In this document: in pieces, positions 1 to 64,000 of the stretch | Numbering within the stretch: position 1 is the stretch's first letter | Layout of the letters: the number at the start of each line of letters is the position of its first letter | DNA from: a virus | Reading direction: 5' to 3' (one strand) | Virus record (IMG/VR): IMGVR_UViG_3300032018_000001 | Span: 32,001-96,000 of that record | Length of the DNA stretch: 64,000 nucleotides | The notes under the pieces: generated by a model | Databases searched by the model: none | Told to the model about the DNA's origin: nothing | What the model saw: only the letters and a program-made list of their open reading frames with translations | Position numbers and translations under genes: made by a program

Positions 1-175
1 GGCAGTTTAAGCGTGGTATGTCTTGGCATAATCACGGAAAGTGGCATTTAGACCACATTAAGCCCTGTGTTTCTTTTGACTTGACTAAGCTATCAGAGCA
101 AAGAAAGTGTTTTCACTACTCTAATTACCAACCTTTGTGGGCCAAAGATAATCTTATTAAAAATAAAAGGTCAGC

Positions 176-760
176 ATGAGCTTAAAAGTGTTATATTTTG
201 ATATTGAAACTACCGGGCTGGAAGCCAAGGAGCATGACATCATTCACCTTGCCATGATTGCTGAGGTGAACGGTAAGGTAGTAGGCGAGCACGAGTTCCG
301 CATGCGCCCTACACGCTTCGACAATATCAACCCTGAGGCCCTGGCAGCGAATGGATTCACAGTAGAGGAGCTTAAGGTGCTCCCACCGCAGGAAGAAGTT
401 TTCCCGGAGATAATAGCCACGCTGGACAGGTACATTGACAAATACAACAAAGCGGATAAATTCACACCGGCCGGTTACAACATTCGGTTTGACGAAGCTT
501 TCCTCAGTGAGCTGTTCAAGAGAAACAAAAACGATTACATAGGCAGCTACCTGAATTGGCACGACTTGGATTTGCTTTACGTTATGTTCCTATACGAATT
601 TTTAGGTCATCACAAGCTTCCGAATTACAAACTGGAAACGGTAGCGGCGTACTACGGCGTTAAGCACGCTCCGCATGATGCTTTAAGCGATGTTAGGGCC
701 GTGCGCGAGCTGGTACACAAATTTCTGTTTCAGTCTGTAAATTGGACGCTGCATAAATGA
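176..760 (+). CDS. DEDDh 3'-5' exonuclease (DnaQ/DNA Pol III epsilon-like)
   Basis: ExoI 'YFDIETTGL', ExoII 'GYNIRFD', ExoIII 'HDALSDV'. Confidence 0.9.
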   Translation: MSLKVLYFDIETTGLEAKEHDIIHLAMIAEVNGKVVGEHEFRMRPTRFDNINPEALAANGFTVEELKVLPPQEEVFPEIIATLDRYIDKYNKADKFTPAGYNIRFDEAFLSELFKRNKNDYIGSYLNWHDLDLLYVMFLYEFLGHHKLPNYKLETVAAYYGVKHAPHDALSDVRAVRELVHKFLFQSVNWTLHK

Positions 761-1191
761 TAAGAATATCCTACACTATTTTTAGTTTTGATGCACTATT
801 TGAAGGCCCGAAAAGAACACCTTCAGAGTGGGTTATTTCTTTGATGAGAAAGCTTCAGTTTCATCAACACATAGTAGTAGCATCTTGGCACAAAGAACGC
901 TGTAGGGCGGATATGATTGGAGTGTTGAGAGATTTGGCAGGAAGGCCGAGTAAGGTTCCGCTTTTGATTTTGGAGCCGGAAGAAGACAATACAGACCCTC
1001 GTTTTTGGTTGTTGAATTCTATTCGCAGGTGTATACTTCATTTTAAACAGAATCCTGAACTTGTCATAGTGGAAAATAGTTTTATGGATAGCAGGCTGGG
1101 AGCTGGGTCTATTGTAAGTGAAATAGGAATGCTACTTTACAAAGAAGAGCTTCAGCAGTTCAACATATTGCAGGTTTTTAACAAGTTGTAG
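757..1191 (+). CDS. hypothetical protein, possibly degenerate HAD/PNKP-phosphatase-like fold
   Basis: ATGA overlap with the upstream gene; 'IFSFDALF' sits where DxD normally lies; weak resemblance only. Confidence 0.35.
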   Translation: MIRISYTIFSFDALFEGPKRTPSEWVISLMRKLQFHQHIVVASWHKERCRADMIGVLRDLAGRPSKVPLLILEPEEDNTDPRFWLLNSIRRCILHFKQNPELVIVENSFMDSRLGAGSIVSEIGMLLYKEELQQFNILQVFNKL

Positions 1192-1263
1192 CTTTTTTAG
1201 AAAAAGTAAGCTATTTTTAATTATTGATTGAGTACCGATTCACTTTAATCGGAAATTTACAGT

Positions 1264-1851
1264 ATGCGTCCAGGTGGAGGCAAACGAAAAGGTTCTGCTT
1301 TTGAGAGGGATGTTTGTCGTATAATTTCTCAGTTTTGGTCTAACAATTCTTACAGTGACCTATGCTGGCGTTCCGCAAGCTCCGGTGTCAGAGGTACTTC
1401 TACAAACTCACACTCACGCAGTAAAGTTAAAGGGTACTACGGAGACCTCACGGCCACGAGCCCCCTCATCGAACCGCTCTTTCAGGTTTTCAGTATTGAA
1501 TGTAAATTTTACGCTAAAATAGACCTCACAGAAATTCTCCGCGGAATAAAAAATAATAAGCTGCTGGAGTTTTGGACACAGGCCTACCGGGATGCAAGGC
1601 ATTCCGGGCGCACACCGGTACTTATTACCAAGCAGAATTTTCTCGGAACACTGATGATTATCAGGCTGGCAGATGCCAATAAGCTTTTGCATACTATGGA
1701 TAAGCCGGTTAAGTACATGACCATAGGACAGGAGCTGGCCATTTTTAACCTGGACGATTTTTTGAAAAATGTAAACAGGGAACGATTCATAAGAACAGTA
1801 AAAATACTGGCAGAGGAGAGCATAAATGCTGAAACTGAAAGCGCTGCTTGA
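1264..1851 (+). CDS. Holliday junction resolvase (PD-(D/E)XK)
   Basis: 'GKRKGSAFERDV', 'GDL', 'SIECK', 'FWTQA..DA', 'P.LI.KQN'. Confidence 0.8.
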   Translation: MRPGGGKRKGSAFERDVCRIISQFWSNNSYSDLCWRSASSGVRGTSTNSHSRSKVKGYYGDLTATSPLIEPLFQVFSIECKFYAKIDLTEILRGIKNNKLLEFWTQAYRDARHSGRTPVLITKQNFLGTLMIIRLADANKLLHTMDKPVKYMTIGQELAIFNLDDFLKNVNRERFIRTVKILAEESINAETESAA

Positions 1852-2086
1852 AGTTACGGAAGCACAATTGGGCGAGCTGGGGCCGATGAAGCGCCGGGAC
1901 ATCATCGACTACCTGAAGGATAAAGGCTTCGCTGGCCCTTTTGCCGGGGCAAAACATGCTTATATGGCCTGGAAGAACGGGAAAAAGATTACAGTGCCTA
2001 ATCCTCATGGTGGAGAAGAGTACAGCCGCGGGCTCGTTAATCAGATTTTCAAGCAGGCGGATTTTGCAATGGCCGGGGTGGCCTGA
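1826..2086 (+). CDS. hicA: HicA-family mRNA interferase-like protein with N-terminal extension
   Basis: 'KRRDIIDYLKDKGFAGPFAGAKHAYM...ITVPNPHGGE..RGLVNQIFKQA' is the HicA dsRBD-like pattern with the conserved His. Confidence 0.75.
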   Translation: MLKLKALLEVTEAQLGELGPMKRRDIIDYLKDKGFAGPFAGAKHAYMAWKNGKKITVPNPHGGEEYSRGLVNQIFKQADFAMAGVA

Positions 2087-2745
2087 TGAAAAACCAATGT
2101 AATGATGACGGATTCTCCTACTTAGAAACCCCCGCAATGTACCTATTCGCCCGGCCGCGGACAAGAAACAACGTGCGCGACATCATCAAAATGATTCATC
2201 CCATTCTGGATTATTACATCAAGTACTACCTTTACAAATACAGAATATACGACAACCACCCTGAGCATCTGGACTACTACGGAGATACTTACGTGTTTTG
2301 CTGCGAGCTGCTATACAACGTGCAGCATACCGGTAACAATTTCAACCGGATAAAGCGGTATATCAATAAGTCAATCAGCGGATGGCTTTACAATAAGGTC
2401 TACAAGAAAAAGAAAAAGTGCATAGAGCTAACCAAGGATGAGCTCGCCGTGGCCCTCCAGGTGGATTACCGGGATGATTTTGCTGAGGTGGAGTATCACC
2501 ATGACCTGCGGCAGCTGAAGCAGACCTTGGCAACGGAGCTGGACTTCTATTTTGAGCTGTTCAGCACCGTGTACGGCAATATTGTATTCAAGCACAAGGA
2601 AGAGTTCAAGAAAAAATACTACGATGCGGCATTCCTCAAGTACCTGAAAACGGGGCAGTTACTACAGGCAATCGACTTCTTTGAAAATAAATACGGGAAC
2701 ATTTTTAATGAAACAAAACGAGAAACAGCAGCATGTGGTGTCTGA
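2086..2745 (+). CDS. hypothetical protein, possibly divergent sigma-factor region-2-like
   Basis: helical Tyr-rich N-half ending 'RYINKSISGWLYN'; resemblance only. Confidence 0.3.
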   Translation: MKNQCNDDGFSYLETPAMYLFARPRTRNNVRDIIKMIHPILDYYIKYYLYKYRIYDNHPEHLDYYGDTYVFCCELLYNVQHTGNNFNRIKRYINKSISGWLYNKVYKKKKKCIELTKDELAVALQVDYRDDFAEVEYHHDLRQLKQTLATELDFYFELFSTVYGNIVFKHKEEFKKKYYDAAFLKYLKTGQLLQAIDFFENKYGNIFNETKRETAACGV

Positions 2746-3151
2746 GCTTGACTTGCTGGTTTACATTTTGGCCATAGAAAAGAAGTACTATGACCTGTTT
2801 GAAATGTACGGCATGTTTTACGATTTCAAGAAGTGCAGCCATTGTGGCCACGACAACCAAATTCAGTTCAAGCTTACCAACGAAATCATTCGCACTTTCG
2901 GTGAGCACGGAATGATAAAAATTCCGCAGGACAAGGAGCTGAAGCAGGTGTCCCGCGACATCACAATCTGGAAGGGCCTGATGCGCTGTGAGGATACGTC
3001 CCTGTCTGTAAGGGTGGAAGAGTATGCTGCGCGGTACAAAGTGAGCCAAGACACCATTTATAAAATCAGGCATAGGGTACAAGCAATGGTAGATAAGTTT
3101 GTCGCAATGAAAAAGATATTCAGACGGAGGAAGCGTGAGCCGAATTCCTAA
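2708..3151 (+). CDS. Mor/C-type HTH transcription activator-like protein
   Basis: 'IKIPQDKELKQVSRDITIW...EEYAARYKVSQDTIYKIR' fits the Mor-family layout; ATG at 2708 chosen as start. Confidence 0.55.
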   Translation: MKQNEKQQHVVSELDLLVYILAIEKKYYDLFEMYGMFYDFKKCSHCGHDNQIQFKLTNEIIRTFGEHGMIKIPQDKELKQVSRDITIWKGLMRCEDTSLSVRVEEYAARYKVSQDTIYKIRHRVQAMVDKFVAMKKIFRRRKREPNS

Positions 3152-3638
3152 CAACTACGATGTCTCAGTAGACCCGGAGCCTACGTCATTGTCCGTTGTG
3201 GATGACCACGAATTTTCTGAATTTGTCGCGGGTCAGACAGAGCAGCTTTCGCCGTCCATGAAGAAGAAGGTCAAGCTGGCCATGAAGGATTCCTCTGCCA
3301 AGCTGAACATCTTTTTCATGGCTATAGCCCAGAAGAACGCTCACCGGCTGGCGCGAGTCATGGGAGCCTTGGATAATGTGGATAAGGAGCTGCTGCAGAA
3401 TTGGCGAATAAAGACCATGAATACAGAAGAGCTCCTTGACTTGTTCTCAGAGCTGAACGTGGAAAAGCACCGGACTACTAAGGGCCTGCTGGAAATGGCA
3501 AATAAATTTGAAGGTAATCTTCCCAGCATGAATCAGTTTCTCGATGATGACCAAGAAATAGAAATCAGAGAAATGCCCAAAGCCTCCAAGAAAAGGGTCG
3601 TTGACTTCTTCAAGCAAAAGATAGCTGTAGCCACGTAA
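3135..3638 (+). CDS. hypothetical helical protein
   Basis: GGAGG RBS before the GTG start; 167-aa ORF. Confidence 0.6.
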   Translation: MSRIPNNYDVSVDPEPTSLSVVDDHEFSEFVAGQTEQLSPSMKKKVKLAMKDSSAKLNIFFMAIAQKNAHRLARVMGALDNVDKELLQNWRIKTMNTEELLDLFSELNVEKHRTTKGLLEMANKFEGNLPSMNQFLDDDQEIEIREMPKASKKRVVDFFKQKIAVAT

Positions 3639-3660
3639 CACCTTACTTTTCCTTTTTTGC

Positions 3661-3672
3661 CGTATTAATATA
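3661..3672 (+). promoter_or_regulatory. phage-specific promoter motif YCGTATTAATRT (copy 1 of 8; others at 5462, 9800, 18903, 19382, 39642, 41107, 51664)
   Basis: identical CGTATTAAT core, almost always intergenic, usually after a terminator or stop codon and about 10-60 nt before a start. Confidence 0.75.
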
Positions 3673-3712
3673 GTACAGGATACTTTGTTACAACTTATAG
3701 GGGGTACTATTT

Positions 3713-4249
3713 ATGCTTAGGATTACACTCGCAGAAGCTGCGGAATTTCTTGGATACGATACGCCGTGGGTTTATAATACGCTGCCCAAAGTAGGCTACG
3801 GTGGAACGAAGGTCTTCCTGGGGATAACGGAGATGACCGCACTATTTTCTTTCTCTTTCATGGCCAAGAGTTACGAGCTTTATCCATACAATTTCATTGT
3901 CAATAAAAAATTCTTATCCCTGGTGGCAAAGAACACAGTAGCGGAGATGAGCGACTATGCGCATACACAGGAAGACCTGCATGACATTGTTTTCGCTCTC
4001 AAGGTTGTTAAGACTAACATCCGGGTGTTCAATCTCATGTCCTACGTTTACCGGAAGGTGGATTCCTCCTGCGGAGACTGGAGAAAGACGTTCAAGGAGG
4101 ATGTTTTCTCCCGCATGGCCAAGCTCTTTGTCCAGAAGAAAATTACCTATCTGGAGTTCAACCCGGACGGTCTTTTCATGAAGAACAAAGAGCTGGAAGC
4201 GGAGATAATCACCGGTCTACAACAAGAGCTTGTGGGTAAGAATACATAA
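3713..4249 (+). CDS. hypothetical protein
   Basis: ORF downstream of a CGTATTAAT motif, with RBS. Confidence 0.6.
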   Translation: MLRITLAEAAEFLGYDTPWVYNTLPKVGYGGTKVFLGITEMTALFSFSFMAKSYELYPYNFIVNKKFLSLVAKNTVAEMSDYAHTQEDLHDIVFALKVVKTNIRVFNLMSYVYRKVDSSCGDWRKTFKEDVFSRMAKLFVQKKITYLEFNPDGLFMKNKELEAEIITGLQQELVGKNT

Positions 4250-4290
4250 GCAACTAGGTAATGTGATAGATTAATTTTCAAATTTTTTAC

Positions 4291-4320
4291 TTGACTTCCG
4301 TACTCCCTATGACTTATATT
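4291..4320 (+). promoter_or_regulatory. sigma70-type promoter TTGACT-N18-TATATT
   Basis: -35/-10 match; near-identical context (CTTGACTT...CTTATATTACTACTAA) at 47090-47119. Confidence 0.6.
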
Positions 4321-4360
4321 ACTACTAATAAATTTATAGGTAATTTTTCAGGAGGTAAAG

Positions 4361-4960
4361 ATGGTGGCAGAGTCAAGAGCTTCCAGGATTGCTGTGCAGA
4401 GACAACCAAACGAAGACCCGTGGGCTTTTATTTGGAAAAACTTTTACGGTTTGGCAGTGTACTACTCCTTAATCTATGCCCGGAAGACAAAACACTGGGA
4501 GCTTAAGGACGATTTCAGAAACGAAATGCTTTACGCGATGGTCGATGCTTACACAAAATACCGTGACCGGCCGCTGAGCGAGCAGGTCAAAATCTTCAAG
4601 ACAATCCCTTTCAACTACTACTCCTCACGCCTTGACCGAAAATGGATGACACTGGAGCATGTGCCCATTGAGAACAAGGCCATTGTGGAAGATGAGGACA
4701 GGTTCAGGAGCCTGTACGATGCTTACTATGAAGAATTCCTGGATACTCATTACCGGCTGAACGTGGATGAAGACACGGATGAGAAGATGGTGCTAATGCA
4801 GATTCTTTATCCGTCAAAGGAGTTTCAGGACTTCATTGAGGGCGAGAAAGACCGGCATCAGATGACCAAAGCTATGCTCAGGAAATTTTTCTGCCAGAAA
4901 TACAAATGGAGTAGCAAGTACTTTGATGAGGTATTCGCCAATGTCAAAATCGCCGCTTAA
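4361..4960 (+). CDS. putative divergent RNA polymerase sigma factor
   Basis: 'ELKDDFRNEMLYAMVDAYTKY...KIFKTIPFNYY' resembles sigma70 region 2.2-2.4; C-terminal HTH-like segment; strong AGGAGG RBS. Confidence 0.45.
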   Translation: MVAESRASRIAVQRQPNEDPWAFIWKNFYGLAVYYSLIYARKTKHWELKDDFRNEMLYAMVDAYTKYRDRPLSEQVKIFKTIPFNYYSSRLDRKWMTLEHVPIENKAIVEDEDRFRSLYDAYYEEFLDTHYRLNVDEDTDEKMVLMQILYPSKEFQDFIEGEKDRHQMTKAMLRKFFCQKYKWSSKYFDEVFANVKIAA

Positions 4961-5126
4961 AAAATGCCGCTTTGAGGGCTGCAAGAAGAAAGAATCTGAT
5001 GCTTTTGATTTGCGTGTGGAGGGTAAGCATATCCCTCTTTGCGAAGAACACGGGGAGTACACCATGCAGAAGATGCTGCTGGATAATCCTAGCGCAGTTG
5101 TTTCAACAAAAGTAGTGCATTAAACC

Positions 5127-5231
5127 GGGGAGATGGTGAAACTGGCAGACACACTGTACGGGTCGCAACCGTTGGCGCGTGATGACGCAACACAGAACAT
5201 CACATTGAAGGTTCGACTCCTTCTCTCCCCA
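5127..5231 (+). ncRNA. tRNA-like RNA with Leu-type D arm and an aberrant branched anticodon domain
   Basis: acceptor GGGGAGA/TCTCCCC+A; D arm GTG-AAACTGGCAGA-CAC; T arm GAAGG-TTCGACT-CCTTC; 105 nt long. Confidence 0.7.
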
Positions 5232-5517
5232 GCTTAATGCACGGTCAATAATGAAAAATATAAAACTTAATTACTCTGCTATTATCAGCTTTTCAAATAA
5301 AGGCCCGCAGGGTGAGCCGGTCAATATTAACAAGCCCGGTGCTGCATATTTGAAGAAGGCAAAAGCCTGGGCCAAGAAAAATAAGCGGACGTTCCGCGAT
5401 AATTTTGCATTGGTTTTGGCCTATACTTTTGAGACATAGCATGCTAATAAAGGTTTTTGTTCGTATTAATGTGTTATAGGTATAGCATACTAAGGTAAAC
5501 TTTAAGGGAGGGTACTA

Positions 5518-6222
5518 ATGGATAAGAAGCTGCTGCTGCCTGAGATTGAAAAGATTAAAATTAGACATCCACGAGCCGCGGATTTCATGGCGAAGATTTC
5601 CCGGCATGATGACTGCTTCGCTTTGAACAATGACCCGAAAAGCGAAGACTGCCTGCGTTGCATTCTCCGGGTGGAGTATGACGGCCAGGAAATGAGCATG
5701 TCTGAGTGCTGCAAAAAATTCATGAAGATGTCCGTAACCGAAAAACCAAAAGGAGAACCTGTGGCCGAAAAGAAAGAAGAAAAAGCCAAAGATGCGCCTG
5801 CAGAAAATGCTGCAGCCGCTGAAAAACCTGCGGAGAAAACAGAAGCTGCGCCCAAAGAGGAAAAGAAAGAACAGCCCAAGCCCCCGGCCAAAAAAGCCGC
5901 TGCTCCCAAAGCCGAAAAGAAAGCCCCGGAACCGGCCGCGCCCAAAGCCGAAAAGAAGCCCCCGGCCAAAAAAGCCGCTGCTCCCAGAGCTGAAAAGAAG
6001 GCCCCTGTCAAGAAGGCGGATAAGAACAGCGTGGAAGGTCTGGGCAGCTGTCAGCTCACAATCCTGAACATGGTGAAAAAGAAAAGCATGACGCAGGGTG
6101 ACATTGCCGACAAGCTGAAAATCAAAGGCCCTACGGCCAACATTGCCCTAGGAAAGCTGATGAAAAAAGGATTCATTACCCGCGTCCCTGAAGGGAGAGG
6201 ATTCTTGTACTCTTCCAAATAA
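5518..6222 (+). CDS. histone H1-like Lys/Ala/Pro-rich protein with N-terminal Cys cluster and C-terminal winged HTH
   Basis: PAKKAAAPKAEKK repeats; 'MTQGDIADKLKIKGPTANIALGKLMKKGFITR' is a MarR/TrmB-like wHTH. Confidence 0.7.
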   Translation: MDKKLLLPEIEKIKIRHPRAADFMAKISRHDDCFALNNDPKSEDCLRCILRVEYDGQEMSMSECCKKFMKMSVTEKPKGEPVAEKKEEKAKDAPAENAAAAEKPAEKTEAAPKEEKKEQPKPPAKKAAAPKAEKKAPEPAAPKAEKKPPAKKAAAPRAEKKAPVKKADKNSVEGLGSCQLTILNMVKKKSMTQGDIADKLKIKGPTANIALGKLMKKGFITRVPEGRGFLYSSK

Positions 6223-6251
6223 ATAACCGGCCAGTATTTATCCTAATTGTC

Positions 6252-6282
6252 AAGCCCCAGCCTTAATCGGCTGGGGCTTTTT
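6252..6282 (+). terminator. rho-independent terminator
   Basis: AAGCCCCAGCC/GGCTGGGGCTT hairpin followed by a T run. Confidence 0.85.
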
Positions 6283-6349
6283 GTTATAAGTCATTGATTT
6301 TTATACCTTTATAACTATAAAGAAAAAAGTATATAATCTTACTTTTAAC

Positions 6350-6378
6350 TTGCATTCCTGATTGTATTACATTATATT
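6350..6378 (+). promoter_or_regulatory. repeated early promoter TTGCAT-TCCTGATTG..-TATATT (copies at 7103, 8048, 8672, 52864)
   Basis: -35 TTGCAW, 17-nt spacer with conserved TCCTGATTG, -10 TAT(A/C)TT, AT-rich UP region. Confidence 0.8.
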
Positions 6379-6397
6379 TAATACTGGAGGGGGAGCT

Positions 6398-6850
6398 ATG
6401 AAAAAGATTTCGGTTCCCAGAAACATGAGAAGCAGCGAGCGGCTGCTGAGCTTTTTGCCTTGGTGCAAGGAGTGGGAGCTGAGCGGGTATCTTGGTAAGA
6501 GCGGAATTCTTTATGAGGTGGGCGGGAAGCGCGAGAGTCGCGCTTTCAACAAAGAGGTTGTGTTTCACTCTCACCCTAAGAGCAAAAACGCCAATGTTCC
6601 TTCTCCCGCGGATGTCATGAAGTTTGCTTACCTGAGCCGGGCCAAAGTTTCAATCGTGGTTTGCCCGGATTGCTTTGTGGTCATGGCCAAGGGGCCACGT
6701 TTCAATCCTGAAAAATACAACCCGGAGTTTGATGCTGTTTCCCTGATGTGGAATTCCGGTAAGATAGACGGCCGCTGGATTAAAAATTGGAAGCGGGCCG
6801 TGGTTGACCTGGGAATGAAAGTTGACCTTTATGGTCGGGAGAGTGCCTAA
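6398..6850 (+). CDS. JAB/MPN-like metalloprotein
   Basis: 'VFHSHP-x6-VPSPADV' (HxH-x7/8-S-xx-D type). Confidence 0.55.
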   Translation: MKKISVPRNMRSSERLLSFLPWCKEWELSGYLGKSGILYEVGGKRESRAFNKEVVFHSHPKSKNANVPSPADVMKFAYLSRAKVSIVVCPDCFVVMAKGPRFNPEKYNPEFDAVSLMWNSGKIDGRWIKNWKRAVVDLGMKVDLYGRESA

Positions 6851-7293
6851 TGAGTATCACATTTCAAGATTTCATGCGTTTGCAGGTCATGGGTATTGAA
6901 CTATACGCCCAACGCAATAAAAAACCTGCTTCTGTGGTGGCCGGGGAATGGATTCAAAAGTACGCGGTGAGTTTTAGAAATCTCTTTAAAAATTAAAAGG
7001 TAGAGCGTATGAAAAACAGGAAAAAGTGTAACGGCAGGTGCTCAAAGTGTCTCGGATGTGGCAGGGTGTGTTAATAAAAAGATAAATAATCTTACTTTTT
7101 ACTTGCATTCCTGATTGTAATTGATTATCTTATTACTGTGAGAGAGAAAGAACAAATGATGGACTTCTACAAACGGCAATGTGAATACTTCCTGCAGCAT
7201 GCAGCAGGCCTTCAGGATGTTGCCAGAGACTTTATGCTGCGGTGGGCAGAAGAGAGCGCCCTGAAGTATATGGAATTTAAACTTAACTAAGAG

Positions 7294-7605
7294 GTGAGTA
7301 TGATGCTCTTAACGAAAGAAATTCTGGCCAAGCTGCCTCCTATCAAGGGCCAGGAAGTAAAAGGTGAAGACGCAGTGGCTTTTGTCAAATTCTTTACCCC
7401 GGACTCAAACTGGACTTGGTACGCTACGGAATATGACCCGGCTGAGGGCCTGTTCTTCGGGCTGGTGCAGGGGTTTGAAGAGGAGCTGGGTTACTTCTCG
7501 CTGGCGGAGCTGAAAGTGGCGCGGCGCGGGCCTATGGGACTGGCCATTGAGCGCGACAAATGGTACAGTCCTAAACCAATCAAAGAATTAAGGAGGGCGG
7601 CATGA
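7294..7605 (+). CDS. DUF2958-family protein
   Basis: 'VKFFTPDSNWTWYATEYD...FFGLVQGFEEELGYFSLAEL...IERD'. Confidence 0.85.
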   Translation: MSMMLLTKEILAKLPPIKGQEVKGEDAVAFVKFFTPDSNWTWYATEYDPAEGLFFGLVQGFEEELGYFSLAELKVARRGPMGLAIERDKWYSPKPIKELRRAA

Positions 7606-8018
7606 GTGGTATGGTATTTCCTGCTGAATGGAAACTGAGTTTTGAAAAGCCTAATGTCTGGAGTCGAAAAAAGAAATATGTCCGTTTCAATGCTTGGCGC
7701 GGGCAAGAAGAGCCTGTTTACGCCGTAGCAGGGGCCAATGATACGGGCATGAGCAGCGATTCTCCGTGTCCCTCTGATGTATGCAAGGCTGAGCTTGGCA
7801 TGGTTAAGCAGGTGCTGAAGGAAAACAACATCCCAGCGCGTATGGCTACGGGCCAGTCATCCAATGTCTTTTGCTTGTGTCGCTACTTGATTGTTCCGGT
7901 TAATCTGGTGGAAGCTGCCCGTGGTATCCTTAGCTTCTGGTATCAAACTGAAGGAAGATGGAGTACGCGACTACTATACTTGTGCAGTTCTCCGGTTTCT
8001 CTGGTTAAGGCAGCATAA
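7602..8018 (+). CDS. hypothetical early protein
   Basis: ATGA overlap, AGGAGG RBS. Confidence 0.55.
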   Translation: MSGMVFPAEWKLSFEKPNVWSRKKKYVRFNAWRGQEEPVYAVAGANDTGMSSDSPCPSDVCKAELGMVKQVLKENNIPARMATGQSSNVFCLCRYLIVPVNLVEAARGILSFWYQTEGRWSTRLLYLCSSPVSLVKAA

Positions 8019-8732
8019 AGAAAAAGATAAATAATCTTACTTTTCACTTGCATTCCTGATTGTAATTGATTATATTAGTAATGTAGGGAAAGGAGTTAAG
8101 ATGAGCGAGAAAAAGAAACTGAGTCAGAGCTGGTGCCGGTGCAAAGAAGACAAGCTCGCGCTGGGAGAGTTCATTTACAAGGAAGACGGAAAGTGCGAGT
8201 GCGGAATTGAGATGCATCATTACCATTGCGAGTCCTGCGGCGGCGTTCTTCAAATCGGGTAAGGAGAGACTATGAGACTTCACAAAGAAAAAGTCATGAG
8301 TGTCAACGGCATACTGTGCAACGTCATCATGGATAAGGGGCCGGGCCGCGATAGCCTGGACATCATACCTTTTGTTTCACGGAAGATTTGGGAACTGGGC
8401 CTTGGCAATCTGGAGCCTATTTGGAAATCAGCCAGGGAGCTTATGGATGCGCCGTACTGCGCGGAACGAAAACTGGATAATGGAATAGTAATCTACAATT
8501 CATACTTATGTGCAAAGGAGGCTGCATAATGGCAAGTAACGCTGTGGCTGAAAAAGCTGAAAAGTTTGACCTTGTGTTCCTGGGAGCCTATGATTCTGGG
8601 ATTGTACCAGGGAGACGGAATCTGCATGGGTTGCGGTAGGAAAGTATAAAATAAGTATTTTCACTTTTTACTTGCAATCCTGATTGAATAGAATTATATT
8701 ACTGGTAAGCAATAAAACTTAAGGAGGGTAAG

Positions 8733-9746
8733 ATGTCAAATGCAAAGATGGTCAGTCTGAAAAGTACCCGCTTCGCGTCCCTGGAGCAGGCAGAAGAGTA
8801 TGTCAACCGGTTTTCTATTACGGATAAGGTTGTCGCGTGCCGGGACATGCAGTTCAAAAACGGCCTCATCCAAATCGGCAACCAGGAAATGCCTTTTACG
8901 GCGAATGGCTGGCGGGCGTTCCTCAGTGAAGTCGTGCCGGGTGCGAGTCGCTTCCTGAATTCGGAAGACTGCCCTCAGGATTTGGCGGAGCAGGTTGTGA
9001 ATCGCATGCTATCGGAAAAGTCCGACATGAAGCGCATGGTGCGAATCGAACAGGACAACGGCGCTCAGCCGTACCTCAAAGCATTCCTTTCGGAAGGATA
9101 CCGGCCGTACAATAACAAGCAGTTTGTGGCCGAAATAAAAAAGAACATCGCAGGCAAGGAAGACGAATTCAAGGTGCTGCGTCCCAGCGTGAGCGGCGGA
9201 ACATTCTCGGTGAACCTGCTGAATCACAAGCAGAAGATTACTCTGCAGGACGGTGAGAAAAACCGTAGCATCTTCCTGGGCGTGAATTACCGGAACGGCG
9301 AAGACGGAGGAGCCTCTGTGTCGCGCCTGCCTTTCAGCTTTGACCGCTTCTGCGAGAACGGTACTATCTTCGGCAGGAAATTCATTGAAGCTGTGGCGAA
9401 GCGTGTTGTCCACCGTGGCGCTGACATCGCGGACAGGGTGCTGGAAATTATCGGCAAGGCGGACAATTCCGCGCTGGACGTTCTCCGGAAATCGTATGTC
9501 AATTTGATGAATACCATGATGACTCAGCTTTATTTCAAGCATGTCGCGGAGCGGGCTATCTATCCCATGAAGGTCATGCCTCAGCGGGATTTCATTGAGG
9601 CAATCCCTTTTGACGGGAGCGAGAGTCGCTTTGGCTTCTTCAACCGGATTAACGAGTATGCTCATACGGGCAACCATGACGAAGAGAAACGCATGGAGTT
9701 TGAGCGGCTGGCCGGGATGGTTGTGGAGGAGAATCTGATTTCCTAA
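8733..9746 (+). CDS. DUF932-like protein
   Basis: 'AFLSEGYRPYNN', 'NGEDGGAS...DRFCENG' resemble the DUF932 R.xC.NG motif. Confidence 0.6.
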   Translation: MSNAKMVSLKSTRFASLEQAEEYVNRFSITDKVVACRDMQFKNGLIQIGNQEMPFTANGWRAFLSEVVPGASRFLNSEDCPQDLAEQVVNRMLSEKSDMKRMVRIEQDNGAQPYLKAFLSEGYRPYNNKQFVAEIKKNIAGKEDEFKVLRPSVSGGTFSVNLLNHKQKITLQDGEKNRSIFLGVNYRNGEDGGASVSRLPFSFDRFCENGTIFGRKFIEAVAKRVVHRGADIADRVLEIIGKADNSALDVLRKSYVNLMNTMMTQLYFKHVAERAIYPMKVMPQRDFIEAIPFDGSESRFGFFNRINEYAHTGNHDEEKRMEFERLAGMVVEENLIS

Positions 9747-9762
9747 TCCTAACTCCTGAAAC

Positions 9763-9790
9763 AAAGCCCCAGAGAAATCTGGGGCTTTTT
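9763..9790 (+). terminator. rho-independent terminator
   Basis: AAAGCCCCAGA/TCTGGGGCTTT followed by a T run. Confidence 0.85.
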
Positions 9791-9867
9791 CTTTTTGTCC
9801 GTATTAATATGACAGGAGCATTAGTCAGAAGCTAAGAGCGCCTGCTACAGAAGAAACAAGAAAGAAG

Positions 9868-10110
9868 ATGATTATCGCTTTAAAGAGAGTAATTCATACG
9901 CCAGCGTGGTGTGCTAAAATAAGTGCCGCATTAAAAGGTAAGAAGAAATCCCCAGAGCATGCAGCAAAGTGTAGAACATTTAATTTAGGAAAGCATCACA
10001 CGGAGGCCACAAAGAGACACTTATCAAGAGTTATGATGGGAAGATTCGTTAGTTCAGAAACGAAAGAAAAGCAGCGGTATGCTGCTCTTAAAAGAAAGCG
10101 TTGTGCTTAA
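9868..10110 (+). CDS. NUMOD3 repeat protein (homing endonuclease remnant)
   Basis: 'HTPAWCAKISAALKGKKKSPEH', 'GKHHTEATKRHLS', 'SSETKEKQR'; no nuclease domain. Confidence 0.65.
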   Translation: MIIALKRVIHTPAWCAKISAALKGKKKSPEHAAKCRTFNLGKHHTEATKRHLSRVMMGRFVSSETKEKQRYAALKRKRCA

Positions 10111-10132
10111 TAATATTTATGGGAGGATTACT

Positions 10133-11455
10133 GTGAAAAAATTGGCAATACTTACTGATTTCGTTGGTTACTTGGAATCCTACTCAATCGCGCAGATTGT
10201 TAGGCAGCAGATGCGGATGCTGAAGCAGAACGGTTACAAGTTCAGATTCATTCAGCGGACAACTGACATTGCAGAATGGGAAAAATATACCGATGATATT
10301 TGTGTCATTCCCGATTACATCTGCGGCAACCGCGGAGAAACAGAGGACATTCTTAAGCGCACTGGAAAAAGCTGGGCGGAGCTGGTAAAAGAAACCTATG
10401 ATGCCCTGGAGCTTCACCTGAAGGATATGGACATTGTGATTACGCATGACCTTATTTATCAGTCCTGCGATAATATTCAGGATGAGGCGGCAGCGCTTTA
10501 TGCAAAAAATCATCCTAATGTTTTATGGTTGCATTGGGTACACTCTGCTTCTAACCCGGCCGGGCTTAACAAGCAGGTAGGAAAAAACGTGTATGCAAAT
10601 TCTTTTGTCATATACCCTAACCAACGTGATATTTTCAAGGTTGTTGCTAATCTTAAAGTTCCGCCTGAGAAGGTCAAGGTTGTTCCGCATGCTATGGATT
10701 ACGTTGACTTCTTCGACATGCATCCTATCACGGAAAAAATAATAGAGTCCACCGGAATCATGGAAGCAGATGTAGTATGCTGCTATCCGCTGCGCCTGGA
10801 CAGAGGAAAGCAACCCGAATTCTGCATCAAGATTATGAATCAGATACGTGACCATTTCAAACGCAAGATTCAGTTGGTCTTTGTTGACTTCCAATCCACA
10901 GGCGGCGATAAGGTAAACTACCGGGAAGAGCTTATAGCAATGGCTGCTTCCTATGGCTGGCAGGATGATGAGCTCATTTTCATGTCCCAGTTTCATCCGG
11001 ACTGTTTCATGCAGACTCCCAAAAAAGTTATTCGGGATTTGTTCCTGTTGTCAAATGTTTACATTCACCCCAGCAAAAGCGAAACGTACTCATTGACAAC
11101 GCAGGAAGCGCGGGCCTGCAAAAACATGCTAGTGTTGAATTTCGATTTCCCGGCAATGAGGGCTATGTACGGGGAAGACCCTATTTACCGTAAGTTCAGC
11201 TCCAATACTTGCATTGTGGAGGATAACCCTAACCCGAATACAGCAACACAGACCGGTTACGTTCGGGGTGTTGATAATTACTGCATGGAGATAGCCGGGA
11301 GAATTTTATATTATCTTGATAAGCAGGCTGTGGTTAAGATGTCTGATGAAACAAGAAAAAATAAAAACCTGCAAACGGTTTTTAAGCGTCATATAGAACC
11401 TTTACTTTTTGGTGCCAAAGATGATAATCAGCAAGCCCCCCAGCAAGGCGTATGA
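10133..11455 (+). CDS. GT-B fold glycosyltransferase (GT4-like)
   Basis: 'RLDRGKQPE', 'NVYIHPSKSETYSLTTQEA'; GTG start after GGAGG. Confidence 0.8.
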   Translation: MKKLAILTDFVGYLESYSIAQIVRQQMRMLKQNGYKFRFIQRTTDIAEWEKYTDDICVIPDYICGNRGETEDILKRTGKSWAELVKETYDALELHLKDMDIVITHDLIYQSCDNIQDEAAALYAKNHPNVLWLHWVHSASNPAGLNKQVGKNVYANSFVIYPNQRDIFKVVANLKVPPEKVKVVPHAMDYVDFFDMHPITEKIIESTGIMEADVVCCYPLRLDRGKQPEFCIKIMNQIRDHFKRKIQLVFVDFQSTGGDKVNYREELIAMAASYGWQDDELIFMSQFHPDCFMQTPKKVIRDLFLLSNVYIHPSKSETYSLTTQEARACKNMLVLNFDFPAMRAMYGEDPIYRKFSSNTCIVEDNPNPNTATQTGYVRGVDNYCMEIAGRILYYLDKQAVVKMSDETRKNKNLQTVFKRHIEPLLFGAKDDNQQAPQQGV

Positions 11456-11709
11456 TGAATTCTGTGCGCGAGCTTTTGGTAAACCTGTGGAGCAAACAAA
11501 GCCAGAAGAAAAACCGGCTGCTCCTGAAGAGGAAAACCGTGACCTTCTCAGCGCTCGCATGCGTATTGCACGGGGTGAGCTCAGGCCCCCAGGACGATAA
11601 TGAGTTCAGGAATTGACTTTGGGTTTTTTATAGATAGGATGTCGGTAGCCGCGGAAGAGGCAAAAGTTCTTAGTGAACAATCACAAGGATTACTACTGAC
11701 TGCGCTTTG

Positions 11710-12181
11710 TTGTAAGCAATAACATTTTGCCGCAAGGCAAAGAAACGCATGTTTCACATTCGGAGGAAAAGATGAAAGCAAAAAGTCAGAAGAAATCGCC
11801 CCTATCTTGCAAGCTCCGTGGCGATAAAGTTGTAATCGAAATTGGAATTGATACGCTTGCCTTTGCTTTTGAAGAAAGCGAATACAATAATCCTTTTGAT
11901 GTTACCCAAAACAAACACGTTCGCACAGACACCATCGCTTTCAAAAAAGAGTTTGCCAGGGATGTCGTAAACGAAATCAACGATGAAGAGGAAGACGGCT
12001 CAACTTTGCTTACTGGGCTATTTGACAAGGCAACAGAAAGAGCCGTTGAAAACGGAAGTCTTGGAATCAGAGAAATTTAAGAGCGCAAAATGTTAAAGCA
12101 CACAACAATCGTATGGGGTTTCGTAGCCAAGGCTACTCAAGGCAAATTGCCTGCTGGCAACAACTTCCCCATACTTTCCCG
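11710..12181 (+). mobile_element. solo integron-type gene cassette (gene 11772-12080 plus attC-like site 12100-12187) inserted into a small phage ORF
   Basis: left G|TTGTAA; right R'' ACACAAC, arms GTATGGGG/CCCCATAC, CAAAT..ACTT motif, G|TT; removal rejoins ORF 11600-12230. Confidence 0.7.
11772..12080 (+). CDS. hypothetical cassette protein
   Basis: GGAGG RBS; 'EEEDGSTLLTGLFDKA'. Confidence 0.65.
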   Translation: MKAKSQKKSPLSCKLRGDKVVIEIGIDTLAFAFEESEYNNPFDVTQNKHVRTDTIAFKKEFARDVVNEINDEEEDGSTLLTGLFDKATERAVENGSLGIREI

Positions 12182-12544
12182 TTCTATGGAGCGAACAGAG
12201 GCTGTCAGGGAAAAATACTGTCTTCATTAAAGGAGTGTGTATGGCAAGCATGGCGGATATTCAGTCTGATTGTCACGGTGCTTCTGTGATGTCCATAGCA
12301 GGTAAGAGCTCCTGTTACTACAGGTGCATTAATTGCGGAAAAGAATGTACGGTACGGGCAGCAGCTCCTCAGGTAAAGACTCCCGCAGATGCTGTGATTG
12401 ATGAATTCTGTTTGAAGATTGAAAAGGAAATGGAATCTCCTGCCCAGGAGCTGCGGGAAGCAGAGAGGCTTAAGTTTGTGACGGACAGCCTAGAAGAGGG
12501 AAAGTTTATCGAGCGAAAACCTTTTGTAGCAGTGGAGGCTTAGC

Positions 12545-13027
12545 ATGCAAAAAGAAGAAGTCCTTTCATTTCCTGCTTACGGAAAAAATGTAGACCTTCA
12601 CGCTTACTACTACTATTCCAGAAAAAGTGCTGCACAAAAAGCCGAGGTTTGCAATGGTGCCGGGCCGCGCCGTTTCGGTTGGCTGATACCGGATACCTTC
12701 TGCGGCCTTTGCATTACAGAGCCCGCCAATATCCATGATTGGAATTACCAGTTCGGAGAGACCATTGAGGATTTCCATGAAGCAAACAGAAATTTCAAAT
12801 GGAATATGCTACGCATGGCAGAGGCTCTGCGAGAAAAAGAAGCAGCAGCTAATCCTGGATGGCTACGGCGCAAGTGGAATGAATACATGCATACCCGGCG
12901 CTGTGAAATCATTGAGGATGAATATTACAAAGCCGTGGAAGCTTTCGGAGGGGCTATCTTCTTCAAGAAAGACCCTATCAGTTTTACGTGGCAATCTCTT
13001 GCTCCCGTGGGAGGTGCTATTGTATAA
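12545..13027 (+). CDS. DUF1353-like phage protein
   Basis: 'CNGAGP...IPDT..GL.I.EPANIHDW.Y...AVEAFGG'. Confidence 0.55.
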   Translation: MQKEEVLSFPAYGKNVDLHAYYYYSRKSAAQKAEVCNGAGPRRFGWLIPDTFCGLCITEPANIHDWNYQFGETIEDFHEANRNFKWNMLRMAEALREKEAAANPGWLRRKWNEYMHTRRCEIIEDEYYKAVEAFGGAIFFKKDPISFTWQSLAPVGGAIV

Positions 13028-13130
13028 CGCCTACTGTATTGCCATTATTATAGTCTCCGCTGCTGTAGCAATCATTTCCCTTAGGGAAAAGCGCGAAGAC
13101 TTTTAACCGATAAATTTACACTATACAACT

Positions 13131-13162
13131 AAGACCCCATCCTCTAAGAGGGTGGGGTTTTT
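13131..13162 (+). terminator. rho-independent terminator
   Basis: ACCCCATCCTCT/AGAGGGTGGGGT followed by a T run. Confidence 0.8.
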
Positions 13163-13234
13163 GGCGTTATATCTAATTTTTATATTATCTATGCAAGAAG
13201 ATACTACACAACAAACCGCTGCACTTGAGGCGAT

Positions 13235-13639
13235 ATGTCTGAAACTGACAACAAATTCATTGACCGGCTTATTGATTTGGTTAAGGAAGTCACAGAATCA
13301 AATGTAGCGCAAACACAAAGTATTGAGGCACTTGAGACAAAAGTTACGGAAGACATAAGTAATGCAGAAGGAAATATCCTTGAGGCTACAGGCTCACTGT
13401 CTGATAGGATAACCGCGCTGGAAGAAAAGAATACCTGCTTTTATGGCTCAGAAGAATTCAAACCTGTTAGAGAAAACATCAAAAAACTTTTTACTGAAGA
13501 AGCGTATGACATACTTACGCTGGTGAAGAATGTAAAAAAGTTTGTTAGCTTCGTGTCAATACTATTTATCATTCTATCGGCTATTCTGGTGGTAGCAGGT
13601 GCATTTTCCTTATTGCGCGTTCTTTTTAAAGGAGCATAG
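13235..13639 (+). CDS. coiled-coil protein with C-terminal TM helix (holin/XhlA-like)
   Basis: hydrophobic C-terminus 'FVSFVSILFIILSAILVVAGAF'. Confidence 0.45.
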   Translation: MSETDNKFIDRLIDLVKEVTESNVAQTQSIEALETKVTEDISNAEGNILEATGSLSDRITALEEKNTCFYGSEEFKPVRENIKKLFTEEAYDILTLVKNVKKFVSFVSILFIILSAILVVAGAFSLLRVLFKGA

Positions 13640-13837
13640 TATGTCACCTACAGAAAAGAAGTTCAGTGAGAGTGTTGCACACGGCATTCAGGCCATAAAA
13701 AATAATACAGAGCGCATGCAGCGGATGCGTGTGACTCTGGAGGACAGAAGGGCCAGCCTCTTTTCTTCCAATGTTGAAAAATTCAGCAGGATAACACAGC
13801 GCACATTCATGGAAGCAAAAACCTGTCTGGATAAACT

Positions 13838-14197
13838 ATGAGTTTTGTAAAGATAGAAGACAGTTGCGCTATTCTTAGATTTTCCAATACCAGCACACCT
13901 GAGCACCGTGATGTTCTCATGGATGTAAGTGCTCTAATGCAGTTTGGTTTTAAGTGTTTCATTTTCGACTTTTCAGGAGTCAAAAATTTTAGTTCCAGTG
14001 TTTTAGGTTTTGCTCTTGGCTTGATTCGCGTTGTAAAAGGAAACGGCTGTAAGATGTATGTCAGAAATCTCAGCGAAGAGGCCCGGACAATGCTTCAATT
14101 CTCTGTCAAGGTAGAATGCTGCAATGATGAATTGCACGAGCTGCTATCCTTGGAAAATATTCAGAGCATTGAATTAGGAGGAAGCGATGGCCATTGA
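13838..14197 (+). CDS. STAS-domain (anti-anti-sigma-like) protein
   Basis: 'FIFDFSGVKNFSSSVLGFALGLIR....GCKMYVRNLSEE' is the STAS D.S.V...SS.LG motif. Confidence 0.7.
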   Translation: MSFVKIEDSCAILRFSNTSTPEHRDVLMDVSALMQFGFKCFIFDFSGVKNFSSSVLGFALGLIRVVKGNGCKMYVRNLSEEARTMLQFSVKVECCNDELHELLSLENIQSIELGGSDGH

Positions 14198-17100
14198 TAC
14201 TGCCAGAGTATTAAGTGTATTGCAGGCACTGCTTGCAGATAACATGCAGAAGAAAATAAAGGCCCAGCAGGTCAGAGATTTTCTTGTTTCTGTTTACGGT
14301 CGCTGGGCATCAAAAACTATCATCTCTGCTGATAGTCCATATTCCATCACCAAAGATGATGTGGCGCTTTACATTGATGCTACTGTGGATAATACCACAG
14401 CTCTGCTACCGAATGATTTTGTTCAAAATGACAACGACATAATTATTTACATCGAGAGAACTGACCTCAGCATTAAAAATGTCACTGTTGCTTGTCAAGC
14501 GGGATATACCATAGCGCAAAACGGTACAAGCATTAAGTTAGATAGACAGGGTGCTCATGTTCTCCTGCACAAACTGGGAACGGTTTACCATATTGTCGTT
14601 GATGGCCGGGTAGGTTTTTCTGTAACAAATCCCGTTCAGAATGACGTGCTTGCTTACGATAGCATTAGCAAGCAGTTTATCAATGTTCCTAATCCTGGCG
14701 GCGGGACGCAGGGACAACAGGGTGTTACCGGAATTCAAGGCCAGACCGGTGTGCAGGGAAAAACAGGCCCACAAGGTCAGCAGGGGCATACCGGCCTGGG
14801 CGCTCCTGGTATTCAAGGTCAGACCGGCATGCAAGGTACTACAGGTGCCCGTGGAATCCAAGGTAATACAGGCCTGCAGGGCTTAACCGGAGTGGTCGGC
14901 GTTCAAGGACAGACCGGCCTCCAAGGCATGACAGGAGCAGAAGGCGAAGATGGTGTCACCGGCGTTCAGGGCGTAACAGGCCCTGTAGGTCAGACCGGAG
15001 TGCAAGGAAATACTGGAGTCCAAGGTATGCAAGGACATACCGGCATGCAAGGACTTGGCATACAAGGTCAGACCGGCTTACAAGGGCATACTGGCATTCA
15101 GGGTATCAAAGGTAATACGGGCGCACAAGGCGTTCGTGGCGATACAGGTGTCCAGGGTAAGCAGGGTACTACTGGCATAGGTGTTCAAGGCAATACGGGT
15201 GTTCAAGGCCGCACAGGCGTTCAAGGAAATACCGGAATAGGTATTCAAGGTGAGACAGGCGTACAAGGTCAAACTGGGCCTTTTGGCGGGCCTCCTGGTG
15301 AGACTGGTGTGCAAGGTACGACAGGCGTGGCCGGTGCTCGCGGTATAACCGGAATACAAGGCCTTCAAGGAACAGAAGGTGCTACAGGCCCTCAAGGAAA
15401 TCGCGGTGTGACCGGCGTTCAAGGCCAGACCGGTGTGCAAGGTGTACAGGGACAAACTGGTATTCAGGGTCATACTGGTGCACAGGGTAGAACAGGAGTC
15501 CAAGGCGATACCGGTGTGGCAGGAGAAACCGGCATACAGGGTATTGAAGGGCACGAAGGGGTGCAAGGAAATACCGGTGTGCAGGGAATTCAAGGCAACA
15601 CTGGAGTTCAAGGCAACACAGGAGTCCAAGGCGATACCGGCGCTCAAGGGGGCACAGGTTTACGTGGTAATACCGGCGTACAAGGTAATACTGGCATCCA
15701 GGGTGCTACCGGCGTACAAGGTAATACTGGCATCCAAGGAGTTCAAGGCCAAACCGGTGTACAAGGTAGCATTGGTGTGCAGGGTAGTACTGGTGTGCAG
15801 GGATTTCAAGGAAACACAGGTTTACAGGGTAATACTGGTGTTCAAGGAATCCAAGGTAATACTGGCCAAGGTTTACAAGGTAATACTGGCGTGCAAGGTT
15901 TACAGGGTAATACTGGCGTGCAAGGAATCCAAGGTAATACTGGCGTGCAAGGTTTACAGGGTAATACGGGCGTGCAAGGCAACACCGGAGTTCAAGGAAA
16001 CACTGGTGTCCAGGGTGCTACCGGAGTTCAAGGTCAAACTGGTGTCCAGGGTCAGACTGGTTTACGCGGTAATACAGGTGTTCAAGGAAATACTGGTTTA
16101 CAGGGAATCCAAGGCAACACCGGCGTACAAGGTACTCAGGGTAATACTGGCATCCAAGGTAATACCGGCGTAGCAGGAAGTACGGGCGTACAGGGCGTTC
16201 AGGGTGTTACAGGCCTTCAGGGTTTTGGTGGCGGCGCTACATTATTTTTTGATGACGCAGCCTCTGACATCGGTGGCTATTTTTCATTATTGACAGACCC
16301 TAACACAATAGCCGAAGTTCAAGATGATATTTTTGTTAATTCAGGAACTGGAGAGGTTTTTGGAGAATCGTACGCAACAGCTGCAGGTTTTCCTGGACGC
16401 ACGGTTATTCCTGGAGGTGACTGGGAGTTTGACATTTGGCGTTTTGTTAGCAGTGCTACTGGAGTTACAATACTTAACATTAATGTTTACAAGAGGGCTA
16501 CAGGCGGGGCTGAAACACTTCTTTTTGTTGCTACTACCGGTAAAATAAATGACACTACTAACACAATGCAGAACATTACAGTTACGCAACCTGATTTTGT
16601 TGTTTTAGCTACTGACAGAATAGTAATAAAAATATCTGCTACTTCTACTTCTGGTGCTACAAGAACAGCAAGCCTTACTCATAACGGTACTTTACATTAT
16701 TCACATGTGCATACAACTCTTGCTGTTGTGGGCTCGCAGGGTATTACGGGTATTCAAGGTCAAACTGGTGTCCAGGGTCAGACTGGTTTACGCGGTAATA
16801 CAGGTGTTCAAGGTATACAAGGCAACACGGGCGCAGGCATACAAGGCAGCACTGGCGTGCAAGGTATCCAGGGCCAAACTGGCATGCAAGGAAACACTGG
16901 AGTTCAAGGTAATACCGGAGTACAAGGCAGCACAGGTTTACAAGGTAATACCGGCACTCAAGGAATTCAAGGTAACACTGGTGTGCAAGGAATTCAAGGT
17001 AACACTGGTGTGCAAGGTATCCAAGGTAACACAGGTTTACAGGGCAATACTGGTGTGCAAGGTATCCAAGGCAATACTGGTGTGCAAGGAATTCAAGGTA

Positions 17101-18254
17101 ACACTGGAGTCCAAGGTCAAACTGGTGTTCAAGGCAACACAGGTTTACAGGGCAACACTGGAGTTCAGGGTAATACCGGAGTACAGGGCAATACAGGTTT
17201 ACAAGGTAATACTGGCGTACAAGGTAGCACCGGCGTGCAGGGTAGCACAGGTGTTCAGGGAAATACAGGTGTGCAGGGTATCCAGGGCAACACTGGTGTG
17301 CAGGGTATCCAGGGGAATACCGGTGTACAAGGAAGCCAAGGTAATACCGGCGTGCAGGGAATCCAAGGTCAGACTGGAACAGGAATACAAGGCCAAACCG
17401 GCGTGCAAGGAAGTCAAGGCAACACAGGTTTACAAGGTAATACCGGTACTCAAGGAATTCAGGGTATTACCGGAGGGACTATAGGTACACAAGGAAATAC
17501 TGGCGTTCAAGGAATCCAAGGAAATACTGGCGTTCAAGGAATCCAAGGAAATACCGGCGTGCAGGGAATTCAGGGTATTACTGGATTGTGGGGAAGAACA
17601 GGCGTGCAGGGAATTCAGGGTATTACTGGATTGTGGGGAAGAACAGGCGTGCAGGGAATTCAGGGTATTACCGGCGTGCAGGGCATTCAAGGCAATACAG
17701 GCGCAGGCATACAAGGCAGTACGGGTGTGCAGGGAATCCAAGGCATTACGGGAATCCAGGGTCAGACCGGTATACAAGGCATTACGGGTTTACGCGGCAA
17801 CACTGGCGTACAAGGCAATACTGGTGTACAAGGAGTTACTGGTTCCGCTGGAAATATAACACCAGCTGTGGGCTCTAATCTGTCCGGGTCAGGAACACAG
17901 TTTCCAGCAACAGCCGGTGAAACCTTTGCGGCCGGTGAACTGTCTTATTTTAAAAATGACGGAAATTACTACAAGGCTAAAGCGGATGTTATTTCCACCA
18001 TGCCGGTAGTATCTATTGCCGCGGCAGCAATAAATGCTTCAGCATCAGGCAACATGCAAGCTGTAGGATTTTATAGAAATGATGCGTGGAGCTGGACGGT
18101 GGCTGGTTTACTTTATGCTTCTGATACTACCGCAGGAGCAATAACACAAACTGCCCCCTCAGGCTCAGGAAATATTGTGCAGATAGTAGGCTATGCTTAT
18201 TCTGCTACTGTAATTTATTTTAATCCTGACCCTACATACATCACTCTTGTGTAG
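14187..18254 (+). CDS. collagen-like (Gly-X-Y) fibre protein, 1355 aa
   Basis: two long GVQGNT/GIQGQT tracts separated by a beta-rich domain; globular termini. Confidence 0.9.
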   Translation: MAIDTARVLSVLQALLADNMQKKIKAQQVRDFLVSVYGRWASKTIISADSPYSITKDDVALYIDATVDNTTALLPNDFVQNDNDIIIYIERTDLSIKNVTVACQAGYTIAQNGTSIKLDRQGAHVLLHKLGTVYHIVVDGRVGFSVTNPVQNDVLAYDSISKQFINVPNPGGGTQGQQGVTGIQGQTGVQGKTGPQGQQGHTGLGAPGIQGQTGMQGTTGARGIQGNTGLQGLTGVVGVQGQTGLQGMTGAEGEDGVTGVQGVTGPVGQTGVQGNTGVQGMQGHTGMQGLGIQGQTGLQGHTGIQGIKGNTGAQGVRGDTGVQGKQGTTGIGVQGNTGVQGRTGVQGNTGIGIQGETGVQGQTGPFGGPPGETGVQGTTGVAGARGITGIQGLQGTEGATGPQGNRGVTGVQGQTGVQGVQGQTGIQGHTGAQGRTGVQGDTGVAGETGIQGIEGHEGVQGNTGVQGIQGNTGVQGNTGVQGDTGAQGGTGLRGNTGVQGNTGIQGATGVQGNTGIQGVQGQTGVQGSIGVQGSTGVQGFQGNTGLQGNTGVQGIQGNTGQGLQGNTGVQGLQGNTGVQGIQGNTGVQGLQGNTGVQGNTGVQGNTGVQGATGVQGQTGVQGQTGLRGNTGVQGNTGLQGIQGNTGVQGTQGNTGIQGNTGVAGSTGVQGVQGVTGLQGFGGGATLFFDDAASDIGGYFSLLTDPNTIAEVQDDIFVNSGTGEVFGESYATAAGFPGRTVIPGGDWEFDIWRFVSSATGVTILNINVYKRATGGAETLLFVATTGKINDTTNTMQNITVTQPDFVVLATDRIVIKISATSTSGATRTASLTHNGTLHYSHVHTTLAVVGSQGITGIQGQTGVQGQTGLRGNTGVQGIQGNTGAGIQGSTGVQGIQGQTGMQGNTGVQGNTGVQGSTGLQGNTGTQGIQGNTGVQGIQGNTGVQGIQGNTGLQGNTGVQGIQGNTGVQGIQGNTGVQGQTGVQGNTGLQGNTGVQGNTGVQGNTGLQGNTGVQGSTGVQGSTGVQGNTGVQGIQGNTGVQGIQGNTGVQGSQGNTGVQGIQGQTGTGIQGQTGVQGSQGNTGLQGNTGTQGIQGITGGTIGTQGNTGVQGIQGNTGVQGIQGNTGVQGIQGITGLWGRTGVQGIQGITGLWGRTGVQGIQGITGVQGIQGNTGAGIQGSTGVQGIQGITGIQGQTGIQGITGLRGNTGVQGNTGVQGVTGSAGNITPAVGSNLSGSGTQFPATAGETFAAGELSYFKNDGNYYKAKADVISTMPVVSIAAAAINASASGNMQAVGFYRNDAWSWTVAGLLYASDTTAGAITQTAPSGSGNIVQIVGYAYSATVIYFNPDPTYITLV

Positions 18255-18557
18255 AGGTATTGAATGTCTTGCGAAGAAGTAAATGGAGCATTTGACCCGT
18301 TAGAGTTCAATGATGACTTTGACATTGGTGGATTTGTCGGCGAAGTCATCAGGATACTACGGCTAACAGGAGTAGCAACCGGAGCTTTAGTTTTTGCAGC
18401 ACAGGCTATAAAAAATGTTTTTATTCCGGGAACAGTGGTATTTGTTCAGGACATTGACGGAGAGGCTGAGAGAACAGAAAACATTACCGGCTCCATTTTG
18501 GATGTCGAAGATGTCAAACGATATGACAGGGACGATATTTGCCCTTAGGAGGTTCAC

Positions 18558-18896
18558 ATGCTTTGCTCGATACCGGTAGTAGGTGAAATTGTTGTGTATC
18601 AAGGTGATGCTCTGGATGTTCAATTCACTGTCACATGGGAAAATGGAAGTCCGGTAGACCTTACAAATTTTGAAGCACGTTTTCGCGTGCTTGATACTTC
18701 GTTGCTGAAAGACTCTGTGAACATTGGTGACATCACCAAAGTTTTGCCTCTCACACAGGGAATTTTAATAGTGCATCTTCTGACCCCTGACACTATCGGC
18801 CTTACCAAAGGTTACGAGTATGTGTATAAGGCTGAGCTGTACGACATTCAGGGCAATGTTTACACGTTCAAAGAAACTGCGTTTAAAGTTTTGTGA
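18558..18896 (+). CDS. BppU-N-like virion structural protein
   Basis: 'VYQGDA..VQFTV...PVDLT...QGILIVHL...DT...Y.Y..EL'. Confidence 0.55.
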   Translation: MLCSIPVVGEIVVYQGDALDVQFTVTWENGSPVDLTNFEARFRVLDTSLLKDSVNIGDITKVLPLTQGILIVHLLTPDTIGLTKGYEYVYKAELYDIQGNVYTFKETAFKVL

Positions 18897-19410
18897 GCTG
18901 TCCGTATTAATGTATTGGAGGGTGAAATGAAATGTCCTACTATCGAAATAGTAATCTTGGCGGCTGCGGCAAAACACTTTGTCAATAAGAAGGGAAAGAA
19001 GACGCAGGAAGACCTTTGGCTTTCCAAGTGCGCCATGTCTGCTGCCGTAATGCTTTGGATTAAGACTCGCAGAAAGGCCAAACATGGGTAACAAACTTCC
19101 GTTAGCATTTGAATTTTTCTTCAAACTGTTCTTTGATTTCATTCTTAGATTTTTTCAATTCTGTGTTATTGACGCTGTGGCTGTAGTACCGGTAAACTAC
19201 TACTTAAAGTACGGATACCGTAGCTGCTTTCTCCATGCGCTAGGAGCGCAGGTTGTCATTTATTTTGGTATAACGTACATCAGTCTTCTTAAGGTTATGT
19301 GGAATAATCGCGGATAGCCCTTTCTGTTTCCCTTTTCCCTGCCCTGCCCCTCCCCCTTTGGGAGGGGTTTTTGTTTGTGGTCGTATTAATATGGATATAA
19401 GGAGATACTA

Positions 19411-21408
19411 ATGAATAGAATTCGTACCATTGACTTGCTGAAGCAGGCGGATGTAGCCTACTATAACAAAGCTGAGCCTGTTCTTGAGGATACAGAATAT
19501 ACGGAGCTTAAGGATAAGGCCCACGCTTTGTGGCCTGATGACGATTACTTTAAAACGGTAGGCGCTAAGCCTGAAGAAAAAAGTCCATGGGAGATTGTCA
19601 AGCACTCAATACCAATGGGCTCCATTGACAATATTAAAACGGAAAGCCCCAGCACCTTCATTCAGGACATTTTTACCAATACGAAAAAGTGGTGGACAAA
19701 ATTAGGCTGTCCTACGCTTCTGGCACAATACAAGCTGGACGGATTTTCTCTTAATCTTGAATACGTGCCAGCGGATACTGTGATGTCAGACGGCCCTTGT
19801 GATGAAAGCATGTTAATGAATGCTGTCATTCGCGGTGATGGTTTTGAAGGAGAGGACATTTTTAAGAATGCTATTGCCATTCAAGGAATAAAAACCAGCG
19901 GGCCTGCGGAAGTCAGGAATGTTCACTGTGAGGTTATACTTCCCAAAAAAGGCTTGGAGGTAGTCAATGAAATTCAGACACTGGCCAAAGACAAGCTTTA
20001 TGCGAATTGCAGGAATGCGGCTGCTGGCATAGCCCGGCGCTTTGACGGCAAATACTCTAAATTCCTGGCTGCTATACCGTTTGACATCATCCACGAAGGA
20101 AAGAGGCACGATAGCAATGCTATCAATCAATACAAAAAGGTTTTTGGCTTTGTCGAAACCGTCTTCATTGATACTTGGGAAGAGCTGGAGGCTTTTTACA
20201 AAGAGACGCTTGCTAAGCGTCCGGAGCTTCCGTATGACATTGACGGCATTGTTATAAAAGTGGATGACATGGCCCTTCGTAGCAAGGATAAGCCTGAGCT
20301 ACCGGAATGGTGCCGTGCCATGAAATTTCCCCCGGAAGAAAACAGTTTCAAGGTGGACACCCTTCGCTGGTACATTGGAAAGACTGGCAAGGCTACGCCT
20401 GTGGCTCACAACCATGTCGGTGTTCAGTTTCAGGCCAAGGTTATCCGTGAAGTCTCGCTTCACAACTACAATAAATTCTGCTTGCACAAGCTGGCCCCCG
20501 GCGATAAAATTTCTGTGGTCATTGCTGGGGATGTTATACCAAAGATTGAATCTGTGTTAGAGCGGTCAGGTCAGCCTATGTTTACTGCTCCCAAAAACTG
20601 CCCGGAGTGCGGGAGCTTGCTACAGGTGGATGAAAATTTCCTGTACTGCACCTCAGAAGGATGTCCCGGCCGCATAAAATCTCTTATCAGCGCCCACGTA
20701 AAAGAAATGAAGATTGAAGAGGTAGGCCCGGAGTTGATTGACAAGTTGTACAAGCTGGGACAGACCGGGGAAATAAAGTTCAATCACTTTCCTGACCTGT
20801 ACACGCTGACAACCAAAGACATCATGAGGCTGGAGGGCTACCAGGAAAAGTCTGCCATGACTGTCATAACCAATATTCACGCAAGGGTGGAGGTCTCCCT
20901 GGCTGTGTTTATTGCTTCTCTGGGTATTCCTGACATCGGTGCCAAAACCATTGAGAAGTTTGGCAATGTCAGCTTGGACGATTTATTCAAGATGTCTCTT
21001 GATAATATGCGTAAGATAGAAGGGATAGGCCCTACTACGGCTGCGAAAATTAAAGAAGGCTTGGATAACAGCTTTCTTTTAATAGGGCAGCTGTTCGGTA
21101 ACGGCATAAAAATAAAGAAAGTCAAAAGCGTCAAGGTGGACAGTGACCGGTTCAAAGGAAAGAGCTTCTGCTTCACCGGTGAATTTTTGTATATTAATGT
21201 AGACACTGGTAAGAACTATACGCGAGAAGAAGTGCAAGAATTGGTTATTAAGAATGGCGGCATTGTTAAATCCGGTGTTAGTAAAAAGCTTGATACTCTT
21301 GTTTTGGCTGATATGTTAAGTAGTAGCAATAAGGCTACTAAAGCAAAGCAGTGTGGTTGCGAGTTACTATCTGCTGAAGACTTTTTAAAAAGGGTGGGGG
21401 TATTGTGA
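19411..21408 (+). CDS. ligA: NAD-dependent DNA ligase
   Basis: 'H..PMGSI', 'YKLDG', 'RGDG..GEDI', 'NCRNAAAG', 'DGIVIKVD', C4 zinc finger, HhH, BRCT 'FCFTG...VSKKLD'. Confidence 0.95.
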   Translation: MNRIRTIDLLKQADVAYYNKAEPVLEDTEYTELKDKAHALWPDDDYFKTVGAKPEEKSPWEIVKHSIPMGSIDNIKTESPSTFIQDIFTNTKKWWTKLGCPTLLAQYKLDGFSLNLEYVPADTVMSDGPCDESMLMNAVIRGDGFEGEDIFKNAIAIQGIKTSGPAEVRNVHCEVILPKKGLEVVNEIQTLAKDKLYANCRNAAAGIARRFDGKYSKFLAAIPFDIIHEGKRHDSNAINQYKKVFGFVETVFIDTWEELEAFYKETLAKRPELPYDIDGIVIKVDDMALRSKDKPELPEWCRAMKFPPEENSFKVDTLRWYIGKTGKATPVAHNHVGVQFQAKVIREVSLHNYNKFCLHKLAPGDKISVVIAGDVIPKIESVLERSGQPMFTAPKNCPECGSLLQVDENFLYCTSEGCPGRIKSLISAHVKEMKIEEVGPELIDKLYKLGQTGEIKFNHFPDLYTLTTKDIMRLEGYQEKSAMTVITNIHARVEVSLAVFIASLGIPDIGAKTIEKFGNVSLDDLFKMSLDNMRKIEGIGPTTAAKIKEGLDNSFLLIGQLFGNGIKIKKVKSVKVDSDRFKGKSFCFTGEFLYINVDTGKNYTREEVQELVIKNGGIVKSGVSKKLDTLVLADMLSSSNKATKAKQCGCELLSAEDFLKRVGVL

Positions 21409-22043
21409 GTAACGGCAGGCCTCTTGTTGATTTAATTGGCAAGACTTTTGGCAAGTTTACAGTTATTGGGGGCCCTGTCAGGTCACAGTGGAAAAGTAAA
21501 CGGCACTTATGGTTGTGCCGATGTTCCTGCGGTTGTGGAAAAGAAAAATTAGTATCTGGTGGTAATCTTGTTAGTGGTAAGGCCAGAGGGGGGCACATAA
21601 AACATGGATTTAAAAGACGGGATAAACAGCATCCGTTGTATGTGCTTTGGTCAAACATGAGAAATCGGTGTAATAATAAAAACGAAAAATCCTACCAATA
21701 TTACGGAGGGCGCGGCATTAAGGTTTGTTCAAGGTGGGATGATTTTGTCAATTTCAAGAATGACATGGGTAAGCGCCCATCTAAAACTTATTCTATTGAC
21801 AGAATAGATAATAGTGGTAATTATTGTCCTGAAAATTGTAGGTGGTCTACTGACGTTGAACAGGCTAATAACATGACAACAAATATTATGGTTTCCTATA
21901 AAGGAAAACGTATGACATTAAAGCAGTTTGCTGCTTGTGCTAATCTTCCCTACCCAAGAGTGCGGTTTCGTTATCATAAAGGTTTAAGTCTTAGTGAGAT
22001 AATAAAAACAAAATTGTACTTTAAGCGTGCGGGGATACTATGA
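21405..22043 (+). CDS. HNH homing endonuclease
   Basis: 'YGGRGIKVCSRW', 'SIDRIDNSGNYCPENCRW...QANN'. Confidence 0.9.
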   Translation: MSNGRPLVDLIGKTFGKFTVIGGPVRSQWKSKRHLWLCRCSCGCGKEKLVSGGNLVSGKARGGHIKHGFKRRDKQHPLYVLWSNMRNRCNNKNEKSYQYYGGRGIKVCSRWDDFVNFKNDMGKRPSKTYSIDRIDNSGNYCPENCRWSTDVEQANNMTTNIMVSYKGKRMTLKQFAACANLPYPRVRFRYHKGLSLSEIIKTKLYFKRAGIL

Positions 22044-22449
22044 AAACAATACCGTTAAAGCGAAACATTGACAAAAAATATTTGCTTCACACCGGAAATC
22101 TTCTTAATGAGGATATTCGGTATTTTGAAGACAAGCTTGTTAAGGCGCTGGGTATTCCCAAAGGTGTACTTAAGCAATCTAAATTAATGTCAACGTCAGG
22201 CGCGTCTTATCTTCAATGGTGCATTAAGGATTTGAAACGCCTCCAGCTTCTGCGGGAGGCTCATGAGTTGTTGTATCAGCGTAAGCAGAGGGGTTACTGA
22301 TGAAAAAGTTGCTGCTTTACTTAAAGCATAAGCTGGGGTTTCACACGCGGGAGTGTGTTGTTCCCTGCTACAATGCTGACCGGGAAGACAAACACACCTG
22401 CAGGATTACCATGAAGGATTTTCCTAAGGACAAACTGAAATGAATAGTA

Positions 22450-22686
22450 GGCAGCTATTATGATAATGTTCAAGACTGTATTAAGAAGGGTAGAAGAGCG
22501 AGCACTAGAGGACACTGCAACGGAATGAGCAAACTAACAAATGGTAATATTATCAGGATACGACAGCTAAGAAAAAAAGGATTAAGCCAGTACCGTGTTG
22601 CTGAAATTATGGGTGTGAGTAGGAGTAACATTTATTTGATAGATAAGGGGATTACATGGAAGCACATAAAAAAAATTACAGCGTAA
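22450..22686 (+). pseudogene. 5'-truncated HNH endonuclease remnant
   Basis: reads GSYYDNVQDCIKKGRR...SKLTNGNIIRIRQL...TWKHI, like the C-half of 29992-30462; no start codon. Confidence 0.65.
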
Positions 22687-24782
22687 GTCTCGCTATCATT
22701 GTCCGTAATTCCGCGGCTGTCATAGGCCGGTGTTTGGAATCTTTGAAAGGTTTACCGGATGAGATTATCATTGTGGATACCGGCTCTACGGATAACACCA
22801 AAGAAATAGTCAACAGCTTCATGGATGATGGTCTTATTGTAAAGTTGTATGACTTCAAATGGATAAACGATTTTTCAGCTGCGAGAAATTTTGCCTTTTC
22901 CAAATGCACAAAGGACTGGATTTTTTGGGTTGACTCTGATGACATTGTGAATCCTTTTGAGAAGAGAAAAATAGAAAACCTGGATTTGGCGCACACAGAC
23001 AAAGACCAGATTCTGTTTTTGTATGATTATGCCCAGGATGCTAAGGGTGAAACTCTCAGCACGTTCTACCGTGAGCGCATGCTGAGGAGGTCTGCTAATC
23101 CTACCTGGAAAGGTAAAATTCACGAATATATCCCGGCTGCAAATTACTCCAGAGAACAAATCATCATAACGCACAAACGGCAAAGCGGCGATAGCGCTGA
23201 AAGAAATATCAAGTTGCTACGTTCGGCCATTGAGTTTGAAGAAGATAAAGAGCTACTTGCTAGGTACTACTACTATATCGGCAAAGAGCTTTACGATGTG
23301 AAGGATTGGCCTGCCTACAAAAATCAGGATTACGAGAAAAAAGCAATGGCCTACTTTGCTAAGTTTTTAAGCATGGGGGGTTTGTGCTGGTGGGAGGATG
23401 CGGCTATTGCAGCTTTGCTGCTTGCTAAGTATTACTACGCTATTGATGAAGACCTTTTCATGGAATACCTGCTTAAAGCAATAAAGATTGATAGTACAAG
23501 AGCTGAACCGTACTACTACATGGGAATTTTCTATTCAGACAGGCAGAGGTGGGAACAGGCTATTCCCTGGTACTCCATGTGCGTTCAGGTTAAACCGGCC
23601 AGTGACCTTATGGCACCGCTGCTGGACTATGAAAAGGGATTCAACACTTGGTTGCCCTGTTTACAGCTTTGCTTGTGCTACAACGGCCTGGGTAAAATAA
23701 AAGAAGCCTATGACTGGAATGAAAAGGCTATCGCTTTTGGTTCTAAGGATAGCAGGCTATTTCATAATCGAGAAGCTTTAAGGAACGCTTTACCTTCCTT
23801 GGCTATAGCACCGGTACAACCTTCAAACAAAAAAAGCGCTGATAATCTGTTTTACATTAAGCACATAATGGATGGACAGGGTAAGAAATTGAATTTGGGA
23901 TGTGGTAGTAAGACCCTGCCTGGATACGAAAACGCTGACAATTTCAAGGCTGATTTTGTTGATGCTGTTTATAACCTGTACGACATTCCTTATGAGGATG
24001 GCACCATTTCTGAAGTATTATCAGAGCATGCACTTGAACATTTGGGTAAGGAGCTCGGAGAACGAGCAATAAAGGAATGGGCCCGCGTGCTACGGCCGGG
24101 CGGTCTCCTACACCTTAAGATTCCTGACCTTGCTTTGTGCATTAGCAACTATCTCACGGCTGATGTTGTCGGCGCGGCTGCTACTATTAATGGGTATCCC
24201 GCTAAGGAATGGCACAAGTACACTATTTATGGCATTCAGAAGTCGCAGGCCGGGGAGTCAGACCAGTCGCAGTATCACGTCTGGGGTTATTCAAAGAATG
24301 AAATACGAGACTTGCTATCATCGGCCGGTTTTGTTATTGACAGTTTGGAAAACTATGACGGCTGGGGAACGCCGTCTATCGAAATCAAAGCGCACAAAAA
24401 AGTAGCAGCCAAAAAAGTAGGCTGGTGGTATCCGGAGGACTGGGATTTCGGCCCCGTTAGAATACGTGCATTGAACATTGATAAGTGGCTAAAGGCCAAA
24501 GGTTATAATTCTGAAATAATAGCCAATGTTGAACAGGGGGCGCTTTGCGACATTGTGATAGTAGGCGACTTCAGTGAACACACACTTCAAGGAATAAAAG
24601 AATTAAGGAAGCGCGGTATCATTGTTATCTGTAACCTCTGCGAAGAGCTGCATCATGAAAGCGTGTATTCCGTGCTCAAGGAATGTGACACGGTAGTATG
24701 CTGCTCTACTAAGCTTGCGGAATGGGCCAAGCAGTACAGTGAGACAGTAACGGTGATTGAGGACGCCTATGAAACAAAGTAA
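22656..24782 (+). CDS. GT2 glycosyltransferase + TPR + SAM methyltransferase fusion
   Basis: 'IIIVDTGSTD', 'DFSAARN', 'WVDSDD'; TPR-like helices; 'LNLGCG', 'HALEHL', 'RVLRPGG'. Confidence 0.9.
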   Translation: MEAHKKNYSVSLAIIVRNSAAVIGRCLESLKGLPDEIIIVDTGSTDNTKEIVNSFMDDGLIVKLYDFKWINDFSAARNFAFSKCTKDWIFWVDSDDIVNPFEKRKIENLDLAHTDKDQILFLYDYAQDAKGETLSTFYRERMLRRSANPTWKGKIHEYIPAANYSREQIIITHKRQSGDSAERNIKLLRSAIEFEEDKELLARYYYYIGKELYDVKDWPAYKNQDYEKKAMAYFAKFLSMGGLCWWEDAAIAALLLAKYYYAIDEDLFMEYLLKAIKIDSTRAEPYYYMGIFYSDRQRWEQAIPWYSMCVQVKPASDLMAPLLDYEKGFNTWLPCLQLCLCYNGLGKIKEAYDWNEKAIAFGSKDSRLFHNREALRNALPSLAIAPVQPSNKKSADNLFYIKHIMDGQGKKLNLGCGSKTLPGYENADNFKADFVDAVYNLYDIPYEDGTISEVLSEHALEHLGKELGERAIKEWARVLRPGGLLHLKIPDLALCISNYLTADVVGAAATINGYPAKEWHKYTIYGIQKSQAGESDQSQYHVWGYSKNEIRDLLSSAGFVIDSLENYDGWGTPSIEIKAHKKVAAKKVGWWYPEDWDFGPVRIRALNIDKWLKAKGYNSEIIANVEQGALCDIVIVGDFSEHTLQGIKELRKRGIIVICNLCEELHHESVYSVLKECDTVVCCSTKLAEWAKQYSETVTVIEDAYETK

Positions 24783-25452
24783 TATTGTAAAGCCTGTCCA
24801 CGGCTGGTTTCATATTGCGGCAATGCTGGGCGGCGAATACATAGCAGCTGAGCTGCATGGGCGCTTGCTTCAGAGCAGGCTGTACGAAGCCAGCACGGCT
24901 ATTCACGTTTCTATTGTAGGAAATATTGAACAAGCAGCACGCCTCCGTGATTACATTTTTAGCCGTCATAGCAAGTATGATGTTTTTTACGTGAGTGCTA
25001 ATCTTGAAGACTATGAGTGGCCCGCTCTAGTTGATATGTATAAAATGGCACACAATGCGGACATAAATTGTTTTTACATCCATACTAAGGGTGCCAGTAA
25101 TTGCAGACCTGATGTTCCTGCATCAATTCAGAAAAATATTCGCTGTTGGCGAGATGTGATGTGCCACTATACTATCGGCAGGCACGCGGAATGCCAGCAG
25201 CTTCTCAATTTGGGCTACGATACCGTAGGCCCTCTCTTTAAATTTGACAGGCATTACGCTGGAAATTTTTGGTGGAGTAAATCTTCCTATTTATGCACGC
25301 TGCCGTATCCAACAGGAAATAGAATGCAAGCCGAAGGCTGGGTTACTGAATGTGGAAAGCCAAAAGTATTTAACCAGTTTTCTGTGGATTCTGATGACCT
25401 GTACGGGTTTGATGGCGGCAATCCTTTCAAGGAGTGGAGGCAATCCGTATGA
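24769..25452 (+). CDS. putative glycosyltransferase-associated protein
   Basis: 'FYIHTKG', 'HYAGNFWW' motifs; lies within the glycan cluster. Confidence 0.55.
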   Translation: MKQSNIVKPVHGWFHIAAMLGGEYIAAELHGRLLQSRLYEASTAIHVSIVGNIEQAARLRDYIFSRHSKYDVFYVSANLEDYEWPALVDMYKMAHNADINCFYIHTKGASNCRPDVPASIQKNIRCWRDVMCHYTIGRHAECQQLLNLGYDTVGPLFKFDRHYAGNFWWSKSSYLCTLPYPTGNRMQAEGWVTECGKPKVFNQFSVDSDDLYGFDGGNPFKEWRQSV

Positions 25453-25958
25453 CAACCTGCTTAAACGTAGGATGCAACGACATTCAGCTGGAAGGTTTTA
25501 TTAATATTGATTTGAATCCTTCCGTTAAACCCGATTTGATTTGGGATGCTACCAAACTACGCGATAAATTTGTTAATGATTCTGTGGACTTTATTTTTTG
25601 CGGACATTTCCTGGAGCACTTCAGTGTTGCCGTTTCTTCTGTTATAGTTAGAGATTTTTATAGCATGTTAAAACCCTATGGCTGCGTGGCCGCTATTGTT
25701 CCTGATTTTAAAAAAGCAGTAGGCGTTACTGCATCAGTGGAGCTTACTACGCCTGAGATAGAAAGAATTGTTTTGGCAGAAGGAACTCATAAAATGATTT
25801 TCACCGAGGATAGATTGGTATCAATTTTTGAACATCAAGGTTTTTCTGCTATCCCAGCTCCTGTAACGCTTTTGCCTTGGTGCCGGTTTCCTGAAGTGCC
25901 TTGGCAATCTGCAGTGCTTGCTATGAAGCATCCCACAGTAAATTTTACGACTGGATGA
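25449..25958 (+). CDS. class I SAM methyltransferase
   Basis: 'LNVGC', 'FINID', 'HFLEH', 'LKPYG...VPD'. Confidence 0.8.
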   Translation: MTTCLNVGCNDIQLEGFINIDLNPSVKPDLIWDATKLRDKFVNDSVDFIFCGHFLEHFSVAVSSVIVRDFYSMLKPYGCVAAIVPDFKKAVGVTASVELTTPEIERIVLAEGTHKMIFTEDRLVSIFEHQGFSAIPAPVTLLPWCRFPEVPWQSAVLAMKHPTVNFTTG

Positions 25959-25959
25959 T

Positions 25960-26601
25960 ATGAAAAACCTTGATGCTATTGCTATTGCCTGTGGAACAGA
26001 TAAGTCGAGCGAGCGTCATTATTACACCCGCTATTATCAAACGCACATTGGTCATTTGGAGGATAAAGAGATAAAGGTGCTTGAGATAGGTGTGCATCTA
26101 GGCTACTCTCTGAGTATGTGGAGTCAGTATTTTTCTAATGCTTTGATATATGGCATTGACATTGAGCATCTGCAACACCTGAGCAAGGGTAATGTCACCG
26201 TGTTGCAAGGAGACCAGAACGACCCGGAATTTTTGCGAGAGCTTAGCAGGATGTACGGCCCTTTCGATTTGATTGTGGATGATGGCAGTCATCACAATGT
26301 TCACATGCGGACAAGCTTTGATACGCTATTTCCGTTGCTGACCCCAAAAGGTATTTACGTTGTGGAAGATTTATACTGCTGCTATTGGACTGACCTTTAC
26401 GGAACAGGTCTGCCCCGGTTCACAGATTATTTATTGGAGCTCATTGATGCTTTGCATTGCCGCGGTAAGACAGACTATGTGAATCAAGATAAGCCATTTG
26501 TGCCAAGCTACACGGAGCATCTGGGAGAGCGCACGGAAATGGAGAAAATTATTAACGCTATTCATCTATACAGGGGCATAGCATTCATCCACAAAAATTA
26601 G
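25960..26601 (+). CDS. class I SAM (sugar O-) methyltransferase
   Basis: 'GTDK', 'VLEIGV', 'GDQND', 'FDLIVDDGSH', 'GIYVVED'. Confidence 0.85.
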   Translation: MKNLDAIAIACGTDKSSERHYYTRYYQTHIGHLEDKEIKVLEIGVHLGYSLSMWSQYFSNALIYGIDIEHLQHLSKGNVTVLQGDQNDPEFLRELSRMYGPFDLIVDDGSHHNVHMRTSFDTLFPLLTPKGIYVVEDLYCCYWTDLYGTGLPRFTDYLLELIDALHCRGKTDYVNQDKPFVPSYTEHLGERTEMEKIINAIHLYRGIAFIHKN

Positions 26602-26608
26602 GAGTAGT

Positions 26609-29600
26609 ATGATTTACGATTGCTTCCTATTCTATAATGAGTTTGACATTCTGGAAATCAGGCTTAACGAGCTGAATTCTGTTGTGGATAAGTTCGTGCT
26701 GATAGAATCTCCACTTACGTTTACCGGGAAACCTAAGCCCTGCTATTTCTTTGAAGACAAGAGTGGGCGCTTTGACAAATTTAAAGATAAAATTATTAAC
26801 TGGGCATTTGACTCTGGCAAAAACAATGAGCTTACTGCATGGCAAAGAGAGCACATGCAGCGTGATGTTATAAAAAGTATCTTGGTAGAAGACGAATCCC
26901 TGAAGGATGATGACATCGTTTTCTTTTCCGATGTGGAAGAGATAAATAGAAAAGATACAGTAGCTTTTGTTTGTGATGGTATTGAGCGCGGGTATTACGA
27001 TGCTGCTATACTTCAGCATAGAACAAGCTACTACTACTTCAATAATACTTTTATTGACAATCCGTGCCCTATGGCCAAAGCGTGCTCAGGAAAGTTTTTC
27101 AAAGGTGTTACCCCCAGTCAGTTCAGAGATATTACAGGAGCGATAGAAGAGGTAACACGGATACGAACAATTAAGAACTGCGGCTGGAATTTTTCTAACC
27201 TTGGCACGCCTCAGCAGTTGAAAACCAAGTTGGAGGCTTTTTCACACCAGGAGTATAAACATCTGTTTACAGAAGAGAATATCGCTAAGAACAAAGCAGC
27301 CTGCACGGATTTGTTTGAGCGGCCGGGTAAGCAGCATGAGTTTCATATCATTCCTTTGGACGATAGCTTTCCGGAATTCATCCTGCGGAATAAGGAGCGC
27401 TTCAAGGATTACATCACAGGCCCGGAAGACTTGGGGCTCCTGCAAGATTTGAGTGCTATCACTAAAAAGCACTATCCTGATGGTTTTCCAGAAAGTAAAT
27501 CGACTGAAGAGTTTTATCTTCCCGGTGTAGGATTTCTTCCTACCGCTGACGCTCATAGAAAGTTCGGACAGGAGCTTATGGATTATTCGATGGGAAAAAA
27601 GCTTCAGGTGTACTGGTTTGGGTATGGCGGAGGAGCCCATTATGCGGAAGCATTGCGGCCGTTGATTGAGGAGCTGGGAATGCAGCTGGTTACTATTCAC
27701 GAGCAGGCTAATGCAGACGTGAAATGGGATAGGAAGACTTGGCTTGCTGAGCTTAACAAGGCGGATATAATTATTTTACCGTGCAAGGTGGGAGGTTCCG
27801 CCAAGAGTAGCAACCGTCTGGCGCAGGCACTGTCTTTGGGTAAACCAGTCATATGCTCGCCGCTGGCCTCTTACTTAGAGCTTGAAAGTAAGTATCCGGA
27901 CTGCTGTAGGTTTGCAAGAGAGGAGATTGATTGGCGAGAAGCACTGTCTTACTATGCTACAGCAGCACGCCATGTAGGTTCTCCTATTCGCAAAAACGCA
28001 GTCAAGGACTACAGTATTGACAGCATAGGAGCTAAATGGGTTAGTCTTTTCTCTTCTGATTTTAAAGCTCGTAAGGTTGTGCATAGAGTTACTGTTGATA
28101 AGGAAGGAAAGGCCGGTATCAAGTTTGGTGCATTATCAAGACACACTCAGACGGTTGATATTATAATTCCCACAGCAAATAATTTTGAGCTGCTTAAAAT
28201 CTGCGTTGATAGCATCCGGGCCTGCACGAATGTTTCTTATAAGATAATCATCGTAGATAATGGCACCGGTGCGGGCACGTACAGTGCTACCTTCGTGTGG
28301 GCTAGAGAACAGAATGACGTGCTGTACGTGGGGTCTCCTGCCCGGCTGGTATTTTCAGAAGCAATCAACATGGGTATCCGTTCCTCAGATGCAAAGTACG
28401 TCTGTCTTCTGAATGATGATACCATAGTAAGCAGAGGCTGGGTTGAAGAGATGATAGCCGTCTGCGGGAATGGTGTGGGCGCTGTAGGCGTACTATCAAA
28501 CTGTGACAAAGGCTGGCAACACAACATCAGCATTAAGGCCGGTAGTGTAGCCCTGCTTCCTGGCTTAAACACGTTGGAGGAGATACGCCCTGTCATACCA
28601 GAAATCTACAAACTAGGGCCTGACTACACTGTTAAAAGCGAGCGCTCGCCGGTGCATGCTCAGGACTGGATTGCTTTCTACTGCACTCTTATTCCACGAA
28701 AGGTTATTGATGAGGTGGGCTTCTTGGATGAGGGATTCAGAAATTCAGGTGAAGATGTTGACTACTGCAAACGTATAACCAAAGCAGGATATAAAATCAT
28801 TCAGAACTATGACGCTGTGGTTTTTCATTTTGGAGCGGTAGGCAGGAAGCAGCTGGAGAAAGAAAATTATGAAGCATACCATGCAGCTGATAGAAATACG
28901 CAGAACTACTTGAAGGATAAGCATGATAATCAGGGGCTTATTGTTTTGTACTCTGGTAAAGCATGGGAAAAGTGGGACGGTGATTCCGTTGTTAAGGGTA
29001 TAGGAGGGTCTGAGACTTGGCAGGTTATGCTGGCGGAAGAGTTCTCTAAGCTTAATTACCGCGTGATAAGTTTCTGCGATTGCCCGGAAACATGCAAGAC
29101 AATCAACGGCGTGCGTTACATGCACTATTCGGAGTTTCACGCTTTCGCGTGGGTAAACTGGATTGACCTATTAATTTCTTCCCGGACAACGGAGTGCTTG
29201 GAATATGCGCGGGCGTCAAAAAAGCTGGTCATGGTGCACGATGTTTACCTTACGCGGGAAGGTGGACTGCCTCCTCATGATGATAAGGTGGACTATTATC
29301 TGTGTTTGTCAAGGGCCCACAAAGAATATTTTTCTCAATGGCAGCATGTTCAGGATAGTAAAATCCTGATTACATCAAACGGCATTGACCTTGACCGCTT
29401 TGCGAAAGCAGCACATCCGCGTAAAGACAAGTTCAAGTGTATCTATTCCAGCTCCCCAGACCGCGGACTGGAAGCGCTGCTGCTTATGTGGCCTGAGATA
29501 AAGCGCAGGGTGCCTGAGGCTACGCTGGACATATACTACGGATTCAACAACTACTGGTCTCTGACGGATGCGTGGCGGGTAAAGATGGAGGAGCTGATGA

Positions 29601-30010
29601 AGGCTCCGGGTGTTGCTTATCATGGCCGGGTAGGGCAGGATGAGCTGGCCAAGGCTTTTTACAGTAGCAAGCTGCTGCTGTATCCGTGCTCCTTTGAGGA
29701 GACCTTTTGCATCACGGCGCTGGAGGCTATGGCTGCTGGCTGCATCGTGCTGAGTTCCCGGTACTGGGGAATACAAACAACGGTTAACGATGTTGGAATT
29801 TTGATTTCAATAAAAAGCGGAAAGGAAGTTTACGAAAAGGAGTATCAGGACGTTTTTATTTCTATGGCTGTGGAAGTGCTTACTGAAGATGACAAAGGCT
29901 ACTACTGTGAGGTGGAAGGGCCTAAAAGAGCCGCTACTATGACTTGGAAGTGCGTAGCGCGTCAGTTTATCACATTTTTGGAAAAAAAAGAATGGAAAGA
30001 AATACAATAG
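26609..30010 (+). CDS. multidomain glycosyltransferase (GT17-like + GT-B + GT2 + GT4)
   Basis: 'MIYDCFLFYNEFDILEIRLNEL'; 'CLLNDD', 'EDVDYC'; 'YSSSPDRGL', 'ETFCITALEA'. Confidence 0.9.
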   Translation: MIYDCFLFYNEFDILEIRLNELNSVVDKFVLIESPLTFTGKPKPCYFFEDKSGRFDKFKDKIINWAFDSGKNNELTAWQREHMQRDVIKSILVEDESLKDDDIVFFSDVEEINRKDTVAFVCDGIERGYYDAAILQHRTSYYYFNNTFIDNPCPMAKACSGKFFKGVTPSQFRDITGAIEEVTRIRTIKNCGWNFSNLGTPQQLKTKLEAFSHQEYKHLFTEENIAKNKAACTDLFERPGKQHEFHIIPLDDSFPEFILRNKERFKDYITGPEDLGLLQDLSAITKKHYPDGFPESKSTEEFYLPGVGFLPTADAHRKFGQELMDYSMGKKLQVYWFGYGGGAHYAEALRPLIEELGMQLVTIHEQANADVKWDRKTWLAELNKADIIILPCKVGGSAKSSNRLAQALSLGKPVICSPLASYLELESKYPDCCRFAREEIDWREALSYYATAARHVGSPIRKNAVKDYSIDSIGAKWVSLFSSDFKARKVVHRVTVDKEGKAGIKFGALSRHTQTVDIIIPTANNFELLKICVDSIRACTNVSYKIIIVDNGTGAGTYSATFVWAREQNDVLYVGSPARLVFSEAINMGIRSSDAKYVCLLNDDTIVSRGWVEEMIAVCGNGVGAVGVLSNCDKGWQHNISIKAGSVALLPGLNTLEEIRPVIPEIYKLGPDYTVKSERSPVHAQDWIAFYCTLIPRKVIDEVGFLDEGFRNSGEDVDYCKRITKAGYKIIQNYDAVVFHFGAVGRKQLEKENYEAYHAADRNTQNYLKDKHDNQGLIVLYSGKAWEKWDGDSVVKGIGGSETWQVMLAEEFSKLNYRVISFCDCPETCKTINGVRYMHYSEFHAFAWVNWIDLLISSRTTECLEYARASKKLVMVHDVYLTREGGLPPHDDKVDYYLCLSRAHKEYFSQWQHVQDSKILITSNGIDLDRFAKAAHPRKDKFKCIYSSSPDRGLEALLLMWPEIKRRVPEATLDIYYGFNNYWSLTDAWRVKMEELMKAPGVAYHGRVGQDELAKAFYSSKLLLYPCSFEETFCITALEAMAAGCIVLSSRYWGIQTTVNDVGILISIKSGKEVYEKEYQDVFISMAVEVLTEDDKGYYCEVEGPKRAATMTWKCVARQFITFLEKKEWKEIQ

Positions 30011-30462
30011 TAAGACGTTTTTGGGCTAAAGTACAAGTCTGTGAAACTGATTCTTGCTGGAATTGGCTTGGTGCTTTAGATAAGGATGGTTATGGAAGAT
30101 TTAGTTATAATAAAGATAAAAAATCTGAGAGTTCTAATAGGGTTGCTTTAGAGCTTAAATTAAAACGGCCTATTCTGGCAGGGTATAAGGCCTGTCATAC
30201 TTGCGATAATACTTCTTGTGTAAACCCTAAGCATTTATACGAAGGGACAGTGCTCGATAACATTAAAGATAGAGTTTTGAGACATAGAAGTGCTTGTGGA
30301 GAGCAGAGCGGTGTGGCAAAACTGTCCAATAAGGATGTTATTGAAATACGAAAATTAGGTTTACAAGAAAAGTCTACTACTAAAATAGGAAAAATATTCG
30401 GTATTACGAGATTAACCGTATATAGGATAACTAGTAGGAAATTATGGAGACACATTGGATAG
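29992..30462 (+). CDS. HNH endonuclease
   Basis: 'CWNW.G', 'GYG', 'CHTCDNTSCVNPKHL.EGT..DN..D'. Confidence 0.9.
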   Translation: MERNTIVRRFWAKVQVCETDSCWNWLGALDKDGYGRFSYNKDKKSESSNRVALELKLKRPILAGYKACHTCDNTSCVNPKHLYEGTVLDNIKDRVLRHRSACGEQSGVAKLSNKDVIEIRKLGLQEKSTTKIGKIFGITRLTVYRITSRKLWRHIG

Positions 30463-30937
30463 CATACTGGCCAAGCTTTCTTACCTGCTACTGGAGAAGC
30501 GGCCGTTCCTGCCTACTGAAATTCTGGCCTATGCAACTATGCCGATTAGGATTGAAGCCAAAAAATGTGTATCTTCTAATGTGGAGGCCTACGGCTACGA
30601 TAAGCAGTCTCGGACATTGAAGGTTGTGTTCTCTGGGGGAGCGGAATACCGCTACCTCTGTGTGCCTGAGCAGCTGTATCAGGATTTGGATAAGACTGAC
30701 TCCAAGGGCAGCTTTATTGCTATCGTGAAGAGGATGTGCAAGGCCATACGGATTGACGGGCGCTGGTATAGCATGGAAGAGGAGAAGGGCCCTAAGGCAG
30801 CATCACCGTGCTACGACTGCAAAAGTAATAGCTGCGCTTACATAGCAGAATGCAAAGAACAGGATTTTTCTTTATTCAGAGATAAAAATGTCAAAGACAA
30901 GCAGCCCGCTACAGAAAGACCTCCAGGAAACGCTTGA
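30455..30937 (+). CDS. KTSC-domain protein
   Basis: 'VSSNVEAYGYD....LKVVF.GG..YRY..VP...Y..L....SKGSF'. Confidence 0.8.
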   Translation: MDSILAKLSYLLLEKRPFLPTEILAYATMPIRIEAKKCVSSNVEAYGYDKQSRTLKVVFSGGAEYRYLCVPEQLYQDLDKTDSKGSFIAIVKRMCKAIRIDGRWYSMEEEKGPKAASPCYDCKSNSCAYIAECKEQDFSLFRDKNVKDKQPATERPPGNA

Positions 30938-33035
30938 TGCTTTAGTAGCATCCGGGCGCTGCACGGCAGATGAGCTGGGGCAGTTTTCTGCAAAAGAGCA
31001 GGAGCTTTTAGCCAAGGCTACCCTGGAATACCTGGACAAGGGTGAATCTCTCACCATAAAAACCATAGAGTCAAGCGACTACCTTTTTGAAGTCCCTAAC
31101 ATTATTAAGTTTGTAGATGACCCCTACTACTTAGGCACGGAACTTGGCTTTGTCCGCGATGAGCATGGCCGCATAGCATCCAAGAACAGACAGATTTACG
31201 ATTACTGGCTGACACAGCTTAACGATATTTACAACAGCGCTGAGATTTACAATGAGGTACTGATTACTGGTGCTATCGGTATCGGCAAGACAACCTTCAT
31301 GAATATCATTCAGCTCTATGACCTGCTACACCTCATGGCACTTAAGAATCCTCAGCAGCATTATGGACTCATGCCAAGCACGGTTATTATTCAGGCCTTC
31401 TTTAACATCCTTATGGATTTGGCCGCGGACGTAGGCTATACTCAGTTCCAGCACATGATGGATTCTTCCGAATTTTTTCGTAAAATAATGCTCTACAACA
31501 CGAAGCTGAGAGAGGGCCTGCGATACACGCCGCCACCTAAAAAGAAAATCGCATTCCAGATAGGTTCCCGAATAGCGCACACTCTGGGCCGCGCCGTGTT
31601 CTCCGCTCAGATGGATGAGGCAAACTTTGGTATGGATACCCAGGATGACCGGCGAGCGGATGAGAAGAAGTCCCAGGTCTACGAAAACTATGTCAGCTTG
31701 CTGCGTAGAAGAGAAAGCCGCTTCCCTACAGCGCCCGGCCATTTCTGCATAGGCTCCTCCAAAAAATCCACAGCGGACTTCCTTGAAAAGCACATCGAAG
31801 ATTCAAAGGGTAAAAAGGGAGTCAAGGTTATTGATGCTGCTCAGTACATTGTGAAGGCAAACTGCTTAGACCCTATTTCAGGAAAGCCTCTCTACTCTGG
31901 AAAATTCTTTAGGGTGCTACTGGGAGACCTAACCCGCGAGCCTAAGGTGCTGGATGAGCAGGAGAAAGTAGCAGATGACCTGAAGGATAAAATCATCAAG
32001 GTTCCTGAGGAGCACAAAGTAGCCTACGACACAAACATCATTGATGCTCTCAGGGATATTTCCGGTATTGCAGCTATGCCTAAGCAGGCATTCTTTACTA
32101 ATAGAGATTTGATACGTGAGCTCATTAAGCCTGAACGTATCATTCCTTGGAAGTACACATCCATAGGAAAGACCATTCCGAATACCATTAACCTTTCCTT
32201 TTTTGGTAAAGACCAGATTCAAGATTTCCTGGTCACAGAAGGGTTATTCTGTGATAAAGGCAAGCTGCCATTCAGAAGGAATCCACGGTTTCTGTCTATT
32301 GATACCGGCTATTCCAGCAAAGGTGATGCTGCGGGTATAGCCATGACATGCCGGGCAGGTGTGCTAATCATGGAGAAGACTGGAGCAAACGGACAGCCCG
32401 AAAGATTTTACGTCCCTAAGTACTGGACGGATTTCTATATCAGAATAAAAGGAAAAAATAAAGAGGAGTTCCCTCTTTATAAGCTTACGGAATTCACAAA
32501 ATTCCTAATCCGGGAAAAGCAAATAGACATCAAAGGCTTTTCCGTTGACGGTTTCCAGTCTGTTCAAATGCAGCAGGACTTAAGAATAGCATTCCCGTCC
32601 CTGGATGTGCGCGAGTTATCTGTGGATAAGGATGACAGCCCGCACATCAACCTGAGAAATATTGTCAATGCGCGGGCTCTTGATGGCATGTACACGGATG
32701 CAAATCTCTTGACAGAGCTTTTCGACTTAGTACATATTTCTAAAACAGCCCGCGGTACGCGGGAGAATCTAAGGAAGATGATAGTAGACCACCCTACCAT
32801 AGCCTCAGATGGCTTTATTGGCAGAAAGGATGTCACGGATGCACTCACGGCGTCACTGTTCCTTTGCCGGGAGCTGGACACATCCATTTCAAATGAAGAG
32901 ATTGAAATGCAGATTGAGGATTTCAAAAAGGTAGACATCAACGACATAATTAAAAAAGCTGAAGACGAAGTGGATGCGGCAATAAAGGAAATTGACAGCT
33001 TTAAACTGGAAGACCTAAATTTTGGCGATAAGTAA
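30888..33035 (+). CDS. terL: terminase large subunit
   Basis: Walker A 'GAIGIGKT', Walker B 'MDEANF', RNase H-fold 'SIDTG...DAAG', 'DHP...KDVTDA'. Confidence 0.9.
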   Translation: MSKTSSPLQKDLQETLDALVASGRCTADELGQFSAKEQELLAKATLEYLDKGESLTIKTIESSDYLFEVPNIIKFVDDPYYLGTELGFVRDEHGRIASKNRQIYDYWLTQLNDIYNSAEIYNEVLITGAIGIGKTTFMNIIQLYDLLHLMALKNPQQHYGLMPSTVIIQAFFNILMDLAADVGYTQFQHMMDSSEFFRKIMLYNTKLREGLRYTPPPKKKIAFQIGSRIAHTLGRAVFSAQMDEANFGMDTQDDRRADEKKSQVYENYVSLLRRRESRFPTAPGHFCIGSSKKSTADFLEKHIEDSKGKKGVKVIDAAQYIVKANCLDPISGKPLYSGKFFRVLLGDLTREPKVLDEQEKVADDLKDKIIKVPEEHKVAYDTNIIDALRDISGIAAMPKQAFFTNRDLIRELIKPERIIPWKYTSIGKTIPNTINLSFFGKDQIQDFLVTEGLFCDKGKLPFRRNPRFLSIDTGYSSKGDAAGIAMTCRAGVLIMEKTGANGQPERFYVPKYWTDFYIRIKGKNKEEFPLYKLTEFTKFLIREKQIDIKGFSVDGFQSVQMQQDLRIAFPSLDVRELSVDKDDSPHINLRNIVNARALDGMYTDANLLTELFDLVHISKTARGTRENLRKMIVDHPTIASDGFIGRKDVTDALTASLFLCRELDTSISNEEIEMQIEDFKKVDINDIIKKAEDEVDAAIKEIDSFKLEDLNFGDK

Positions 33036-33418
33036 AGAAATGGCAAAAATAATTGCCGGGCACATATTCGACAGGATAGTGTCCACCAATAAGGTAATGT
33101 TTGTGTGCGGGGATTTTGTTCAGATTAACTACTTGATAAAAAATAAACCAGAGCCGCGTACTGTAAATCTTAAAATTTTAGGTGTAGGAGGAGTCCATGA
33201 GCTGCATTAGCAAGGATAGCAACGGTAAGTGTGAGTTGGCCGGTGCAGAAGATAAGAAACTGTACAATGTTGATGCTGACGGAAAATGTTTGGCGGACGA
33301 TGAAGGCGACTGTGCATTTTTCACAAATGATAAAGACCTGGAGCAGGAGATGGATATAGAAGACGGAGACGATGAGGACGGTCGGGAACGGCTGATGGAT
33401 GATTAGCTACTAAAGGTG

Positions 33419-33527
33419 TTGCATTTGATTAAAATTCTTATTATATTTATTAACAAGGAAGGAGGACGGTGCGATGCGCTTAGTCCAACACGCGCCTTGG
33501 TAGCCGAGTTGCTACCAAGGCTTTTTT
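33419..33527 (+). other. miniature transcription unit: promoter, SD, 9-codon ORF (33474-33503), terminator
   Basis: TTGCAT-N17-TATATT; AAGGAGG-N8-ATG encoding MRLVQHAPW*; GCCTTGGTAGC/GCTACCAAGGC plus T6. Confidence 0.6.
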
Positions 33528-33794
33528 GTTTTAAGGGTATTAGCAACCTACTACTATACTTGATTTTTATATTATTATCGGAAAAGGCAGGTCTGCACTT
33601 ACGGACGGAACGATGAAAAAACTGAATAAGATTTTACAGGATTACGAGAGCACTTCGTCCTCTGACATGCCCGCGTTTCAGCATATCCCCCTCACAATTA
33701 ATAAAGATAAAAACAAAGATAAGCCGTTCCTGAGCAGGATGGATTTAAAAGACATTCTGGATAATTACGGTAAGCTAATAGGGAGAAAAGTATA

Positions 33795-35615
33795 ATGGCA
33801 TTGGATATTTTCAAAAATCTGAATCAGCAAGCACAGATGGCCATGATTAAGGTCTTTGGCCTTGACCGTGCTTTCAATGATGAGAAGGGCGGCGGCATAG
33901 GCGGAAAAGATGACCTTAACAAATCGCTATCAGCCGCGCTGGGGCAGTTCAACTACAACCCGGCCTTCGCCTCTATCTACACCAGTTACGTTAAATCTGA
34001 AATTGACCGCAAAAAGCAGTACAAAGAATACGATTCGATGGAAGATGAATCAGAAGTGATTGCTACTGCTTTGGACATGTACGCGGAAGATTCTACGGAC
34101 TTTGACAGCTTTGTGGGCGCTCGCGTATGGATTACCGGTGCAGACGAAGTTTCTATAGAAGCAAACAAACTTCTGAAGCGTCTGAAGATTGAAAAGAACA
34201 TGCCCCGCATAGCAAGGAACGTGGCCAAGTACGGTGATTTCTTTTTAGGCATTCAGACGGACAAGGACAAGGCTAAAGTTGTTGAAGAGGGAATTGCTCA
34301 CGTAGAGACCTCCTACTATCCTCGTGATGTTATGCCTATTGTTCGGGACTACAAGCTCCTGGGCTACTGGGTTATGGATGCTGAGAAGGTTATGAAGGTG
34401 GCGGAAGAAGGCCTGAAAGCTCCATGGGAATTCGTACACTTTGCTATTCCTGGTGACGCCAATTTTATCACTTACGATTCACCAATGGAATACGAGACTA
34501 AGCGCAGCGACTTGGTTGAGTATGGTCAGTCGATTCTGAAAGCTTCCCGTAAGCCTTACAAGCGTAGTAAGCTCATGCACGACATTTTAGCCATTGCCAG
34601 AATTACTCGGTCTCCTCTGAAGCGCGTTTTCAAATTCCACACGGATACTAACAACCCTATTGCTCAGATTACCGCGCTTGCTATGTTCAAGAAGACACTG
34701 GAAAAAATAGGCGGCGTGGATAAGTTCAATGATAACCTGTCCTACGATGAGCTCATGAATATCATGACTCAGGATATTTATATCCCTCTGGGCAAGGATA
34801 CAAAAGGCGATTACTCCTTTGACACGCTGGGCGGAGAAGTTGAAGTAAAAGCCATTTCTGACATTGAGCTTTTCGATAATCGGCTTTTCATGTCTCTTCG
34901 CATTCCCAAAGAATTTCTGAATTTCGATGAGGCCAAGGGTGATAAGCAGACGCTGCTCCTGAAAGACATCCGCTACTCAAAGCGAATTAAGAAGCTGCAA
35001 AATGCGCTCAGGAACGGAATCAAGGAATTGATTTTCATCCATTTTGCTCTTAAGGGCAAAGTGCTTTCAGAGGATGATTTTGTTGTCAACATGGCATCCA
35101 CGTCCATATCGGAAGACTTGGAGAGGCTTGATTACTATGGCAATGCCGTTCAGACAGCTGACTCTCTGCTCCGCATGCTGGAAGGTTTCATGGTCAAGGT
35201 AGAGCCCGATGTTGAAGGCAACCCGCAGGAAGAGCAGAAGTATGACCGTGACTACCTGGCCTACTACATTCTGAAATACATCGTCAAGCTTCCTTCTTTC
35301 GACATGGACAAATTCAATCCCAAAATGAAGAGCTTTGAAGATGAGCCCAAAAACAAAGGTAAAGTTGAAAAAACAAAAGCCTTTGTGGAAAGCAACCAGC
35401 ATCTGGTCAATAGCATGCTACAGAAGAGTATGGGCCAGCTCCGGGAAGCGGCGGAAGAAATAAACTCGCTTGTGGTTAAGGACTACCGGAAAGAAGCTAT
35501 TAAGATGGAGTCTTTTGACCATGCCAGTCTGAAGGCTTACTGTGAAGGTATTATTACCGCCAAGGATAAGCTGCTTGAGAAACAAAAAGAAAGCAAACAG
35601 GTAATCGAAGAATGA
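33795..35615 (+). CDS. portal protein (T4 gp20-like)
   Basis: 'Y..M...EVIATALD', 'KYGDFF', 'YGQSIL', 'IARITRSP.KRVF', 'DIYIP', 'SLRIPK', 'DIRYSK.I..LQ'. Confidence 0.9.
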   Translation: MALDIFKNLNQQAQMAMIKVFGLDRAFNDEKGGGIGGKDDLNKSLSAALGQFNYNPAFASIYTSYVKSEIDRKKQYKEYDSMEDESEVIATALDMYAEDSTDFDSFVGARVWITGADEVSIEANKLLKRLKIEKNMPRIARNVAKYGDFFLGIQTDKDKAKVVEEGIAHVETSYYPRDVMPIVRDYKLLGYWVMDAEKVMKVAEEGLKAPWEFVHFAIPGDANFITYDSPMEYETKRSDLVEYGQSILKASRKPYKRSKLMHDILAIARITRSPLKRVFKFHTDTNNPIAQITALAMFKKTLEKIGGVDKFNDNLSYDELMNIMTQDIYIPLGKDTKGDYSFDTLGGEVEVKAISDIELFDNRLFMSLRIPKEFLNFDEAKGDKQTLLLKDIRYSKRIKKLQNALRNGIKELIFIHFALKGKVLSEDDFVVNMASTSISEDLERLDYYGNAVQTADSLLRMLEGFMVKVEPDVEGNPQEEQKYDRDYLAYYILKYIVKLPSFDMDKFNPKMKSFEDEPKNKGKVEKTKAFVESNQHLVNSMLQKSMGQLREAAEEINSLVVKDYRKEAIKMESFDHASLKAYCEGIITAKDKLLEKQKESKQVIEE

Positions 35616-36502
35616 TTAAAGAAAAATACAGCGATTACTATACAGCCAGCGGCAGCTACCGCAAGTATCTCATGAAGCAGGAATCCGCCAATACCGCGGA
35701 GATGTATGACTATTTTTCCCGGTTGGAGATTCGTTGTCGGCAGCTGCTTCGTTGCAGCGAGCTTTCTCAGGCATCAAACCCTAACATCAGCAGAATGACC
35801 GTAAAAATTGGAGAATTCATTTCTGATATGCGCGGTCTGGCGAAGAGCATCTTTGAAGAAACAGGTGACAGGCTTCACCGGCTATTTGCAGACCTGTATG
35901 ATGAGTCCGCTTCCGTTGTGGAAGGCTTTGAGCAGGAAGCAACGCAGTACCTGAGTAAGATGGAAATGCTCAGTGAGGATGCGCAGCTTATCCAAAGACG
36001 TACACACTGGAAAAAGAACCACGCTAAAAATGCGCAACGCTCTAATGCCGCTAAAATGTCGTGGCGTGCTAACCGCGAGAAGTTCAAAGTCGGCGTGAAA
36101 AAGTTCCATGCAAGCTCAGCTGGAAAACAATTTCACCGTAACCTATCGCGCTTCAGCAAACGTGCTACGGCAGAGAGTGCTAATTTCACACACGATGATT
36201 TACTGATGACGGCTAAGGGCCTTAGTAGCGCTTGCACGCACATTATCATCGAAGCTGAAAACATTCTGATTGACAACGCTGGCCGGGTGGATGAGAAGGT
36301 CATGGAAAGCGCCCTGACCATGCGGGAAGTATTTTATATTTTCAATGAAGCTCTGTGTTGCTTGGTAGATGCCGTATTTCAAGAAGACATGGAATCGGTT
36401 GCTAATGTTGTTGACATCATTAAGGACTACTATGACCTTGCTGGTGTTGGTGACGGTAATTGGCCTGACACAGACGGCGTAAGCGCTGAGTTTACGCCCT
36501 AA
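35612..36502 (+). CDS. putative prohead core/head assembly protein
   Basis: directly after portal; basic segment 'RSNAAKMSWRANREKFKVGVKKFH'. Confidence 0.4.
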   Translation: MIKEKYSDYYTASGSYRKYLMKQESANTAEMYDYFSRLEIRCRQLLRCSELSQASNPNISRMTVKIGEFISDMRGLAKSIFEETGDRLHRLFADLYDESASVVEGFEQEATQYLSKMEMLSEDAQLIQRRTHWKKNHAKNAQRSNAAKMSWRANREKFKVGVKKFHASSAGKQFHRNLSRFSKRATAESANFTHDDLLMTAKGLSSACTHIIIEAENILIDNAGRVDEKVMESALTMREVFYIFNEALCCLVDAVFQEDMESVANVVDIIKDYYDLAGVGDGNWPDTDGVSAEFTP

Positions 36503-36850
36503 TGGAATATTGTAATATGATAAAGGGTAAATGTTTTTGGGCGGACAGCGGTAAGTGCGTCTGTCCTGTTTCGTGTAACGAATACAGAAAAAAGCTAAAG
36601 GTAACAAAGGAGTAAGGTATGAACGGTGCATCTGTAAACGAAGGAATCAATGAGCAGTCTCCAGGAAGGCCGGTACTAGACAACATGAGAGTAATTCAGA
36701 AAATGAAACGGCCGGGCGAGCAGCAGATACAAGCGGACAAAGAAGCTCACGACTTTGAAGACAAATACAATACCATTTCTGGTAAATCTAAAGAGTCGCA
36801 GGCTTGGCACAACAAAAATAGAATTGACGGTTAATTAAAAAGGAGTAGTT

Positions 36851-37432
36851 ATGAGCATTCTTGGAGCTTATGCAGGAAAAGAACCGAAGAAATTTTTTCG
36901 TCTTCTGGATACGGTAGGTGATGGCAGCGGGGTTAAAAATGCGGCCGTTGACCATAGCGGTGCGGCGGTTGCTTACAAGATTAAGCCGCACACAAGCACT
37001 GACCCGAAAGTGCCGAGTGAGGTCTTTGATATTCAGAAATTGAATATTGAAATTGAAGACGCTGGTATCAAAGCAGACCTGTATGGCGGAGCAGCCGCTC
37101 TTTCCAACGGCATTCAGGTTTTAGTTTTGGATGCATCCGGAGTTAAGATTGACCTGACCAACGGCGTAACAATCAAAAAGAATTACGATTACGCCCGGCT
37201 CGGTGTGGTCAGGGAATCATCTTCCGGCGCTACAACCAATTTTGTCACCGTGAGCATTGACTTGTCAAAGCTCAATCAGTACAACTGCGGTGTGCGCTTG
37301 AACGGAGATAAAGGCGAATTCCTGGAAGTGCTCCTGCATGATGACTTCTCAGGCCTCACCAGTCATTTTTTCGTGGCACAAGGCGAAGTCGTTTCCGATG
37401 GGCCGTTCCTGGTTGATACTGTTAGCGCCTAA
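36851..37432 (+). CDS. putative virion structural protein
   Basis: Gly/beta-rich protein within the head module. Confidence 0.45.
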   Translation: MSILGAYAGKEPKKFFRLLDTVGDGSGVKNAAVDHSGAAVAYKIKPHTSTDPKVPSEVFDIQKLNIEIEDAGIKADLYGGAAALSNGIQVLVLDASGVKIDLTNGVTIKKNYDYARLGVVRESSSGATTNFVTVSIDLSKLNQYNCGVRLNGDKGEFLEVLLHDDFSGLTSHFFVAQGEVVSDGPFLVDTVSA

Positions 37433-37440
37433 GGAGCTGT

Positions 37441-38169
37441 ATGAATGCAACACGCCGGTTAGAAAGTATCCTTCTTGAAGCTGTGTACCAGCTCGGAGAA
37501 GGCGTCTATGACCCCGGAATATTTCGGGCAGTGTTCACCGCAGGAGGCCCCGCTTCTGGAAAATCCTTTGTTGCCAGTATGACTACTGGCGGTTTGGGTT
37601 TGAAAGTGCTGACCTCTGATGATTTGGTAACACTGCTCTGGAAACGTACCGGTAAGTCTTTTGACTTTGATACTTTCTCTCCGGAAGATAAAGCACACTT
37701 TAGCGCTACGCGGCAGGTAGCCAAGGATAAGACTGCAGAACGGCAAGCAAACTTTCTTGAAGGAAGACTCGGCCTTATCATTGATGGCACAGGCGCAGAT
37801 TATTCTGACATTGCAGATTTGAAAAACCAGCTAGAAGAGCTTGGCTACGATTGCTACATGGTGTTTGTTAATACAACACTGGAGGTAGCACAAGGTAGGA
37901 ACGCGGGACGTTTTGAAAGAAATCCTGGCCAAGGCAGGAAAGTTTTTGCAGATGTGCTGAATAAGAAGTGGCGGCAGGCTCAGGATAATATGTCGAAGTT
38001 TCGCGGATTGTTTGGACACAATTTTGTAGAAGTGGATAACAGCGCAGATGCTTCCATGAATGCGGAAGTTTACAGTACCGTCTGGAAGCAGATTATGAAA
38101 TTTGTTAAGCAGCCTATCAGGAATTCAACGGCATTACAGTGGATGCGGGATAAGGGAGCGCGAATATAA
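37441..38169 (+). CDS. P-loop kinase (AAA_33/zeta-toxin-like)
   Basis: 'EGVYDPGIF.AVFTAGGPASGKS', 'LIIDGTG', 'MVFVNT.LEVA..RN..R'. Confidence 0.85.
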   Translation: MNATRRLESILLEAVYQLGEGVYDPGIFRAVFTAGGPASGKSFVASMTTGGLGLKVLTSDDLVTLLWKRTGKSFDFDTFSPEDKAHFSATRQVAKDKTAERQANFLEGRLGLIIDGTGADYSDIADLKNQLEELGYDCYMVFVNTTLEVAQGRNAGRFERNPGQGRKVFADVLNKKWRQAQDNMSKFRGLFGHNFVEVDNSADASMNAEVYSTVWKQIMKFVKQPIRNSTALQWMRDKGARI

Positions 38170-38708
38170 TGCAACGCTTGTCAGCCCTTGTGGAATTCAC
38201 ACGTAAAGAAATCATAGGTGGCACCGACCCTACATTTATCCATCATAAATTTTACACAAAAGACCTGCCTAACGCAGGAGGTTCGCACTATCAAGAAATT
38301 CACAAAGTACAGGTAGCAAACAACAAGCACTACGAAGTTGTTTTCCGTACTGACTCTCGGACGTTTCCGGGAGATGATTACCTTCAAAAAATAATTTTGA
38401 TGGATTTGAATGCGATGCTTAGAGATAAAAAATCCGACCTGACATTCAAAGATAAAGTAATGTACGCGATTAACTCTGGTGATTTATTAGTAGGATGCCA
38501 GTGCCCAGCATTTCTGTATTGGGGTTATGCTTACATTACTACACAGCTTGGCATTGTGCATCCGGAGTTCAAGGAGCCGCGCACTCCCAAAGTTAGAAAT
38601 CCTCAGATGCGCGGGATTATCTGCAAACACCTATCATTAGCACTTCAGGTGCTGCCCTTCAACGCCAGCAGCATAACCTCAGACCTGAAAGACCTATTAG
38701 ATGCTTAG
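38169..38708 (+). CDS. SWIM-type zinc-finger protein
   Basis: 'CQCPAFLYWG...RNP...GIICKH'. Confidence 0.7.
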   Translation: MQRLSALVEFTRKEIIGGTDPTFIHHKFYTKDLPNAGGSHYQEIHKVQVANNKHYEVVFRTDSRTFPGDDYLQKIILMDLNAMLRDKKSDLTFKDKVMYAINSGDLLVGCQCPAFLYWGYAYITTQLGIVHPEFKEPRTPKVRNPQMRGIICKHLSLALQVLPFNASSITSDLKDLLDA

Positions 38709-38813
38709 TCTTCACTGCATTTTTGTTATAGGGCTTACTGTTATCGTAGCAGCTTTGCTACTTGCCTTACTGCTAGTGATTGATGAAACAGACCCGGTGA
38801 GCGGGGAGATCTG

Positions 38814-39548
38814 ATGCAAAAACTAAAAAATTTAGTGGATTATTCCACCTTTATGGCTGAGCTCCACAATGCGGCCACGGCCGCGGGATTCATTACTAAG
38901 GTGCTGGGGAAGGTAGACGGCGAACCGATACTGTGTCTTAGCAAGCTACAGAGCCCGGAAACGGCCTCAGGTAAGAGGAAAGTGCTCATTGCCGCAGGCT
39001 TCCATGGCAATGAGCCTGGAGGCCCGTGGGGCGTCGTAGAATGGCTTAAACAGTTCGGTAGCGTGCCCCTGGATGGTGTGGACGTTACTATCCTGCCTCT
39101 GGTAAACCCGGACGGTTTCAAAAACGACATTCGGGAAGACAATACTGACGATGACCCTAATCGCGGCTGGACAAAGAATCCTGAGCAGCATGCTTCCAAA
39201 GAGGGCATTGTTCTGCTGGGCCATATCCAGGAGCTCTATGACGCCTCTCTGGATGGATTTCTGACCCTGCATGAAAATACTGGCAGTACTTATTTTGTTA
39301 TAACAATTGATGAGAAGGGCCTGCTATCTGAAAAGCTTAAAGAGGCCGGTAGCTTGTTCTTCACTACTGAGCATACTGAAAAACCAAAAGACGATACCTT
39401 TGAAGTTTTTCTGAATAACATTGGCGTCCCTATTGTGGTTGTCTCTGAATCTCCTTCTCAGCAGCCCCTCGAAAAGCGTGCTGAGTGTAATGCTTTTGTA
39501 ATAAAAAAATTCATTGAGTACTACGATAAGATGGAATGGAATGTTTAA
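38814..39548 (+). CDS. M14-family zinc carboxypeptidase/deacylase
   Basis: 'AGFHGNEPGG', 'PLVNPDG', 'DPNR', 'LTLHE', C-terminal catalytic Glu. Confidence 0.85.
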   Translation: MQKLKNLVDYSTFMAELHNAATAAGFITKVLGKVDGEPILCLSKLQSPETASGKRKVLIAAGFHGNEPGGPWGVVEWLKQFGSVPLDGVDVTILPLVNPDGFKNDIREDNTDDDPNRGWTKNPEQHASKEGIVLLGHIQELYDASLDGFLTLHENTGSTYFVITIDEKGLLSEKLKEAGSLFFTTEHTEKPKDDTFEVFLNNIGVPIVVVSESPSQQPLEKRAECNAFVIKKFIEYYDKMEWNV

Positions 39549-39574
39549 CTGAGCACTCTGCACATACTCCATAC

Positions 39575-39610
39575 AAAAGCACCAGCAATAACGCTGGTGC
39601 TTTTCTTTTT
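39575..39610 (+). terminator. rho-independent terminator
   Basis: AAAAGCACCAGC/GCTGGTGCTTTT followed by a T run. Confidence 0.85.
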
Positions 39611-40418
39611 TATCCTTAGTATGTGAGAAAAGGTTTTATCTCGTATTAATGTAAGTGAGGAAAGAAATTTTAGTTCTTTTCTTTTAAAGAGGAATACTAT
39701 AAGAAGGTAAGACTTTTATATAGTATTATGATTAGGAATTTTTATTTAATACACTCTTCGTGTATTCAGCTATAAAGAAGTTAAGTAAAAATAATACTTT
39801 TTTATTGACTTTACCAATAAAATAAACTATTTTGATAGTATGCTAATCATCTCCAGTGCTAATACTCGCGGCGGCAAAGCTGGCAGAGGTAAAAATAAAA
39901 CCTCTACCGTGCGCGTGATGGAATTGGATATTAGTGGATTCGGCCGTATTGTGGCACAGTACCGCTATAAGGTTTCAGACCCTGCTACTTATGTTGTGGC
40001 ATTTAATAAGGCTCAAAGCTTTATCAGGAAAAATAAACCCAAGGGTGTCAAAGGATTCAACTACGGCTTATTCGGAAAGGAAAACAATGAGCAACCCTGA
40101 ACAAGTAAACAGATTCATGCAGGAGAGAGCGTGGGAATACAAGCAGGCAATGGAAGATATAAATAAGGCTGTTGCTATCTATTCCAGCTACTACGCCGCT
40201 TTCCTTCGGGGTGTGTACGAGAATGACCCTGATGTTGATATTACCCCTAAGCTTAAGCTTGCTCTCATGGGAGCTTATCAGAATATTTTGACCAAAGTAA
40301 ATACTGAGGCTAAGATTATTTCGTGGGATACAGAAACGGACGTAATAATTTTGGAGATTGGTCGCTTCAGATTGAAGTGCTATCTCAGAGACCTTAATGA
40401 AAATGAACAGGAGGCAGT

Positions 40419-41114
40419 ATGCGAATTGGAATTATGATTTTGCTTTTGCTGGCGGCGAGCCTTTTTTCTCAGGGTACAGATTACTTTACCAAGTGTGTAA
40501 AGCATGGCGGCATTTACGTGGCCATAGGTAGGAATAAAACCGGGACGTATGTGAATTACTATTTCCTAAAAACATCCAAGGATTCTGTTACGTGGGTTAC
40601 ACAGGATATGTCAATCGGAATTTCGGATGTGCGCTGGCTGGGTGATAGATTTGTTGTTCCATGCTTTTCTAAGGTTTTGTGTTCTATGGATGGTATTGTC
40701 TGGAGCGAAAGTTATGTTAGGGATTATGCTATCTGTGTTTGGGGTACTCAAGGTTACGGAAGGCCTGCTACAAATTTAGATGTGCGAATAATTGCATCAG
40801 CAGGCGGTAATAAGTACGTGATGCGTTTTCCCTATCAGTGGGTGGATGGTATTATTTGTAACATGACGGATGGATGGTACTACGGCTACTACTACTCTGA
40901 TGACAGTTGCCGGTATTGGAATCAGTATGACGGCGCGGACTGGAGCAGCGCAAATAACGCCGTAGAAAAAAGCGTGCTGCCCGCTAAGGCTGCTATGGCC
41001 AAGGCTACTGCGACTTATGACATCAGGGGAAGGCGCGTTTCAGGCATGACTCGGCCGGGAATTTATTTTGTTACAGACGGCATTATAACGAAAAAGGTTT
41101 TCAATCCGTATTAA
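40419..41114 (+). CDS. secreted protein with T9SS/Fibrobacterota-type C-terminal domain
   Basis: signal peptide 'MRIGIMILLLLAASLFS'; C-terminus 'TYDIRGRRV....PGIYFV.....KKV'. Confidence 0.6.
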   Translation: MRIGIMILLLLAASLFSQGTDYFTKCVKHGGIYVAIGRNKTGTYVNYYFLKTSKDSVTWVTQDMSIGISDVRWLGDRFVVPCFSKVLCSMDGIVWSESYVRDYAICVWGTQGYGRPATNLDVRIIASAGGNKYVMRFPYQWVDGIICNMTDGWYYGYYYSDDSCRYWNQYDGADWSSANNAVEKSVLPAKAAMAKATATYDIRGRRVSGMTRPGIYFVTDGIITKKVFNPY

Positions 41115-41157
41115 TGTGTAAAGAGCAATAAAACAATCAAACTAAATGGAGGGTACT

Positions 41158-41427
41158 ATGGCTGTTATCGGTTCAAAAGCGGAATTACTCGCACTGCAAA
41201 AGAAGTTTGTCACGGATGCAGCAATCGGAATGCAATTCAGTATTACCCGGCAGGCCGTTCATCAGCTTCGCAATAAGTATGGTATCTCTTCTGTTGCGGA
41301 ACGCAACGCCCAGCGGAACAAGGATATTTGCGTGGCCTATAAGAAAGGCACGCCTGTTCCTGAAATTGTCCGCAAGGCCCATGTCAGCATCTCTCAGATT
41401 TACCGTATCATTAAACGGGGAAAGTAA
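41158..41427 (+). CDS. double-HTH DNA-binding protein
   Basis: 'TDAAIGMQFSITRQAVHQLR', 'RNKDI..AYKKG....EI.....VSISQIYRII'. Confidence 0.7.
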   Translation: MAVIGSKAELLALQKKFVTDAAIGMQFSITRQAVHQLRNKYGISSVAERNAQRNKDICVAYKKGTPVPEIVRKAHVSISQIYRIIKRGK

Positions 41428-41454
41428 CGCTGCCAGTTATCAAACGGAGGAGCG

Positions 41455-42366
41455 ATGACTAAGTTTTTCAAGTTTATCTGGGAGCGCATATCCTGGCTGT
41501 TTTCAAATGATTCGTGGCCTGAGCTTACCGCCACAAAGAAGACCAGTGCAGAGCATGATGCCGCATACCGTAAGGGCCTTACTGGGAGTGCTGTAGGCAT
41601 GACAGGCCCTGAAGCTTTAGGGCGCGGCCCCGAGGGCGTGACCGGCATTCAAGGTACTATTGGTATGGCCAGTATTCCTCCCGTAACTGCATATCCTGGT
41701 ACATCCGTGTTTCAGGGGATAAGAATAAGCGAAGCAGCTTTTAATGCCGGGCAGAGCATGGCACAGTCTGCAAGTCTTCCTGGAGACAGACCTGACCCTT
41801 CTTGGCTTAAGATTCAGATTACAGACTTGACAAATCTTCCGTGGAATAAAAACGGACAGCGGTGGAAGAAGGATGTGAATTATAAAAAGGACATTGACAC
41901 AATCATAGTCCATCAGTCTGCGTCCGGTAGCAAGGATGACCTGGATGGAATCAATCTGTACCAAATCACCGGCCCAAATCATTTAGGGCCTGAGGGAGCC
42001 CCGCACATCTGCTATGATTACGGAATCCGGAAGAACGGAGAAATCTGTCAGCTGAATGCGCCTGAGGATGTTCTCTGGAGTAATGTTGGTGGCAACATAA
42101 AGGGCATTGCTATTGTGGTAGTAGGAAATTTCACAGCGCACGACCACGAAGGCAAGCTTCTCTACCAGGGAACGGATGAGCCTACGCCTGAGCAAACCAA
42201 AAGCCTTAATCGGTTACTTTATTGGCTTTGTCACGAAAGTGAATTTCATAGCAACCTGAGTGCTTTTCGCGTGTATGGGCATACAGATTTCGGAAAGCCT
42301 ACGTGCCCAGGTGATGTGCTGAATGCCCTGGTTACGGATATAAGACGTGGAGGCTATATTTCATGA
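41455..42366 (+). CDS. N-acetylmuramoyl-L-alanine amidase (Amidase_2)
   Basis: 'TIIVHQS', 'ICYDYGI..NG', 'IVVVGNF', 'EPTPEQ', 'YGHTD...TCPG'. Confidence 0.85.
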   Translation: MTKFFKFIWERISWLFSNDSWPELTATKKTSAEHDAAYRKGLTGSAVGMTGPEALGRGPEGVTGIQGTIGMASIPPVTAYPGTSVFQGIRISEAAFNAGQSMAQSASLPGDRPDPSWLKIQITDLTNLPWNKNGQRWKKDVNYKKDIDTIIVHQSASGSKDDLDGINLYQITGPNHLGPEGAPHICYDYGIRKNGEICQLNAPEDVLWSNVGGNIKGIAIVVVGNFTAHDHEGKLLYQGTDEPTPEQTKSLNRLLYWLCHESEFHSNLSAFRVYGHTDFGKPTCPGDVLNALVTDIRRGGYIS

Positions 42367-42712
42367 TGCACTTTATTCATGCACACTGGATTATCGCGTT
42401 TATCTGGCTTATCATCGGAATATTCATGGCCGGGTTTGAAATTCAGAAGTCAGAAATTCATGATAAAAATAAAAAGCAAAAAGGCGAGCCTACCAAAGAG
42501 TACACTGCGGGTGTTCGACTTTTGGCTTCAATGATTATTGCTTGTGCGGGCCCCATAACTTTGATTGCTAACTTTGGTGGCTGGTGTTACAGGAGATACA
42601 ACCGCGGCGGAAATAAAAGAAGAATGCTTTGCTGAAAGACGTTCATACAATAAAGTTCGTAAAGAAGAAAAAGAGTGGTTTGACAAATACGAAACAATAT
42701 AATGTGGGATTT

Positions 42713-42789
42713 GGCCAACAGGGGCGGCACGAATCCCGTGCCACCGCAAATTTGCGAGTACGCAAACTTCGGCAAGCAATTTGTTGTCT
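42713..42789 (+). repeat. attC-like site (left arm degenerate)
   Basis: CAAAT-TTGCG..CGCAA-ACTTCGG motif, then GTTGTCT AAAAT. Confidence 0.55.
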
Positions 42790-42841
42790 AAAATAAACCG
42801 GCCAAGACAAGGCCGCCGCCGAAAGGCAGAAAGCGAGAAAA

Positions 42842-43096
42842 ATGGAAGACTGGAAAGAAGCTATCGTGATTATTATCGCCCTGCTTGTTGTTGGCACCTC
42901 TGCCATCAAAGGGTGCCAAACTGTTTATGAAACTGACGCGAAGGTATCTATTACCGCGATGGAAAAGGGCTACACTCATGCAACGGTTAATGGGTCGTCA
43001 ATGATTGTGTGGGTAAAAAAGACGGCGGCGGAAGAGGCCGGTTTACTTCAGACAACAAACGCAAGCCCGGCTCACTCAACCGCAAATGCTAAATAA
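42842..43096 (+). CDS. cassette-encoded small membrane protein
   Basis: N-terminal hydrophobic helix; reads into the attC site. Confidence 0.6.
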   Translation: MEDWKEAIVIIIALLVVGTSAIKGCQTVYETDAKVSITAMEKGYTHATVNGSSMIVWVKKTAAEEAGLLQTTNASPAHSTANAK

Positions 43097-43160
43097 TGGA
43101 TAGGCGGTTTCGTTCGCCCAAATGCGCTATGCGCACTTCGGGCTTGCGCATCCGTTGGGC
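43050..43160 (+). repeat. attC-like site
   Basis: R'' AGACAAC; arms CGCAAGCCCG/CGGGCTTGCG; CAAAT-GCGC TAT GCGC-ACTT; R' GTTGGGC. Confidence 0.8.
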
Positions 43161-43319
43161 AAAATAAAACTACGCGCAAGGCAAAGAAGCGCGGCTTTCA
43201 GCCTCGGAGGAAATAAAATGGAACAAGAAAAATGCAAAAACACAATCTGTAAATACAATAACGATGGACACTTGATTGGAACTATGTTGCGAAAGAAAAA
43301 GAGCGCGTAGTTTTAAATC

Positions 43320-43377
43320 GCCCAACAACCGGCTTGGCGGCTCCGGTGGACAAGCCACCTACGACCCAACGTTGTGC
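43320..43377 (+). repeat. short/degenerate attC-like site
   Basis: R'' GCCCAAC; GGCTTG/CAAGCC arms; R' GTTGTGC. Confidence 0.65.
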
Positions 43378-43425
43378 GCAAAATTGGCCGAAAGACATTA
43401 AAGGCATCGCGCCGGAAAGACAAAA

Positions 43426-43728
43426 ATGATAAAAACAAAGTTGGTGCAAAAGATAGGTGAATTTAATCTTGAGAAAAGAGTGGTAGTGAATCCCCCGTAC
43501 ACGGTTTACGGGCACAGCACATTATTGCCGTCATTTTCTATGTCTATGAAGGTTGGTGGGCTTCGGAAAATGTTGGTCGGGTTAGCTGACGAAGATTCTT
43601 TCGGAATAACTGTATCCGATAAAATGACAGAATACACCATTGTAAAGAAATTAAAGACCGGCGCGAAATCATCGGCCAATTCAGCGCACAACAAACCCCA
43701 TGCCGGTTCATTCGGCGGGAGAGAATAG
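43426..43728 (+). CDS. cassette-encoded hypothetical protein
   Basis: ORF between attC-like sites. Confidence 0.55.
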   Translation: MIKTKLVQKIGEFNLEKRVVVNPPYTVYGHSTLLPSFSMSMKVGGLRKMLVGLADEDSFGITVSDKMTEYTIVKKLKTGAKSSANSAHNKPHAGSFGGRE

Positions 43729-43799
43729 ATAATGGAAAACCCGCCTCATTCACCCAAATGCGCCAGGAGCGCACTTCGGCATGGGGCGGTCCGTTGTGT
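43686..43799 (+). repeat. attC-like site
   Basis: R'' GCACAAC; arms CCCCATGCCG/CGGCATGGGG; CAAAT-GCGC..GCGC-ACTT; R' GTTGTGT. Confidence 0.8.
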
Positions 43800-43858
43800 T
43801 CAATTAAACCGTGCCAATACCAAAGGCACAACGCGGCCAAGGCCGCTGAAAGGATAAG

Positions 43859-44101
43859 ATGGAGCAAAAATCTTTTTGGATGATTGAAAAGCCTATCAAC
43901 GGTGTCGCTCATTGGTGGGTACGCAGAGAAGGGCAAAACGAATACTGGGATAACCCAGACCGATGGACAACTGATCCCAGTAAGGCACGGCATTACCTTT
44001 CCGTAGAAGAAGCTCTGCACGTTATGGGCCATGACATGATTGGTTGCATTGCAACTGAACATCTCTGGATGGACAAAGAAACAAAGGCAGGCACGGTTTA
44101 A
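43859..44101 (+). CDS. cassette-encoded hypothetical protein
   Basis: 'WMIE...WTTDPSKA......EA...ATEH.W'. Confidence 0.6.
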   Translation: MEQKSFWMIEKPINGVAHWWVRREGQNEYWDNPDRWTTDPSKARHYLSVEEALHVMGHDMIGCIATEHLWMDKETKAGTV

Positions 44102-44137
44102 CTAAACGCCGGTTACACCGGCTGAAAGGCGGAGCAG

Positions 44138-44410
44138 ATGAAAAATTATGAGATGTTTGAGCCAAAATTCAAGATGCATGACATCCTGAAAGATACCACA
44201 AACGGAATGAAAGGTAAGTGTCTCGGTGTCACATTTTATTCTACGGGATGTATTCATTATGGGCTTGCCCCTCTCAAGGCAAAGCCGGACGGAACGCAAC
44301 CGGACTGGTTCTGGCTTGATGAAACACGGGTTGGCTTGGTTCAGTCGGCAAAAATTCAGAAGTTGGAAAAACCACATTCCGGGCCGGATATGAATCCGAG
44401 AATGCAATAA
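44138..44410 (+). CDS. cassette-encoded hypothetical protein
   Basis: 'KD..NG.KG...G..FY.TGC.HYGL.P.....W.DE'. Confidence 0.6.
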   Translation: MKNYEMFEPKFKMHDILKDTTNGMKGKCLGVTFYSTGCIHYGLAPLKAKPDGTQPDWFWLDETRVGLVQSAKIQKLEKPHSGPDMNPRMQ

Positions 44411-44432
44411 AGGCAGCGCAACTTTTAACTAA

Positions 44433-44530
44433 ACACAACAAACTAAAGGGCGGATCACATGCTCGCATGTTCGACCTACATGGTTTTAAAAATTGATTAT
44501 GGGAAAAACCACGTCGCCCTTAGGTTATGG
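44433..44530 (+). repeat. attC-like site (array right end)
   Basis: R'' ACACAAC; arms CTAAAGGGCG/CGCCCTTAG; G|TTATGG. Confidence 0.65.
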
Positions 44531-44704
44531 CGACATCGCAGGCGGGGAATGTGTTGTCGGGTGCGACGCAGAGGCTAAGGTTGTATCAATCGAAATCCTT
44601 GAGGATGGAAAAGTCATAGACAGTTTCAAAGCTTAAAAAGGCAGTCTGAGCCGTGGGTGCGCAATCGTGCCCCTGCGCAGCGCACATCTTGCCCGGCATC
44701 TTTT

Positions 44705-44759
44705 TTCGCGGCTGATGAGGTAGTAACGCCACCGAAACGCCTTAAAGGCGTACCGCGGA
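44705..44759 (+). ncRNA. type I hammerhead ribozyme
   Basis: stem I TTCGCGG/CCGCGGA, core CTGATGA, stem II GGT/ACC, GAAA, stem III CGCCT/AGGCG, GTA cleavage triplet (cut after 44752). Confidence 0.85.
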
Positions 44760-45413
44760 GTGGCCCACGCCGGGGAATAACTGGCCACCAGGGGGCACGG
44801 CTCAGGCTGCTTAGTTTATACTTAAAAAGGAGTGTGTATGGAAGAGAGAACAGAAGTTGATGTTAAGAAGATGAGCGCTGATGATTTTATCAGCAAACTT
44901 CGGGTGCCCCCTTGCCGCGGTCTCATGGGCAAGATTTTCGGTCACAATTTTGTGGAGGCCATTAACCAGGATACTGCCGGGCTTTCCCCGGAGCAGCTGG
45001 CTCACATTGTCGAAGCCTGCATTGACCCTACAATGGATATGGTCACGGTACGGCATCTCATTTCTACCACGGAGCCGGGTACTACACTTGTCAAGGCTAT
45101 CTACTGCACGCGCTGCGGGGAGGAGAAGAGCGTCAATGGAAATGGCAATTCGGGCAAGTAAGCAGGAAATACTTGACAATTACGGTACGCTTGAGCTGAA
45201 TTTTGTTCGGGAGCGGCATGGGATATTCTGGTATGCAAATACCATACAGAAGTTTTTTCCTGTTGCAGAGCCTGCTCTTGAATTCACAGCCAGCATAGGC
45301 TACCCATTGACGCCGAAAGTTACCGTCCGGTATTTCATAGAAGAGGGGGAAAACATTTCCATCATCAAAAAAGACACCGGAGCATTTCTCTATGTTCAAA
45401 CACGGAGCTGACT

Positions 45414-46079
45414 GTGAAAACAAGAGCGGAGCTTGCAGCTATTTGGGAGTTTGGTTTTCTTGTTTTATTTATTATACTGGCTGGCTGGCTGGCCTTAATG
45501 GTTAAAAAGCAGCAAGTCACCATTGATGCAGCAGAAAGGATTGCTCAGGTGTACAAAGCAGATTCGGTAGAGCTTCACGCTATCAAGGCCACACTCATGC
45601 TGGCCTATGACCTGTCAGACCCAGAGGCGGAATTTTTCGGGTACTGGTTTAACAAAAAATCCAAGCAGTTCAGTATTCCGTGGATGACCTTTGCTGCGGT
45701 TGCTAAGGTTGAATCAGGCTACAATCCCACTGCTACCTCTGAGGCCGGTGCCAAGGGGTACATGCAGATGCTTGATACCACACACCAAGAGCAGTGTCAA
45801 AAGCTGGGTATTCCATTTGTGAAGGGTAAGACTCCATGGATTGATGTAATCAATGTCGTGTGCGGTAGCAACTACTTGGCTGAATCAAAGGATACTACTT
45901 TTGAGGTCATGGTTAAACGCTATCTGGCACCGCTGCATGCTAAGATAAAAAAGCAAGCCAAGAAAGAGCCTGAGAATGTTCAGCTGCAAAAGAAGGCTGC
46001 TACGATTGAGCAGTACTACCATGACGTGCGCCGGGAATTTATGCTGCTGAGCGCTATCTATACCGGGATTAAAAAATGA
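45414..46079 (+). CDS. membrane-anchored lytic transglycosylase (SLT)
   Basis: N-terminal TM; 'AVAKVESGYNPTATSEAGAKGYMQML', 'N...G..YL'. Confidence 0.85.
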   Translation: MKTRAELAAIWEFGFLVLFIILAGWLALMVKKQQVTIDAAERIAQVYKADSVELHAIKATLMLAYDLSDPEAEFFGYWFNKKSKQFSIPWMTFAAVAKVESGYNPTATSEAGAKGYMQMLDTTHQEQCQKLGIPFVKGKTPWIDVINVVCGSNYLAESKDTTFEVMVKRYLAPLHAKIKKQAKKEPENVQLQKKAATIEQYYHDVRREFMLLSAIYTGIKK

Positions 46080-46245
46080 TGTGGCTGTGTAATTCTTGTG
46101 CTGTTGCCAGGATAAAGGCTGGCACGTTAAAGCCTCTTAACTACTACTGGCCACCTAATGAGGCCCCGTGGAAAGAGGGCAGCTGCGATGACTGCGGTAA
46201 AACGGAGCACGTATCTAACTGGCCGGTGCCCAAAAGCAATAAGCC

Positions 46246-46608
46246 ATGAAAACAAAGCTTATCGTCATTGAGGACAAAATCCTCATTAAGTATGCAGCCA
46301 CGATTGAGAGCAAAACCCGCGGCGGGATTATTATTCCTGACAAAGAGGATAGGGAAATTATTTGCGGGTACGTCAAGGAACGTGGAGAAGGCACTCCGCA
46401 TTATGATTTTGATTCAGATAGCGCCGGTGTTCCTGGCACAAAGAAGAGCAAGATATTCTATATCCCTCTTAAGGTATCAATAGGTGACATGGTTTATTTT
46501 TTCAGTAGTCGTGCCGCTGACCTTATGGTAGACGGAGAGCGATTTTTTATAACGGAACAGAAAAACATCCTGTTGATTGTTCAGCAGGACATGATGGAAG
46601 GGGTGTAA
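46246..46608 (+). CDS. groES: co-chaperonin GroES
   Basis: 'EDKILIK....ESKTRGGIIIPD', 'G.G', 'VSIGDMV', 'VDGE.......IL'. Confidence 0.85.
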   Translation: MKTKLIVIEDKILIKYAATIESKTRGGIIIPDKEDREIICGYVKERGEGTPHYDFDSDSAGVPGTKKSKIFYIPLKVSIGDMVYFFSSRAADLMVDGERFFITEQKNILLIVQQDMMEGV

Positions 46609-47679
46609 CATGCTACAGATGACCGTTGCTATTCTCATTTTCTTGCTCGGTGCTCCTTTGGGGTACGGCGCTATCAAACTGTTAAAGCTCCTGGGAGCAA
46701 ACATGGTGACACTGGGGGATGTGGCCAAGGCTTACTTTTTTAGCTTCGCCGTATCGCTTGCTGTGGCCTGCTTCATGTATGCTGTTGTCAATTACTATGT
46801 GGTAGAGGCCCGGAAGCGAAAAGAATGCTGCCAGCTCGGATTTGTACAACTGTCAATTTAATATTGGAGAGCGCAATGAGCATTTTGTGGGCCGGGCGGA
46901 CGGTGCCGTAAAGAATGCTCGTTCCTATCTTCAACCGTACATAGTATAACATGCCAAAACTGACACCTTACTATCGGCGTGGAATCGGGAAAACCAGTTG
47001 GTTTCAAATTGGTGGCCGCGTGAGCATGCTTTCCGGGCTCGCTAGGGTGACGCGGTGTTTTTTAAAAGATTAATATTTGTATTTTTATCTTGACTTGCTA
47101 ATGCTCATTTGCTTATATTACTACTAACGAAAAAATAATTTAACAGAAGGAGTGTGTGATGAGTGTGAAGAACGGATGTCCTAACCCGAAGTGCGATGAC
47201 CCCGATTGCAAACTCGGAAAAATCATGCAGAGCGGCGGCCCGCTTACAGCGGAAGAGCGCAAGGCTCAGGATGCCATAACATCACCGGCGAAAGAGGTTG
47301 CTGCCAAATGCAAGATGAGGCCATCACGGGCAGCATCTTAAATTTTGCAAAAGCAGAAAACGCCCGGCAGCAGCTATCATGCTGGGAACTACGGAAAAGA
47401 TTTTAATCCTAGAACGCCTATCTGCGGTGATTGCGAATTGCGAGCGGATTGCCGAAAGACATTTTTGGAGTCATAATGAGTTCAGAATTCAACATCAAAG
47501 TTACGCAGGATAAAAAAGACCCCAGCCTCCTGCACATCACCGGGGGGTATTCCTGCCAAGCTTTTGTTTGAACAGCTGCGTATTGCTACGAATAAGCGTG
47601 CTATTGTTAAGGAAGGCGAGAAAAACTTTCTGGTAATATACGAAGATGACGGATTTACACCTTGGCTAAAAAGGGAATT

Positions 47680-48561
47680 ATGATAACCGAAAAATCTGAA
47701 TTCTCAAAGCAGTGGATTATTCGTACCGGAATTCCTATTGTGGAATCCTATAATGGCAATATTACTCTGCGTGCGCTTCACTATCAGCTGGTTGCTAATG
47801 GGATGACAAACGATATTGCTCACTACAAGAAGGTAGTGAATGCCATGATTGAGGCCCGCTGGAAAGGGCTCGTGGCCTTCGATGCTTTCCTTGACCACGA
47901 AAGAGAGACGCTGGGCTCTACGGATTACGAAGAGACAAACGTGATAGATGCGTCTGACCGGGCCAAAGAACAAATCCGGGCGTGGGCTACCAGTTACCAC
48001 AAAAACCGCTGGGAGAATCAGCCGGTGTATCCGGAGGTCTTTATTGAGAAGAAGGCGCTGCAGGGCGTCTTTGAGGCACCGTGCAAGCACTGGGATGTGG
48101 CGCTGAATCCGTGCAAGGGTTATCCATCGTTGACATTTCAGTACGCATGCAAGAAGCGCTTTGATGAAGCGATTTCATTAGGCAAAGAGCCTATCATTCT
48201 TTACTTTGGCGATTATGATTGTTCCGGGGAAGACATACCGCGGAGCATTGGTGATACGTTTTCTCGCATGGGCACTCCTGTGGAGGTGAGGCGAATTGCA
48301 CTTATGAAAGATCAGGTGATAGCGTGGCGTCTTCCCCCGGCTCCTACAAAACAAGAAGATACGCGGAGCCGCAACTGGGATGGCCTGGGACAGGTAGAGC
48401 TGGACGCTGTAGAGCCCCGCAAGATTGTGAAGCTCTGCGAGAAAGCCATTCAGGATGTTTTCGATGACGGGCTCTGGGAAGAGCTGCAGGATGTACAGGA
48501 AGAAGAACAAGATAAATTCAAAAAGATTCTGAAGCGTGATTTCAAAACACTTCTTGACTAG
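47680..48561 (+). CDS. TOPRIM-domain protein (Topo VI-A/JetD-like)
   Basis: 'TLRALHYQL', 'VFIEKKAL', 'KGYPS', 'LYFGDYDCSG', 'ELDA'. Confidence 0.7.
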   Translation: MITEKSEFSKQWIIRTGIPIVESYNGNITLRALHYQLVANGMTNDIAHYKKVVNAMIEARWKGLVAFDAFLDHERETLGSTDYEETNVIDASDRAKEQIRAWATSYHKNRWENQPVYPEVFIEKKALQGVFEAPCKHWDVALNPCKGYPSLTFQYACKKRFDEAISLGKEPIILYFGDYDCSGEDIPRSIGDTFSRMGTPVEVRRIALMKDQVIAWRLPPAPTKQEDTRSRNWDGLGQVELDAVEPRKIVKLCEKAIQDVFDDGLWEELQDVQEEEQDKFKKILKRDFKTLLD

Positions 48562-48569
48562 GAGATAGC

Positions 48570-49154
48570 ATGAACGGCATACGAAAAGAGAACGACAACG
48601 TGGCGCTGTTTGACCTTGACGGTACGCTGTGCGACTACGACAGCGCCATGCTGAAATCCATGAATGCTATCCGGGCACCCTCTGAGCCTGAGATTAAGCA
48701 TGTCCCTCAGGACGGGATACCTCCTTTCATGCAGGCCCGGATAGACCTGATATGCGCGGATGAGCTCTGGTGGGAAAACATGCCTCCGCTCGCGGCCGGG
48801 TTTGACATCCTTATGGTTGCAAGAGACCTGGGATACCGGCCTATGATTCTGACTCAGGGGCCTAAAAGAAATCCTTATGCATGGTCAGGAAAGAAACGAT
48901 GGGTAGACCGGAACATTGGAGTGAACGTGGACATAACCATTACACGGGACAAGGGGTTGGTTTACGGAAAGGTTATGGTTGACGATTACCCTAAGTACAT
49001 TTTGCGCTGGCTGCAGTGGCGAAAAAATGGGCTGGTCATCATGCCACCGAATGAGGGCAATAAGGATTTCAAACATCCTCAGGTCATCCGGTACGACTGC
49101 AGCGAGAAGCTTCCTGAGATTCATGAAGCAATGAAAAAGAGGTTGTCAAAATGA
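48570..49154 (+). CDS. HAD-family 5'(3')-deoxyribonucleotidase-like protein
   Basis: 'LFDLDGTL', 'K..W', 'DKGLVYGKVMVDD'. Confidence 0.8.
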   Translation: MNGIRKENDNVALFDLDGTLCDYDSAMLKSMNAIRAPSEPEIKHVPQDGIPPFMQARIDLICADELWWENMPPLAAGFDILMVARDLGYRPMILTQGPKRNPYAWSGKKRWVDRNIGVNVDITITRDKGLVYGKVMVDDYPKYILRWLQWRKNGLVIMPPNEGNKDFKHPQVIRYDCSEKLPEIHEAMKKRLSK

Positions 49155-49881
49155 TACTACGCACCGTAAAGGATTTTCAGGACATGCTGCTTTATCGCTT
49201 TGGCCTCTTACCGGATAGCATGTTTATTGCTTCAAGCAGCCCCAGCGTTTTTGTCATCATGTACAAGCAGCGCCTCAGGACTCTGTGGTATCGTAAGAAA
49301 ATAATGGAGGCCATTGCCGAAAGTAAGTTTGTAGGCAACAGGGTGGGAGTATCAATAATCATAGGTATGGTGTAGTATGCTAACTAAATTTGTAGTAGCA
49401 ACCAGCCCCCGGAGAGCAGCGCAAGCAGTCCGCGGTGTGCCTTGGGATGAGAAGTTTGACAGGAAACGCGCTGCTACAATTTTAAAAAGCAGAAACAATG
49501 AAACAACCAACACCTGACTTCGATAAGCCCCTTGACTTACTGGCTTTTATTTATAATAGTTTTGGTATCTGCGGATGCTCGCAGTTTGACGTTATTGTCA
49601 ATGAGCTTAAACGTTTTTTGACGTGGGCGGGCGCTCCTATGGAAAACAGAAGTCTGTACATTACGCTGTATCCGCGTGATGGAATTTTTTATCTGATAGC
49701 AGGAATGCTGGACAGGGCCAAGCTAATAGAGCACGGCACTGCTGTGCGTCATCCGTGGCTTACTGATACTGGTAAGGCTTTTCTTGCTGGGCTTAATAAG
49801 TACGCAGTGGAGCAGATTGACGAAGCTAAAGGTGATGCCTATGATGGTTGCACCTATTAACACACATTAAAAGGAGACAAA

Positions 49882-50262
49882 ATGAGAATCCTACAAATCG
49901 GAACGCAGAAGTACACGCAGGTTATTTGCAAGGATGAGCCTAACAGTGTGAATGGTGGCGGAGCCTGTCATTCCTACGCGGTGCTCCCAACAGAGGCGGA
50001 TTTTAGCAAAGATGCAGCGGGAATACAGCTTGCTACTGTAAACTTTCAAAACGGCCCTATCAAAGAAGCGGGCGTGAACGGGTGCCACAACGAAGACCTG
50101 CTTGCAATCGTCATTGACCGGCTGGAGCATTTCCAGAAGGGCTCCTTTGCTTGCCGGGAGAACGCGCTGGCACTGACCAAGTTGGAAGAGGCGATGCACT
50201 GGCTGCGGCACCGCACAAGCGCCAGGGAGGCCCGCGGCGTAGAAGGCACCAGCCAGAAATAG
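49882..50262 (+). CDS. tad1: Tad1-like (Acb2/Tad1) anti-defence sponge protein
   Basis: 'GGACHSY', 'FQNGP', 'DLLAIVIDRLEHFQKG.F.CRENALALTKLEEAMHW..R...R..RGVEGT'. Confidence 0.8.
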   Translation: MRILQIGTQKYTQVICKDEPNSVNGGGACHSYAVLPTEADFSKDAAGIQLATVNFQNGPIKEAGVNGCHNEDLLAIVIDRLEHFQKGSFACRENALALTKLEEAMHWLRHRTSAREARGVEGTSQK

Positions 50263-51198
50263 GAGATGTTATGGAAATAACATACAGTCCTGCTCAGTTA
50301 CGGCAGTACATCGAGAAGCTGTGATGGAAATAAAAATCGGTAATGCAGTTATAGGAAAAATTGACTCCGTGAAAACGCGGGACAAAGAGCGAGTGCTGAG
50401 CATAGACCCGGCTGCGCTCGCTAAGGATTTTAGCACCTGGGCGTCTTACCTACCAGGGACGGGGATATTTACCGTGGAGCTGACAAGGCCTGCCAAGTGT
50501 CCAGTCTGTAGCAAGCTTGGTTGTAAAGAACATATTGCTGTAAAGCAGGATTGCTTGAAATTGAAGGAGGATGCTAATGGCTTGTGATGGAAAATGTTTA
50601 TCCTGCAGTGCGTGGAAGACGTGTACTAATTTTAAACGATAGAGGTAACTATGCACACTGTATTACCGTGGATACTTATTGCTCTGGCCATTGCAGCTTT
50701 TGTTTTGGCGCAGTACCTGAAATTTAAGAACGGCACCGTCATGCGCCTTAATGACAGGATTTTAAAATTGGTAAGTAAGAAGGGTACGTTTACCAAAGAA
50801 GAACTGTTTCAGCTTGCGGAAGACTATCAATCGCTGGAGCGCATTTACCTGGAGCGCAAGGAAACTGCCAAGGCAAAAGTCTGTCGTGCCTTTGCTGATG
50901 GGTTTATGGAAATGTCTGAGGGAGCAGACCGGCGCACTCCTCCTGCTCCCACAGGTGCGCCTGATGACCGTGTAGCCGGTAGCTTGCTATTATAAACCTG
51001 CGGCCTGAGCCGTAGTACCTTGCTACTACTATCATGAGCGTAGCAGCAAGGTCTTTTAAATTCGCAGGGTAATAAGTGATAAACATCGGGGATGTAATGT
51101 GTAGCCCTTGTAAAGGGAGCGCGGAGAATAATTCCGGTGTTGCTTACGCCCTGCTACCATTTTTATATTGTTTGCAGAGAATGCTCTTTCAAATTTTA

Positions 51199-51546
51199 GG
51201 GGGTGAACGGACTCGATTTGAGAATTTAAGTAGTAGGTGCATGCTGAGGACGCAGGTGGGCCTCATAAAAATCCTGCAACAAACAAACAACGAATCCAAT
51301 GTTGTTTCTCTGGCCACGCGCCAGAGCGCTGCCTTACAGCTCTCTTTCGTAGCTGCAAGGGCCAGTGTCGCAAACGAAGCGCTCCGTCTCGCAGCGTAAG
51401 CGAGATTGATTGCGGGCTAAGTCCCGTTGCTGGCGTGAAACTGGTGCTGGGTAACTGACACGTCATAAGATGAGACCCGGATAAGCATGTAGTACCTACG
51501 CGGACGTTTTCAAAGACCGGGCTATCATAGGCCCGCACCTCCACCA
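51199..51546 (+). ncRNA. ssrA: tmRNA
   Basis: acceptor GGGGGTG/CACCTCC with G3-U, 3' ACCA; pk1 GAGG/CCTC plus GCAGG/CCTGC; tag ORF ends LRLAA-TAA (51399). Confidence 0.9.
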
Positions 51547-51606
51547 TATTTTTTTTCGGAGCAGCAGTTACTTTTTTCCGGATAGCTGCTGCATCGTTTG
51601 TTGTGG

Positions 51607-51640
51607 GCCCTGCTACTCTAACCAGTAGCAGGGCTTTTTT
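51607..51640 (+). terminator. repeated CCCTGCTAC..GTAGCAGGG terminator (also 52788-52819, 55494-55527)
   Basis: three near-identical hairpins followed by T6. Confidence 0.85.
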
Positions 51641-51720
51641 ATTGTGTAAATTAGCAGGCTGGCCGTATTAATATGGTAAGAGGCTAAAGGGTACTACTAC
51701 TATAAAAAGGGGATAGACTT

Positions 51721-52314
51721 ATGTTATTAGATGCTAGAAAAATTATAGGTAAACTTTGCGGTAATAAAAAATATCATACACTTGATGTTCGGATTATTGC
51801 TGAGCTTGTTTATGATATAGCTACTATTGCTAATTCGGAATCTTCCGATGCTAATTCGGAATCTTCCGATAAAAAGAAACACCCTATTCAGTCACAAAGA
51901 ACAGGTTTTGTGGATATTGGAAGTTGCCAGCGGAGTATTTTGGATTTGTTGGCCGTGGGCAGCTCTGACCAAGCCAAGATTTGCACTTCTTTAGGTATTA
52001 AGAGCCCTACTGCTAATATAGCACTGAATAAACTTCATAAAAAGAAACTTATTTCTCGTAAGAAATCTGGCAAGTGTTTTATTTATCGAGTATATACAAA
52101 CGGAAAGAGACAGGAAACTTTTGATGTGCGTACCAATATGACTAAACGCGAGAGAAATTCTCTTATCTATGATAAATTTAAGCAGGGAGAAACCAAAGCA
52201 CAGCTTGCTGCTGCTTTTTTTCTTGATAATAATACTGTTGACCATATTATTAAGAAATGCAAAGAACAAAGTCAGGTGGTTAAGCCAGTTGCAGAATTAT
52301 CAGCAGTATCATAA
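51721..52314 (+). CDS. winged-HTH + HTH DNA-binding protein
   Basis: wHTH paralogous to the C-terminus of 5518-6222; contains a 21-bp tandem duplication at 51829-51870. Confidence 0.7.
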   Translation: MLLDARKIIGKLCGNKKYHTLDVRIIAELVYDIATIANSESSDANSESSDKKKHPIQSQRTGFVDIGSCQRSILDLLAVGSSDQAKICTSLGIKSPTANIALNKLHKKKLISRKKSGKCFIYRVYTNGKRQETFDVRTNMTKRERNSLIYDKFKQGETKAQLAAAFFLDNNTVDHIIKKCKEQSQVVKPVAELSAVS

Positions 52315-53766
52315 AGGACGTAACGGATGAATAAGCCCATGCGTAAGCTGGCCAAGAGGGTTGCTAAGGATTTGCGAAAGCAGATTGACAAAGAGTGCAA
52401 GGAAAAAGGAAAGCCTTTCGGTACGCTTTCTGACAAATATAAGGTTGTGGCGTTCCTGGGCTACAGGCCCAGAAACGATTTTCTTATTGCTGGTCTGGGG
52501 GGAATTTAATGGCTAAGGTCATTGAGCGGTTATCTCCTAACGGCCAAGCTTACATGCGTGACAACGTGATGACCGGCTACGACTCTGATTTTGGCCGGTC
52601 AACTGTTTTTGTGGTATGCCCTTTTGTGCAGCAGGCTGATGCTTTGGGTTTCGGCCCTGTCAAAAGCTTAAGCCTGTTGCTTCTGCTCGCCAATTCCTGC
52701 ACTGGTCTGCACATCAATATTCGGGCTGTGAGGACGGGGATTTGACTACCCGTTCCCGTGAAGTCTGAACCTCAGCTGCAGGGAGAGGCCCTGCTACTCC
52801 AAGGGTAGCAGGGTTTTTTGTCTTAGTAGGGTAAATTTAAAGATAAATACTTTCATTATTTGCTTGCATTCCTGATTGTAATTGCTTATATTAGTAGTGT
52901 AGGGAAATGAGTATCACTGAGAAATCAAAAAAGCTCTTCATTGATTACGTGAAGGATGCTGGGAACTGGTCTGGATGCCCTGTAGTGGGCGGGAACGTGG
53001 GAGGAAGCAAGGAAGACCGCGGGAACCTTACTCACCTGAAGAAGCTCGGACTCGTAGTAGGCGTTGATGATGAGGAGACTCCTTACATCGTTTTTACCAA
53101 AAAAGGTTTTGATTATGCTTGCAAGCTTGGCCTTGCGGAATACCTGGAAGAGAGTGATTGTACGGCTCAGTCTGAAATAAAGGAGAACTCATGAAGCCCC
53201 TATCAGAATTGGAAAAGCTCGTTCTCTCGGAAGAAAACAGGAAGCAGCAGGCGCGGAACCTGTACGTGAACATTTCACGGGAAGACCTTCGCAGGATGGT
53301 ACGCGCTTATCGCAGGAAGGAGAAAGCATGAGCCTTGAACTTGATATGGCGCTGACGCGAATAGACCTGGACAAAGAGAACGCGGACAGGAAAGAGCGGG
53401 CGCGTTACCAGGAACGGTTGCTAAGCATGATTAAGGCCCAGATACCCCACCGGTACGAAGACTGGAAAAAGGAAATCCTTTCAGGTACTATCCAAGACCC
53501 GCGCCTGAAAGTCTGGATAGGAAATGAGCGGTACAAGTCCGGGCGCGGAACGCTCTGGTCAAATTACGTTCAAAGCATCATCGACACATTTCCTGATACG
53601 ATAAAATAGGAGGTACTATGAGTCCTGAAGAAAAGGTAAAAAAGTTGAGCGGAGATTTGGTCAAGGCTCTTGCAGAGTTGCCAGCGTATCCTTACGATGT
53701 TGTTTCTGGGTTAGTAGCCTCTGCCCGGCAGCTGAAAGACAAAATCAATAAACACCTGGAGGGTAA

Positions 53767-54021
53767 ATGATTAGTAACATAACCATTATTCCTAACCGGG
53801 TGAAGCATGGCCGGTCACTGACCCTTGCTAAGGGTGAAGCAACCTTTGAGAACGGACTGATAGTATCCTTCCGGTTATCGGAGAGTAGCAAGGGGATTCA
53901 ATGCCTCTGGAGGGGCGTGAAGTTTTCCAGCGATGAAATCAAGAAGCAGGCGTCCAATCGAGTATTAGCAACCTACGTGATTAATCACTGCATGGACGAT
54001 AAGAAGGAAGGGGTACTATGA
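53767..54021 (+). CDS. SpoVG-like nucleic-acid-binding protein
   Basis: 'ISNITI....LAKGEATFENGLIVSFRLSESSKG'. Confidence 0.4.
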   Translation: MISNITIIPNRVKHGRSLTLAKGEATFENGLIVSFRLSESSKGIQCLWRGVKFSSDEIKKQASNRVLATYVINHCMDDKKEGVL

Positions 54022-54695
54022 CATTTAATCAATGGTGGAAGAAATACTTCCCTACCTCAAAGAACACAACGGATGGCGGTGTACGGCTTTGAAAAGAAAA
54101 GAGCTTAAGAAATTAAAAAAGAACGGCGGTTTTTAACTAAACACAACAACCTTATACGAACAGGTTTTTAAAGAAGGGAGCGTAGTATGCTAAGATTCAG
54201 GAAAGTTTTAGAAAGGCCATCTTGTTTTGAAATGCTTCGCAATAATAATTCAGACCGTAGGGGAGTGCTTCGTAAGAGTAGGGTAGGATTTCTTTATAAG
54301 GCGAACAACGGTATTGTTATTGAGCAAGAGCTCACAATTCTTACCGCGGCAGAGATGAAACAGTGCCTGCGTAAACTTAAGGAGCTGTAGTATGAAAGAG
54401 CTGACCCTGAAAGATGTTGACTGCCTTGTCACATGGCCCCCTGGAAGCGTGGGAGAGCTTTCAGACCGGACAATGTTGAATGCCTACCTGGAGCTGTGCA
54501 AACACCACGGGTACGGCCGCACGGGACAGATAGCAGAGTCCGTGGAGGACATCTGGAGGCATCCGGAGAAGACGGCCGATTATCAGGAACAGAAAACCAA
54601 GCACCTGCGGGAGATGGACGAACTTTTACTTAATGGTGTAGCAGGGTCTGTATTATTAACTCACTCTTGGTATTTTCTCTGAAGTATTTATTTAC

Positions 54696-54746
54696 TGTGC
54701 GGTAGAGCAGAGTCGAGTAATGCATCGTATCGTATAGGTTTTTTAA
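54696..54746 (+). repeat. NGY-NN pentamer tract 1 (8 units) ending AGGTTTTTTAA
   Basis: TGTgc GGTag AGCag AGTcg AGTaa TGCat CGTat CGTat. Confidence 0.8.
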
Positions 54747-54761
54747 CAAAAGGAGAGGCAG

Positions 54762-55355
54762 ATGAAATCATTCAGAATTGGAATTGAGGCGAATCCGGTT
54801 TTTCCCTATTACATGCAGCACCGTATGGATGACACTAAACTAGCTGACTGGGAAAAGAATCGCGGAAAGATTATGGAGCGTCCGGAGCTTAGCAAGGAAG
54901 ACAACCTGAGGGCGGAGTATCACGCTTACCGGGATGAGAGGGGTTACTACATACCAACGGAGCACATCCTTGGTGCAATCAAGATTGCCAGTAAGGAATT
55001 CAAATCCAAAACAGGCTCTGGAAGGAAGAGCATGAAGGATGAGGTAGCAGGAGGATTCTTTATTCAGGGAGATGAGAATCCGTAAAAACTGTACTTTGAA
55101 TTTTCAGATTTTCAAATTGATAAACGGTCAGCCGTGAATCAGAATAACAAGGCCCGCATAATTGTTATCCGTCCTAAGTTTAAAGGATGGAAGGCACAAT
55201 TCAATCTCATGGTGGATAACGAAACTGTGACCCCTGAGACCATCAGAGGTATTGTGGAGCACGCCGGGCAGTATGTGGGAATAGGAAGCTACAGGCCTCC
55301 TAAGGGCGGAGCGTTTGGGAGATTTAAGATTAGTACGTTTGCAAAAGCAGCGTAG
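54762..55355 (+). pseudogene. RAMP/Cas7-like protein interrupted by an in-frame TAA at 55083-55085
   Basis: both ORF halves share a frame; 'YYIPTEHILGAIKIA', 'RPKF..W...F', G-rich loop 'GQYVGIGSYRPPKGGAFGRF'. Confidence 0.7.
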
Positions 55356-55494
55356 CCTATTGCAGTGTACGTCATGTATTGTTTCGCTTTTATTTTTCTC
55401 GCATGGTAATGTATTGTAATGCACGGTAAGGTAAAGGTTTTTTAAATTGTATGCCGTGTCGTAATGTAATGTGTCGTTTGGTAACGTAGTGCAG
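55351..55494 (+). repeat. NGY-NN pentamer tracts 2-4
   Basis: 55400-55434 CGCat GGTaa TGTat TGTaa TGCac GGTaa GGTaa + AGGTTTTTTAA; 55455-55494 has 8 units; 55351-55389 is imperfect. Confidence 0.8.
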
Positions 55495-55665
55495 CCCTGC
55501 TACTCTAACGGGTAGCAGGGCTTTTTTCCCCCTGCTATTAGTACCTTCCGTAGTAGCTACCTGCTACGCTTTCGACATCCCCTGCCACTAATCATTATAA
55601 TTGAATTTTATCTTATTTGTGAAAAAGGAATAAAGCTCACACATCCTCACCGGCTGGAGCAGTTA

Positions 55666-57225
55666 ATGGCACAGGTAGAGCTCAAAGAAGTTTTCTCCAA
55701 TCTAAAAATAATCCGCGAGCAGGACGGCGGCAAAAAAGCCGTCTACAAATTCTCTGGCCCCTTCCAGGAAATGAATGATGTCCGGGGCACCAAAAACAAA
55801 AACGGCCGTATCTATAATAAGAAACTCTGGGAGCGCGTGTTCGGTGACGCCGGTGTTCAGGAGCGTTTGAGTAGCAAGCGCATGCTTGGCGAGCTCGACC
55901 ATCCTACTGATGATGGACAGATTCGGCGCACAAGTCATATTATAACAGAAGCGCGTCCTGACTGGAATGATGGCGTCATTTACGGAACGCTGGAGCTTCT
56001 GAATCATGACCAGGGAGATGCTGCTCTTATTCGTGCTCTGGTTGACCAGGGCGTTCAGTTGTGTGTATCAAGCCGCGGGTTTGGTGAGTTTATGAAGGAC
56101 GGTTGCACTATCGACCCCGAAACTTACAAACTTGTCACATGGGATATTGTTCTCGACCCTTCCGTACCAATAGCAACCCTGAAGAAGGTTGCTGAATCGG
56201 TGAATCATAACTTACCGATTGAAAGCAGGGCCAGGGCTAATTTCATAGAAACCCTTGCGGGCGCAAATAAGGAAACCAAAGAAACAAAGTCCGAAACAAA
56301 AACCATACAGGAGGATTCGATGGATGAGAAAATTGTAAGTCTCATGGAAAAGAACGGCGAGCTTCAGGCCACCAACGCGAAGAACGAAGCGAACCTGAAC
56401 AACATGAAAGAACTGCTCACGAACAAGAACGAGCGGATTTCCGCGCTCGAAAACGCGAACAAGTCCCTCACGGAAAAATCCGCCAAGCTGGAAGAGACCA
56501 GCGCGGCCCTGACCAAAGCCAATGAAGCGACCACCAATCTTCAGAAGCAGCTCAAGGAATATGAGGAAATCGAAGACCGCGCCATCAAAGTCATCGAATC
56601 CCTCAAAGCCAAACTGGAGCACGCGGATACCCTCAGCGAAAAAGCCGCGGACACCATCGAAGAGCTCATGTCCAAAGTGAAAGAGCGCAAAACCAACGAA
56701 GCCGATGACGCCGACAAAGCGGACAAGGACGTTGACGTTAAGGGAACGCTCCGCAACTGGACACCTGACCCCAGCAAGGGCGATGAGCTTGAACAGCTCA
56801 AAGGCCTTGTGAAGACGATGGAAAAGAAACGCGAAGAGGGCAAGAAGAAAATGGAAGACGCCGATGCGGACGCGAAAGCTGCTGCTGACAAAGCCGCGGC
56901 TGACAAAAAGGAAAAGGCGAAGAAGGAAGACATCGCGGACATGCAGAAGGCGAAAGATGCCAAAGACGCGGCCGACAAAAAGGAAAAGGCGAAGAAGGAA
57001 GACGCCGACCACAAGGAACCGGATGCGGATGACAAGGCCAAGGACGAAGATGATGACGCCGACAAGGATGCGGACGGTAAGGCCAAGACCAACGAAAATG
57101 ATGACGAAGACGATGATGACAAGCCTTACGAGCCCACGGCCAAGGAAAAGAAAGAAGCCCGTATCAACATGCTGAAGAACCTGAGCGAGCAGACCGTGCG
57201 TGACGGCGCTCCCAAGAAACTGTAA
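55666..57225 (+). CDS. prohead protease (T4 gp21-like) fused to coiled-coil/acidic scaffold
   Basis: 'NKNGRIY', 'LGELDHP', 'SH', 'VSSRGFG', 'TWDIVLDPS'; D/K/E/A-rich C-terminus. Confidence 0.9.
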   Translation: MAQVELKEVFSNLKIIREQDGGKKAVYKFSGPFQEMNDVRGTKNKNGRIYNKKLWERVFGDAGVQERLSSKRMLGELDHPTDDGQIRRTSHIITEARPDWNDGVIYGTLELLNHDQGDAALIRALVDQGVQLCVSSRGFGEFMKDGCTIDPETYKLVTWDIVLDPSVPIATLKKVAESVNHNLPIESRARANFIETLAGANKETKETKSETKTIQEDSMDEKIVSLMEKNGELQATNAKNEANLNNMKELLTNKNERISALENANKSLTEKSAKLEETSAALTKANEATTNLQKQLKEYEEIEDRAIKVIESLKAKLEHADTLSEKAADTIEELMSKVKERKTNEADDADKADKDVDVKGTLRNWTPDPSKGDELEQLKGLVKTMEKKREEGKKKMEDADADAKAAADKAAADKKEKAKKEDIADMQKAKDAKDAADKKEKAKKEDADHKEPDADDKAKDEDDDADKDADGKAKTNENDDEDDDDKPYEPTAKEKKEARINMLKNLSEQTVRDGAPKKL

Positions 57226-57245
57226 GAGGTTGCAGAAAGAAAATG

Positions 57246-57274
57246 ACCGCTCCCCTTAACCGGGGAGCGGTTTT
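57246..57274 (+). terminator. hairpin between scaffold and capsid genes (terminator or mRNA stabiliser)
   Basis: ACCGCTCCCC/GGGGAGCGGT followed by TTT. Confidence 0.55.
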
Positions 57275-57353
57275 GAAAACAAACGCCCAGACAAAAACGC
57301 ACTTCGTTTTCGGCAAGGGTTAAACACAGAAACCAAAACAAGGAGTTTTTTCA

Positions 57354-58781
57354 ATGAAAGAAAAAGACGTTTATTCCAATGACGTTATCGTTGAAGGTCT
57401 CCGTGCCTGCGAAAACAAGCGCAACAAATCTTTCGTGGAATCCTCAATCGGGATTTACGAGAAACTGCACGGCCGCAAACCTGACACGATGTTCATGTCC
57501 GCTCTCGGCACCGTTCTGGAGAATTTCCGCCAATGGCGGCACGCCAACTTGGTTGAAGCCACCAATCAGGCGTCCTTCCCGGCCCTGCGCGATTACGGCT
57601 TTGAGCTCATCACGGCTCTGTTCCCCGGCCTGATTGCGAATGAAATCTTCACCATCCAGCCCGCGAAGTTTAAAAACTTCAGTATCTTCTACCAGACCTT
57701 CAAGTATCAGACGGCCAAAGGAATCACACCGGCGAATACGCCCAACTTCGATGCTCTGAAATACTTCCCGATTGACCAGAATTACACTCTGGATTCGGAA
57801 GTCAACAAAGTCATCGGCACAGGCACCGGCGCGACTGCGGCCTTCTCGTACAACCCGGCACCCTTCCGTCCTCTCGTTCCGGGCACCGTTTCTGTTACCT
57901 CCATCAACACGGCCAACGCCGCAATGGCATTGGTTGACAACGGCACCGGCACGATGGTAGGCGATGGCACCGGCTCGGTGGACTATACCACCGGCGTAAT
58001 CGCTGTGACCTTCAACGCCAACGTGAAATCGGGCGCTCCCGTTCTCTCTTCTTACCAGTTTATCGGTGAAGGCTCCAAAGAAAATGCCGCGGAGCTCGGC
58101 CTGACAATCACCGAAATTCAGGGACAGGCGAAGGAACGCAGGCTGCGTTACAATTTCTCAATCGAATCGCAGTTCAGCTACAGGCAACAGTGGGGCCGTA
58201 GCATGGACGCCGACCTCCTGGCCGCGGCGATGGCTGAAATCCGTAAGGAAATCGACCAAGACCTCATCCAGCTCGGCAACACAACGGCACTCGACCCGGC
58301 TTCCGCGGGCAGCGTTGTGTGGAATCGTACACCGGACGTGGGCGTGCAGTACTTCTTCTGGCGTGAGCAGTTCATCGACACGCTGAACGCTGCAGGCAAC
58401 CTCATCGTTAAAGCCACCGGCTTTGGCGAAGGCAATATCGTGGTAGGCGGTCTGAATTTCAAGCAAATCGTTGAAATCATCGGGCCCCGTTTCACACCTT
58501 CCGGAGTCGCAGGCGTCAAAGGCTCGCGCTTCATCGGAACCATTGACGGCACGCGCCGTTGCTACTATGACCCCAGCCTGAGCGACAACCAGTTCTTCGT
58601 GACGTACAAATCCCCGAATCCTCTGGAGCCGGGAATTGTGTACAGTCCTTGGATGCCCTTATTCGCCAGTGACCCTCATATGTTAGCCGATGGCAGCTTA
58701 CACCGTTACCTCATTACCAGCACCGGTAAGACGGTAATCAACAAAAAGCTGTTCGCGGCCGGTACTATCGTTCAGTCTTAA
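57354..58781 (+). CDS. major capsid protein (T4 gp23-like)
   Basis: 'LIANEIF.IQP', 'AKERRL...FSIE', 'EI.KEID', 'G.GN..V', 'VYSPWMPL'; inserted beta domain. Confidence 0.9.
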   Translation: MKEKDVYSNDVIVEGLRACENKRNKSFVESSIGIYEKLHGRKPDTMFMSALGTVLENFRQWRHANLVEATNQASFPALRDYGFELITALFPGLIANEIFTIQPAKFKNFSIFYQTFKYQTAKGITPANTPNFDALKYFPIDQNYTLDSEVNKVIGTGTGATAAFSYNPAPFRPLVPGTVSVTSINTANAAMALVDNGTGTMVGDGTGSVDYTTGVIAVTFNANVKSGAPVLSSYQFIGEGSKENAAELGLTITEIQGQAKERRLRYNFSIESQFSYRQQWGRSMDADLLAAAMAEIRKEIDQDLIQLGNTTALDPASAGSVVWNRTPDVGVQYFFWREQFIDTLNAAGNLIVKATGFGEGNIVVGGLNFKQIVEIIGPRFTPSGVAGVKGSRFIGTIDGTRRCYYDPSLSDNQFFVTYKSPNPLEPGIVYSPWMPLFASDPHMLADGSLHRYLITSTGKTVINKKLFAAGTIVQS

Positions 58782-58816
58782 CAGAGGCCGGCAGTAGTAT
58801 GAGGTGAGTAAAAAAC

Positions 58817-58851
58817 AAAGGGAGCAGGGTTGCATACCTGCTCCCTTTTTT
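58817..58851 (+). terminator. rho-independent terminator
   Basis: AAAGGGAGCAGG/CCTGCTCCCTTT followed by a T run. Confidence 0.85.
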
Positions 58852-58865
58852 GTTAAATTACAAGC

Positions 58866-59501
58866 ATGAGTTTAAAAGACAAACAATATCACGAAGCGCA
58901 TAAAAATGACCCTGCTTATGTTGAACGCCGAAGACTGGCGAGCAAGCGCTTTAGAGAGAAACGCTTAGCAGGTCACAAACTTTATAGAGAGAAACACCGG
59001 GAAGAAATAAAGTGCAAAGAAAAAGAGTTCAGAGATGCCAACAAAAATAATCCTGAGTACAGAAAAAAGCGTGCTGCTTACAGCAGGAAATTTTTTAAGA
59101 ATCATCATGAGGACAGACTTGCTGACCATAGAGCTTACTACAAGAAGAATAAGCATAAAGTAAATGCACAGACGGCTGCTTATCGTAGCACTGGAAGAGG
59201 AAAAGCTTTGTCTATCAAAAATCACAGAAAATATCACCTGAGTAGCAGGTATGGAATTACGCCTGAGCAGTTTGAGCAAATGCGAATTGCTCAAGGTAGC
59301 AGGTGTGCTATTTGTAATGACAGCTTTAAGCATGTCGAAATAAAAACAGGAAACAAGTTCACCTGCACAATAGACCACGACCACGCTACAGGTAAGCTCA
59401 GGCAGTTGCTTTGTGACAGGTGTAACAAAGTTTTAGGTTTTGTTTCTGAGAATAGTATGCTACTCAAAAATATGATTGATTATTTAGGTAAGTGGAAATA
59501 A
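58866..59501 (+). CDS. endonuclease VII-type homing endonuclease
   Basis: 'YGIT..Q...CAIC...IDHDH.TG..R.LLC..CN..LG'. Confidence 0.9.
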   Translation: MSLKDKQYHEAHKNDPAYVERRRLASKRFREKRLAGHKLYREKHREEIKCKEKEFRDANKNNPEYRKKRAAYSRKFFKNHHEDRLADHRAYYKKNKHKVNAQTAAYRSTGRGKALSIKNHRKYHLSSRYGITPEQFEQMRIAQGSRCAICNDSFKHVEIKTGNKFTCTIDHDHATGKLRQLLCDRCNKVLGFVSENSMLLKNMIDYLGKWK

Positions 59502-59534
59502 AGGTAGACTGTCAATTTAAACAAGGAGTAAGAG

Positions 59535-60218
59535 ATGAATCAGCAAGGCGCAGAAGTAGTGAAAGGTTATGTTGTCATTCGTAACCTGTCGAAAGGCCCC
59601 AAGGGTTTTTCAGACCATAGAAACAGCCCGGTCACGCTGGACGCATTCGGCGGAGCAAACGACCAGATTAAAATCCTGCTGGAAGAAAGCAACCTGGATA
59701 AAGCGGTACGGCATTACGTTACGTATCGCAAGGCTGCAATGCAGGTCACGTTCTCAGAAGGTATCGTTGACAAGTTCCCGGAATTCAAAGACCATCTCAC
59801 CGTGCATTCGACTGCCGGTGTTGACCAGAGCCTTGCTGACCGCGTGGAATTCGTCCGCAAGTCACAGGCCGATAAGAAATCCCAAGAAGACAGTGCTGCG
59901 GTACGCCTGGTGCGTGCCCGCGCTCAGAATACTATCGCTGACAATAGCAAGGAACGCACTGCTATGTCCAGCTCAGATGCTCACCCTGGCAACTTTCAGG
60001 AACGCCATGTACCGGCTGCGGATAAGGCCGCGCCCGCCCGCGCTCCTATGGGAAACGAAGAGCAAGAAGGAGACGTACTGACTGTGGAAAACCTGAGTCA
60101 GAAAGAAGTGCCTGAGCTGATTGAGATTGCGTCCAAACTCGGCGTGAAACTCAAAGCAGACGTGGCCAAGGGTGCTGCTGTTAAGAGCATCCTGTTGTCG
60201 CTTAACAAGCAGGGCTAA
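59535..60218 (+). CDS. hypothetical protein with C-terminal Rho-N/HeH-like helix pair
   Basis: 'LSQKEVPELIEIASKLGVK......K...IL'. Confidence 0.45.
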   Translation: MNQQGAEVVKGYVVIRNLSKGPKGFSDHRNSPVTLDAFGGANDQIKILLEESNLDKAVRHYVTYRKAAMQVTFSEGIVDKFPEFKDHLTVHSTAGVDQSLADRVEFVRKSQADKKSQEDSAAVRLVRARAQNTIADNSKERTAMSSSDAHPGNFQERHVPAADKAAPARAPMGNEEQEGDVLTVENLSQKEVPELIEIASKLGVKLKADVAKGAAVKSILLSLNKQG

Positions 60219-60678
60219 TTGAAAGCGGTCAGAATCTGGATTAAGAATCTGTGGATTCTAGCCAACTTGAATTTTAGGGAACAAGACCTTCCGGGCTGGC
60301 TGTATAAGCTTCGCCCGGAAGACCTTGACAACTTCATGACCTACAGAGGCATTATCTATCTTAAAAACTTTTCACGGCAAATGATTATTGACATGATACT
60401 TCAATCTACAGGAAAGAAAAAATGAAAATATACGCTGTCTTTATCATGCTATTGATAGCAACTGCTTTTACGGCAGCGGTTATCTCTCCTGCTGTCAAAC
60501 AGCAAGCAACCAAAACAGTAGTAGCTGATTCAACCAAGATTGCAGTAGTAGACACCCTGCTCATCATTAGGCATGACACGGTGAAGGTTACTAATGCTTT
60601 CAAAGATACCATCAAGCTTATCAAATCGGACACGGCGCACGGCCTGCGGTACGATACCCTCAGAATTAAAAGGAAGTA

Positions 60679-61491
60679 ATGGGCTTTCAAGTACTACTCC
60701 GTAAGACGGATGACCCTGCTGCCGGGCTCTTCAGATGGAAGCGCGGGCATGTTATCGGCGTTACTACGCTGGAGGATTGCTTTGGTGGCGCTGACCCGGA
60801 GACTACTATTACTGTAGTAGTGTCTGATTCAGGTGCTACGGCTGATTTTAAATACTTGACTGAATCCTGGTACAGGAAGACAGCCTATGCTATTCTTGCA
60901 GCCGACTTGTCGCGGGACTGGTACAGCGTTAAGGTTTATACGTTGGCTGAGACGTTAGGTGCAAAGTCAGAAGGTAAGATTACCGCGGCGGATATGCAGG
61001 CCTTTTTGCAGCGCTGGGGTGCTCAGATAGACGAAGCAGCATCCACGGATAACGATGTGCGCTTCACCCTGGACGCAGTATCAGCCTTGAATGCTCAAGG
61101 CTTTATTGACTTTGGCACGGAAGAGGAGTTTGTCAATTTCACGGAAACGGCTTACGATGTGGAATCCGGCACGCACAGCATTAGCATGGACTACTCTTTG
61201 TCTTCTTTGAATTCTGACAGGCTGGAAAAGTTCATAACGGATAAAGGCCTTACTATAGTATCGCATGACAGAGAGCGTGCTATTCTGGTTTTTACCGTGA
61301 CACGCACTCAGCTTATTCAAGCGTTAGAAGCAGGTGTGGAAAGAGAATTCAATAAGCAGGTTGCTATGCGTAGATGGAAGATTGACCTGACTGGGATTGA
61401 GACATTCATAACAGACCCGAAGTTTCCCAGCACAGCGCACATAACGCTTTCTGATTTCCAAGCTAGAATCGTTGACCTGATAGAAGGATAA
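60679..61491 (+). CDS. putative virion-associated protein
   Basis: 270-aa ORF in the structural region. Confidence 0.45.
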   Translation: MGFQVLLRKTDDPAAGLFRWKRGHVIGVTTLEDCFGGADPETTITVVVSDSGATADFKYLTESWYRKTAYAILAADLSRDWYSVKVYTLAETLGAKSEGKITAADMQAFLQRWGAQIDEAASTDNDVRFTLDAVSALNAQGFIDFGTEEEFVNFTETAYDVESGTHSISMDYSLSSLNSDRLEKFITDKGLTIVSHDRERAILVFTVTRTQLIQALEAGVEREFNKQVAMRRWKIDLTGIETFITDPKFPSTAHITLSDFQARIVDLIEG

Positions 61492-63516
61492 ATGCCTACA
61501 TTATCACGCTCTGTATGCGTAGCAAATGTGCAGAAGACGGCGGGAACGCTGGCTATCAGCTCTGATGGCCTCACGGTAACGCTTTCAGGTGCTACGTTTG
61601 AAACGCGATGGGGAAAGGGTGATAAGATTGTTTGCGGCGGAGATACGGTATACGTACTGAGTAAAACCAGTAGCACTGTCATGACCGTGCAGGTAGCATT
61701 CTCCGTAGGCAACCGCAACACCTCAGGAAATTCTTACACGCTGAACAGAGCCTACTCTGGTGCTACTGCTATTGCTACGGCTTACGCGGCGTGTCCCTCC
61801 GACCTCCAAGCCATTACTTCTATTTACGAAATGGTACTGTACAAGGATGGCGGAAATTTTTTGGAGCAGATAAATTTTAACACTGCTATTACTACGGGTT
61901 ACGGCGTTGATACCGGGTACTATATTAAACTCACAGCGGCAACTAAAGACCGTCACACCGGAATCCGCGGCACAGGAGTTAGAATAAGACCAGCTCCCGG
62001 CTCACTGTCAGGTACGTGTCACTACTTTAACAATCCTACAAGAATAGAGTGGATTGAATGGGATGGCGCTGATGTAAGTACCGTATGGTCAGGCACATTT
62101 GATGGCACTGCAATAGCTTTGAATAGCAGTGCGGCTGATTATGGGCCCGCATACTTCCGGAATAATATTGTTTATGATTGGAGTAGAACATCCACGGGCG
62201 GCAGTGCTTACGGTGTTATTGTTTTAGCCATGGGTGCTCTTTACAGAGGTAATTACGCCTACAACAATAGATTTTTTGGAAATGGAAAATCCGGATATGC
62301 TACTGCTGTGCTGCACTTAGCTGTCTCAGGAACGCATGCTTACACAGGAAATTCTTTACTCCACAATAGCAGTCTTACTGGCACAAATCACAAAGGTATC
62401 ACCTATTCCACAATAATCTCTGAGGTTATCATTGCGTATAATAATGCTGTTTTAGATTTCAGTACCTGTCTTAGTTTGTATACAGGTTCCACAGAAGATT
62501 ACAACCTTGTCTCTGACACTTCAACAACCGGAGCTCACAGTTTAAACAGTAAGACATCTGCTAACCAGTTTGTCAATGTAACCAGCGGAACGGAAGACTT
62601 GAATTTGAAAGCTGGCGCGGATGCTATCGGTGTTGGCAGTAACATGGGTACTACCTATGAGAACCTTAACATTGATATTCTGAATAATACCCGTGGTAGC
62701 ACCTGGGACATCGGCGCGTCACAGAAAACCAAGATTGTTAAAGTGCATGTCCTGGACGGACAGCAGAGTATAGGAGGAAGTTTTTCTGCTACTACGGCTT
62801 CCTTCGCGCCTGCAGCAAACAAGCTGTATATAATTTCTGTGTGGACTACTACGAGTTACGGCTCTACCGGAGACCCGGTGCTCACTTCGTCTACTGGGCT
62901 CGCGCCTGTTCTCGTGGATAAGATTAATGGTACAAATACTTTTGATTTGCGACTGTGGACGTACCGGGCTATGAAACCTTCCGGCCTGAGCAGCGGCACG
63001 CTTACATTTACCTGGAGTGGCGTTCCTGTTGACCGCATACGCTGGAGCATCGAGGAGTTTGACGGAGTGGACACCAGCGGAAGTGATGGCTCAGGTGCTA
63101 TTGTTCAATTTGCACACAATACTGGCGCTGTGAGTGCAGGTAATGAATTCCTGCCCGTAACGCTTTCTGATTTTTCAAACTCAAATAATTTCGGCTATAT
63201 GAGCGAGGGTGCTTATGGTTATGACCAGCAAACAGTAACTGCTACTGGTTTCTGTCCTATGGCAAATCTCATAACAGAGGGCAGCACTGCTAATTCTTTC
63301 TCTACATGGATTAGAGATGGAAATCCCTCAGTCTCTGCTAATATCATACACCAGATAAATTCAAATTCCGCGGTGGCCCTGGCTATAGCTTTGGAAGTAA
63401 AAGCTCAGACTACTACAGCAATAAGCAAAGTGAACGGTGTGAGTTTTTCTGCTATCACAAAAATAAATGGCGTCAATAAATCAGCAATCAACAAACTTAA
63501 CGGCGTGCAAGCGTAA
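61492..63516 (+). CDS. virion surface/fibre protein with beta-helix-like region
   Basis: Ser/Thr/Gly-rich; 'DLNLK.G.DAI..G...DI....R...WDIGA'; C-terminal KINGV repeats. Confidence 0.6.
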   Translation: MPTLSRSVCVANVQKTAGTLAISSDGLTVTLSGATFETRWGKGDKIVCGGDTVYVLSKTSSTVMTVQVAFSVGNRNTSGNSYTLNRAYSGATAIATAYAACPSDLQAITSIYEMVLYKDGGNFLEQINFNTAITTGYGVDTGYYIKLTAATKDRHTGIRGTGVRIRPAPGSLSGTCHYFNNPTRIEWIEWDGADVSTVWSGTFDGTAIALNSSAADYGPAYFRNNIVYDWSRTSTGGSAYGVIVLAMGALYRGNYAYNNRFFGNGKSGYATAVLHLAVSGTHAYTGNSLLHNSSLTGTNHKGITYSTIISEVIIAYNNAVLDFSTCLSLYTGSTEDYNLVSDTSTTGAHSLNSKTSANQFVNVTSGTEDLNLKAGADAIGVGSNMGTTYENLNIDILNNTRGSTWDIGASQKTKIVKVHVLDGQQSIGGSFSATTASFAPAANKLYIISVWTTTSYGSTGDPVLTSSTGLAPVLVDKINGTNTFDLRLWTYRAMKPSGLSSGTLTFTWSGVPVDRIRWSIEEFDGVDTSGSDGSGAIVQFAHNTGAVSAGNEFLPVTLSDFSNSNNFGYMSEGAYGYDQQTVTATGFCPMANLITEGSTANSFSTWIRDGNPSVSANIIHQINSNSAVALAIALEVKAQTTTAISKVNGVSFSAITKINGVNKSAINKLNGVQA

Positions 63517-64000
63517 GGAGCTATAATGCGTAATGACCTTGTGAAGAAAGCAGTTGCTGACTTTTTTAAGGATTATCCTTTGAAGACAGCTGGAAAGGGA
63601 ACATCCTTTTCCGTTCCCGGATGGATTACACAGAATGCTCCTGAGCTGACCTCTGAAGAGCGCCGGGAAGTCAATGTGCTGGTTGACCGGCAAATCATGT
63701 CCAAGAAATCAGAAGGTGTGGCCCGGCTGGAGGAGACCCTGGAAAACATCGGCAACTTTGGCGGCAAGAAAGCTCCTCCGTTTAAGAAGAAAGAAAAAAG
63801 CCGTCTGGAAAGTCTACTCGGTGAAAAAGAAACCCCCACATCAAAATAACTTAGGCTCGGTGGGGATGCCGGGGCTGCAGCGCGACTGGGTAAAAACAAG
63901 TATTAAGGATTAAAATGCGAAAGCTTGATAAACTTTTAACTGAGCGTTACGGCATGGAGCGTACCGGGTTTGCTCAGGGCCTGCGCGTGGACATAAACCA

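Follow-up and report, generated by a model that had tools for sequence, protein, structure and literature searches.

In experiments, the integrases IntI1, IntI2 and IntI3 put gene cassettes at 5′-GWT-3′ sites in genomes (bioRxiv 10.1101/2022.09.11.507474; Nat Microbiol 2024;9:228). Loot et al. (bioRxiv 10.1101/2022.09.11.507474; Nat Microbiol 2024;9:228-240) described how cassettes enter genomes at GWT sites and introduced the term SALIN (single attC lacking integrase); laboratory demonstration of insertion at non-att genome sites is only recent. The sites used, termed attG, are recombined as duplex DNA and have only the GWT in common (Loot et al., bioRxiv 10.1101/2022.09.11.507474). A natural example related in the same preprint is the aadB cassette in RSF1010/pRAY, a complete single cassette at a non-att site downstream of a resident promoter. 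Clusters of attC sites have also been reported from phages, including virulent ones, in a survey in which two attC sites were the minimum and empty sites were not presented, and which therefore leaves the entry route open; illegitimate recombination was suggested as that route (Qi et al., 2023; PMC9892861). Integrons, and the sharing of attC sites across domains, have been described in Archaea (Ghaly et al., bioRxiv 10.1101/2022.02.06.479319).

The locus described here lies in the genome of a phage. The window, i.e., the whole stretch of 64,000 nt that was analyzed, covers bases 32001-96000 of a virus record from a sediment metagenome; the record is complete, is 141,806 bp long, and has direct terminal repeats. 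Its long open reading frames (ORFs) are all on the + strand, and its gene content (including a portal protein, a head protease, the major head protein, an NAD-dependent ligase, a topoisomerase, glycosyltransferases, a collagen-like fiber protein, and an Amidase_2 lysin) indicates that the host of the phage is a bacterium. Within the window, an integron-type gene cassette interrupts a small phage gene (Table 1), and it is very probable that an integron integrase acting in trans put this one cassette at a secondary, attG-type site, making it a SALIN in a phage. As in the insertions of Loot et al., a single ORF with its attC is found outside an integron, with no integrase nearby, at a non-att G↓TT (GWT) site (the arrow marks the crossover point), and the orientation of the cassette allows reading by a resident promoter. 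Unlike in those insertions, the recipient is a phage rather than a bacterial chromosome, the case is a natural one with an empty allele, the attC family and integrase are not those of classes 1-3, and the CRGM motif is not matched. The CALINs of phages (PMC9892861) likewise hold integron-type attCs and cassettes without an integron integrase, and their cargo includes genes useful to phages; here, in contrast, there is one cassette, for which both borders and the empty allele are defined. The aadB case, as the preprint relates it, is similar in being a natural, complete single cassette at a non-att site downstream of a resident promoter, and differs in its plasmid replicon, antibiotic resistance cargo, and class 1 type attC. 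The attC family occurs in arrays of many archaeal, DPANN, CPR, and anaerobic bacterial genome bins, which recalls the cross-domain cassettes of Ghaly et al. (bioRxiv 10.1101/2022.02.06.479319); such arrays are cellular, and none of the 130 loci from genome bins considered here contained cargo of the phage cassettes. Precedents thus exist for bacteria (attG sites, SALINs) as well as for phages (attC clusters), and what is new is the before-and-after evidence in a phage.

Table 1. Coordinates of the cassette, its junctions, its attC, and neighboring features (window positions unless a contig is named).
Feature	Position	Strand	Description	Support
Upstream phage ORF	11421..11600	+	59 aa; stop overlaps start of split gene (TAATG)	Same layout in L005 (genes 456-629, 629-787)
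Split gene, 5′ part	11600..11709	+	Codons 1-36 and TG of codon 37	ORF compared with L005
Left junction G↓TT	11709..11711	+	G is phage, TT onward is cassette	First blastn block with L005 ends at 11714
Integron-type gene cassette	11710..12181	+	472 bp, absent from relatives	L005, P0009 contig; nucleotide homology to L001
Cassette leader	11710..11771	+	62 nt; begins with 3′ part of the cassette's own R′ (TTGTAAGCAAT)	Motif search; extended R′ 10.5 bits
Leader hairpins	11745-11771, 43190-43217, 43840-43858; L001:7645-7676, 8470-8495			
Cargo ORF	11772..12080	+	102 aa, acidic, behind GGAGGAAAAG	Phage-associated family; homologs P0002-P0008
attC	12100..12187	+	88 nt, two inner hairpins, CAAAT...ACTTC motifs, hybrid R′	Fold; models R1, R2
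R″	12100-12106	+	ACACAAC, then 3-nt spacer	
L″	12110-12118	+	CGTATGGGG	
L′	12167-12174	+	CCCCATAC, then 6-nt spacer	
Hybrid R′	12181-12187	+	GTTCTAT	
Right junction G↓TT	12181..12183	+	G is cassette, TT onward is phage	Second blastn block with L005 starts at 12181
Split gene, 3′ part	12182..12230	+	T of codon 37, then SMERTEAVREKYCLH and stop; still intact	92% nucleotide identity to L005
Next phage gene	12241..12543	+	100 aa, CxxC motifs, behind AGGAG	Same neighbor in relatives
Cassette array without integrase	42713..44530	+	attC-bounded; four cassettes after a lone attC	30.5 kb downstream; same attC family

A first-pass annotation, made from the letters alone, had proposed a solo cassette in a phage gene at G↓TT, consisting of one gene and an attC-like site at 11710-12181, and the cassette is indeed made up in this way (a conserved leader, a 102-aa ORF, and an attC), with both borders and an empty allele in agreement. 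The left junction reads ...GCGCTTTG↓TTGTAAGC at 11709↓11710 and the right junction ...TTTCCCG↓TTCTATGG at 12181↓12182. The rejoined target, TTTG↓TTCTATGG, lies inside a coding frame, and joining 11709 to 12182 restores a 52-aa ORF exactly as the annotation had written it, with its start in the TAATG overlap and its stop right before the AGGAG of the following gene. In the present state, the 5′ part of this gene runs into the insert and stops after CKQ at 11722, at a length of 40 aa.

A search with the rejoined protein, which the annotation had recommended, returned exactly two relatives among 5.8 billion clustered proteins, both of them 52 aa long and matching over the full length (92 and 87% identity), and both homologs (P0009 and P0010) read LLLTALC↓SMERTEA (LLLTALCSMERTEA) straight across the junction. 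P0010 is encoded on L005, a JGI contig of 1,033 bp that has the same neighbors and 78% nucleotide identity to the window; L005 lacks the 472 bp and is the empty allele. Its positions 6-743 align by blastn with window positions 10968-11714 and its positions 738-799 with 12181-12243, and the two blocks overlap on GTT(CTA), i.e., the related phage has the predicted breakpoints. By this comparison, both borders of the cassette fall on the G↓TT crossover of R′. The contig that encodes P0009 (7.7 kb) matches the window at 8.7-14.5 kb in gene order, without an extra gene at the place of the insert, and the next gene on that contig begins 10 nt after the 52-aa gene. The empty allele is read as DNA in one relative only (L005), which is 22% diverged. 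The exact empty-allele pattern and the glycosyltransferase neighbor had no match in viral_contigs, the right-flank pattern had none in metagenome_contigs or viral_contigs, and blastn of window positions 8700-14200 against the phage collection found no relative.

The split gene and its counterpart in L005 differ in 25 codons, 18 synonymously and 7 non-synonymously, which shows the split gene to be a real gene under purifying selection. Since the nearer (92%) and the further (87%) homologs are both uninterrupted, the insert is the derived state, and because the detached tail of 15 codons is still intact, the event was probably recent. The probable source run (X1) has also been assembled independently, by Logan; there, the left junction is contained within one 6.2-kb contig (10800-12161, depth 66.3) and the right junction within one 3.8-kb contig (12132-13000, depth 59.7); with each junction inside a single contig of an independent assembly, the insert is not an assembly artifact.

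The attC of the solo cassette has R″ and R′ cores, an L″/L′ stem, an imperfect hairpin, and a length in the range of 55-140 nt, with modest model scores. When the bottom strand is folded at minimum energy, the 8-bp L stem forms and is the closing helix of the structure (z = -2.55). Two models were used: R1 was built from eight attCs of the array, L001, and L003, with the solo site left out, and R2 is a covariance model from 54 attCs of unrelated bacterial and archaeal genome bins, none of them from this phage group. Model searches with default filters missed the solo attC, which is seen only with filters off. In that setting, no other site of the window outside the training set scores as high with R1 (19.1 bits, E 0.008; ends and strand exact), and R2 across the window finds four sites, namely three in the array at 42.7-44.5 kb and the solo site (20.6 bits, E 0.023), again with exact ends and strand. 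The next match of R2 after these attCs is a terminator hairpin behind the major head gene (58810-58858, 18.5 bits), and single weak attC matches therefore need support from junctions. The only match in Rfam was a chance one, to a CRISPR repeat (E 0.64). As the first-pass annotation had remarked, the left core GTTGTAA agrees with R″ at 5 of 7 positions only; there is one further G-T pair, while the cassettes of the array and of L001 pair at 7/7. Imperfect R boxes are known in accepted attCs. Given the modest scores and the 5/7 pairing of the R boxes, the call of a cassette rests on the sum of the evidence.

The phage target site (GCGCTTTGTTCTATGGAGCG, 20 bp) has 5′-GWT-3′ at the cleavage point and is otherwise unlike attI or attC, as expected of an attG. 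On an extended R′ matrix of the attC family, which at 12 nt is too weak for finding cassette starts genome-wide, the target has a score of -3.5 bits, which puts it at rank 635 among 1803 GTT sites, or about the level of an average GTT site. With only the GTT of the GWT core shared, the earlier description of the target as a non-att site holds. The left end of the insert scores 10.5 bits on the same matrix, similar to the cassette starts of the array (11.4-12.5 bits). The right-hand CRGM motif (+6 to +9) is not matched, as the target has TGGA; because CRGM was defined for the hotspots of one integrase (IntI1, in E. coli), this miss carries little weight.

The cassette consists of one promoterless ORF followed by the attC, both on the + strand. 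A conserved segment of its leader (11732-11769) includes a hairpin (ATGT/ACAT) as well as GGAGG, the ribosome-binding site. The window has two copies of the motif of this segment and no more, at 11732-11769 and 43176-43213, and none is expected by chance (100 shuffles), which upholds the previously proposed homology to a leader at about 43176-43217. The cassettes of this phage group have a long leader in common, in which a hairpin stands immediately before the ribosome-binding site, and the stem of this hairpin varies by paired substitutions (ATGT/ACAT, GGCT/AGCC, GCGGCC/GGCCGC, GCGGGT/ACCCGC, and GCAGG/CCTGC); the hairpin is absent from the leaders of genome-bin arrays. No sigma-70-like promoter was found within the leader (11710-11771), the nearest + strand match being upstream, in the phage gene (11613-11640), and there is no + strand terminator between 9788 and 12994, a layout from which the cassette is predicted to be co-transcribed with the phage operon. 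The cargo matches two PHROG families, phrog_21508 (5e-9) and phrog_8560, both of unknown function, and has no match in Pfam, PADLOC, or the protein atlas; its AlphaFold model is poor (pLDDT 57.5). More distant homologs of the cargo occur in ordinary phage operons, and alignment of the cassette proteins against genome_contigs found no relative.

The solo site stands apart from other attCs, as in a SALIN: the nearest attC of the family, at 42713, is 30.5 kb away (given earlier as 31 kb), the usual clustering distance of attCs being 4 kb, and no integrase was found in the whole record. In the array that begins there, the cassette starts TTGTCT, TTGGGC, TTGTGC, and TTGTGT are each 7/7 complementary to their own R″. 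The lone attC that opens the array (42713-42789) has no ORF directly before it; it is located only 77 nt (window 42636-42713) past the stop of a 90-aa membrane-protein gene ending in ...RMLC.

Homologs of the cargo are also found in cassettes elsewhere. One, with 68% amino acid identity, is located between attC sites in a true cassette array of contig L001, where the cassette starts with G↓TTAGGC and pairs at 7/7 with its own R″ (GCCTAAC), and the next cassette starts with G↓TTGTAAGCAATAA. At the nucleotide level, L001 and the window are homologous over 11718-12108 only, a span that begins 8 nt into the cassette and ends shortly after R″. Contig L003, from a distant relative of the phage, has the cargo gene among many attCs; it also has DnaB and other genes in common with the phage at 40-50% amino acid identity. 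The attC clusters of the same family on these phage-like contigs (L003:2900-8300 and L001:7600-9486) contain some degenerate or truncated sites, and one truncated attC of L003 is cut by a methyltransferase gene at L003:4716.

In run X3, from another sediment study, the leader (11716-11761) of one contig follows on the end of a different attC, ACTTCAGCC...G↓TTGGGT (ACTTCAGCCTTGGGCGGGCG↓TTGGGT), and a second contig is identical to 11969-12109 and diverges after R″. The presence of the cassette in the L001 array and in these X3 contexts demonstrates its mobility; matches in runs X2 and X3 cover only small parts of the window and have no bearing on the habitat or allele there. In the probable source run, a 352-nt X1 contig (depth 6.5) matches 12132-12183 and then, at G↓TT, continues into a different cassette start, GTAAGCAATTAAACCGTGCC (TTGTAAGCAATTAAACCGTGCC), which does not occur in the assembled phage. 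The sum of the two lower depths is close to the third (66.3 ∼ 59.7 + 6.5). About one in ten of these phages may already have a second cassette here, in a possible two-cassette form in which the attC is followed by TTGTAAGCAATTAAACC....

The family motif (CAAATTTGC...GCAAACTTC...GTT) matched at least 120 genome-bin contigs, and in 80 of the motif-matching contigs R1 recognized 88 sites, often several per contig. The L stem of the family shows rich covariation. The layout of these attCs is R″-A-L″-hairpin-CCCAAA-hairpin TTTGC..GCAA-ACTTC-L′-5/6 nt-GTTAYRYGMAAT, and the type is common to the phage and to genome bins of very distant lineages (L007-L086), with examples from genome_contigs including L064:2423-6287, L039, L026, and L018. 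Archaeal bins with this attC type include Methanosarcinales, ANME groups, Archaeoglobus, Aenigmarchaeota, and Woesearchaeota, and bacterial ones include Patescibacteria, WOR-3, Chitinivibrionales, and Desulfofervidaceae. A tyrosine recombinase (778-1515, - strand) on L064, a Woesearchaeota contig, is divergent from five to six attCs (+ strand), and a Chitinivibrionales bin (G008) with the same attC family has an integron integrase that scores above the curated cut-off (345.6 bits). The complete 141.8-kb phage record, by comparison, has no match to PF00589, TIGR02249, PF01797, or PF00239, and searches of it for tyrosine, serine, and HUH (Y1) recombinases returned nothing even at E ≤ 1 for three families. 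With no match to TIGR02249 or PF00589, the record shows no complete integron, i.e., intI and attI beside the cassettes. Since the phage has no detectable recombinase, the enzyme was presumably that of the host.

The shape of the junctions points to an integron integrase as the agent, and the location of same-family attCs beside recombinases in genome bins, together with the lack of one in the phage, suggests that the infected cell supplied it. In the mechanism that we propose, an integron integrase from the infected cell, and not from the phage, would act on replicating phage DNA, where the folded attC of one circular cassette would recombine with the double-stranded 5′-G↓TT-3′ in the 52-aa gene. 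The product would read phage...G, then the cassette (TTGTAAGCAAT leader, 102-aa ORF, and attC...G), then TTCTATGG...phage. The interrupted gene would thereby be shortened to 40 aa, and the inserted cassette, in the same orientation as the phage operon and with its own ribosome-binding site, would be read with the surrounding genes; the cargo may be both expressed and useful.

It is very unlikely that the cassette entered without any integrase, by an illegitimate or microhomology exchange (GTT, GTTnTA) with the DNA of a cassette-bearing phage or of the host during co-infection. Such routes were suggested for phage attC clusters by Qi et al. (2023; PMC9892861), homologous cassettes are present on the related phage contigs L001 and L003, and the junctions have GTT and 5/6 bases in common (GTTGTA/GTTCTA). 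Both borders, however, coincide exactly with the position at which an integrase cuts, one with the G of the attC R′ and the other with base 1 of a start typical of the family, and random microhomology would have to reach both by chance and deliver exactly one cassette unit. We attach an equally small probability to a recombinase of another kind, perhaps encoded by the phage and of no recognized family, that moves these cassettes, the likeness to integrons being confined to the sites. This would fit the lack of an integron integrase in the phage, the occurrence of such cassettes on several phage contigs, the phage-like cargo families, and the long conserved leader that is not seen in genome-bin arrays. 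Against it, the attC family is found in the arrays of many bins, one of which is divergent from a tyrosine recombinase and one of which is in a bin with a true IntI, and the tyrosine, serine, and HUH (Y1) recombinase searches of the phage came back empty.

Still less probable is a filled ancestral state, with precise loss of the cassette in the relatives. Such loss is feasible in principle, as integrases are able to cut cassettes back out of a genome at the point where they went in (bioRxiv 10.1101/2022.09.11.507474), but the rejoined frame is conserved and under purifying selection in two relatives, which is expected only if the gene predates the insert, and relatives both nearer and further are empty. 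Least probable of all is a chimera of phage and host-integron reads. The Logan graph does branch inside the attC (12132-12161), and a third contig of low depth has the attC end; each junction is nonetheless within a single independent contig, and the cassette is covered as deeply as the phage flanks (66 and 60).

Insertion of a single cassette by a trans-acting integron integrase thus remains the preferred reading, and the locus provides direct comparative evidence that such an enzyme loads single cassettes into a phage genome in nature, the integrase step being deduced from the junctions. It also suggests how cassette arrays of phages start, and it supplies a defined attC/target pair for a recombination assay. 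A wider proposal, which we consider possible but doubtful, is that large phages of anoxic sediment routinely use host integron integrases for gene exchange: the first cassette could enter at any G↓TT, its attC could then act as the landing pad for arrays (such as those at 42.7 kb and on L001 and L003), and the circulating cassettes would be phage-type genes behind a shared, structured leader. As the range of this attC family takes in Archaea, DPANN, CPR, and many bacterial phyla, phages of this kind could be among the vehicles of cassettes between distant lineages.

Two further features of the window may be recorded. A 46-codon ORF (12090-12230) has its ATG in the conserved 3′ tail of the cassette (GCGCAAAATG) and, staying in frame across the attC, ends with the last 15 codons of the split gene, a putative fusion that may be due to chance. 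In addition, an 81-nt promoter-like repeat (TTGCATTCCTGATTGTAATTGATTATATTA) is present in five copies, at window positions 6318-8720 and 52832-52912, ahead of + strand genes.

Follow-up and report, generated by a model that had tools for sequence, protein, structure and literature searches.

A probable orphan array of integron-type gene cassettes in the genome of a T4-like phage

It is still mostly unexplained how lytic phages come by and exchange the many small accessory and counter-defence genes of their variable regions; only a part is accounted for by homologous recombination and by homing endonucleases. A locus in a phage genome recorded in IMG/VR (IMGVR_UViG_3300032018_000001) raises this question directly. 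The genome is complete (141.8 kb) and belongs to a lytic-type, T4-like phage, an assignment based on the T4-type portal and prohead protease found in it. In a variable region of this genome, small ORFs alternate with palindromes that resemble the attC recombination sites of integrons. Are these units mobile cassettes and, if so, what moves them? Coordinates below refer to the window, the whole stretch of 64,000 nucleotides that was analysed (positions 32,001 to 96,000 of the record).

Four consecutive units (A-D) occupy positions 42784-44524, each enclosed by its own inverted repeat, with attC-like imperfect palindromes between them. All cassette ORFs have the same orientation and every ORF lies 5' of its own site, which is the order seen in integrons. 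An earlier note, made from the letters of this DNA, had described small ORFs separated by palindromic sites; cassettes A, B and C have one ORF each, and unit D turned out to be a composite with two. The features of the locus are as follows.

42713-42789, + strand: site 1, a truncated attC-like site in which R' GTTGTCT (42783-42789) is preceded by a CAAAT-hairpin-ACTT element, an orphan 3' inner arm and a spacer; only the 3' half is present, and the partner 5' inner arm is absent
42784-43154, + strand: cassette A, with left arm 42783-42803, right arm 43036-43056 and its own site at 43050-43160; ORF 42842-43096 (84 aa) with one predicted membrane helix
43050-43160, + strand: site 2 (attC of A), 111 nt, with R'' AGACAAC, a 3-nt spacer, a perfect 10-bp inner stem, a three-way junction (6-bp hairpin and CAAAT-hairpin-ACTT hairpin), a 5-nt spacer and R' GTTGGGC
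43155-43371, + strand: cassette B, with right arm 43303-43326; ORF 43218-43310 (30 aa) with a GGAGG ribosome site upstream
43320-43377, + strand: site 3 (attC of B), 58 nt, a shortened version that lacks the conserved CAAAT sub-element
43372-43793, + strand: cassette C, with ORF 43426-43728 (100 aa) and right arm 43672-43692
43686-43799, + strand: site 4 (attC of C), 114 nt, with the same three-way-junction design as site 2
43794-44524, + strand: cassette D, composite, with outer right arm 44424-44439, D1 ORF 43859-44101 (80 aa) and D2 ORF 44138-44410 (90 aa); the D2 segment (44108-44434) lies within the right arm of D1, between 11-nt direct repeats (44097-44107 and 44424-44434)
44433-44530, + strand: site 5 (attC of D), 98 nt, with one bulged base in the inner stem; the CAAAT sub-element is lacking, and R' (probably GTTATGG at 44524) would follow with no spacer before it
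44499-44636, + strand: predicted 45-aa ORF that starts in a loop of site 5 and extends past its R'
44636-44816, + strand: structured RNA-like element of 181 nt that closes the inserted block and contains a complete hammerhead core (44707-44757)

The four pairs of complementary 7-mers on which the earlier note had based its reading are all present where it placed them. They are real, but the true arms are longer, 16-24 nt, and start exactly at GTT/AAC. Counted from the G of GTT, 19 of 21 nt are complementary in unit A, 21 of 24 in unit B and 19 of 21 in unit C. The outer arm pair of unit D matches at 14 of 16 nt, and a copy of its right arm inside the unit (44090-44107) at 16 of 18. The exact start at GTT/AAC and the complementarity of the cassette 5' bases to the unit's own R'' were found in all four array units, in a solo cassette elsewhere in the window and in two cassettes of a second array (L015). 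Inverted repeats of at least 16 nt are rare, numbering 12 in the 141.8-kb genome, and the two longest fall in the array. A genome scan for pairs bounded by GTT...AAC with at most 3 mismatches per 18 nt returned these units and two pairs in ordinary coding sequence, neither of which has any palindromic site.

The five palindromic sites described earlier are not equivalent: sites 2 and 4 are full, site 1 is a half site, site 3 is short and the R' of site 5 is uncertain. A sixth site, with the solo cassette, was found outside the array (11710-12187). The full sites (sites 2 and 4 of the window, the solo site and both L015 sites; n = 5) have AAC...GTT cores and inner stems of 8-11 bp. These stems are mostly perfect, yet unrelated in sequence from site to site, and they covary; the perfect 10-bp stem of site 4, for example, is wholly unlike that of site 2. 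The inner arms of these two sites also bear out the perfect arms of up to 10 bp reported before. The spacers are consistently asymmetric, with 2-4 nt on the 5' side and 4-6 nt on the 3' side, and some 7-mers depart from the RYYYAAC/GTTRRRY consensus. The CAAAT sub-element, previously described as conserved, is part of a sequence shared by sites 1, 2 and 4 and is lacking in sites 3 and 5. In its form CAAAT-hairpin-ACTTCGG it occurs three times in the window, against 0.37 expected, and nowhere else in the genome. The 5' portion of site 5 is homologous to the D1 site in L015. Stem tables were derived by script, and the diverged sites could not be aligned structurally with MAFFT. An A-rich motif after R' was considered as a phage promoter and rejected, as it showed no enrichment upstream of other genes.

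Folding revealed a consistent strand bias. Rejoined junctions folded at -19 to -47 kcal/mol, compared to -12 to -29 kcal/mol in the array context, and the bottom strand gave the more stable fold in 7/7 cassettes. The bottom strands, whose folding the earlier note had proposed as a check, fold as long hairpins that are more stable than their top-strand counterparts. Mismatches within the arms comprise 13 G.T pairs on the bottom strand and none on the top strand, where 7 A.A pairs occur. In classical attC sites, extrahelical bases guide strand choice. Here, in contrast, the inner stems are mostly perfect and without extrahelical bases, although the bottom strand folds better.

The solo cassette documents an insertion.

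11710-12181, + strand: solo cassette, 472 bp, with ORF 11772-12080 (102 aa), a right arm ending at 12106 and its own site at 12100-12187
11600-11709 and 12182-12229: 52-aa phage gene split by the solo cassette

The cassette has a single site, at the 3' end only. Joining position 11709 to 12182 yields an ORF of 52 aa; it has homologues of 52 aa that match over the full length, with 92% and 87% identity, and the gene is uninterrupted in two related phages (P0021 and P0022). The alignment with a further contig (L013; 78% nucleotide identity) ends at 11714 and restarts at 12181. Since the two parts share only GTTCTA, the 472-bp insert is bounded by G/TT at both ends with no further duplication. 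The target was coding sequence with a bare GTT and no homologous element. As read from these alignments, the insertion took place exactly at G/TT. The comparison of gene order proposed in the earlier note thus revealed gain or loss at this boundary, in the solo cassette versus L013, P0021 and P0022. The refuting outcome that the note had named, relatives with a fixed gene order and no such changes, was not observed.

Other contigs likewise show that single cassettes move. Cassette D1 is present in L015, a different array, with 99.4% identity over 316 nt; the homology begins at the GTT of the left arm, and the neighbours differ on both sides. The next cassette in L015 encodes Tad3, an anti-Thoeris protein (76.5 bits). 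A cassette common to two arrays, with homology starting at GTT, agrees with the earlier claim of a phage that acquires and shuffles accessory genes. The junction of D2, however, falls on the 11-nt direct repeat and not on G/TT, which indicates that the array has also been reshaped by ordinary or microhomology recombination. Homologues of D2 in other phage contigs lie in closely packed rows of genes that lack these sites.

The whole 2.2-kb block, including the predicted 45-aa ORF at 44499-44636, is absent from a syntenic relative. In a comparison of gene tables with syntenic contigs from JGI sample 3300069644 (two contigs, 9155 and 7707 bp), the distance from the endolysin gene to the SLT gene was 3048 nt in the window and 827 nt on the relative's contig, which has no long intergenic gaps. 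Neither circular forms nor excision junctions nor population variants were observed, and a second assembly (L014) is 100% identical. A blastn search against 50,697 phage records detected no near relative of the array locus. Likewise, a locus search of IMG/VR and JGI metagenomes with the endolysin, the downstream ORF, the SLT protein and P0017 as queries returned no related locus. Searches of Pfam, PHROGs and a protein atlas with the cassette ORFs of the window gave no useful function match.

To what enzyme could these sites answer? Profile searches of the complete genome with PF00589 and TIGR02249 at E-values up to 10 gave no match to a tyrosine recombinase or integron integrase, and no small Xer-like tyrosine recombinase was found there. 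Serine recombinases, DDE integrases and reverse transcriptases were not detected in the complete genome, and the Y1 HUH transposase (PF01797) is absent from it. The earlier observation that the window contains no tyrosine recombinase therefore extends to all 141.8 kb. A match to Phage_int_SAM_1 near the solo cassette (13.8 bits) was spurious, lying antisense inside a 160-aa gene. A likeness of the hairpin to the XerC arm of dif was confined to a single site and was judged a coincidence. The earlier note had inferred a distant or host integron-like integrase, and this proposal did not find support: no recombinase was detected in the phage, and motif scans of species genomes from bacteria and archaea (185,579 in total) found no matching sites. 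These motif scans, run with one pattern in the species genomes and four patterns in IMG/VR, gave nothing beyond chance or coding-sequence matches and revealed no host or donor integron among the species genomes; the patterns were strict and would miss diverged sites.

Taken together, the region is probably an orphan integron-type array of mobile gene cassettes, similar to a CALIN, in a T4-like phage, with the recombinase acting in trans. This reading builds on the anatomy of sites and arms, insertion exactly at G/TT, the same cassette in two arrays, the absence of the block from a syntenic relative and the lack of any known recombinase family in the phage. Crossover takes place between G and TT at the 3' end of each cassette's site. 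An integrated cassette therefore begins with TT and an arm of ~20 nt, which is reverse-complementary to the stretch directly before its own site. Excision as a putative circular intermediate would join both arms. Together with the inner stem, the joined arms could then form a long hairpin of ~21-24 bp, a short asymmetric spacer, 8-11 bp and a small branched tip, with the single-stranded bottom strand as the likely folded substrate. A site-specific recombinase would read the folded site and place the circle into another such site, so that arrays build up. Occasional insertion at a bare GTT elsewhere would produce a solo cassette splitting a phage gene. The likeliest candidate for this enzyme is an integron- or Xer-type tyrosine recombinase that the host or another phage provides in trans.

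Several properties connect the locus with integron cassettes. The units are co-oriented and mainly single-ORF, and behind each of them lies an imperfect palindrome whose cores are AAC...GTT; G/TT crossover, a cassette start complementary to its own R'', secondary insertion at GTT and an asymmetric spacer are shared as well, and the bottom-strand bias is a likely further parallel. The site lengths (58-114 nt) fall inside the attC range. In Vibrio-type VCRs and the attP of the CTX phage, recombined by XerCD, the substrate of the tyrosine recombinase is a folded single strand. VCRs also resemble the present sites in their length of ~120 nt, their mutual similarity within an array and the AAC-AAA-inner-arm layout at the 5' end. 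As there is no IntI with attI and Pc, the array can at most be a CALIN, a class defined by the absence of an integrase in cis. Qi et al. (2023, PMC9892861) have reported CALINs, clusters of attC sites without an integrase, from virulent phages.

The locus differs from these systems in other respects. In contrast to classical attC, complementarity continues for 16-24 nt past the core, the stem extends ~15 bp below the R box, and the crossover point is thus enclosed by a long stem instead of lying at the stem base. The conserved three-way-junction tip is a further difference. Such arms are absent from the published TJE1 CALIN, and those of P12002L cassettes measure 9-14 nt. The cargo and contexts, unlike those of integron cassettes and CALINs, are of phage type (Tad3; D2 homologues in phage contigs).

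These differences leave room for a bolder version, towards which we lean slightly less than not. Phages may have a cassette exchange of their own, independent of bacterial integrons, in which T4-like phages would trade small accessory and anti-defence genes such as Tad3 as circles by means of long-stem hairpin sites. The catalyst would be a non-IntI recombinase not encoded by the carrier, either a phage-borne Xer-like enzyme that works in trans when two phages infect the same cell or an enzyme not yet described. In either version, the new elements are the long cassette-specific stems, the insertion evidence and the anti-defence cargo. The locus offers nucleotide-level evidence for integron-style cassettes in a T4-like phage, as a cassette sits in a phage gene whose empty site is found in relatives, and a near-identical cassette occurs in a second array that also has an anti-Thoeris gene. 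A cassette-specific stem of ~20 bp past the core has not been described for classical attC. The recombinase for these sites, its action on phage DNA in infection and the trade in anti-defence genes are all testable.

Other modes of DNA mobility, namely hairpin-guided single-strand transposition (IS200/IS605, PATE) or an unknown phage enzyme that mobilises a TIR element, are unlikely. Hairpin sites, strand asymmetry and a target duplication of nothing beyond GTT would suit them, as would a genome without an integrase but with many ORFs of no known function. Neither a Y1 transposase nor a DDE enzyme was found in that genome, however. The left end of each unit is an arm and the right end an arm plus a site, which is the asymmetry of an integron cassette and not the subterminal hairpin at each end of IS200/IS605 elements and PATEs. 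Furthermore, an identical GTT at both junctions is expected of a conservative crossover, and the tandem arrays have a single shared site at each junction.

Shuffling by homologous recombination must also be weighed for a T4-like phage. PeSL of T4-type phages are modules of a promoter and a stem-loop, whose copies recombine through their homology, and exchange through mini-circles has been proposed for them (Arbiol 2010, PMC2839356; Comeau 2014, PMC4122927). If the sites were regulatory modules of this kind, genes would be swapped between copies. The setting fits: small accessory ORFs and structured intergenic elements lie in a hyperplastic, variable region, sites 1, 2 and 4 have conserved sequence in common, and the 11-nt direct repeat around the D2 segment is expected if similar arms recombine. 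Yet the solo cassette, the one such case seen, entered coding sequence at a bare GTT without flanking homology, and the homology of D1 with L015 starts at GTT rather than within a shared element. Homologous exchange neither requires nor explains a unit-specific covarying repeat and inner stem, and no site has a sigma-70-like promoter match. We consider this explanation very unlikely.

Least probable is a purely RNA-level function, in which the stems and three-way junctions would act in the transcript through RNase III-type processing that frees each ORF or as translational operators and mobility would be incidental: the covarying stems, the stop codon of the preceding ORF and an ATG in a conserved loop of sites 2, 4 and 5, and the hammerhead-core RNA directly 3' of the array would agree with it, but transition-type arm mismatches are A.C on the sense strand and wobble solely on the antisense strand (13 versus 0), the structures mark the very boundaries at which DNA was inserted and exchanged, and the sites match no Rfam family. 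With the array read as mobile cassettes, the sites could still have a secondary RNA role. They are not variant hammerheads, as their junction lengths and sequences do not match the hammerhead core. As for the host, it probably does not belong to the Bacteroidota, because the phage is T4-like and has strong Shine-Dalgarno sites.

The window covers bases 32001-96000 of a source record that is 141,806 bp long, has direct terminal repeats and is rated complete. The phage encodes a T4-type portal and prohead protease, but the portal shares only ~30% identity with its counterpart in any cultured phage, so this is a distant T4-like phage. It uses strong Shine-Dalgarno sites, and its host therefore probably lies outside Bacteroidota. 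The genome carries an orphan array of four integron-type cassettes (A to D) with partial end sites, plus one solo cassette elsewhere. The features concerned are:

11710-12181, solo cassette, 472 bp
41455-42366, amidase endolysin, upstream of the array region
42363-42635, small membrane protein, between endolysin and array region
42784-44524, cassettes A to D, bounded by sites 1 to 5
44636-44816, GC-rich element of 181 nt with a closing helix of ~16 bp, after the array
44838-45161, 107-aa gene, downstream of the array region
ending at 45411, 91-aa gene, following the 107-aa gene
45414-46079, SLT transglycosylase, downstream of the array region

The 107-aa and 91-aa genes are public calls on L014, a second assembly identical to the window, and their sizes agree with genes of a syntenic relative. 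A mechanically listed 176-aa ORF (44881-45411) is probably no gene; the L014 calls differ there.

Five palindromic sites and four complementary 7-mer pairs, described in the earlier note, were found where it had placed them. The pairs themselves held; their length of 7 nt was an underestimate, as pairing continues to 16-24 nt. Counted from the G of GTT, the left and right arms of each cassette are complementary at 19/21 nt in A, 21/24 in B, 19/21 in C and 14/16 in D, and a second copy of the D right arm (44090-44107) pairs at 16/18 nt. These arms are indeed unit-specific, sharing between units only GTTG/CAAC and an A-rich stretch that is loosely conserved. Genome-wide, just 12 inverted repeats reach 16 nt or more, and the array holds the two longest. 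A scan for pairs bounded by GTT...AAC, allowing up to 3 mismatches in 18 nt, returned, besides the units described, only two pairs, both within ordinary coding sequence and lacking a palindromic site.

Not all five sites are equal: sites 2 and 4 are complete, site 1 is a 3' half only and site 3 is a short form of 58 nt. Sites 2 and 4 (111 and 114 nt) follow one common design. On the 5' side, the terminal 7-mer R'' ending in CAAC is followed by a 3-nt spacer and a perfect 10-bp inner stem; the tip is a three-way junction bearing two hairpins, one of 6 bp and one of 5 bp with CAAA and CTT at its flanks; on the 3' side, the second arm of the inner stem is separated by 5-6 nt from R', GTTG. Between the two sites, the sequences of the inner stem and of both hairpins are different and still fully paired, and the junction strands are conserved. 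An ATG and the upstream ORF's stop codon lie in the 20-nt loop of the 6-bp hairpin; in cassettes A and C, the ORF runs through right arm, R'' and inner arm to stop inside the hairpin loop. In site 5 the inner stem measures 7 bp (longer with one bulged base), the CAAAT element is missing and R' is putative. The CAAAT-hairpin-ACTTCGG element singled out earlier occurs three times against 0.37 expected and is absent elsewhere in the genome.

Bottom-strand folding was checked in seven cassettes by joining the 3' end of each (right arm, site and terminal G) to its own 5' end, mimicking an excised circle, and folding both strands with DNA parameters. All seven rejoined ends formed one long hairpin (-19 to -47 kcal/mol, compared with -12 to -29 kcal/mol in the array context with the neighbour's arm), and the bottom strand was the more stable in every case. 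Among arm mismatches, 13 are A.C on the top strand and thus G.T on the bottom strand, with none in the reverse orientation (9 versus 0 when the shared arms of D1, the first ORF of composite cassette D, are counted once); seven are A.A on the top strand. This asymmetry is consistent with a DNA substrate folded from the bottom strand, as integrons use, and argues against a structure acting in the sense transcript.

The solo cassette matches the array units in build. A left arm that opens with GTT and a leader are followed by a 102-aa ORF and by a right arm with CAAC at its end; its site, 88 nt long, has an inner stem of 8 bp and includes the CAAAT hairpin. Rejoining 11709 to 12182 restores a 52-aa ORF with two full-length 52-aa homologues (92% and 87% identity). 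One of these is on contig L013, whose DNA is 78% identical to the window; the alignment breaks off at 11714 and picks up again at 12181, the two ends having only GTTCTA in common. The 472-bp unit is thus an insertion, or else the relatives carry a precise excision. Its boundary falls at G|TT on both sides, with no other duplication. One 16-nt ribosome-site/start context, AAAGGAGTGTGTATGG, recurs unchanged at the gene after the solo cassette (12229-12245) and at the gene after the array block (44824-44840); for a 16-mer in so large a genome, one such recurrence is roughly what chance would give.

Cassette sharing was seen with L015, a 1676-bp contig encoding the exact D1 protein. The D1 DNA is 99.4% identical over 316 nt, and the match begins one base before the left-arm GTT, upstream of which the sequences are unrelated. 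In L015 the D1 right arm is unbroken and a complete site comes next. The cassette behind that site has arms of its own (23 nt) and codes for a Tad3 Thoeris inhibitor (76.5 bits); beyond it lie one more site and one more cassette. One cassette is thus present in two different arrays. Together with the L013 boundary, this bears out the proposal that the phage gains and shuffles cassettes, and the alignments show insertion at G|TT and re-assortment. Separately, a GC-rich tandem-repeat tract at the L015 contig end (1412-1624) is ~71% identical to intergenic or hypothetical regions of 27 mycobacteriophages, probably a low-complexity similarity.

The second ORF of cassette D, D2, has a different history. 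Compared with L015, its segment (44108-44434) interrupts the D1 right arm and has a copy of an 11-nt sequence on either side, and the junction is not at G|TT. Such a junction suggests that short homology mediated an insertion or deletion, so the array is also remodelled by ordinary recombination. The closest D2 homologue, on L005, is 77% identical in nucleotides over the ORF only, and the gene row around it is unrelated and has no such sites; remoter homologues occur in various phage contexts.

In the syntenic relative, a homologue of the endolysin (65% identity) and an SLT protein that shares a 90% cluster with the window protein lie 827 nt apart, compared with 3048 nt in the window, and just three tightly packed genes stand between them. 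Read from these gene positions, the whole block ~42640-44815 is therefore missing, including sites, cassettes, a 45-aa ORF and the 181-nt element.

In layout and crossover point, the array corresponds to integron cassettes without an integrase, i.e., a CALIN. CALINs have been reported in 17 phage genomes, virulent ones included, and IntI1 recombined 5 of the 6 sites tested (PMC9892861), so attC arrays in phages are already a known category. Unlike the published examples, the present sites have a cassette-specific stem of ~20 bp below the core, mostly perfect inner stems and a conserved branched tip. The published TJE1 CALIN has no extended arms. Polaribacter phage P12002L (L043 29166-31325 and 37200-40940), also a published phage CALIN, carries methyltransferase/small-ORF cassettes with cassette-specific GTT.../...AAC pairing of 9-14 nt and a shared TAATT-like motif, a design resembling the window arms. 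The closest phage-specific precedent comes from T4-type phages, whose PeSL elements are promoter/stem-loop modules exchanged through homologous recombination (PMC2839356, PMC4122927). No promoter-like sequence was found in the window sites, and homology was lacking at the target of the solo insertion.

We infer a recombinase acting on these sites. The absence of a tyrosine recombinase from the window extends to the complete genome, where PF00589 had no match even when E values up to 10 were admitted. Neither did the model of integron integrases (TIGR02249) nor those of resolvase (PF00239), Y1 transposase (PF01797), rve (PF00665) and reverse transcriptase (PF00078). A weak Phage_int_SAM_1 N-terminal-domain match was antisense within another gene and spurious. 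TJE1 and P12002L likewise encode no tyrosine recombinase. Scans with strict site-motif patterns of IMG/VR and of 185,579 species, each represented by one genome, gave no genuine match and identified neither a donor integron nor a host. Of the earlier proposal, the cassettes are thus confirmed, and the distant or host integron-like integrase is a conjecture. The cassettes cannot be assigned firmly to the integron family proper, as no IntI was found and the sites are atypical. Phages may trade counter-defence genes as such cassettes.

The 181-nt element after the array folds at -83.7 kcal/mol (z = -2.9). It contains a complete hammerhead core at 44707-44757 (CUGAUGA, GAAA and a GUA cleavage site), with a weak match to Rfam HH9 (13.6 bits, E = 1.3).

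Elsewhere, a 126-aa gene (49882-50262; L014 14469-14849) without flanking cassette arms or sites has a precomputed Pfam match to Acb2_Tad1_hairpin, a family of anti-defence proteins that act as cyclic-nucleotide sponges. A dispersed element of ~50-74 nt, found as secondary BLAST matches of L014, has at least six genome copies with 81-95% identity:

7070-7139, 8023-8096 and 52839-52912, copies in the window
131609-131659, 132087-132150 and 136214-136287 (genome numbering), copies outside the window

Follow-up and report, generated by a model that had tools for sequence, protein, structure and literature searches.

Thousands of bacterial and phage hammerhead ribozymes were found in 2011, and their purpose has been an open question since. 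The locus described here raises this question for a hammerhead-like sequence that lies between two genes of a phage and is surrounded by further helices: is it a genuine ribozyme, and what is the surrounding RNA for? The window, the whole stretch of 64,000 nucleotides that was analysed, comprises bases 32001-96000 of a phage genome from IMG/VR that has a length of 141.8 kb, direct terminal repeats and a completeness rated at 100%. By its sequence, the segment 44639-44812 of the window was found to belong to a phage RNA family of ~170 bases that is widespread and uncatalogued; in this family the ribozyme forms a fixed component of a larger knotted RNA with strong conservation.

Genomic setting and anatomy of the element

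The + strand was found to carry nearly all genes of the genome, and all genes around the RNA element are located on the same strand as the element. The surroundings contained a GroES-like gene, a topoisomerase gene and many small ORFs, together with the following genes:

41455-42366: amidase gene, near the RNA element
44499-44636 (+ strand): P0003, a 45-aa ORF and putative gene upstream of the element, ending 3 nt before P1; no family match was found
44838-45161 (+ strand): P0002, 107 aa, with an AAGGAG ribosome-binding site; the first gene past the element
45414-46079: SLT transglycosylase gene, near the RNA element
51199-51546: tmRNA gene, found by the Rfam scan

The element was found 3 nt past a stop codon and 26 nt ahead of the next ATG. 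No + strand terminator was found by the scan between the element and the surrounding genes, and no promoter was evident upstream of the element in this phage. A 176-aa frame near the element was rejected, being half off-frame. Judged from gene coordinates only, there is no room for the element upstream of either of the two P0002 homologues, P0004 (85%) and P0005 (73%), which belong to the two closest relatives. The amidase gene, an 83-aa gene and the P0002 homologue were found to be contiguous in the nearest relative, with a 24-nt gap, so that, likewise from gene coordinates only, the ~2.2-kb block 42636-44837, element included, appears to be accessory. The element occupies the right end of this block, which supports the position after a cassette array described in the initial annotation. 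The family as a whole was not found to be specific to cassette arrays.

The family scaffold was found to be a compact double pseudoknot made of P1, P2, PK1, PK2 and P5, with a type I hammerhead as its central arm, emerging between the PK2 5′ strand and P5. The features of the window copy are as follows:

44639-44653 (+ strand): 5′ strand of P1, the outer closing helix, 15 bp, pairing with 44798-44812
44654-44656 (+ strand): J1/2, UGG, within a near-invariant CCGUGGGY motif
44657-44685 (+ strand): P2 hairpin, GUGCGC 44657-44662 with GCGCAC 44680-44685
44668-44674 (+ strand): 5′ strand of PK1, UGCCCCU, in the P2 loop; partner 44791-44797
44686-44689 (+ strand): invariant AUCU junction, present in every row of the 42-copy alignment
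44692-44697 (+ strand): 5′ strand of PK2, CCCGGC; partner GCCGGG 44769-44774 in the P5 loop
44698-44706 (+ strand): variable U-rich linker between PK2 and stem I, ~2 to 24 nt across members
44707-44757 (+ strand): type I hammerhead with full-consensus core, from the descriptor match and homologue conservation
44707-44711 with 44753-44757 (+ strand): stem I, CGCGG with CCGCG
44712-44718 (+ strand): first core box, CUGAUGA
44719-44733 (+ strand): stem II, GGU/ACC, 3 bp, with a 9-nt loop
44734-44736 (+ strand): GAA core box
44737-44751 (+ strand): stem III, ACGCCU/AGGCGU, 6 bp; A44737-U44751 is the A15.1-U16.1 pair
44752 (+ strand): A17 of the GUA site, followed by C44753; predicted scissile bond 44752/44753
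44758-44759 (+ strand): GA junction, within an invariant CCG(C/U)GGAG motif
44760-44788 (+ strand): P5 hairpin, GUGGCC 44760-44765 with GGCCAC 44783-44788
44791-44797 (+ strand): 3′ strand of PK1, GGGGGCA, abutting the P1 3′ strand directly
44798-44812 (+ strand): 3′ strand of P1

The structure model of the window copy contained 54 pairs (51 Watson-Crick, 3 G-U and no mismatch), and the G-U pairs are possible on the + strand only. The helix P1, GCAGUCUGAGCCGUG/CACGGCUCAGGCUGC, contained one G-U pair, was found to be extendable to 44639/44812 and closes the RNA in the model, with PK1 stacked directly on its 3′ strand. PK1 is formed by CGUGCCCC at 44666, which is complementary to GGGGCACG near 44792-44799. 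The P2 loop of 17 nt contained the 5′ strand of PK1 and a conserved G(U/C)GCA. The P5 loop contained the 3′ strand of PK2 (44769-44774) followed by the presence of the invariant GAAUAACU (44775-44782), and GAAUAA(C/A)U was found in every member. PK2 and P5 together form an H-type pseudoknot whose third loop is the 8-nt, A-rich, invariant GAAUAACU. About 25 unpaired bases were found to be invariant, namely UGG, AUCU, G(U/A)(G/C)CA, GA, GAAUAACU and CA or CUAG; the UGG of J1/2 is unpaired where the 3′ strand lacks CAC, as in L037 and L046.

In the hammerhead arm, stems II and III are loop-closed and stem I is open, which gives three helices around the core. The complete core with a GUA cleavage site that had been proposed for this locus was found with all its features in place, and the core and the stems were conserved and covarying in the homologues described below. 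The type I descriptor gave a single match in the 141.8-kb genome on both strands, whereas first-order Markov shuffles gave 0.03 loose matches per genome and a match of equal quality in none of 200. The 180-nt stretch was found to fold with -83.7 kcal/mol (z = -2.8) and its minimum-energy fold was hammerhead-competent; the element contained 64.5% G+C compared with 46% in the genome. The search against the Rfam hammerhead models that the initial annotation had suggested was run, and nothing was found at the gathering score: the best model was HH9, for which the gathering score is 52 and the local match reached 13.6 bits, and RF00163 gave nothing. This sub-threshold score reflects the models, to which the long loop II and the scaffold-continued stem I are foreign, and not the ribozyme class.

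When the whole window, the remaining genome and 19 member loci were scanned with Rfam, only the tmRNA and tRNAs were found. No ligand aptamer was found above the gathering score in the window, and a permissive scan (E <= 10) of the element gave the HH9 hit only. Twister, pistol and hatchet ribozymes were rejected for want of an Rfam match, and an HDV-like double-pseudoknot topology was rejected by its different strand order. Chance hammerhead strings are expected among ~250,000 windows, and comparative evidence was therefore needed.

Homologues, covariation and conservation of the catalytic core

Pattern scans of metagenomes and IMG/VR phage contigs yielded the 42 copies that were aligned. The pattern in which only the core and stem I were fixed gave six whole-element homologues in metagenomes. 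A second pattern contained the cleavage site and the P5 loop, with CUGANGA, GAAA and stems II and III left unspecified, and gave eight more distinct IMG/VR copies, in all of which the core was kept. The third pattern contained the scaffold motifs CCGUGGG, CAUCU and GAAUAACUGG and no hammerhead bases; it gave 37 loci with 31 distinct sequences, and CUGANGA was present in 29 of the 31. A BLAST search with one member found copies in the cultured phages Arthrobacter Karkharias, Arthrobacter Constance, Mycobacterium Gaia and Enterobacter SDFMU_EhYP, and those of Karkharias, Gaia and SDFMU_EhYP were confirmed by model R1; the core of the Karkharias copy was found to be intact. The R1 scores were 97-144 bits for independent members and 67-118 bits for the cultured phages; the window copy scored 172.6 bits, being itself part of the R1 seed. 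The motif order CCGUGGGY, AUCU, CCG(C/U)GGAG and GAAUAA(C/A)U, together with P2, PK1, PK2 and P5, was found family-wide, window copy included. The family is carried by dozens of unrelated phages, with hosts among Actinobacteria, Enterobacteria and possibly cyanobacteria, in addition to many metagenomic viruses.

No other copy was found in this genome by the R1 search. BLAST of the window's 801-nt region against GenBank phages gave no match, the first specific DNA pattern gave none in IMG/VR, and the 176-aa frame and the SLT protein, used as queries for IMG/VR relatives, gave nothing. The 20 IMG/VR loci found with the topoisomerase query had the topoisomerase gene alone in common and contained no hammerhead and no similarity to the element. 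No family copy was matched by Rfam 15 at the gathering score, and no published description of the family was found in full-text literature searches. Chance matches were excluded (L055-L065 and L067, from genomes, and L069), as was a chance-looking hammerhead-like string in unrelated human-gut contigs (L035, L039, L040 and L044).

The alignment of the 42 copies was made with model R1, and both pseudoknots were added by hand to the scored structure. PK1 and PK2 were absent from the alignment model, so that the covariation of both is no fitting artefact. Across the 42 sequences 89.0% of cells were found to be paired, compared with 37-40% when partners were slid by 1-3 columns. The covariation check proposed in the initial annotation gave compensatory changes in 42 of the 51 pairs, and the observed values were reached by none of 500 shuffles. 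The helices were distributed as follows:

P1: 77.7% of cells paired, compensatory changes in 13 of 15 pairs
P2: 98.8% of cells paired, compensatory changes in 5 of 6 pairs
PK1 (imperfectly aligned): 71.7% of cells paired, compensatory changes in 5 of 5 scored pairs
PK2: 98.8% of cells paired, compensatory changes in 6 of 6 pairs
P5: 100% of cells paired, compensatory changes in 4 of 6 pairs
Stem III: 98.9% of cells paired, compensatory changes in 4 of 5 pairs

Stem II contained compensatory changes in 3 of 3 pairs, and in stem I a change from G-C to A-U was found at two positions. The outer 15-bp helix (P1), the GTGGCC/GGCCAC hairpin (P5) and the pairing of its GCCGGG loop with CCCGGC (PK2), which had been put forward for this locus, the last as a possible pseudoknot, were thus present and supported by covariation.

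The two helices with the lowest paired fractions were also examined by an alignment-free test. The length of P1 was found to be 9-22 bp, and among the first 15 members there were 11 whose P1 sequences were unrelated to one another; the helix was weak or absent in L036, L049, L053 and L045. Its cognate strands gave a mean score of 31.1 compared with 13.8 for non-cognate strands, and the median cognate score was reached by no non-cognate pairing. PK1 contained 8-11 bp in every one of these 15 members, which between them had 10 or more different PK1 sequences; its cognate mean score was 22.1 compared with 13.4. The closest copy, L042, was found to be 94% identical over 155 nt (44649-44802), and its outer P1 stem and both flanks were unrelated to those of the window. 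From this sharing of the core between unrelated stems and flanks, the ~155-nt core behaves like a module, perhaps a mobile one, that has a different local stem in each genome.

The catalytic core was found to be kept in 39 of the 42 copies. Position N7 varied freely (U in 23, C in 12 and A in 4), position H17 contained A in 18, C in 20, U in 1 and G in none, and the 10.1-11.1 position was mostly G-C. The freedom of N7 and the lack of G at H17 fit hammerhead chemistry. Loop II was variable: some members had GNRA-like tetraloops, and in the subgroup of the window copy the loop comprised 7-9 nt with U(A/C)ACG; no covarying partner of loop II was identified when a contact between stems I and II was sought among the homologues. 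By sequence and covariation the arm is a genuine type I hammerhead, and its self-cleavage is predicted.

Defective and permuted copies and their gene contexts

The scanning pattern of scaffold motifs with a short middle gap found a copy, L068, in which the hammerhead was replaced by a small hairpin, with the scaffold kept and the CCG(C/U)GGAG motif retained. The Gaia copy contained UUGAUAA instead of CUGAUGA, and its core is predicted to be dead; L090 contained C instead of G5, and L079 a 1-nt insertion at N7. The scaffold thus exists without a working hammerhead, which argues that its job is not strictly dependent on cleavage.

The SDFMU_EhYP copy was found to be circularly permuted: P1 is loop-capped, and the ends of the RNA lie in the linker before stem I and are closed by a new 10-bp helix. 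P2, PK1, PK2 and P5 were all kept, and this argues for a single native fold. With the predicted cut, the 3′ cleavage product would carry the entire scaffold, so that the message for tail tube A would have it at its 5′ end, an arrangement that fits a role as an end structure. The 5′ end exposed by the predicted cut is the same in the standard and the permuted topology. The hammerhead-less, dead-core and permuted copies are natural controls, and the cultured carriers make cleavage, end protection, ligand control and fitness directly testable.

No conserved protein neighbour of the family was found. L049 was located between terminase and portal genes and was followed by a terminator, L052 was located after an endonuclease VII gene, and the SDFMU_EhYP copy after a T7-type capsid-region terminator and ahead of tail tube A. 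The copies L037, L072 and Gaia were found in tRNA clusters, at most 20 nt from tRNA genes, that of Gaia directly after a tRNA-Ser gene, and the L094 contig contained a tandem pair. With crude stop-to-stop ORFs, which make the counts indicative, 19 copies had the same orientation as both neighbours compared with 4 that were opposite to both; by similarly crude ORF calls L045, L046, L043, L075 and L079 appeared to be antisense to their neighbours. A terminator was found after about one-fifth of the copies, in several cases at once. The apparently antisense copies and the immediate terminators imply that processing between cistrons is not universal in the family.

Proposed role, rival readings and known systems

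The analysis established the family with its anatomy, its covariation and the conservation of its core; cleavage, co-transcription, a clamp or end-protection role and any benefit to the phage are inferred. The reading that we favour, with some confidence, is a cis-acting self-cleaving element whose scaffold would organise the short stem I and hold both ends after the predicted cut. The element would be transcribed within a + strand message, and the hammerhead would cut between A44752 and C44753, leaving the upstream RNA with a 2′,3′-cyclic phosphate and a downstream RNA that would start with 5′-OH CCGCGGAG. Stem I contained only 3-5 bp in many members, and its two strands lead directly to PK2 and P5; it is probably the scaffold that holds stem I in position and gives it tertiary support, like the loop-loop contacts of ordinary hammerheads. 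After the cut, the halves would stay joined by P1 (15 bp), PK1 (7 bp), PK2 (6 bp) and stem I, and both new ends would be buried in the knotted structure and shielded from exonucleases. The accessory block of small ORFs (~42.6-44.6 kb) would then be uncoupled at the RNA level from P0002, the SLT transglycosylase gene and the GroES-like gene. Cutting of the polycistronic mRNA is plausible in this phage, and phage intergenic hammerheads, pseudoknot-stabilised ones included, cleave in vitro and in vivo (PMC3088659). The 3-bp stem II with its 9-nt loop, the sub-threshold Rfam score and the scaffolds that contain no working hammerhead count against the favoured reading. The ~25 invariant unpaired bases exceed the needs of a simple clamp and may point to the binding of a ligand or a protein, or to some other activity.

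The main rival to the cis-acting element assigns the function to the scaffold itself, which would be a phage ncRNA that stands alone and acts in trans, such as a protein-binding decoy or a cofactor, with the hammerhead as its maturation device; the hammerhead would open or release the scaffold and free a 5′-OH at CCG(C/U)GGAG, and cutting of the neighbouring mRNA would be incidental. It accommodates the whole scaffold and the CCG(C/U)GGAG motif in copies with a dead core or no hammerhead, the many invariant unpaired bases, and the common 5′ end of both topologies. The lack of a conserved protein neighbour, the antisense copies and those with their own terminator, and the tRNA genes beside L037, L072 and Gaia, a context shared with GOLLD and ROOL (PMC5737381), are consistent with it as well. 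However, the cut of the standard topology falls in the middle of the scaffold and not at its ends, and so removes no flanking RNA; copies that share the direction of both neighbours outnumber those opposite to both (19 against 4), no promoter is evident upstream in this phage, and no partner protein is known. We hold this reading to be rather unlikely. A further view is that the hammerhead is conditional, the scaffold sensing a metabolite, an ion or a protein and gating the formation of stem I and the cut. Its candidate switches would be PK1 against the top of P1, and the 5′ CCGUGG against stem I for the strand CCGCGG; CCGCGG, the 3′ strand of stem I, is invariant like CCGUGG and matches it with a single G-U, and a hammerhead-off pairing would be possible, but the invariance of both strands makes covariation uninformative for it. 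Binding pockets typically have as many invariant unpaired bases as are present here, and pseudoknot contacts would readily lend themselves to allosteric control, as noted by Perreault et al. (PMC3088659). The initial annotation had likewise considered the RNA possibly switchable, with CGUGCCCC competing with the outer helix. The pairing of CGUGCCCC covaries and stands. Support for the competition is limited to an overlap of 2-4 nt (44796-44799) with the top of P1 here, and among the first 15 members no more than 5 were found to have such an overlap. P1, PK1, PK2 and P5 covary together as one mutually compatible, static fold, the permuted member contains the same set of helices, no Rfam aptamer was matched in 20 copies, and the gene contexts are too varied to point to a ligand. 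A switch is considered improbable.

The remaining reading denies the element any ribozyme function and sees in it a string that resembles a hammerhead by chance, or a palindrome acting at the DNA level (a terminator, a recombination site or an attC-like site); it draws on the sub-threshold Rfam score, on the chance-looking strings of the human-gut contigs, and on the long inverted repeat that bounds the element, with neighbouring units that are likewise bounded by inverted repeats. It is already contradicted by the comparative data and is regarded as very improbable: none of the 200 shuffled genomes was of equal quality, the 42 homologues contained compensatory changes in every helix and kept the core in 39, and the G-U pairs are possible on the + strand only. 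An integron attC site was rejected, the arms beginning with GGCAGUC and ending with GGCUGCU and containing no R″ (RYYYAAC) or R′ (GTTRRRY) core. An intrinsic terminator was rejected too, with no + strand site listed at the element and P1 followed by UAGUUUAUACUU and no U-tract.

Natural allosteric ribozymes are represented by the glmS ribozyme and by the c-di-GMP-II riboswitch coupled to a group I intron. As in these, a ribozyme is joined here to a second, highly conserved structured domain; the present family differs from them in having no match to a known aptamer and in covarying helices that are mutually compatible. If the scaffold were a sensor domain, the family would provide the first natural allosteric hammerhead, a phage ribozyme switch timing the cutting of a transcript. 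Flavivirus exoribonuclease-resistant RNAs (xrRNA) contain a compact pseudoknotted fold enclosing an RNA end, and they serve as the model for the end-protection idea as a functional analogy only, without demonstrated homology of sequence or topology. In contrast to xrRNA, the end in the phage family would come from the RNA's own ribozyme, and its RNase resistance is putative. GOLLD and ROOL (PMC5737381) are similarly phage-borne, sporadic and sometimes adjoining tRNA genes, whereas the family scaffold is much smaller (~100 nt), has no Rfam similarity and carries a hammerhead that is predicted to be self-cleaving.

The hammerhead class itself, the phage intergenic hammerheads and the pseudoknot-stabilised ones are known (PMC3088659); the scaffold is absent from Rfam 15, and the full-text literature searches gave no description of it. 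Compared with type I hammerheads (RF00163, clan CL00010; PMC3088659), the core was found to be identical, with C3 U4 G5 A6 N7 G8 A9, G12 A13 A14, the A15.1-U16.1 pair and H17, and the three stems around the core with stem I open are alike. The intergenic position in a phage is shared with the PaP3 and Bcep176 hammerheads, and the use of pseudoknots instead of a simple loop-loop contact with the pseudoknot-stabilised hammerheads (PMC3088659). Unlike known type I hammerheads, stem I continues here into a conserved ~100-nt scaffold that is closed by P1 and in which the pseudoknots P2/PK1 and P5/PK2 interlock; ~25 of its unpaired bases are invariant. Hammerhead-less, core-dead and circularly permuted forms of the scaffold exist as well, and no Rfam hammerhead model reaches its gathering score. 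For annotation, such ~170-nt gaps represent an RNA gene or element that is missed by Rfam 15. The simple phage intergenic type I hammerheads L027-L032 were found to contain the same core and to be likewise located between a stop codon and the next ribosome-binding site; they contained an open stem I of 4-6 bp without the scaffold, and R1 matched their hammerhead part only, with 22-25 bits.

Permuted, core-mutated and tandem copies of the family

Copies of the hammerhead family with altered order, core or number were found at the following positions.

L101:1400-1670 (OQ884031.1, about 19513-19783), Enterobacter phage SDFMU_EhYP: circularly permuted copy
L100:1488-1665 (NC_026590.1, about 77834-78011), Mycobacterium phage Gaia: copy with the mutated core UUGAUAA
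L094:2552-2714 and 2730-2887, minus strand, a single IMG/VR contig: tandem pair spaced by about 16 nt

The permuted copy of SDFMU_EhYP was found to occupy an unannotated gap 3′ of a terminator, with the capsid region on one side and tail tubular protein A on the other. It contained the hammerhead followed by the 3′ half, the capped P1 (the outer closing helix of the element) and the 5′ half, and the entire copy was enclosed by a new 10-bp helix. The Gaia copy was located in a tRNA cluster, where its 5′ end was found within the final bases of the annotated tRNA-Ser(cga), followed by a region without annotation up to gene 147.

Hammerheads and hammerhead-like sequences without the scaffold

Other phage contigs (loci L027-L032) were found to contain plain type I hammerheads with a stem I of 4-6 bp, flanked by a stop codon on one side and the next ribosome-binding site on the other; these provide a useful contrast set. 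A conserved string in human-gut contigs (L035, L039, L040 and L044) was also found to fit the hammerhead pattern. The string contained neither a proper stem III nor the scaffold, and it is probably coding sequence of the opposite strand.

Surroundings of the element in the phage genome

The element was found to be preceded and followed by the features below (window positions unless marked).

42780-44107: four successive units with inverted repeats of 18-24 nt at the borders of each
44838-45161, plus strand: P0002, the first gene after the element
about 45137-45411: apparent short gene overlapping P0002
51199-51546, plus strand: phage-encoded tmRNA gene
genome 25025-25609: extreme G+C island

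The inverted repeats of the upstream units (pairs I2, I3, I6 and I9) were found to start with GTTG and to end with CAAC, and ACAACAAAC recurred. The GTTG/CAAC consensus was not found in the P1 arms of the element. Judged by gene coordinates only, the entire block of about 42636-44837 seems to be absent from the nearest relative, a phage contig with a P0002 homologue.

Downstream, the first half of the listed 176-aa ORF (44881-45411) is off-frame junk, and P0002 and the short overlapping gene appear to be the real genes of 44838-45411. The positions 38011-38030 and 44937-44956 shared a repeat (D14) in both DNA and the peptide motif FGHNFVE, which hints that the ORF at 37441-38169 may be a P0002 paralogue. 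The tmRNA gene was detected at full length by Rfam RF00023 (89.1 bits), whereas ARAGORN made no tmRNA call at this position. The G+C island, located about 6.4-7.0 kb ahead of the window start, reached up to 82% G+C in 150-nt windows.

What the first reader, a model, noticed from the sequence alone, without database searches (positions are those of the whole stretch)
54696..55527. Solitary RAMP/Cas7-like gene flanked by 5-nt-periodic NGY-NN tracts: candidate non-CRISPR RNA-guided module
Seen in sequence: the protein, read through one TAA (about 197 aa), has an N-proximal 'IP..HILGAIK.A' helix and a C-terminal G-rich loop 'GIGSYRPPKGGAFGRF'. On both sides are tracts of 7-8 pentamers with a fixed G and pyrimidine (NGY) followed by two variable bases. 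Tract 1 is at 54696-54735 (NN = GC AG AG CG AA AT AT AT). Tract 2 (55351-55389) has a 1-nt slip and one deviant unit. Tract 3 is at 55400-55434 (AT AA AT AA AC AA AA) and tract 4 at 55455-55494 (GT AA AA GT TT AA AG AG). Tracts 1 and 3 end in the same AGGTTTTTTAA, and the locus closes with a terminator. No cas1/cas3/cas10 and no repeat-spacer array are present. Established: RAMP/Cas7 proteins polymerise on RNA with a fixed nucleotide step. Inference: one subunit binds each pentamer through NGY and displays NN, giving a gapped guide code, possibly against competing phages. From memory this resembles the phage 'VIPR' systems with GGY/NN RNAs; I could not verify that here.
Basis: partly seen in the sequence, partly recalled or inferred. 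Interest (0 to 1): 0.95.

Follow-up and report, generated by a model that had tools for sequence, protein, structure and literature searches.

The report
Phage VIPR locus with broken vipr
This is a real copy of the VIPR system, a CRISPR-like phage system described in 2026 in which a small Cas7-like protein is loaded with guide RNAs built from five-base repeats; here the protein gene carries a premature stop codon while its guide-RNA tracts are still present.

Summary
Three perfect NGY-NN pentamer tracts (8, 7 and 8 units) and one degenerate tract flank a 197-codon frame that is interrupted by one TAA. All lie on one strand and the locus ends in a strong terminator.

A profile of this protein's own clade matches PDB 36pp 'SUSP1 Vipr protein' end to end (E 2e-15). 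The predicted fold matches Csm3/Cas7. All 18 viral relatives examined have an uninterrupted gene, and 17 of them carry same-strand pentamer tracts of at least 6 units within about 1 kb of it. VIPR was published in 2026 preprints, which also list YNNNG-type repeats like these.

The host is a complete 141.8-kb sediment phage genome with terminal repeats. It has no Cas1 match, no tandem repeat array within 5 kb of the locus and no conserved accessory (vap) gene.

Three details are particular to this copy:
- Codon 108 is TAA where homologues mostly have Glu. TAA is the phage's commonest stop and there is no tRNA gene, so the gene is probably freshly inactivated.
- The SUSP1 residue that reads the first G (Asp177) is Ser or Ala in the aligned clade members, which fits the loss of that G from the repeats.
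- The guides are short and A-biased, and no target could be assigned.

This scan has found VIPR on other DNA many times (277 notes). The locus is a new member of a known kind.

The parts
54696..54746 (+). vrRNA tract 1: 8 NGY-NN pentamers (NN = GC AG AG CG AA AT AT AT) plus the tail AGGTTTTTTAA (54736-54746), 13 nt after the stop of the upstream ORF and just before the vipr ribosome-binding site
54750..54755 (+). Shine-Dalgarno-like AAGGAG, 6 nt before the vipr ATG
   Evidence: read from the sequence
54762..55085 (+). vipr, N-terminal 107 codons plus the in-frame TAA. Contains strand 1 with His20 (= SUSP1 His17), the helical bundle with Arg34 (= Lys33) and helix 1
55083..55085 (+). Premature TAA at codon 108. 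Homologues have Glu in 33 of 49, Asp in 9 and Gln in 2, so one G-to-T change from GAA would give it
   Evidence: the same letters stand in an independent assembly of the probable source run, depth about 79
55086..55355 (+). vipr, C-terminal 89 codons in the same frame, ending in TAG. Contains the thumb Arg137 (= Arg138) and the G-loop GIGSYRP...FGRF (Ser176, Tyr177, Arg178 = Asp177, Trp178, Arg179)
55351..55399 (+). vrRNA tract 2, degenerate: 8 units with one CCT unit and one 4-nt unit. It starts on the vipr stop codon and ends in a T-rich run
   Evidence: not picked up as a perfect run
55400..55445 (+). vrRNA tract 3: 7 pentamers (NN = AT AA AT AA AC AA AA) plus the tail AGGTTTTTTAA
55455..55494 (+). 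vrRNA tract 4: 8 pentamers (NN = GT AA AA GT TT AA AG AG)
55493..55528 (+). Intrinsic terminator: 13-bp stem with 8 G-C pairs, 4-nt loop and a T run. It closes the locus and overlaps the last unit of tract 4

Best explanation
The locus is a VIPR (Viral Interference Programmable Repeat) system in a complete 141.8-kb phage genome from a sediment metagenome. It belongs to a clade that has no accessory gene and whose guide repeats read NGY-NN (the published 'YNNNG' variant) instead of GGY-NN.

By homology with the SUSP1 system, Vipr protomers would line up along each tract, one per pentamer. They would flip out and hold the N-G-Y bases and present the NN pairs. The filament would then bind double-stranded DNA that reads NN-x-NN-x (the one-base skip rule) and block transcription of a rival mobile element.

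In this phage, codon 108 of vipr is a true stop codon (TAA). As sequenced, the locus therefore cannot make full-length Vipr. It is most likely a very recently inactivated copy whose guide tracts have not yet decayed.

Shown here: homology, fold, tracts, the conservation of tracts next to homologues, and the stop codon. Inferred: RNA expression, filament assembly, DNA silencing and loss of function.
For: Homology and fold:
- The read-through protein matches phrog_4652 across the stop codon (E 2.9e-21).
- It has 138 full-length homologues, the 120 listed being 46-67% identical.
- tblastn finds the SUSP1 gene (28% identity, 94% coverage, E 4e-10). That gene lies between GGY-NN arrays in the SUSP1 record.
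- A profile of 50 clade members, built without SUSP1, matches PDB 36pp_D 'SUSP1 Vipr protein' over positions 1-187 (E 2.1e-15).
- The AlphaFold model (pLDDT 80) has Csm3/Cas7 chains as its best Foldseek matches.

Contact residues named in 10.64898/2026.04.26.720927, mapped:
- His17, Arg138 and Arg179 are kept. Lys33 is Arg and Trp178 is Tyr.
- Asp177, which contacts G1, is Ser in this protein and Ser or Ala in all 13 aligned clade members.
- The first repeat base is G in only 13% of clade units, against 74% in SUSP1.

Tracts:
- Three runs of 7-8 units lie within 800 bp, where 0.04 are expected in the whole genome.
- 17 of the 18 IMG/VR relatives have tracts of 6-23 units on the vipr strand within about 1 kb of the gene. 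Several end in AGTTT/AGTTC + TTTTA tails like the AGGTTTTTTAA seen here. The closest homologue has tracts too.

The stop codon:
- TAA ends 65 of 143 long ORFs, more than either other stop codon.
- The genome has no tRNA gene.
- All 18 relatives have uninterrupted genes.
- An independent assembly of the source run has the same letters.
- Only 4 of 59 conserved columns deviate, and only 1 of these lies after the stop, so there is no visible decay downstream.
Against: - No RNA data exist for this phage, so expression of the tracts is not shown.
- The tracts (7-8 units) are at the short end of the clade's range of 7-23 and below the 9-16 reported for type II.
- Their first variable base is A in 18 of 23 units, so their information content is low.
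- No target was found above chance.
- No sigma-70-like promoter was called upstream of any tract.
- The lack of decay downstream of the stop would also fit a gene that is still translated, or a variant that is not fixed in the population.
Confidence: 0.85

Rival explanations
1. The vipr gene is functional after all. Either the TAA is read through at a useful rate (leaky termination or a host suppressor tRNA), or it is a non-fixed or consensus-level variant and most virions carry an intact gene.
For: The 89 codons after the stop keep every invariant residue of the family and deviate at only 1 conserved column. The ribosome-binding site, the tracts and the terminator are all intact. Assembled contigs cannot show minority alleles.
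Against: TAA is the commonest stop codon in this genome. The phage has no tRNA gene. Two assemblies of a run with depth about 79 agree on TAA. None of the 18 relatives examined has a stop there.
Confidence: 0.2
2. The phage now acts as a guide-only ('VIPR-null') element. It no longer makes Vipr, but its vrRNAs are kept because they load onto the Vipr of co-infecting relatives and redirect it. This has been reported for SUSP1-family phages and satellites that carry solo vrRNAs.
For: The 16 October 2026 preprint describes 346 vipr-null phages that carry solo vrRNAs. Here three tracts are perfectly periodic although the gene is broken.
Against: The published null phages lost vipr by deletion, not by a point mutation. 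A single recent nonsense change explains intact tracts without any selection. No target, in vipr genes or elsewhere, was found.
Confidence: 0.12
3. The gene is a stray CRISPR-Cas Cas7/Csm3 remnant, and the pentamer tracts are unrelated low-complexity DNA or protein-binding repeats.
For: The best structural matches are Csm3/Cas7 chains.
Against: Those matches have only 9-14% identity and TM-scores of 0.35-0.52, whereas the sequence profile matches SUSP1 Vipr end to end. No Cas1 match was found in the genome and no tandem repeat array lies within 5 kb. The tracts recur next to homologues in unrelated viral contigs.
Confidence: 0.02

Closest known systems
Type II VIPR of Escherichia phage SUSP1 (Vipr, vap1, four vrRNAs; bioRxiv 10.64898/2026.04.26.720920 and .720927; PDB 36pp)
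   Same: - Homologous Vipr protein of about 195 residues.
- Pentamer-repeat tracts on the gene's strand, one upstream and an array downstream.
- The His, thumb Arg, aromatic and Arg RNA-contact residues are conserved.
- Phage-borne, with no cas1 match and no nearby repeat array.
   Different: - Only 28% identity.
- The repeat is NGY-NN, not GGY-NN.
- The G1-contacting Asp177 is Ser.
- No vap gene.
- Tracts of 7-8 units rather than 11-14.
- A short U-rich tail (AGGUUUUUUAA) or a terminator instead of a pseudoknot tail.
- vipr is interrupted by TAA.
VIPR types with 'YNNNG' repeats and no accessory gene (seven types and six vap genes are reported; the type tables were not available to me)
   Same: The repeat consensus (fixed G and pyrimidine, free first base) and the solitary vipr fit what the methods section lists as alternative vrRNA repeats. 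They also fit the arithmetic that one of the seven types has no vap gene.
   Different: I could not assign the type, because no supplementary table is held. Hammerhead-interspersed arrays are reported for type I. No ribozyme was found here, and none reached Rfam's gathering score in the relatives.
VIPR-null phages with solo vrRNAs (bioRxiv 10.64898/2026.10.15.759431)
   Same: A phage that has guide tracts but, as sequenced, no working vipr.
   Different: The published cases lost vipr-vap1 through a shared 1,114-bp deletion and retain 1-2 guides with predicted targets. Here the loss is a single nonsense codon and no target is known.
CRISPR-Cas class 1 backbone subunits (Csm3/Cas7)
   Same: RRM core, G-rich loop and thumb. 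The protein is expected to polymerise on RNA with a fixed step.
   Different: A 5-nt rather than a 6-nt step. No cas1 match in the genome and no tandem repeat array within 5 kb. The similarity is structural only (Foldseek E 5e-5, 9-14% identity).

Membership tests
VIPR system | Vipr protein: a sequence homologue of characterised Vipr (SUSP1) | tested here: met
   A clade profile built without SUSP1 matches PDB 36pp_D 'SUSP1 Vipr protein' at E 2.1e-15 over positions 1-187. tblastn to the SUSP1 gene gives E 4e-10.
VIPR system | RAMP fold with RRM core, G-rich loop and thumb | tested here: met
   AlphaFold model with pLDDT 80 and pTM 0.76. The listed Foldseek matches at E below 0.001 are backbone subunits of type III (Csm/Cmr) and type VII CRISPR complexes. 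The G-loop GIGSYRP...FGRF is present.
VIPR system | RNA-contact residues of SUSP1 Vipr (His17, Lys33, Arg138, Asp177, Trp178, Arg179) | tested here: inconclusive
   His, Arg138 and Arg179 are kept. Lys becomes Arg and Trp becomes Tyr. Asp177 is Ser in this protein and Ser or Ala in the 13 aligned clade members. This fits the free first base of the repeats but has not been tested by experiment.
VIPR system | Flanking tandem pentamer repeats of GGY/NN or a related consensus (at least 4 units), on the gene's strand, in non-coding DNA | tested here: met
   Tracts of 8, 7 and 8 perfect NGY-NN units plus one degenerate tract. YNNNG repeats are among the published variants.
VIPR system | The association of tracts with the gene is conserved among homologues | tested here: met
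   17 of 18 IMG/VR loci, and the closest homologue, carry tracts of 6-23 units on the vipr strand within about 1 kb of the gene.
VIPR system | Accessory vap gene (typical, not universal) | tested here: not met
   Among 19 loci, the only ORF families of 50 aa or more shared across the clade's loci are vipr itself and antisense ORFs inside it. The neighbouring 96-aa ORF has no family match.
VIPR system | Intact vipr reading frame | tested here: not met
   In-frame TAA at codon 108. TAA is a normal stop codon here and there is no suppressor tRNA.
VIPR system | vrRNAs are expressed and co-purify with Vipr | not testable with these tools
   Needs small-RNA sequencing or a pull-down.
VIPR system | Guides match natural DNA targets under the one-base skip rule | tested here: inconclusive
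   The best own-genome matches under the one-base skip (12-14 of 14-16 positions) are no better than under skips of 0 or 2. Exact IMG/VR hits number 12 and 90, against 27 and 87 for reversed-order controls.
CRISPR-Cas (class 1) | Repeat-spacer array and cas genes (cas1 and effector genes) | tested here: not met
   No Cas1 match in the complete genome. No tandem repeat array within window 50000-60000. Other cas genes were not searched for.

The most novel reading that the evidence does not exclude
The nonsense-broken vipr with perfectly kept guide tracts is not decay but a maintained state. Either the phage supplies guides that use the Vipr of co-infecting relatives, or the TAA is read through to keep Vipr dosage low. 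Separately, the Asp-to-Ser change in the G-loop may be the switch that frees the first repeat base, giving a simple rule linking Vipr sequence to repeat consensus.
Probability: 0.12. Interest if true: 0.5.

Novelty: new member of a known kind. Interest (0 to 1): 0.3.

Why it matters
It adds one more environmental example to a family that is already in print and that this scan has met in more than 200 genomes. Three details are modestly useful:

- **A vap-less clade.** The clade has no accessory gene and uses NGY-NN repeats. A profile search finds 5,234 cluster representatives at E up to 0.001 and 1,366 at E up to 1e-10.
- **A testable residue-to-base link.** The G1-contacting Asp of SUSP1 Vipr is Ser or Ala in the clade members aligned, and the first repeat base is free there. 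This could help predict repeat consensus from protein sequence.
- **A snapshot of loss by point mutation.** A complete phage genome carries vipr knocked out by a single nonsense codon while its guides remain. This may show how guide-only phages arise.

Tried and rejected
- **Stop-codon recoding:** rejected. TAA is the commonest stop codon.
- **Suppressor tRNA:** none. ARAGORN finds no tRNA in the window or the genome.
- **Functional split gene:** rejected. The only in-frame restart (GTG at 55134) would skip invariant residues Lys121, Ser123 and Ala124, and I saw no Shine-Dalgarno motif before it. A search for short homologues gave only this phage's own fragment and one protein that starts 16 nt from the end of its contig and so looks truncated.
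- **Pfam:** no family for the protein.
- **Rfam:** nothing in the locus, and no hammerhead or other family between the tracts of the relatives.
- **Promoter scan:** no sigma-70-like site upstream of any tract. The host is unknown, so this says little.
- **RNA evidence:** no RNA holder is listed for this stretch. The single DNA run is the probable source and was laid as contigs only.
- **Self-targets:** best own-genome matches under the one-base skip are 12-14 of 14-16 positions, no better than under skips of 0 or 2.
- **Targets in IMG/VR:** guide 1 gave 12 exact hits and guide 4 gave 90. They fall into many small groups of near-identical contigs, and no contig is hit by both.
- **Controls for those hits:** reversed-unit-order controls gave 27 and 87 hits. 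The hit contexts have no homology to this phage's genes. The hits are therefore at chance level.
- **Collections not scanned:** metagenome and prokaryote genome collections, because 14-16 specified bases would give hundreds of chance hits there.
- **VIPR type assignment:** not possible, because no supplementary tables are held.

Full report
**What is there**

The window is part of an IMG/VR virus record of 141,806 bp with direct terminal repeats, rated 100% complete by CheckV. Its only listed sequencing run is a sediment metagenome, probably its source. All long genes near the locus lie on the + strand. The locus sits between a block of small unknown genes and the head module. The next genes are a prohead protease at 55666-57225 and a major capsid protein at 57354-58781. 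That capsid protein is at most 30% identical to those of known phages, so the phage has no close cultured relative.

- Tract 1 (54696-54735) has 8 pentamers of the form N-G-Y-N-N.
- Tract 3 (55400-55434) has 7.
- Tract 4 (55455-55494) has 8.
- Tract 2 (55351-55389) keeps the period but has one CCT unit and one 4-nt unit.
- Tracts 1 and 3 are each followed by AGGTTTTTTAA, an 11-mer that occurs nowhere else in the genome.
- Tract 4 runs into a 13-bp-stem terminator at 55493-55522.

With the genome's base composition, 0.04 runs of 7 or more units are expected on the + strand. In 100 shuffles none gave more than one such run. Three are observed within 800 bp, all on the gene's strand.

The reading frame from ATG 54762 to TAG 55353-55355 has a single in-frame TAA at 55083-55085.

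**What the protein is**

Pfam has no family for it. PHROGs family 4652 (function unknown) aligns to residues 33-191, straight across the stop codon (E 2.9e-21). The large protein collection holds 138 full-length homologues, and the 120 listed are 46-67% identical. A profile search of 1.84 billion cluster representatives finds 5,234 relatives at E up to 0.001 and 1,366 at E up to 1e-10.

tblastn against phage records finds 128 genomes, mostly Felix O1-like coliphages and including SUSP1 (28% identity, 94% coverage, E 4e-10). In the SUSP1 record that gene lies between arrays of GGY-NN pentamers. This is the VIPR locus characterised in bioRxiv 10.64898/2026.04.26.720920.

A profile of 50 members of this protein's own clade, built without SUSP1, matches PDB entry 36pp chain D, 'SUSP1 Vipr protein', end to end at E 2.1e-15. 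The AlphaFold model (mean pLDDT 80) has Csm3/Cas7 subunits as its best Foldseek matches, with E from 5e-5 and 9-14% identity. The protein is therefore a Vipr: a RAMP by fold and a homologue of the solved Vipr by sequence.

**Residues**

The cryo-EM preprint (10.64898/2026.04.26.720927) names the SUSP1 contacts:
- His17 and Asp177 read G1.
- Arg138 and Trp178 hold G2.
- Arg179 and helix 1 form the pyrimidine pocket.
- Lys33 touches the DNA backbone at the skipped base.

In the alignment these map to His20, Ser176, Arg137, Tyr177, Arg178 and Arg34 of this protein. All are conserved or conservatively replaced except Asp177. That residue is Ser here and in 12 of the 13 aligned clade members, and Ala in the other. 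Ser176 is also at least 90% conserved in the 50-sequence alignment.

The repeats differ in the matching way. The first base is G in 74% of SUSP1 units but in only 13% of 528 clade units, where A (42%) and T (32%) are commonest. The second base is G by definition of the scan, and the third is T in 84%. It is my inference, not a tested result, that loss of the Asp explains the free first base.

**Relatives**

Eighteen IMG/VR loci encode relatives.
- All 18 have uninterrupted genes.
- 17 of the 18 have tracts of 6-23 pentamers on the same strand within about 1 kb of the gene. The most distant locus, L019, has only short runs.
- In the 15 closest loci (L002-L016) there are 42 tracts of 7 or more units.
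- About a third of the loci end their tracts in AGTTT/AGTTC + TTTTA, like the AGGTTTTTTAA seen here. Others end in small hairpins.
- The closest homologue (67% identity, on a 957-bp contig) has two tracts downstream of its gene.
- No other ORF family is shared across the clade's loci, so this clade has no accessory vap gene.

The discovery paper reports seven VIPR types but six vap genes. It also lists YNNNG among the alternative repeat forms. Both points fit this clade. I could not read the type tables. No hammerhead ribozyme or other Rfam family lies between the tracts here, and none reached the gathering score in the relatives.

**The stop codon**

- TAA ends 65 of 143 long ORFs in this genome, more than either other stop codon.
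- There is no tRNA gene, so no suppressor tRNA.
- Homologues have Glu at this position in 33 of 49 cases, Asp in 9 and Gln in 2. A single G-to-T change in GAA is the simplest origin.
- Logan's independent assembly of the probable source run (word depth about 79) has identical letters across the whole locus. That rules out a low-coverage error but not a minority allele.
- The protein deviates from its family at 4 of 59 columns that are at least 90% conserved, against a family range of 0-7. Only one of those columns lies after the stop, and the closest homologue shares that residue.

The break therefore looks very recent, or the gene is still translated in some way. An internal restart at GTG 55134 would skip invariant residues, and I saw no ribosome-binding site before it. 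The one other 'short' homologue starts 16 nt from the end of its contig and so looks truncated.

**Guides and targets**

The guides are short (7-8 units, against 7-23 in the clade and 9-16 reported for type II). Their first variable base is A in 18 of 23 units, so each carries only 14-16 informative bases of low complexity.

- Under the published one-base skip rule, the best matches in the phage's own genome are 12-14 of 14-16 positions, no better than with skips of 0 or 2.
- Exact matches in IMG/VR number 12 for guide 1 and 90 for guide 4. They fall into many small groups of near-identical contigs, and no contig is hit by both guides.
- Controls with the unit order reversed give 27 and 87 hits.
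- The sequences around the hits share no homology with this phage's genes.

No target can be named.

**How it most likely works**

By homology, Vipr protomers would bind one pentamer each, hold N-G-Y and display NN. The filament would bind double-stranded DNA reading NN-x-NN-x and silence transcription of a competing element.

The three downstream tracts are only 10 nt apart and are followed by one terminator. I therefore infer a single transcript whose U-rich punctuation marks the ends of the guides.

In this phage the system is probably dead because of the nonsense codon. My odds are about 0.6-0.65 for a fixed, inactivating mutation. I give 0.2 to read-through or a non-fixed variant, and 0.12 to a maintained guide-only state like the published VIPR-null phages.

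**Novelty**

VIPR has been in print since April 2026. This scan's index holds 277 notes on it from at least 205 genomes. This locus is a new member of a known kind. Its points of minor interest are the vap-less NGY-NN clade, the Asp-to-Ser correlation, and loss of vipr by a point mutation in a complete genome.

Noticed in passing
L013:4123-4526 (IMGVR_UViG_3300008262_000018, 121 kb): This related VIPR-carrying viral contig encodes a full-length tmRNA (Rfam RF00023, 90.8 bits) about 560 nt downstream of its vipr gene.
   Followed up: no
window 55494-55527: A second, 6,059-bp contig in the same sequencing run carries this terminator hairpin on the opposite strand with 2 differences, inside otherwise unrelated sequence. 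Another element in the sample may share the terminator.
   Followed up: no
window 55666-57225: The prohead protease gene (Peptidase_S77, phrog_207) has a protease match confined to its first 180 residues or so. The remaining 340 residues are a coiled-coil-like, Lys/Asp/Glu/Ala-rich region with 33-nt tandem repeats (56902-57018). It may be a fused scaffold-like domain.
   Followed up: no
window 54392-54682: A 96-aa ORF ends 13 nt before tract 1. It has no Pfam or PHROG family and is not conserved next to vipr in relatives, so any promoter for tract 1 must lie inside its 3' end.
   Followed up: partly
L017 and L018 (IMG/VR contigs 3300037518_000172 and 3300037515_000419): These distant, GC-rich vipr relatives (31% identity) have NGC-NN tracts that score as periodic on both strands, because the units are largely GC-symmetric. 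Two tracts share an identical 3' half ending in AGCAC AGCAC AGTCC.
   Followed up: no
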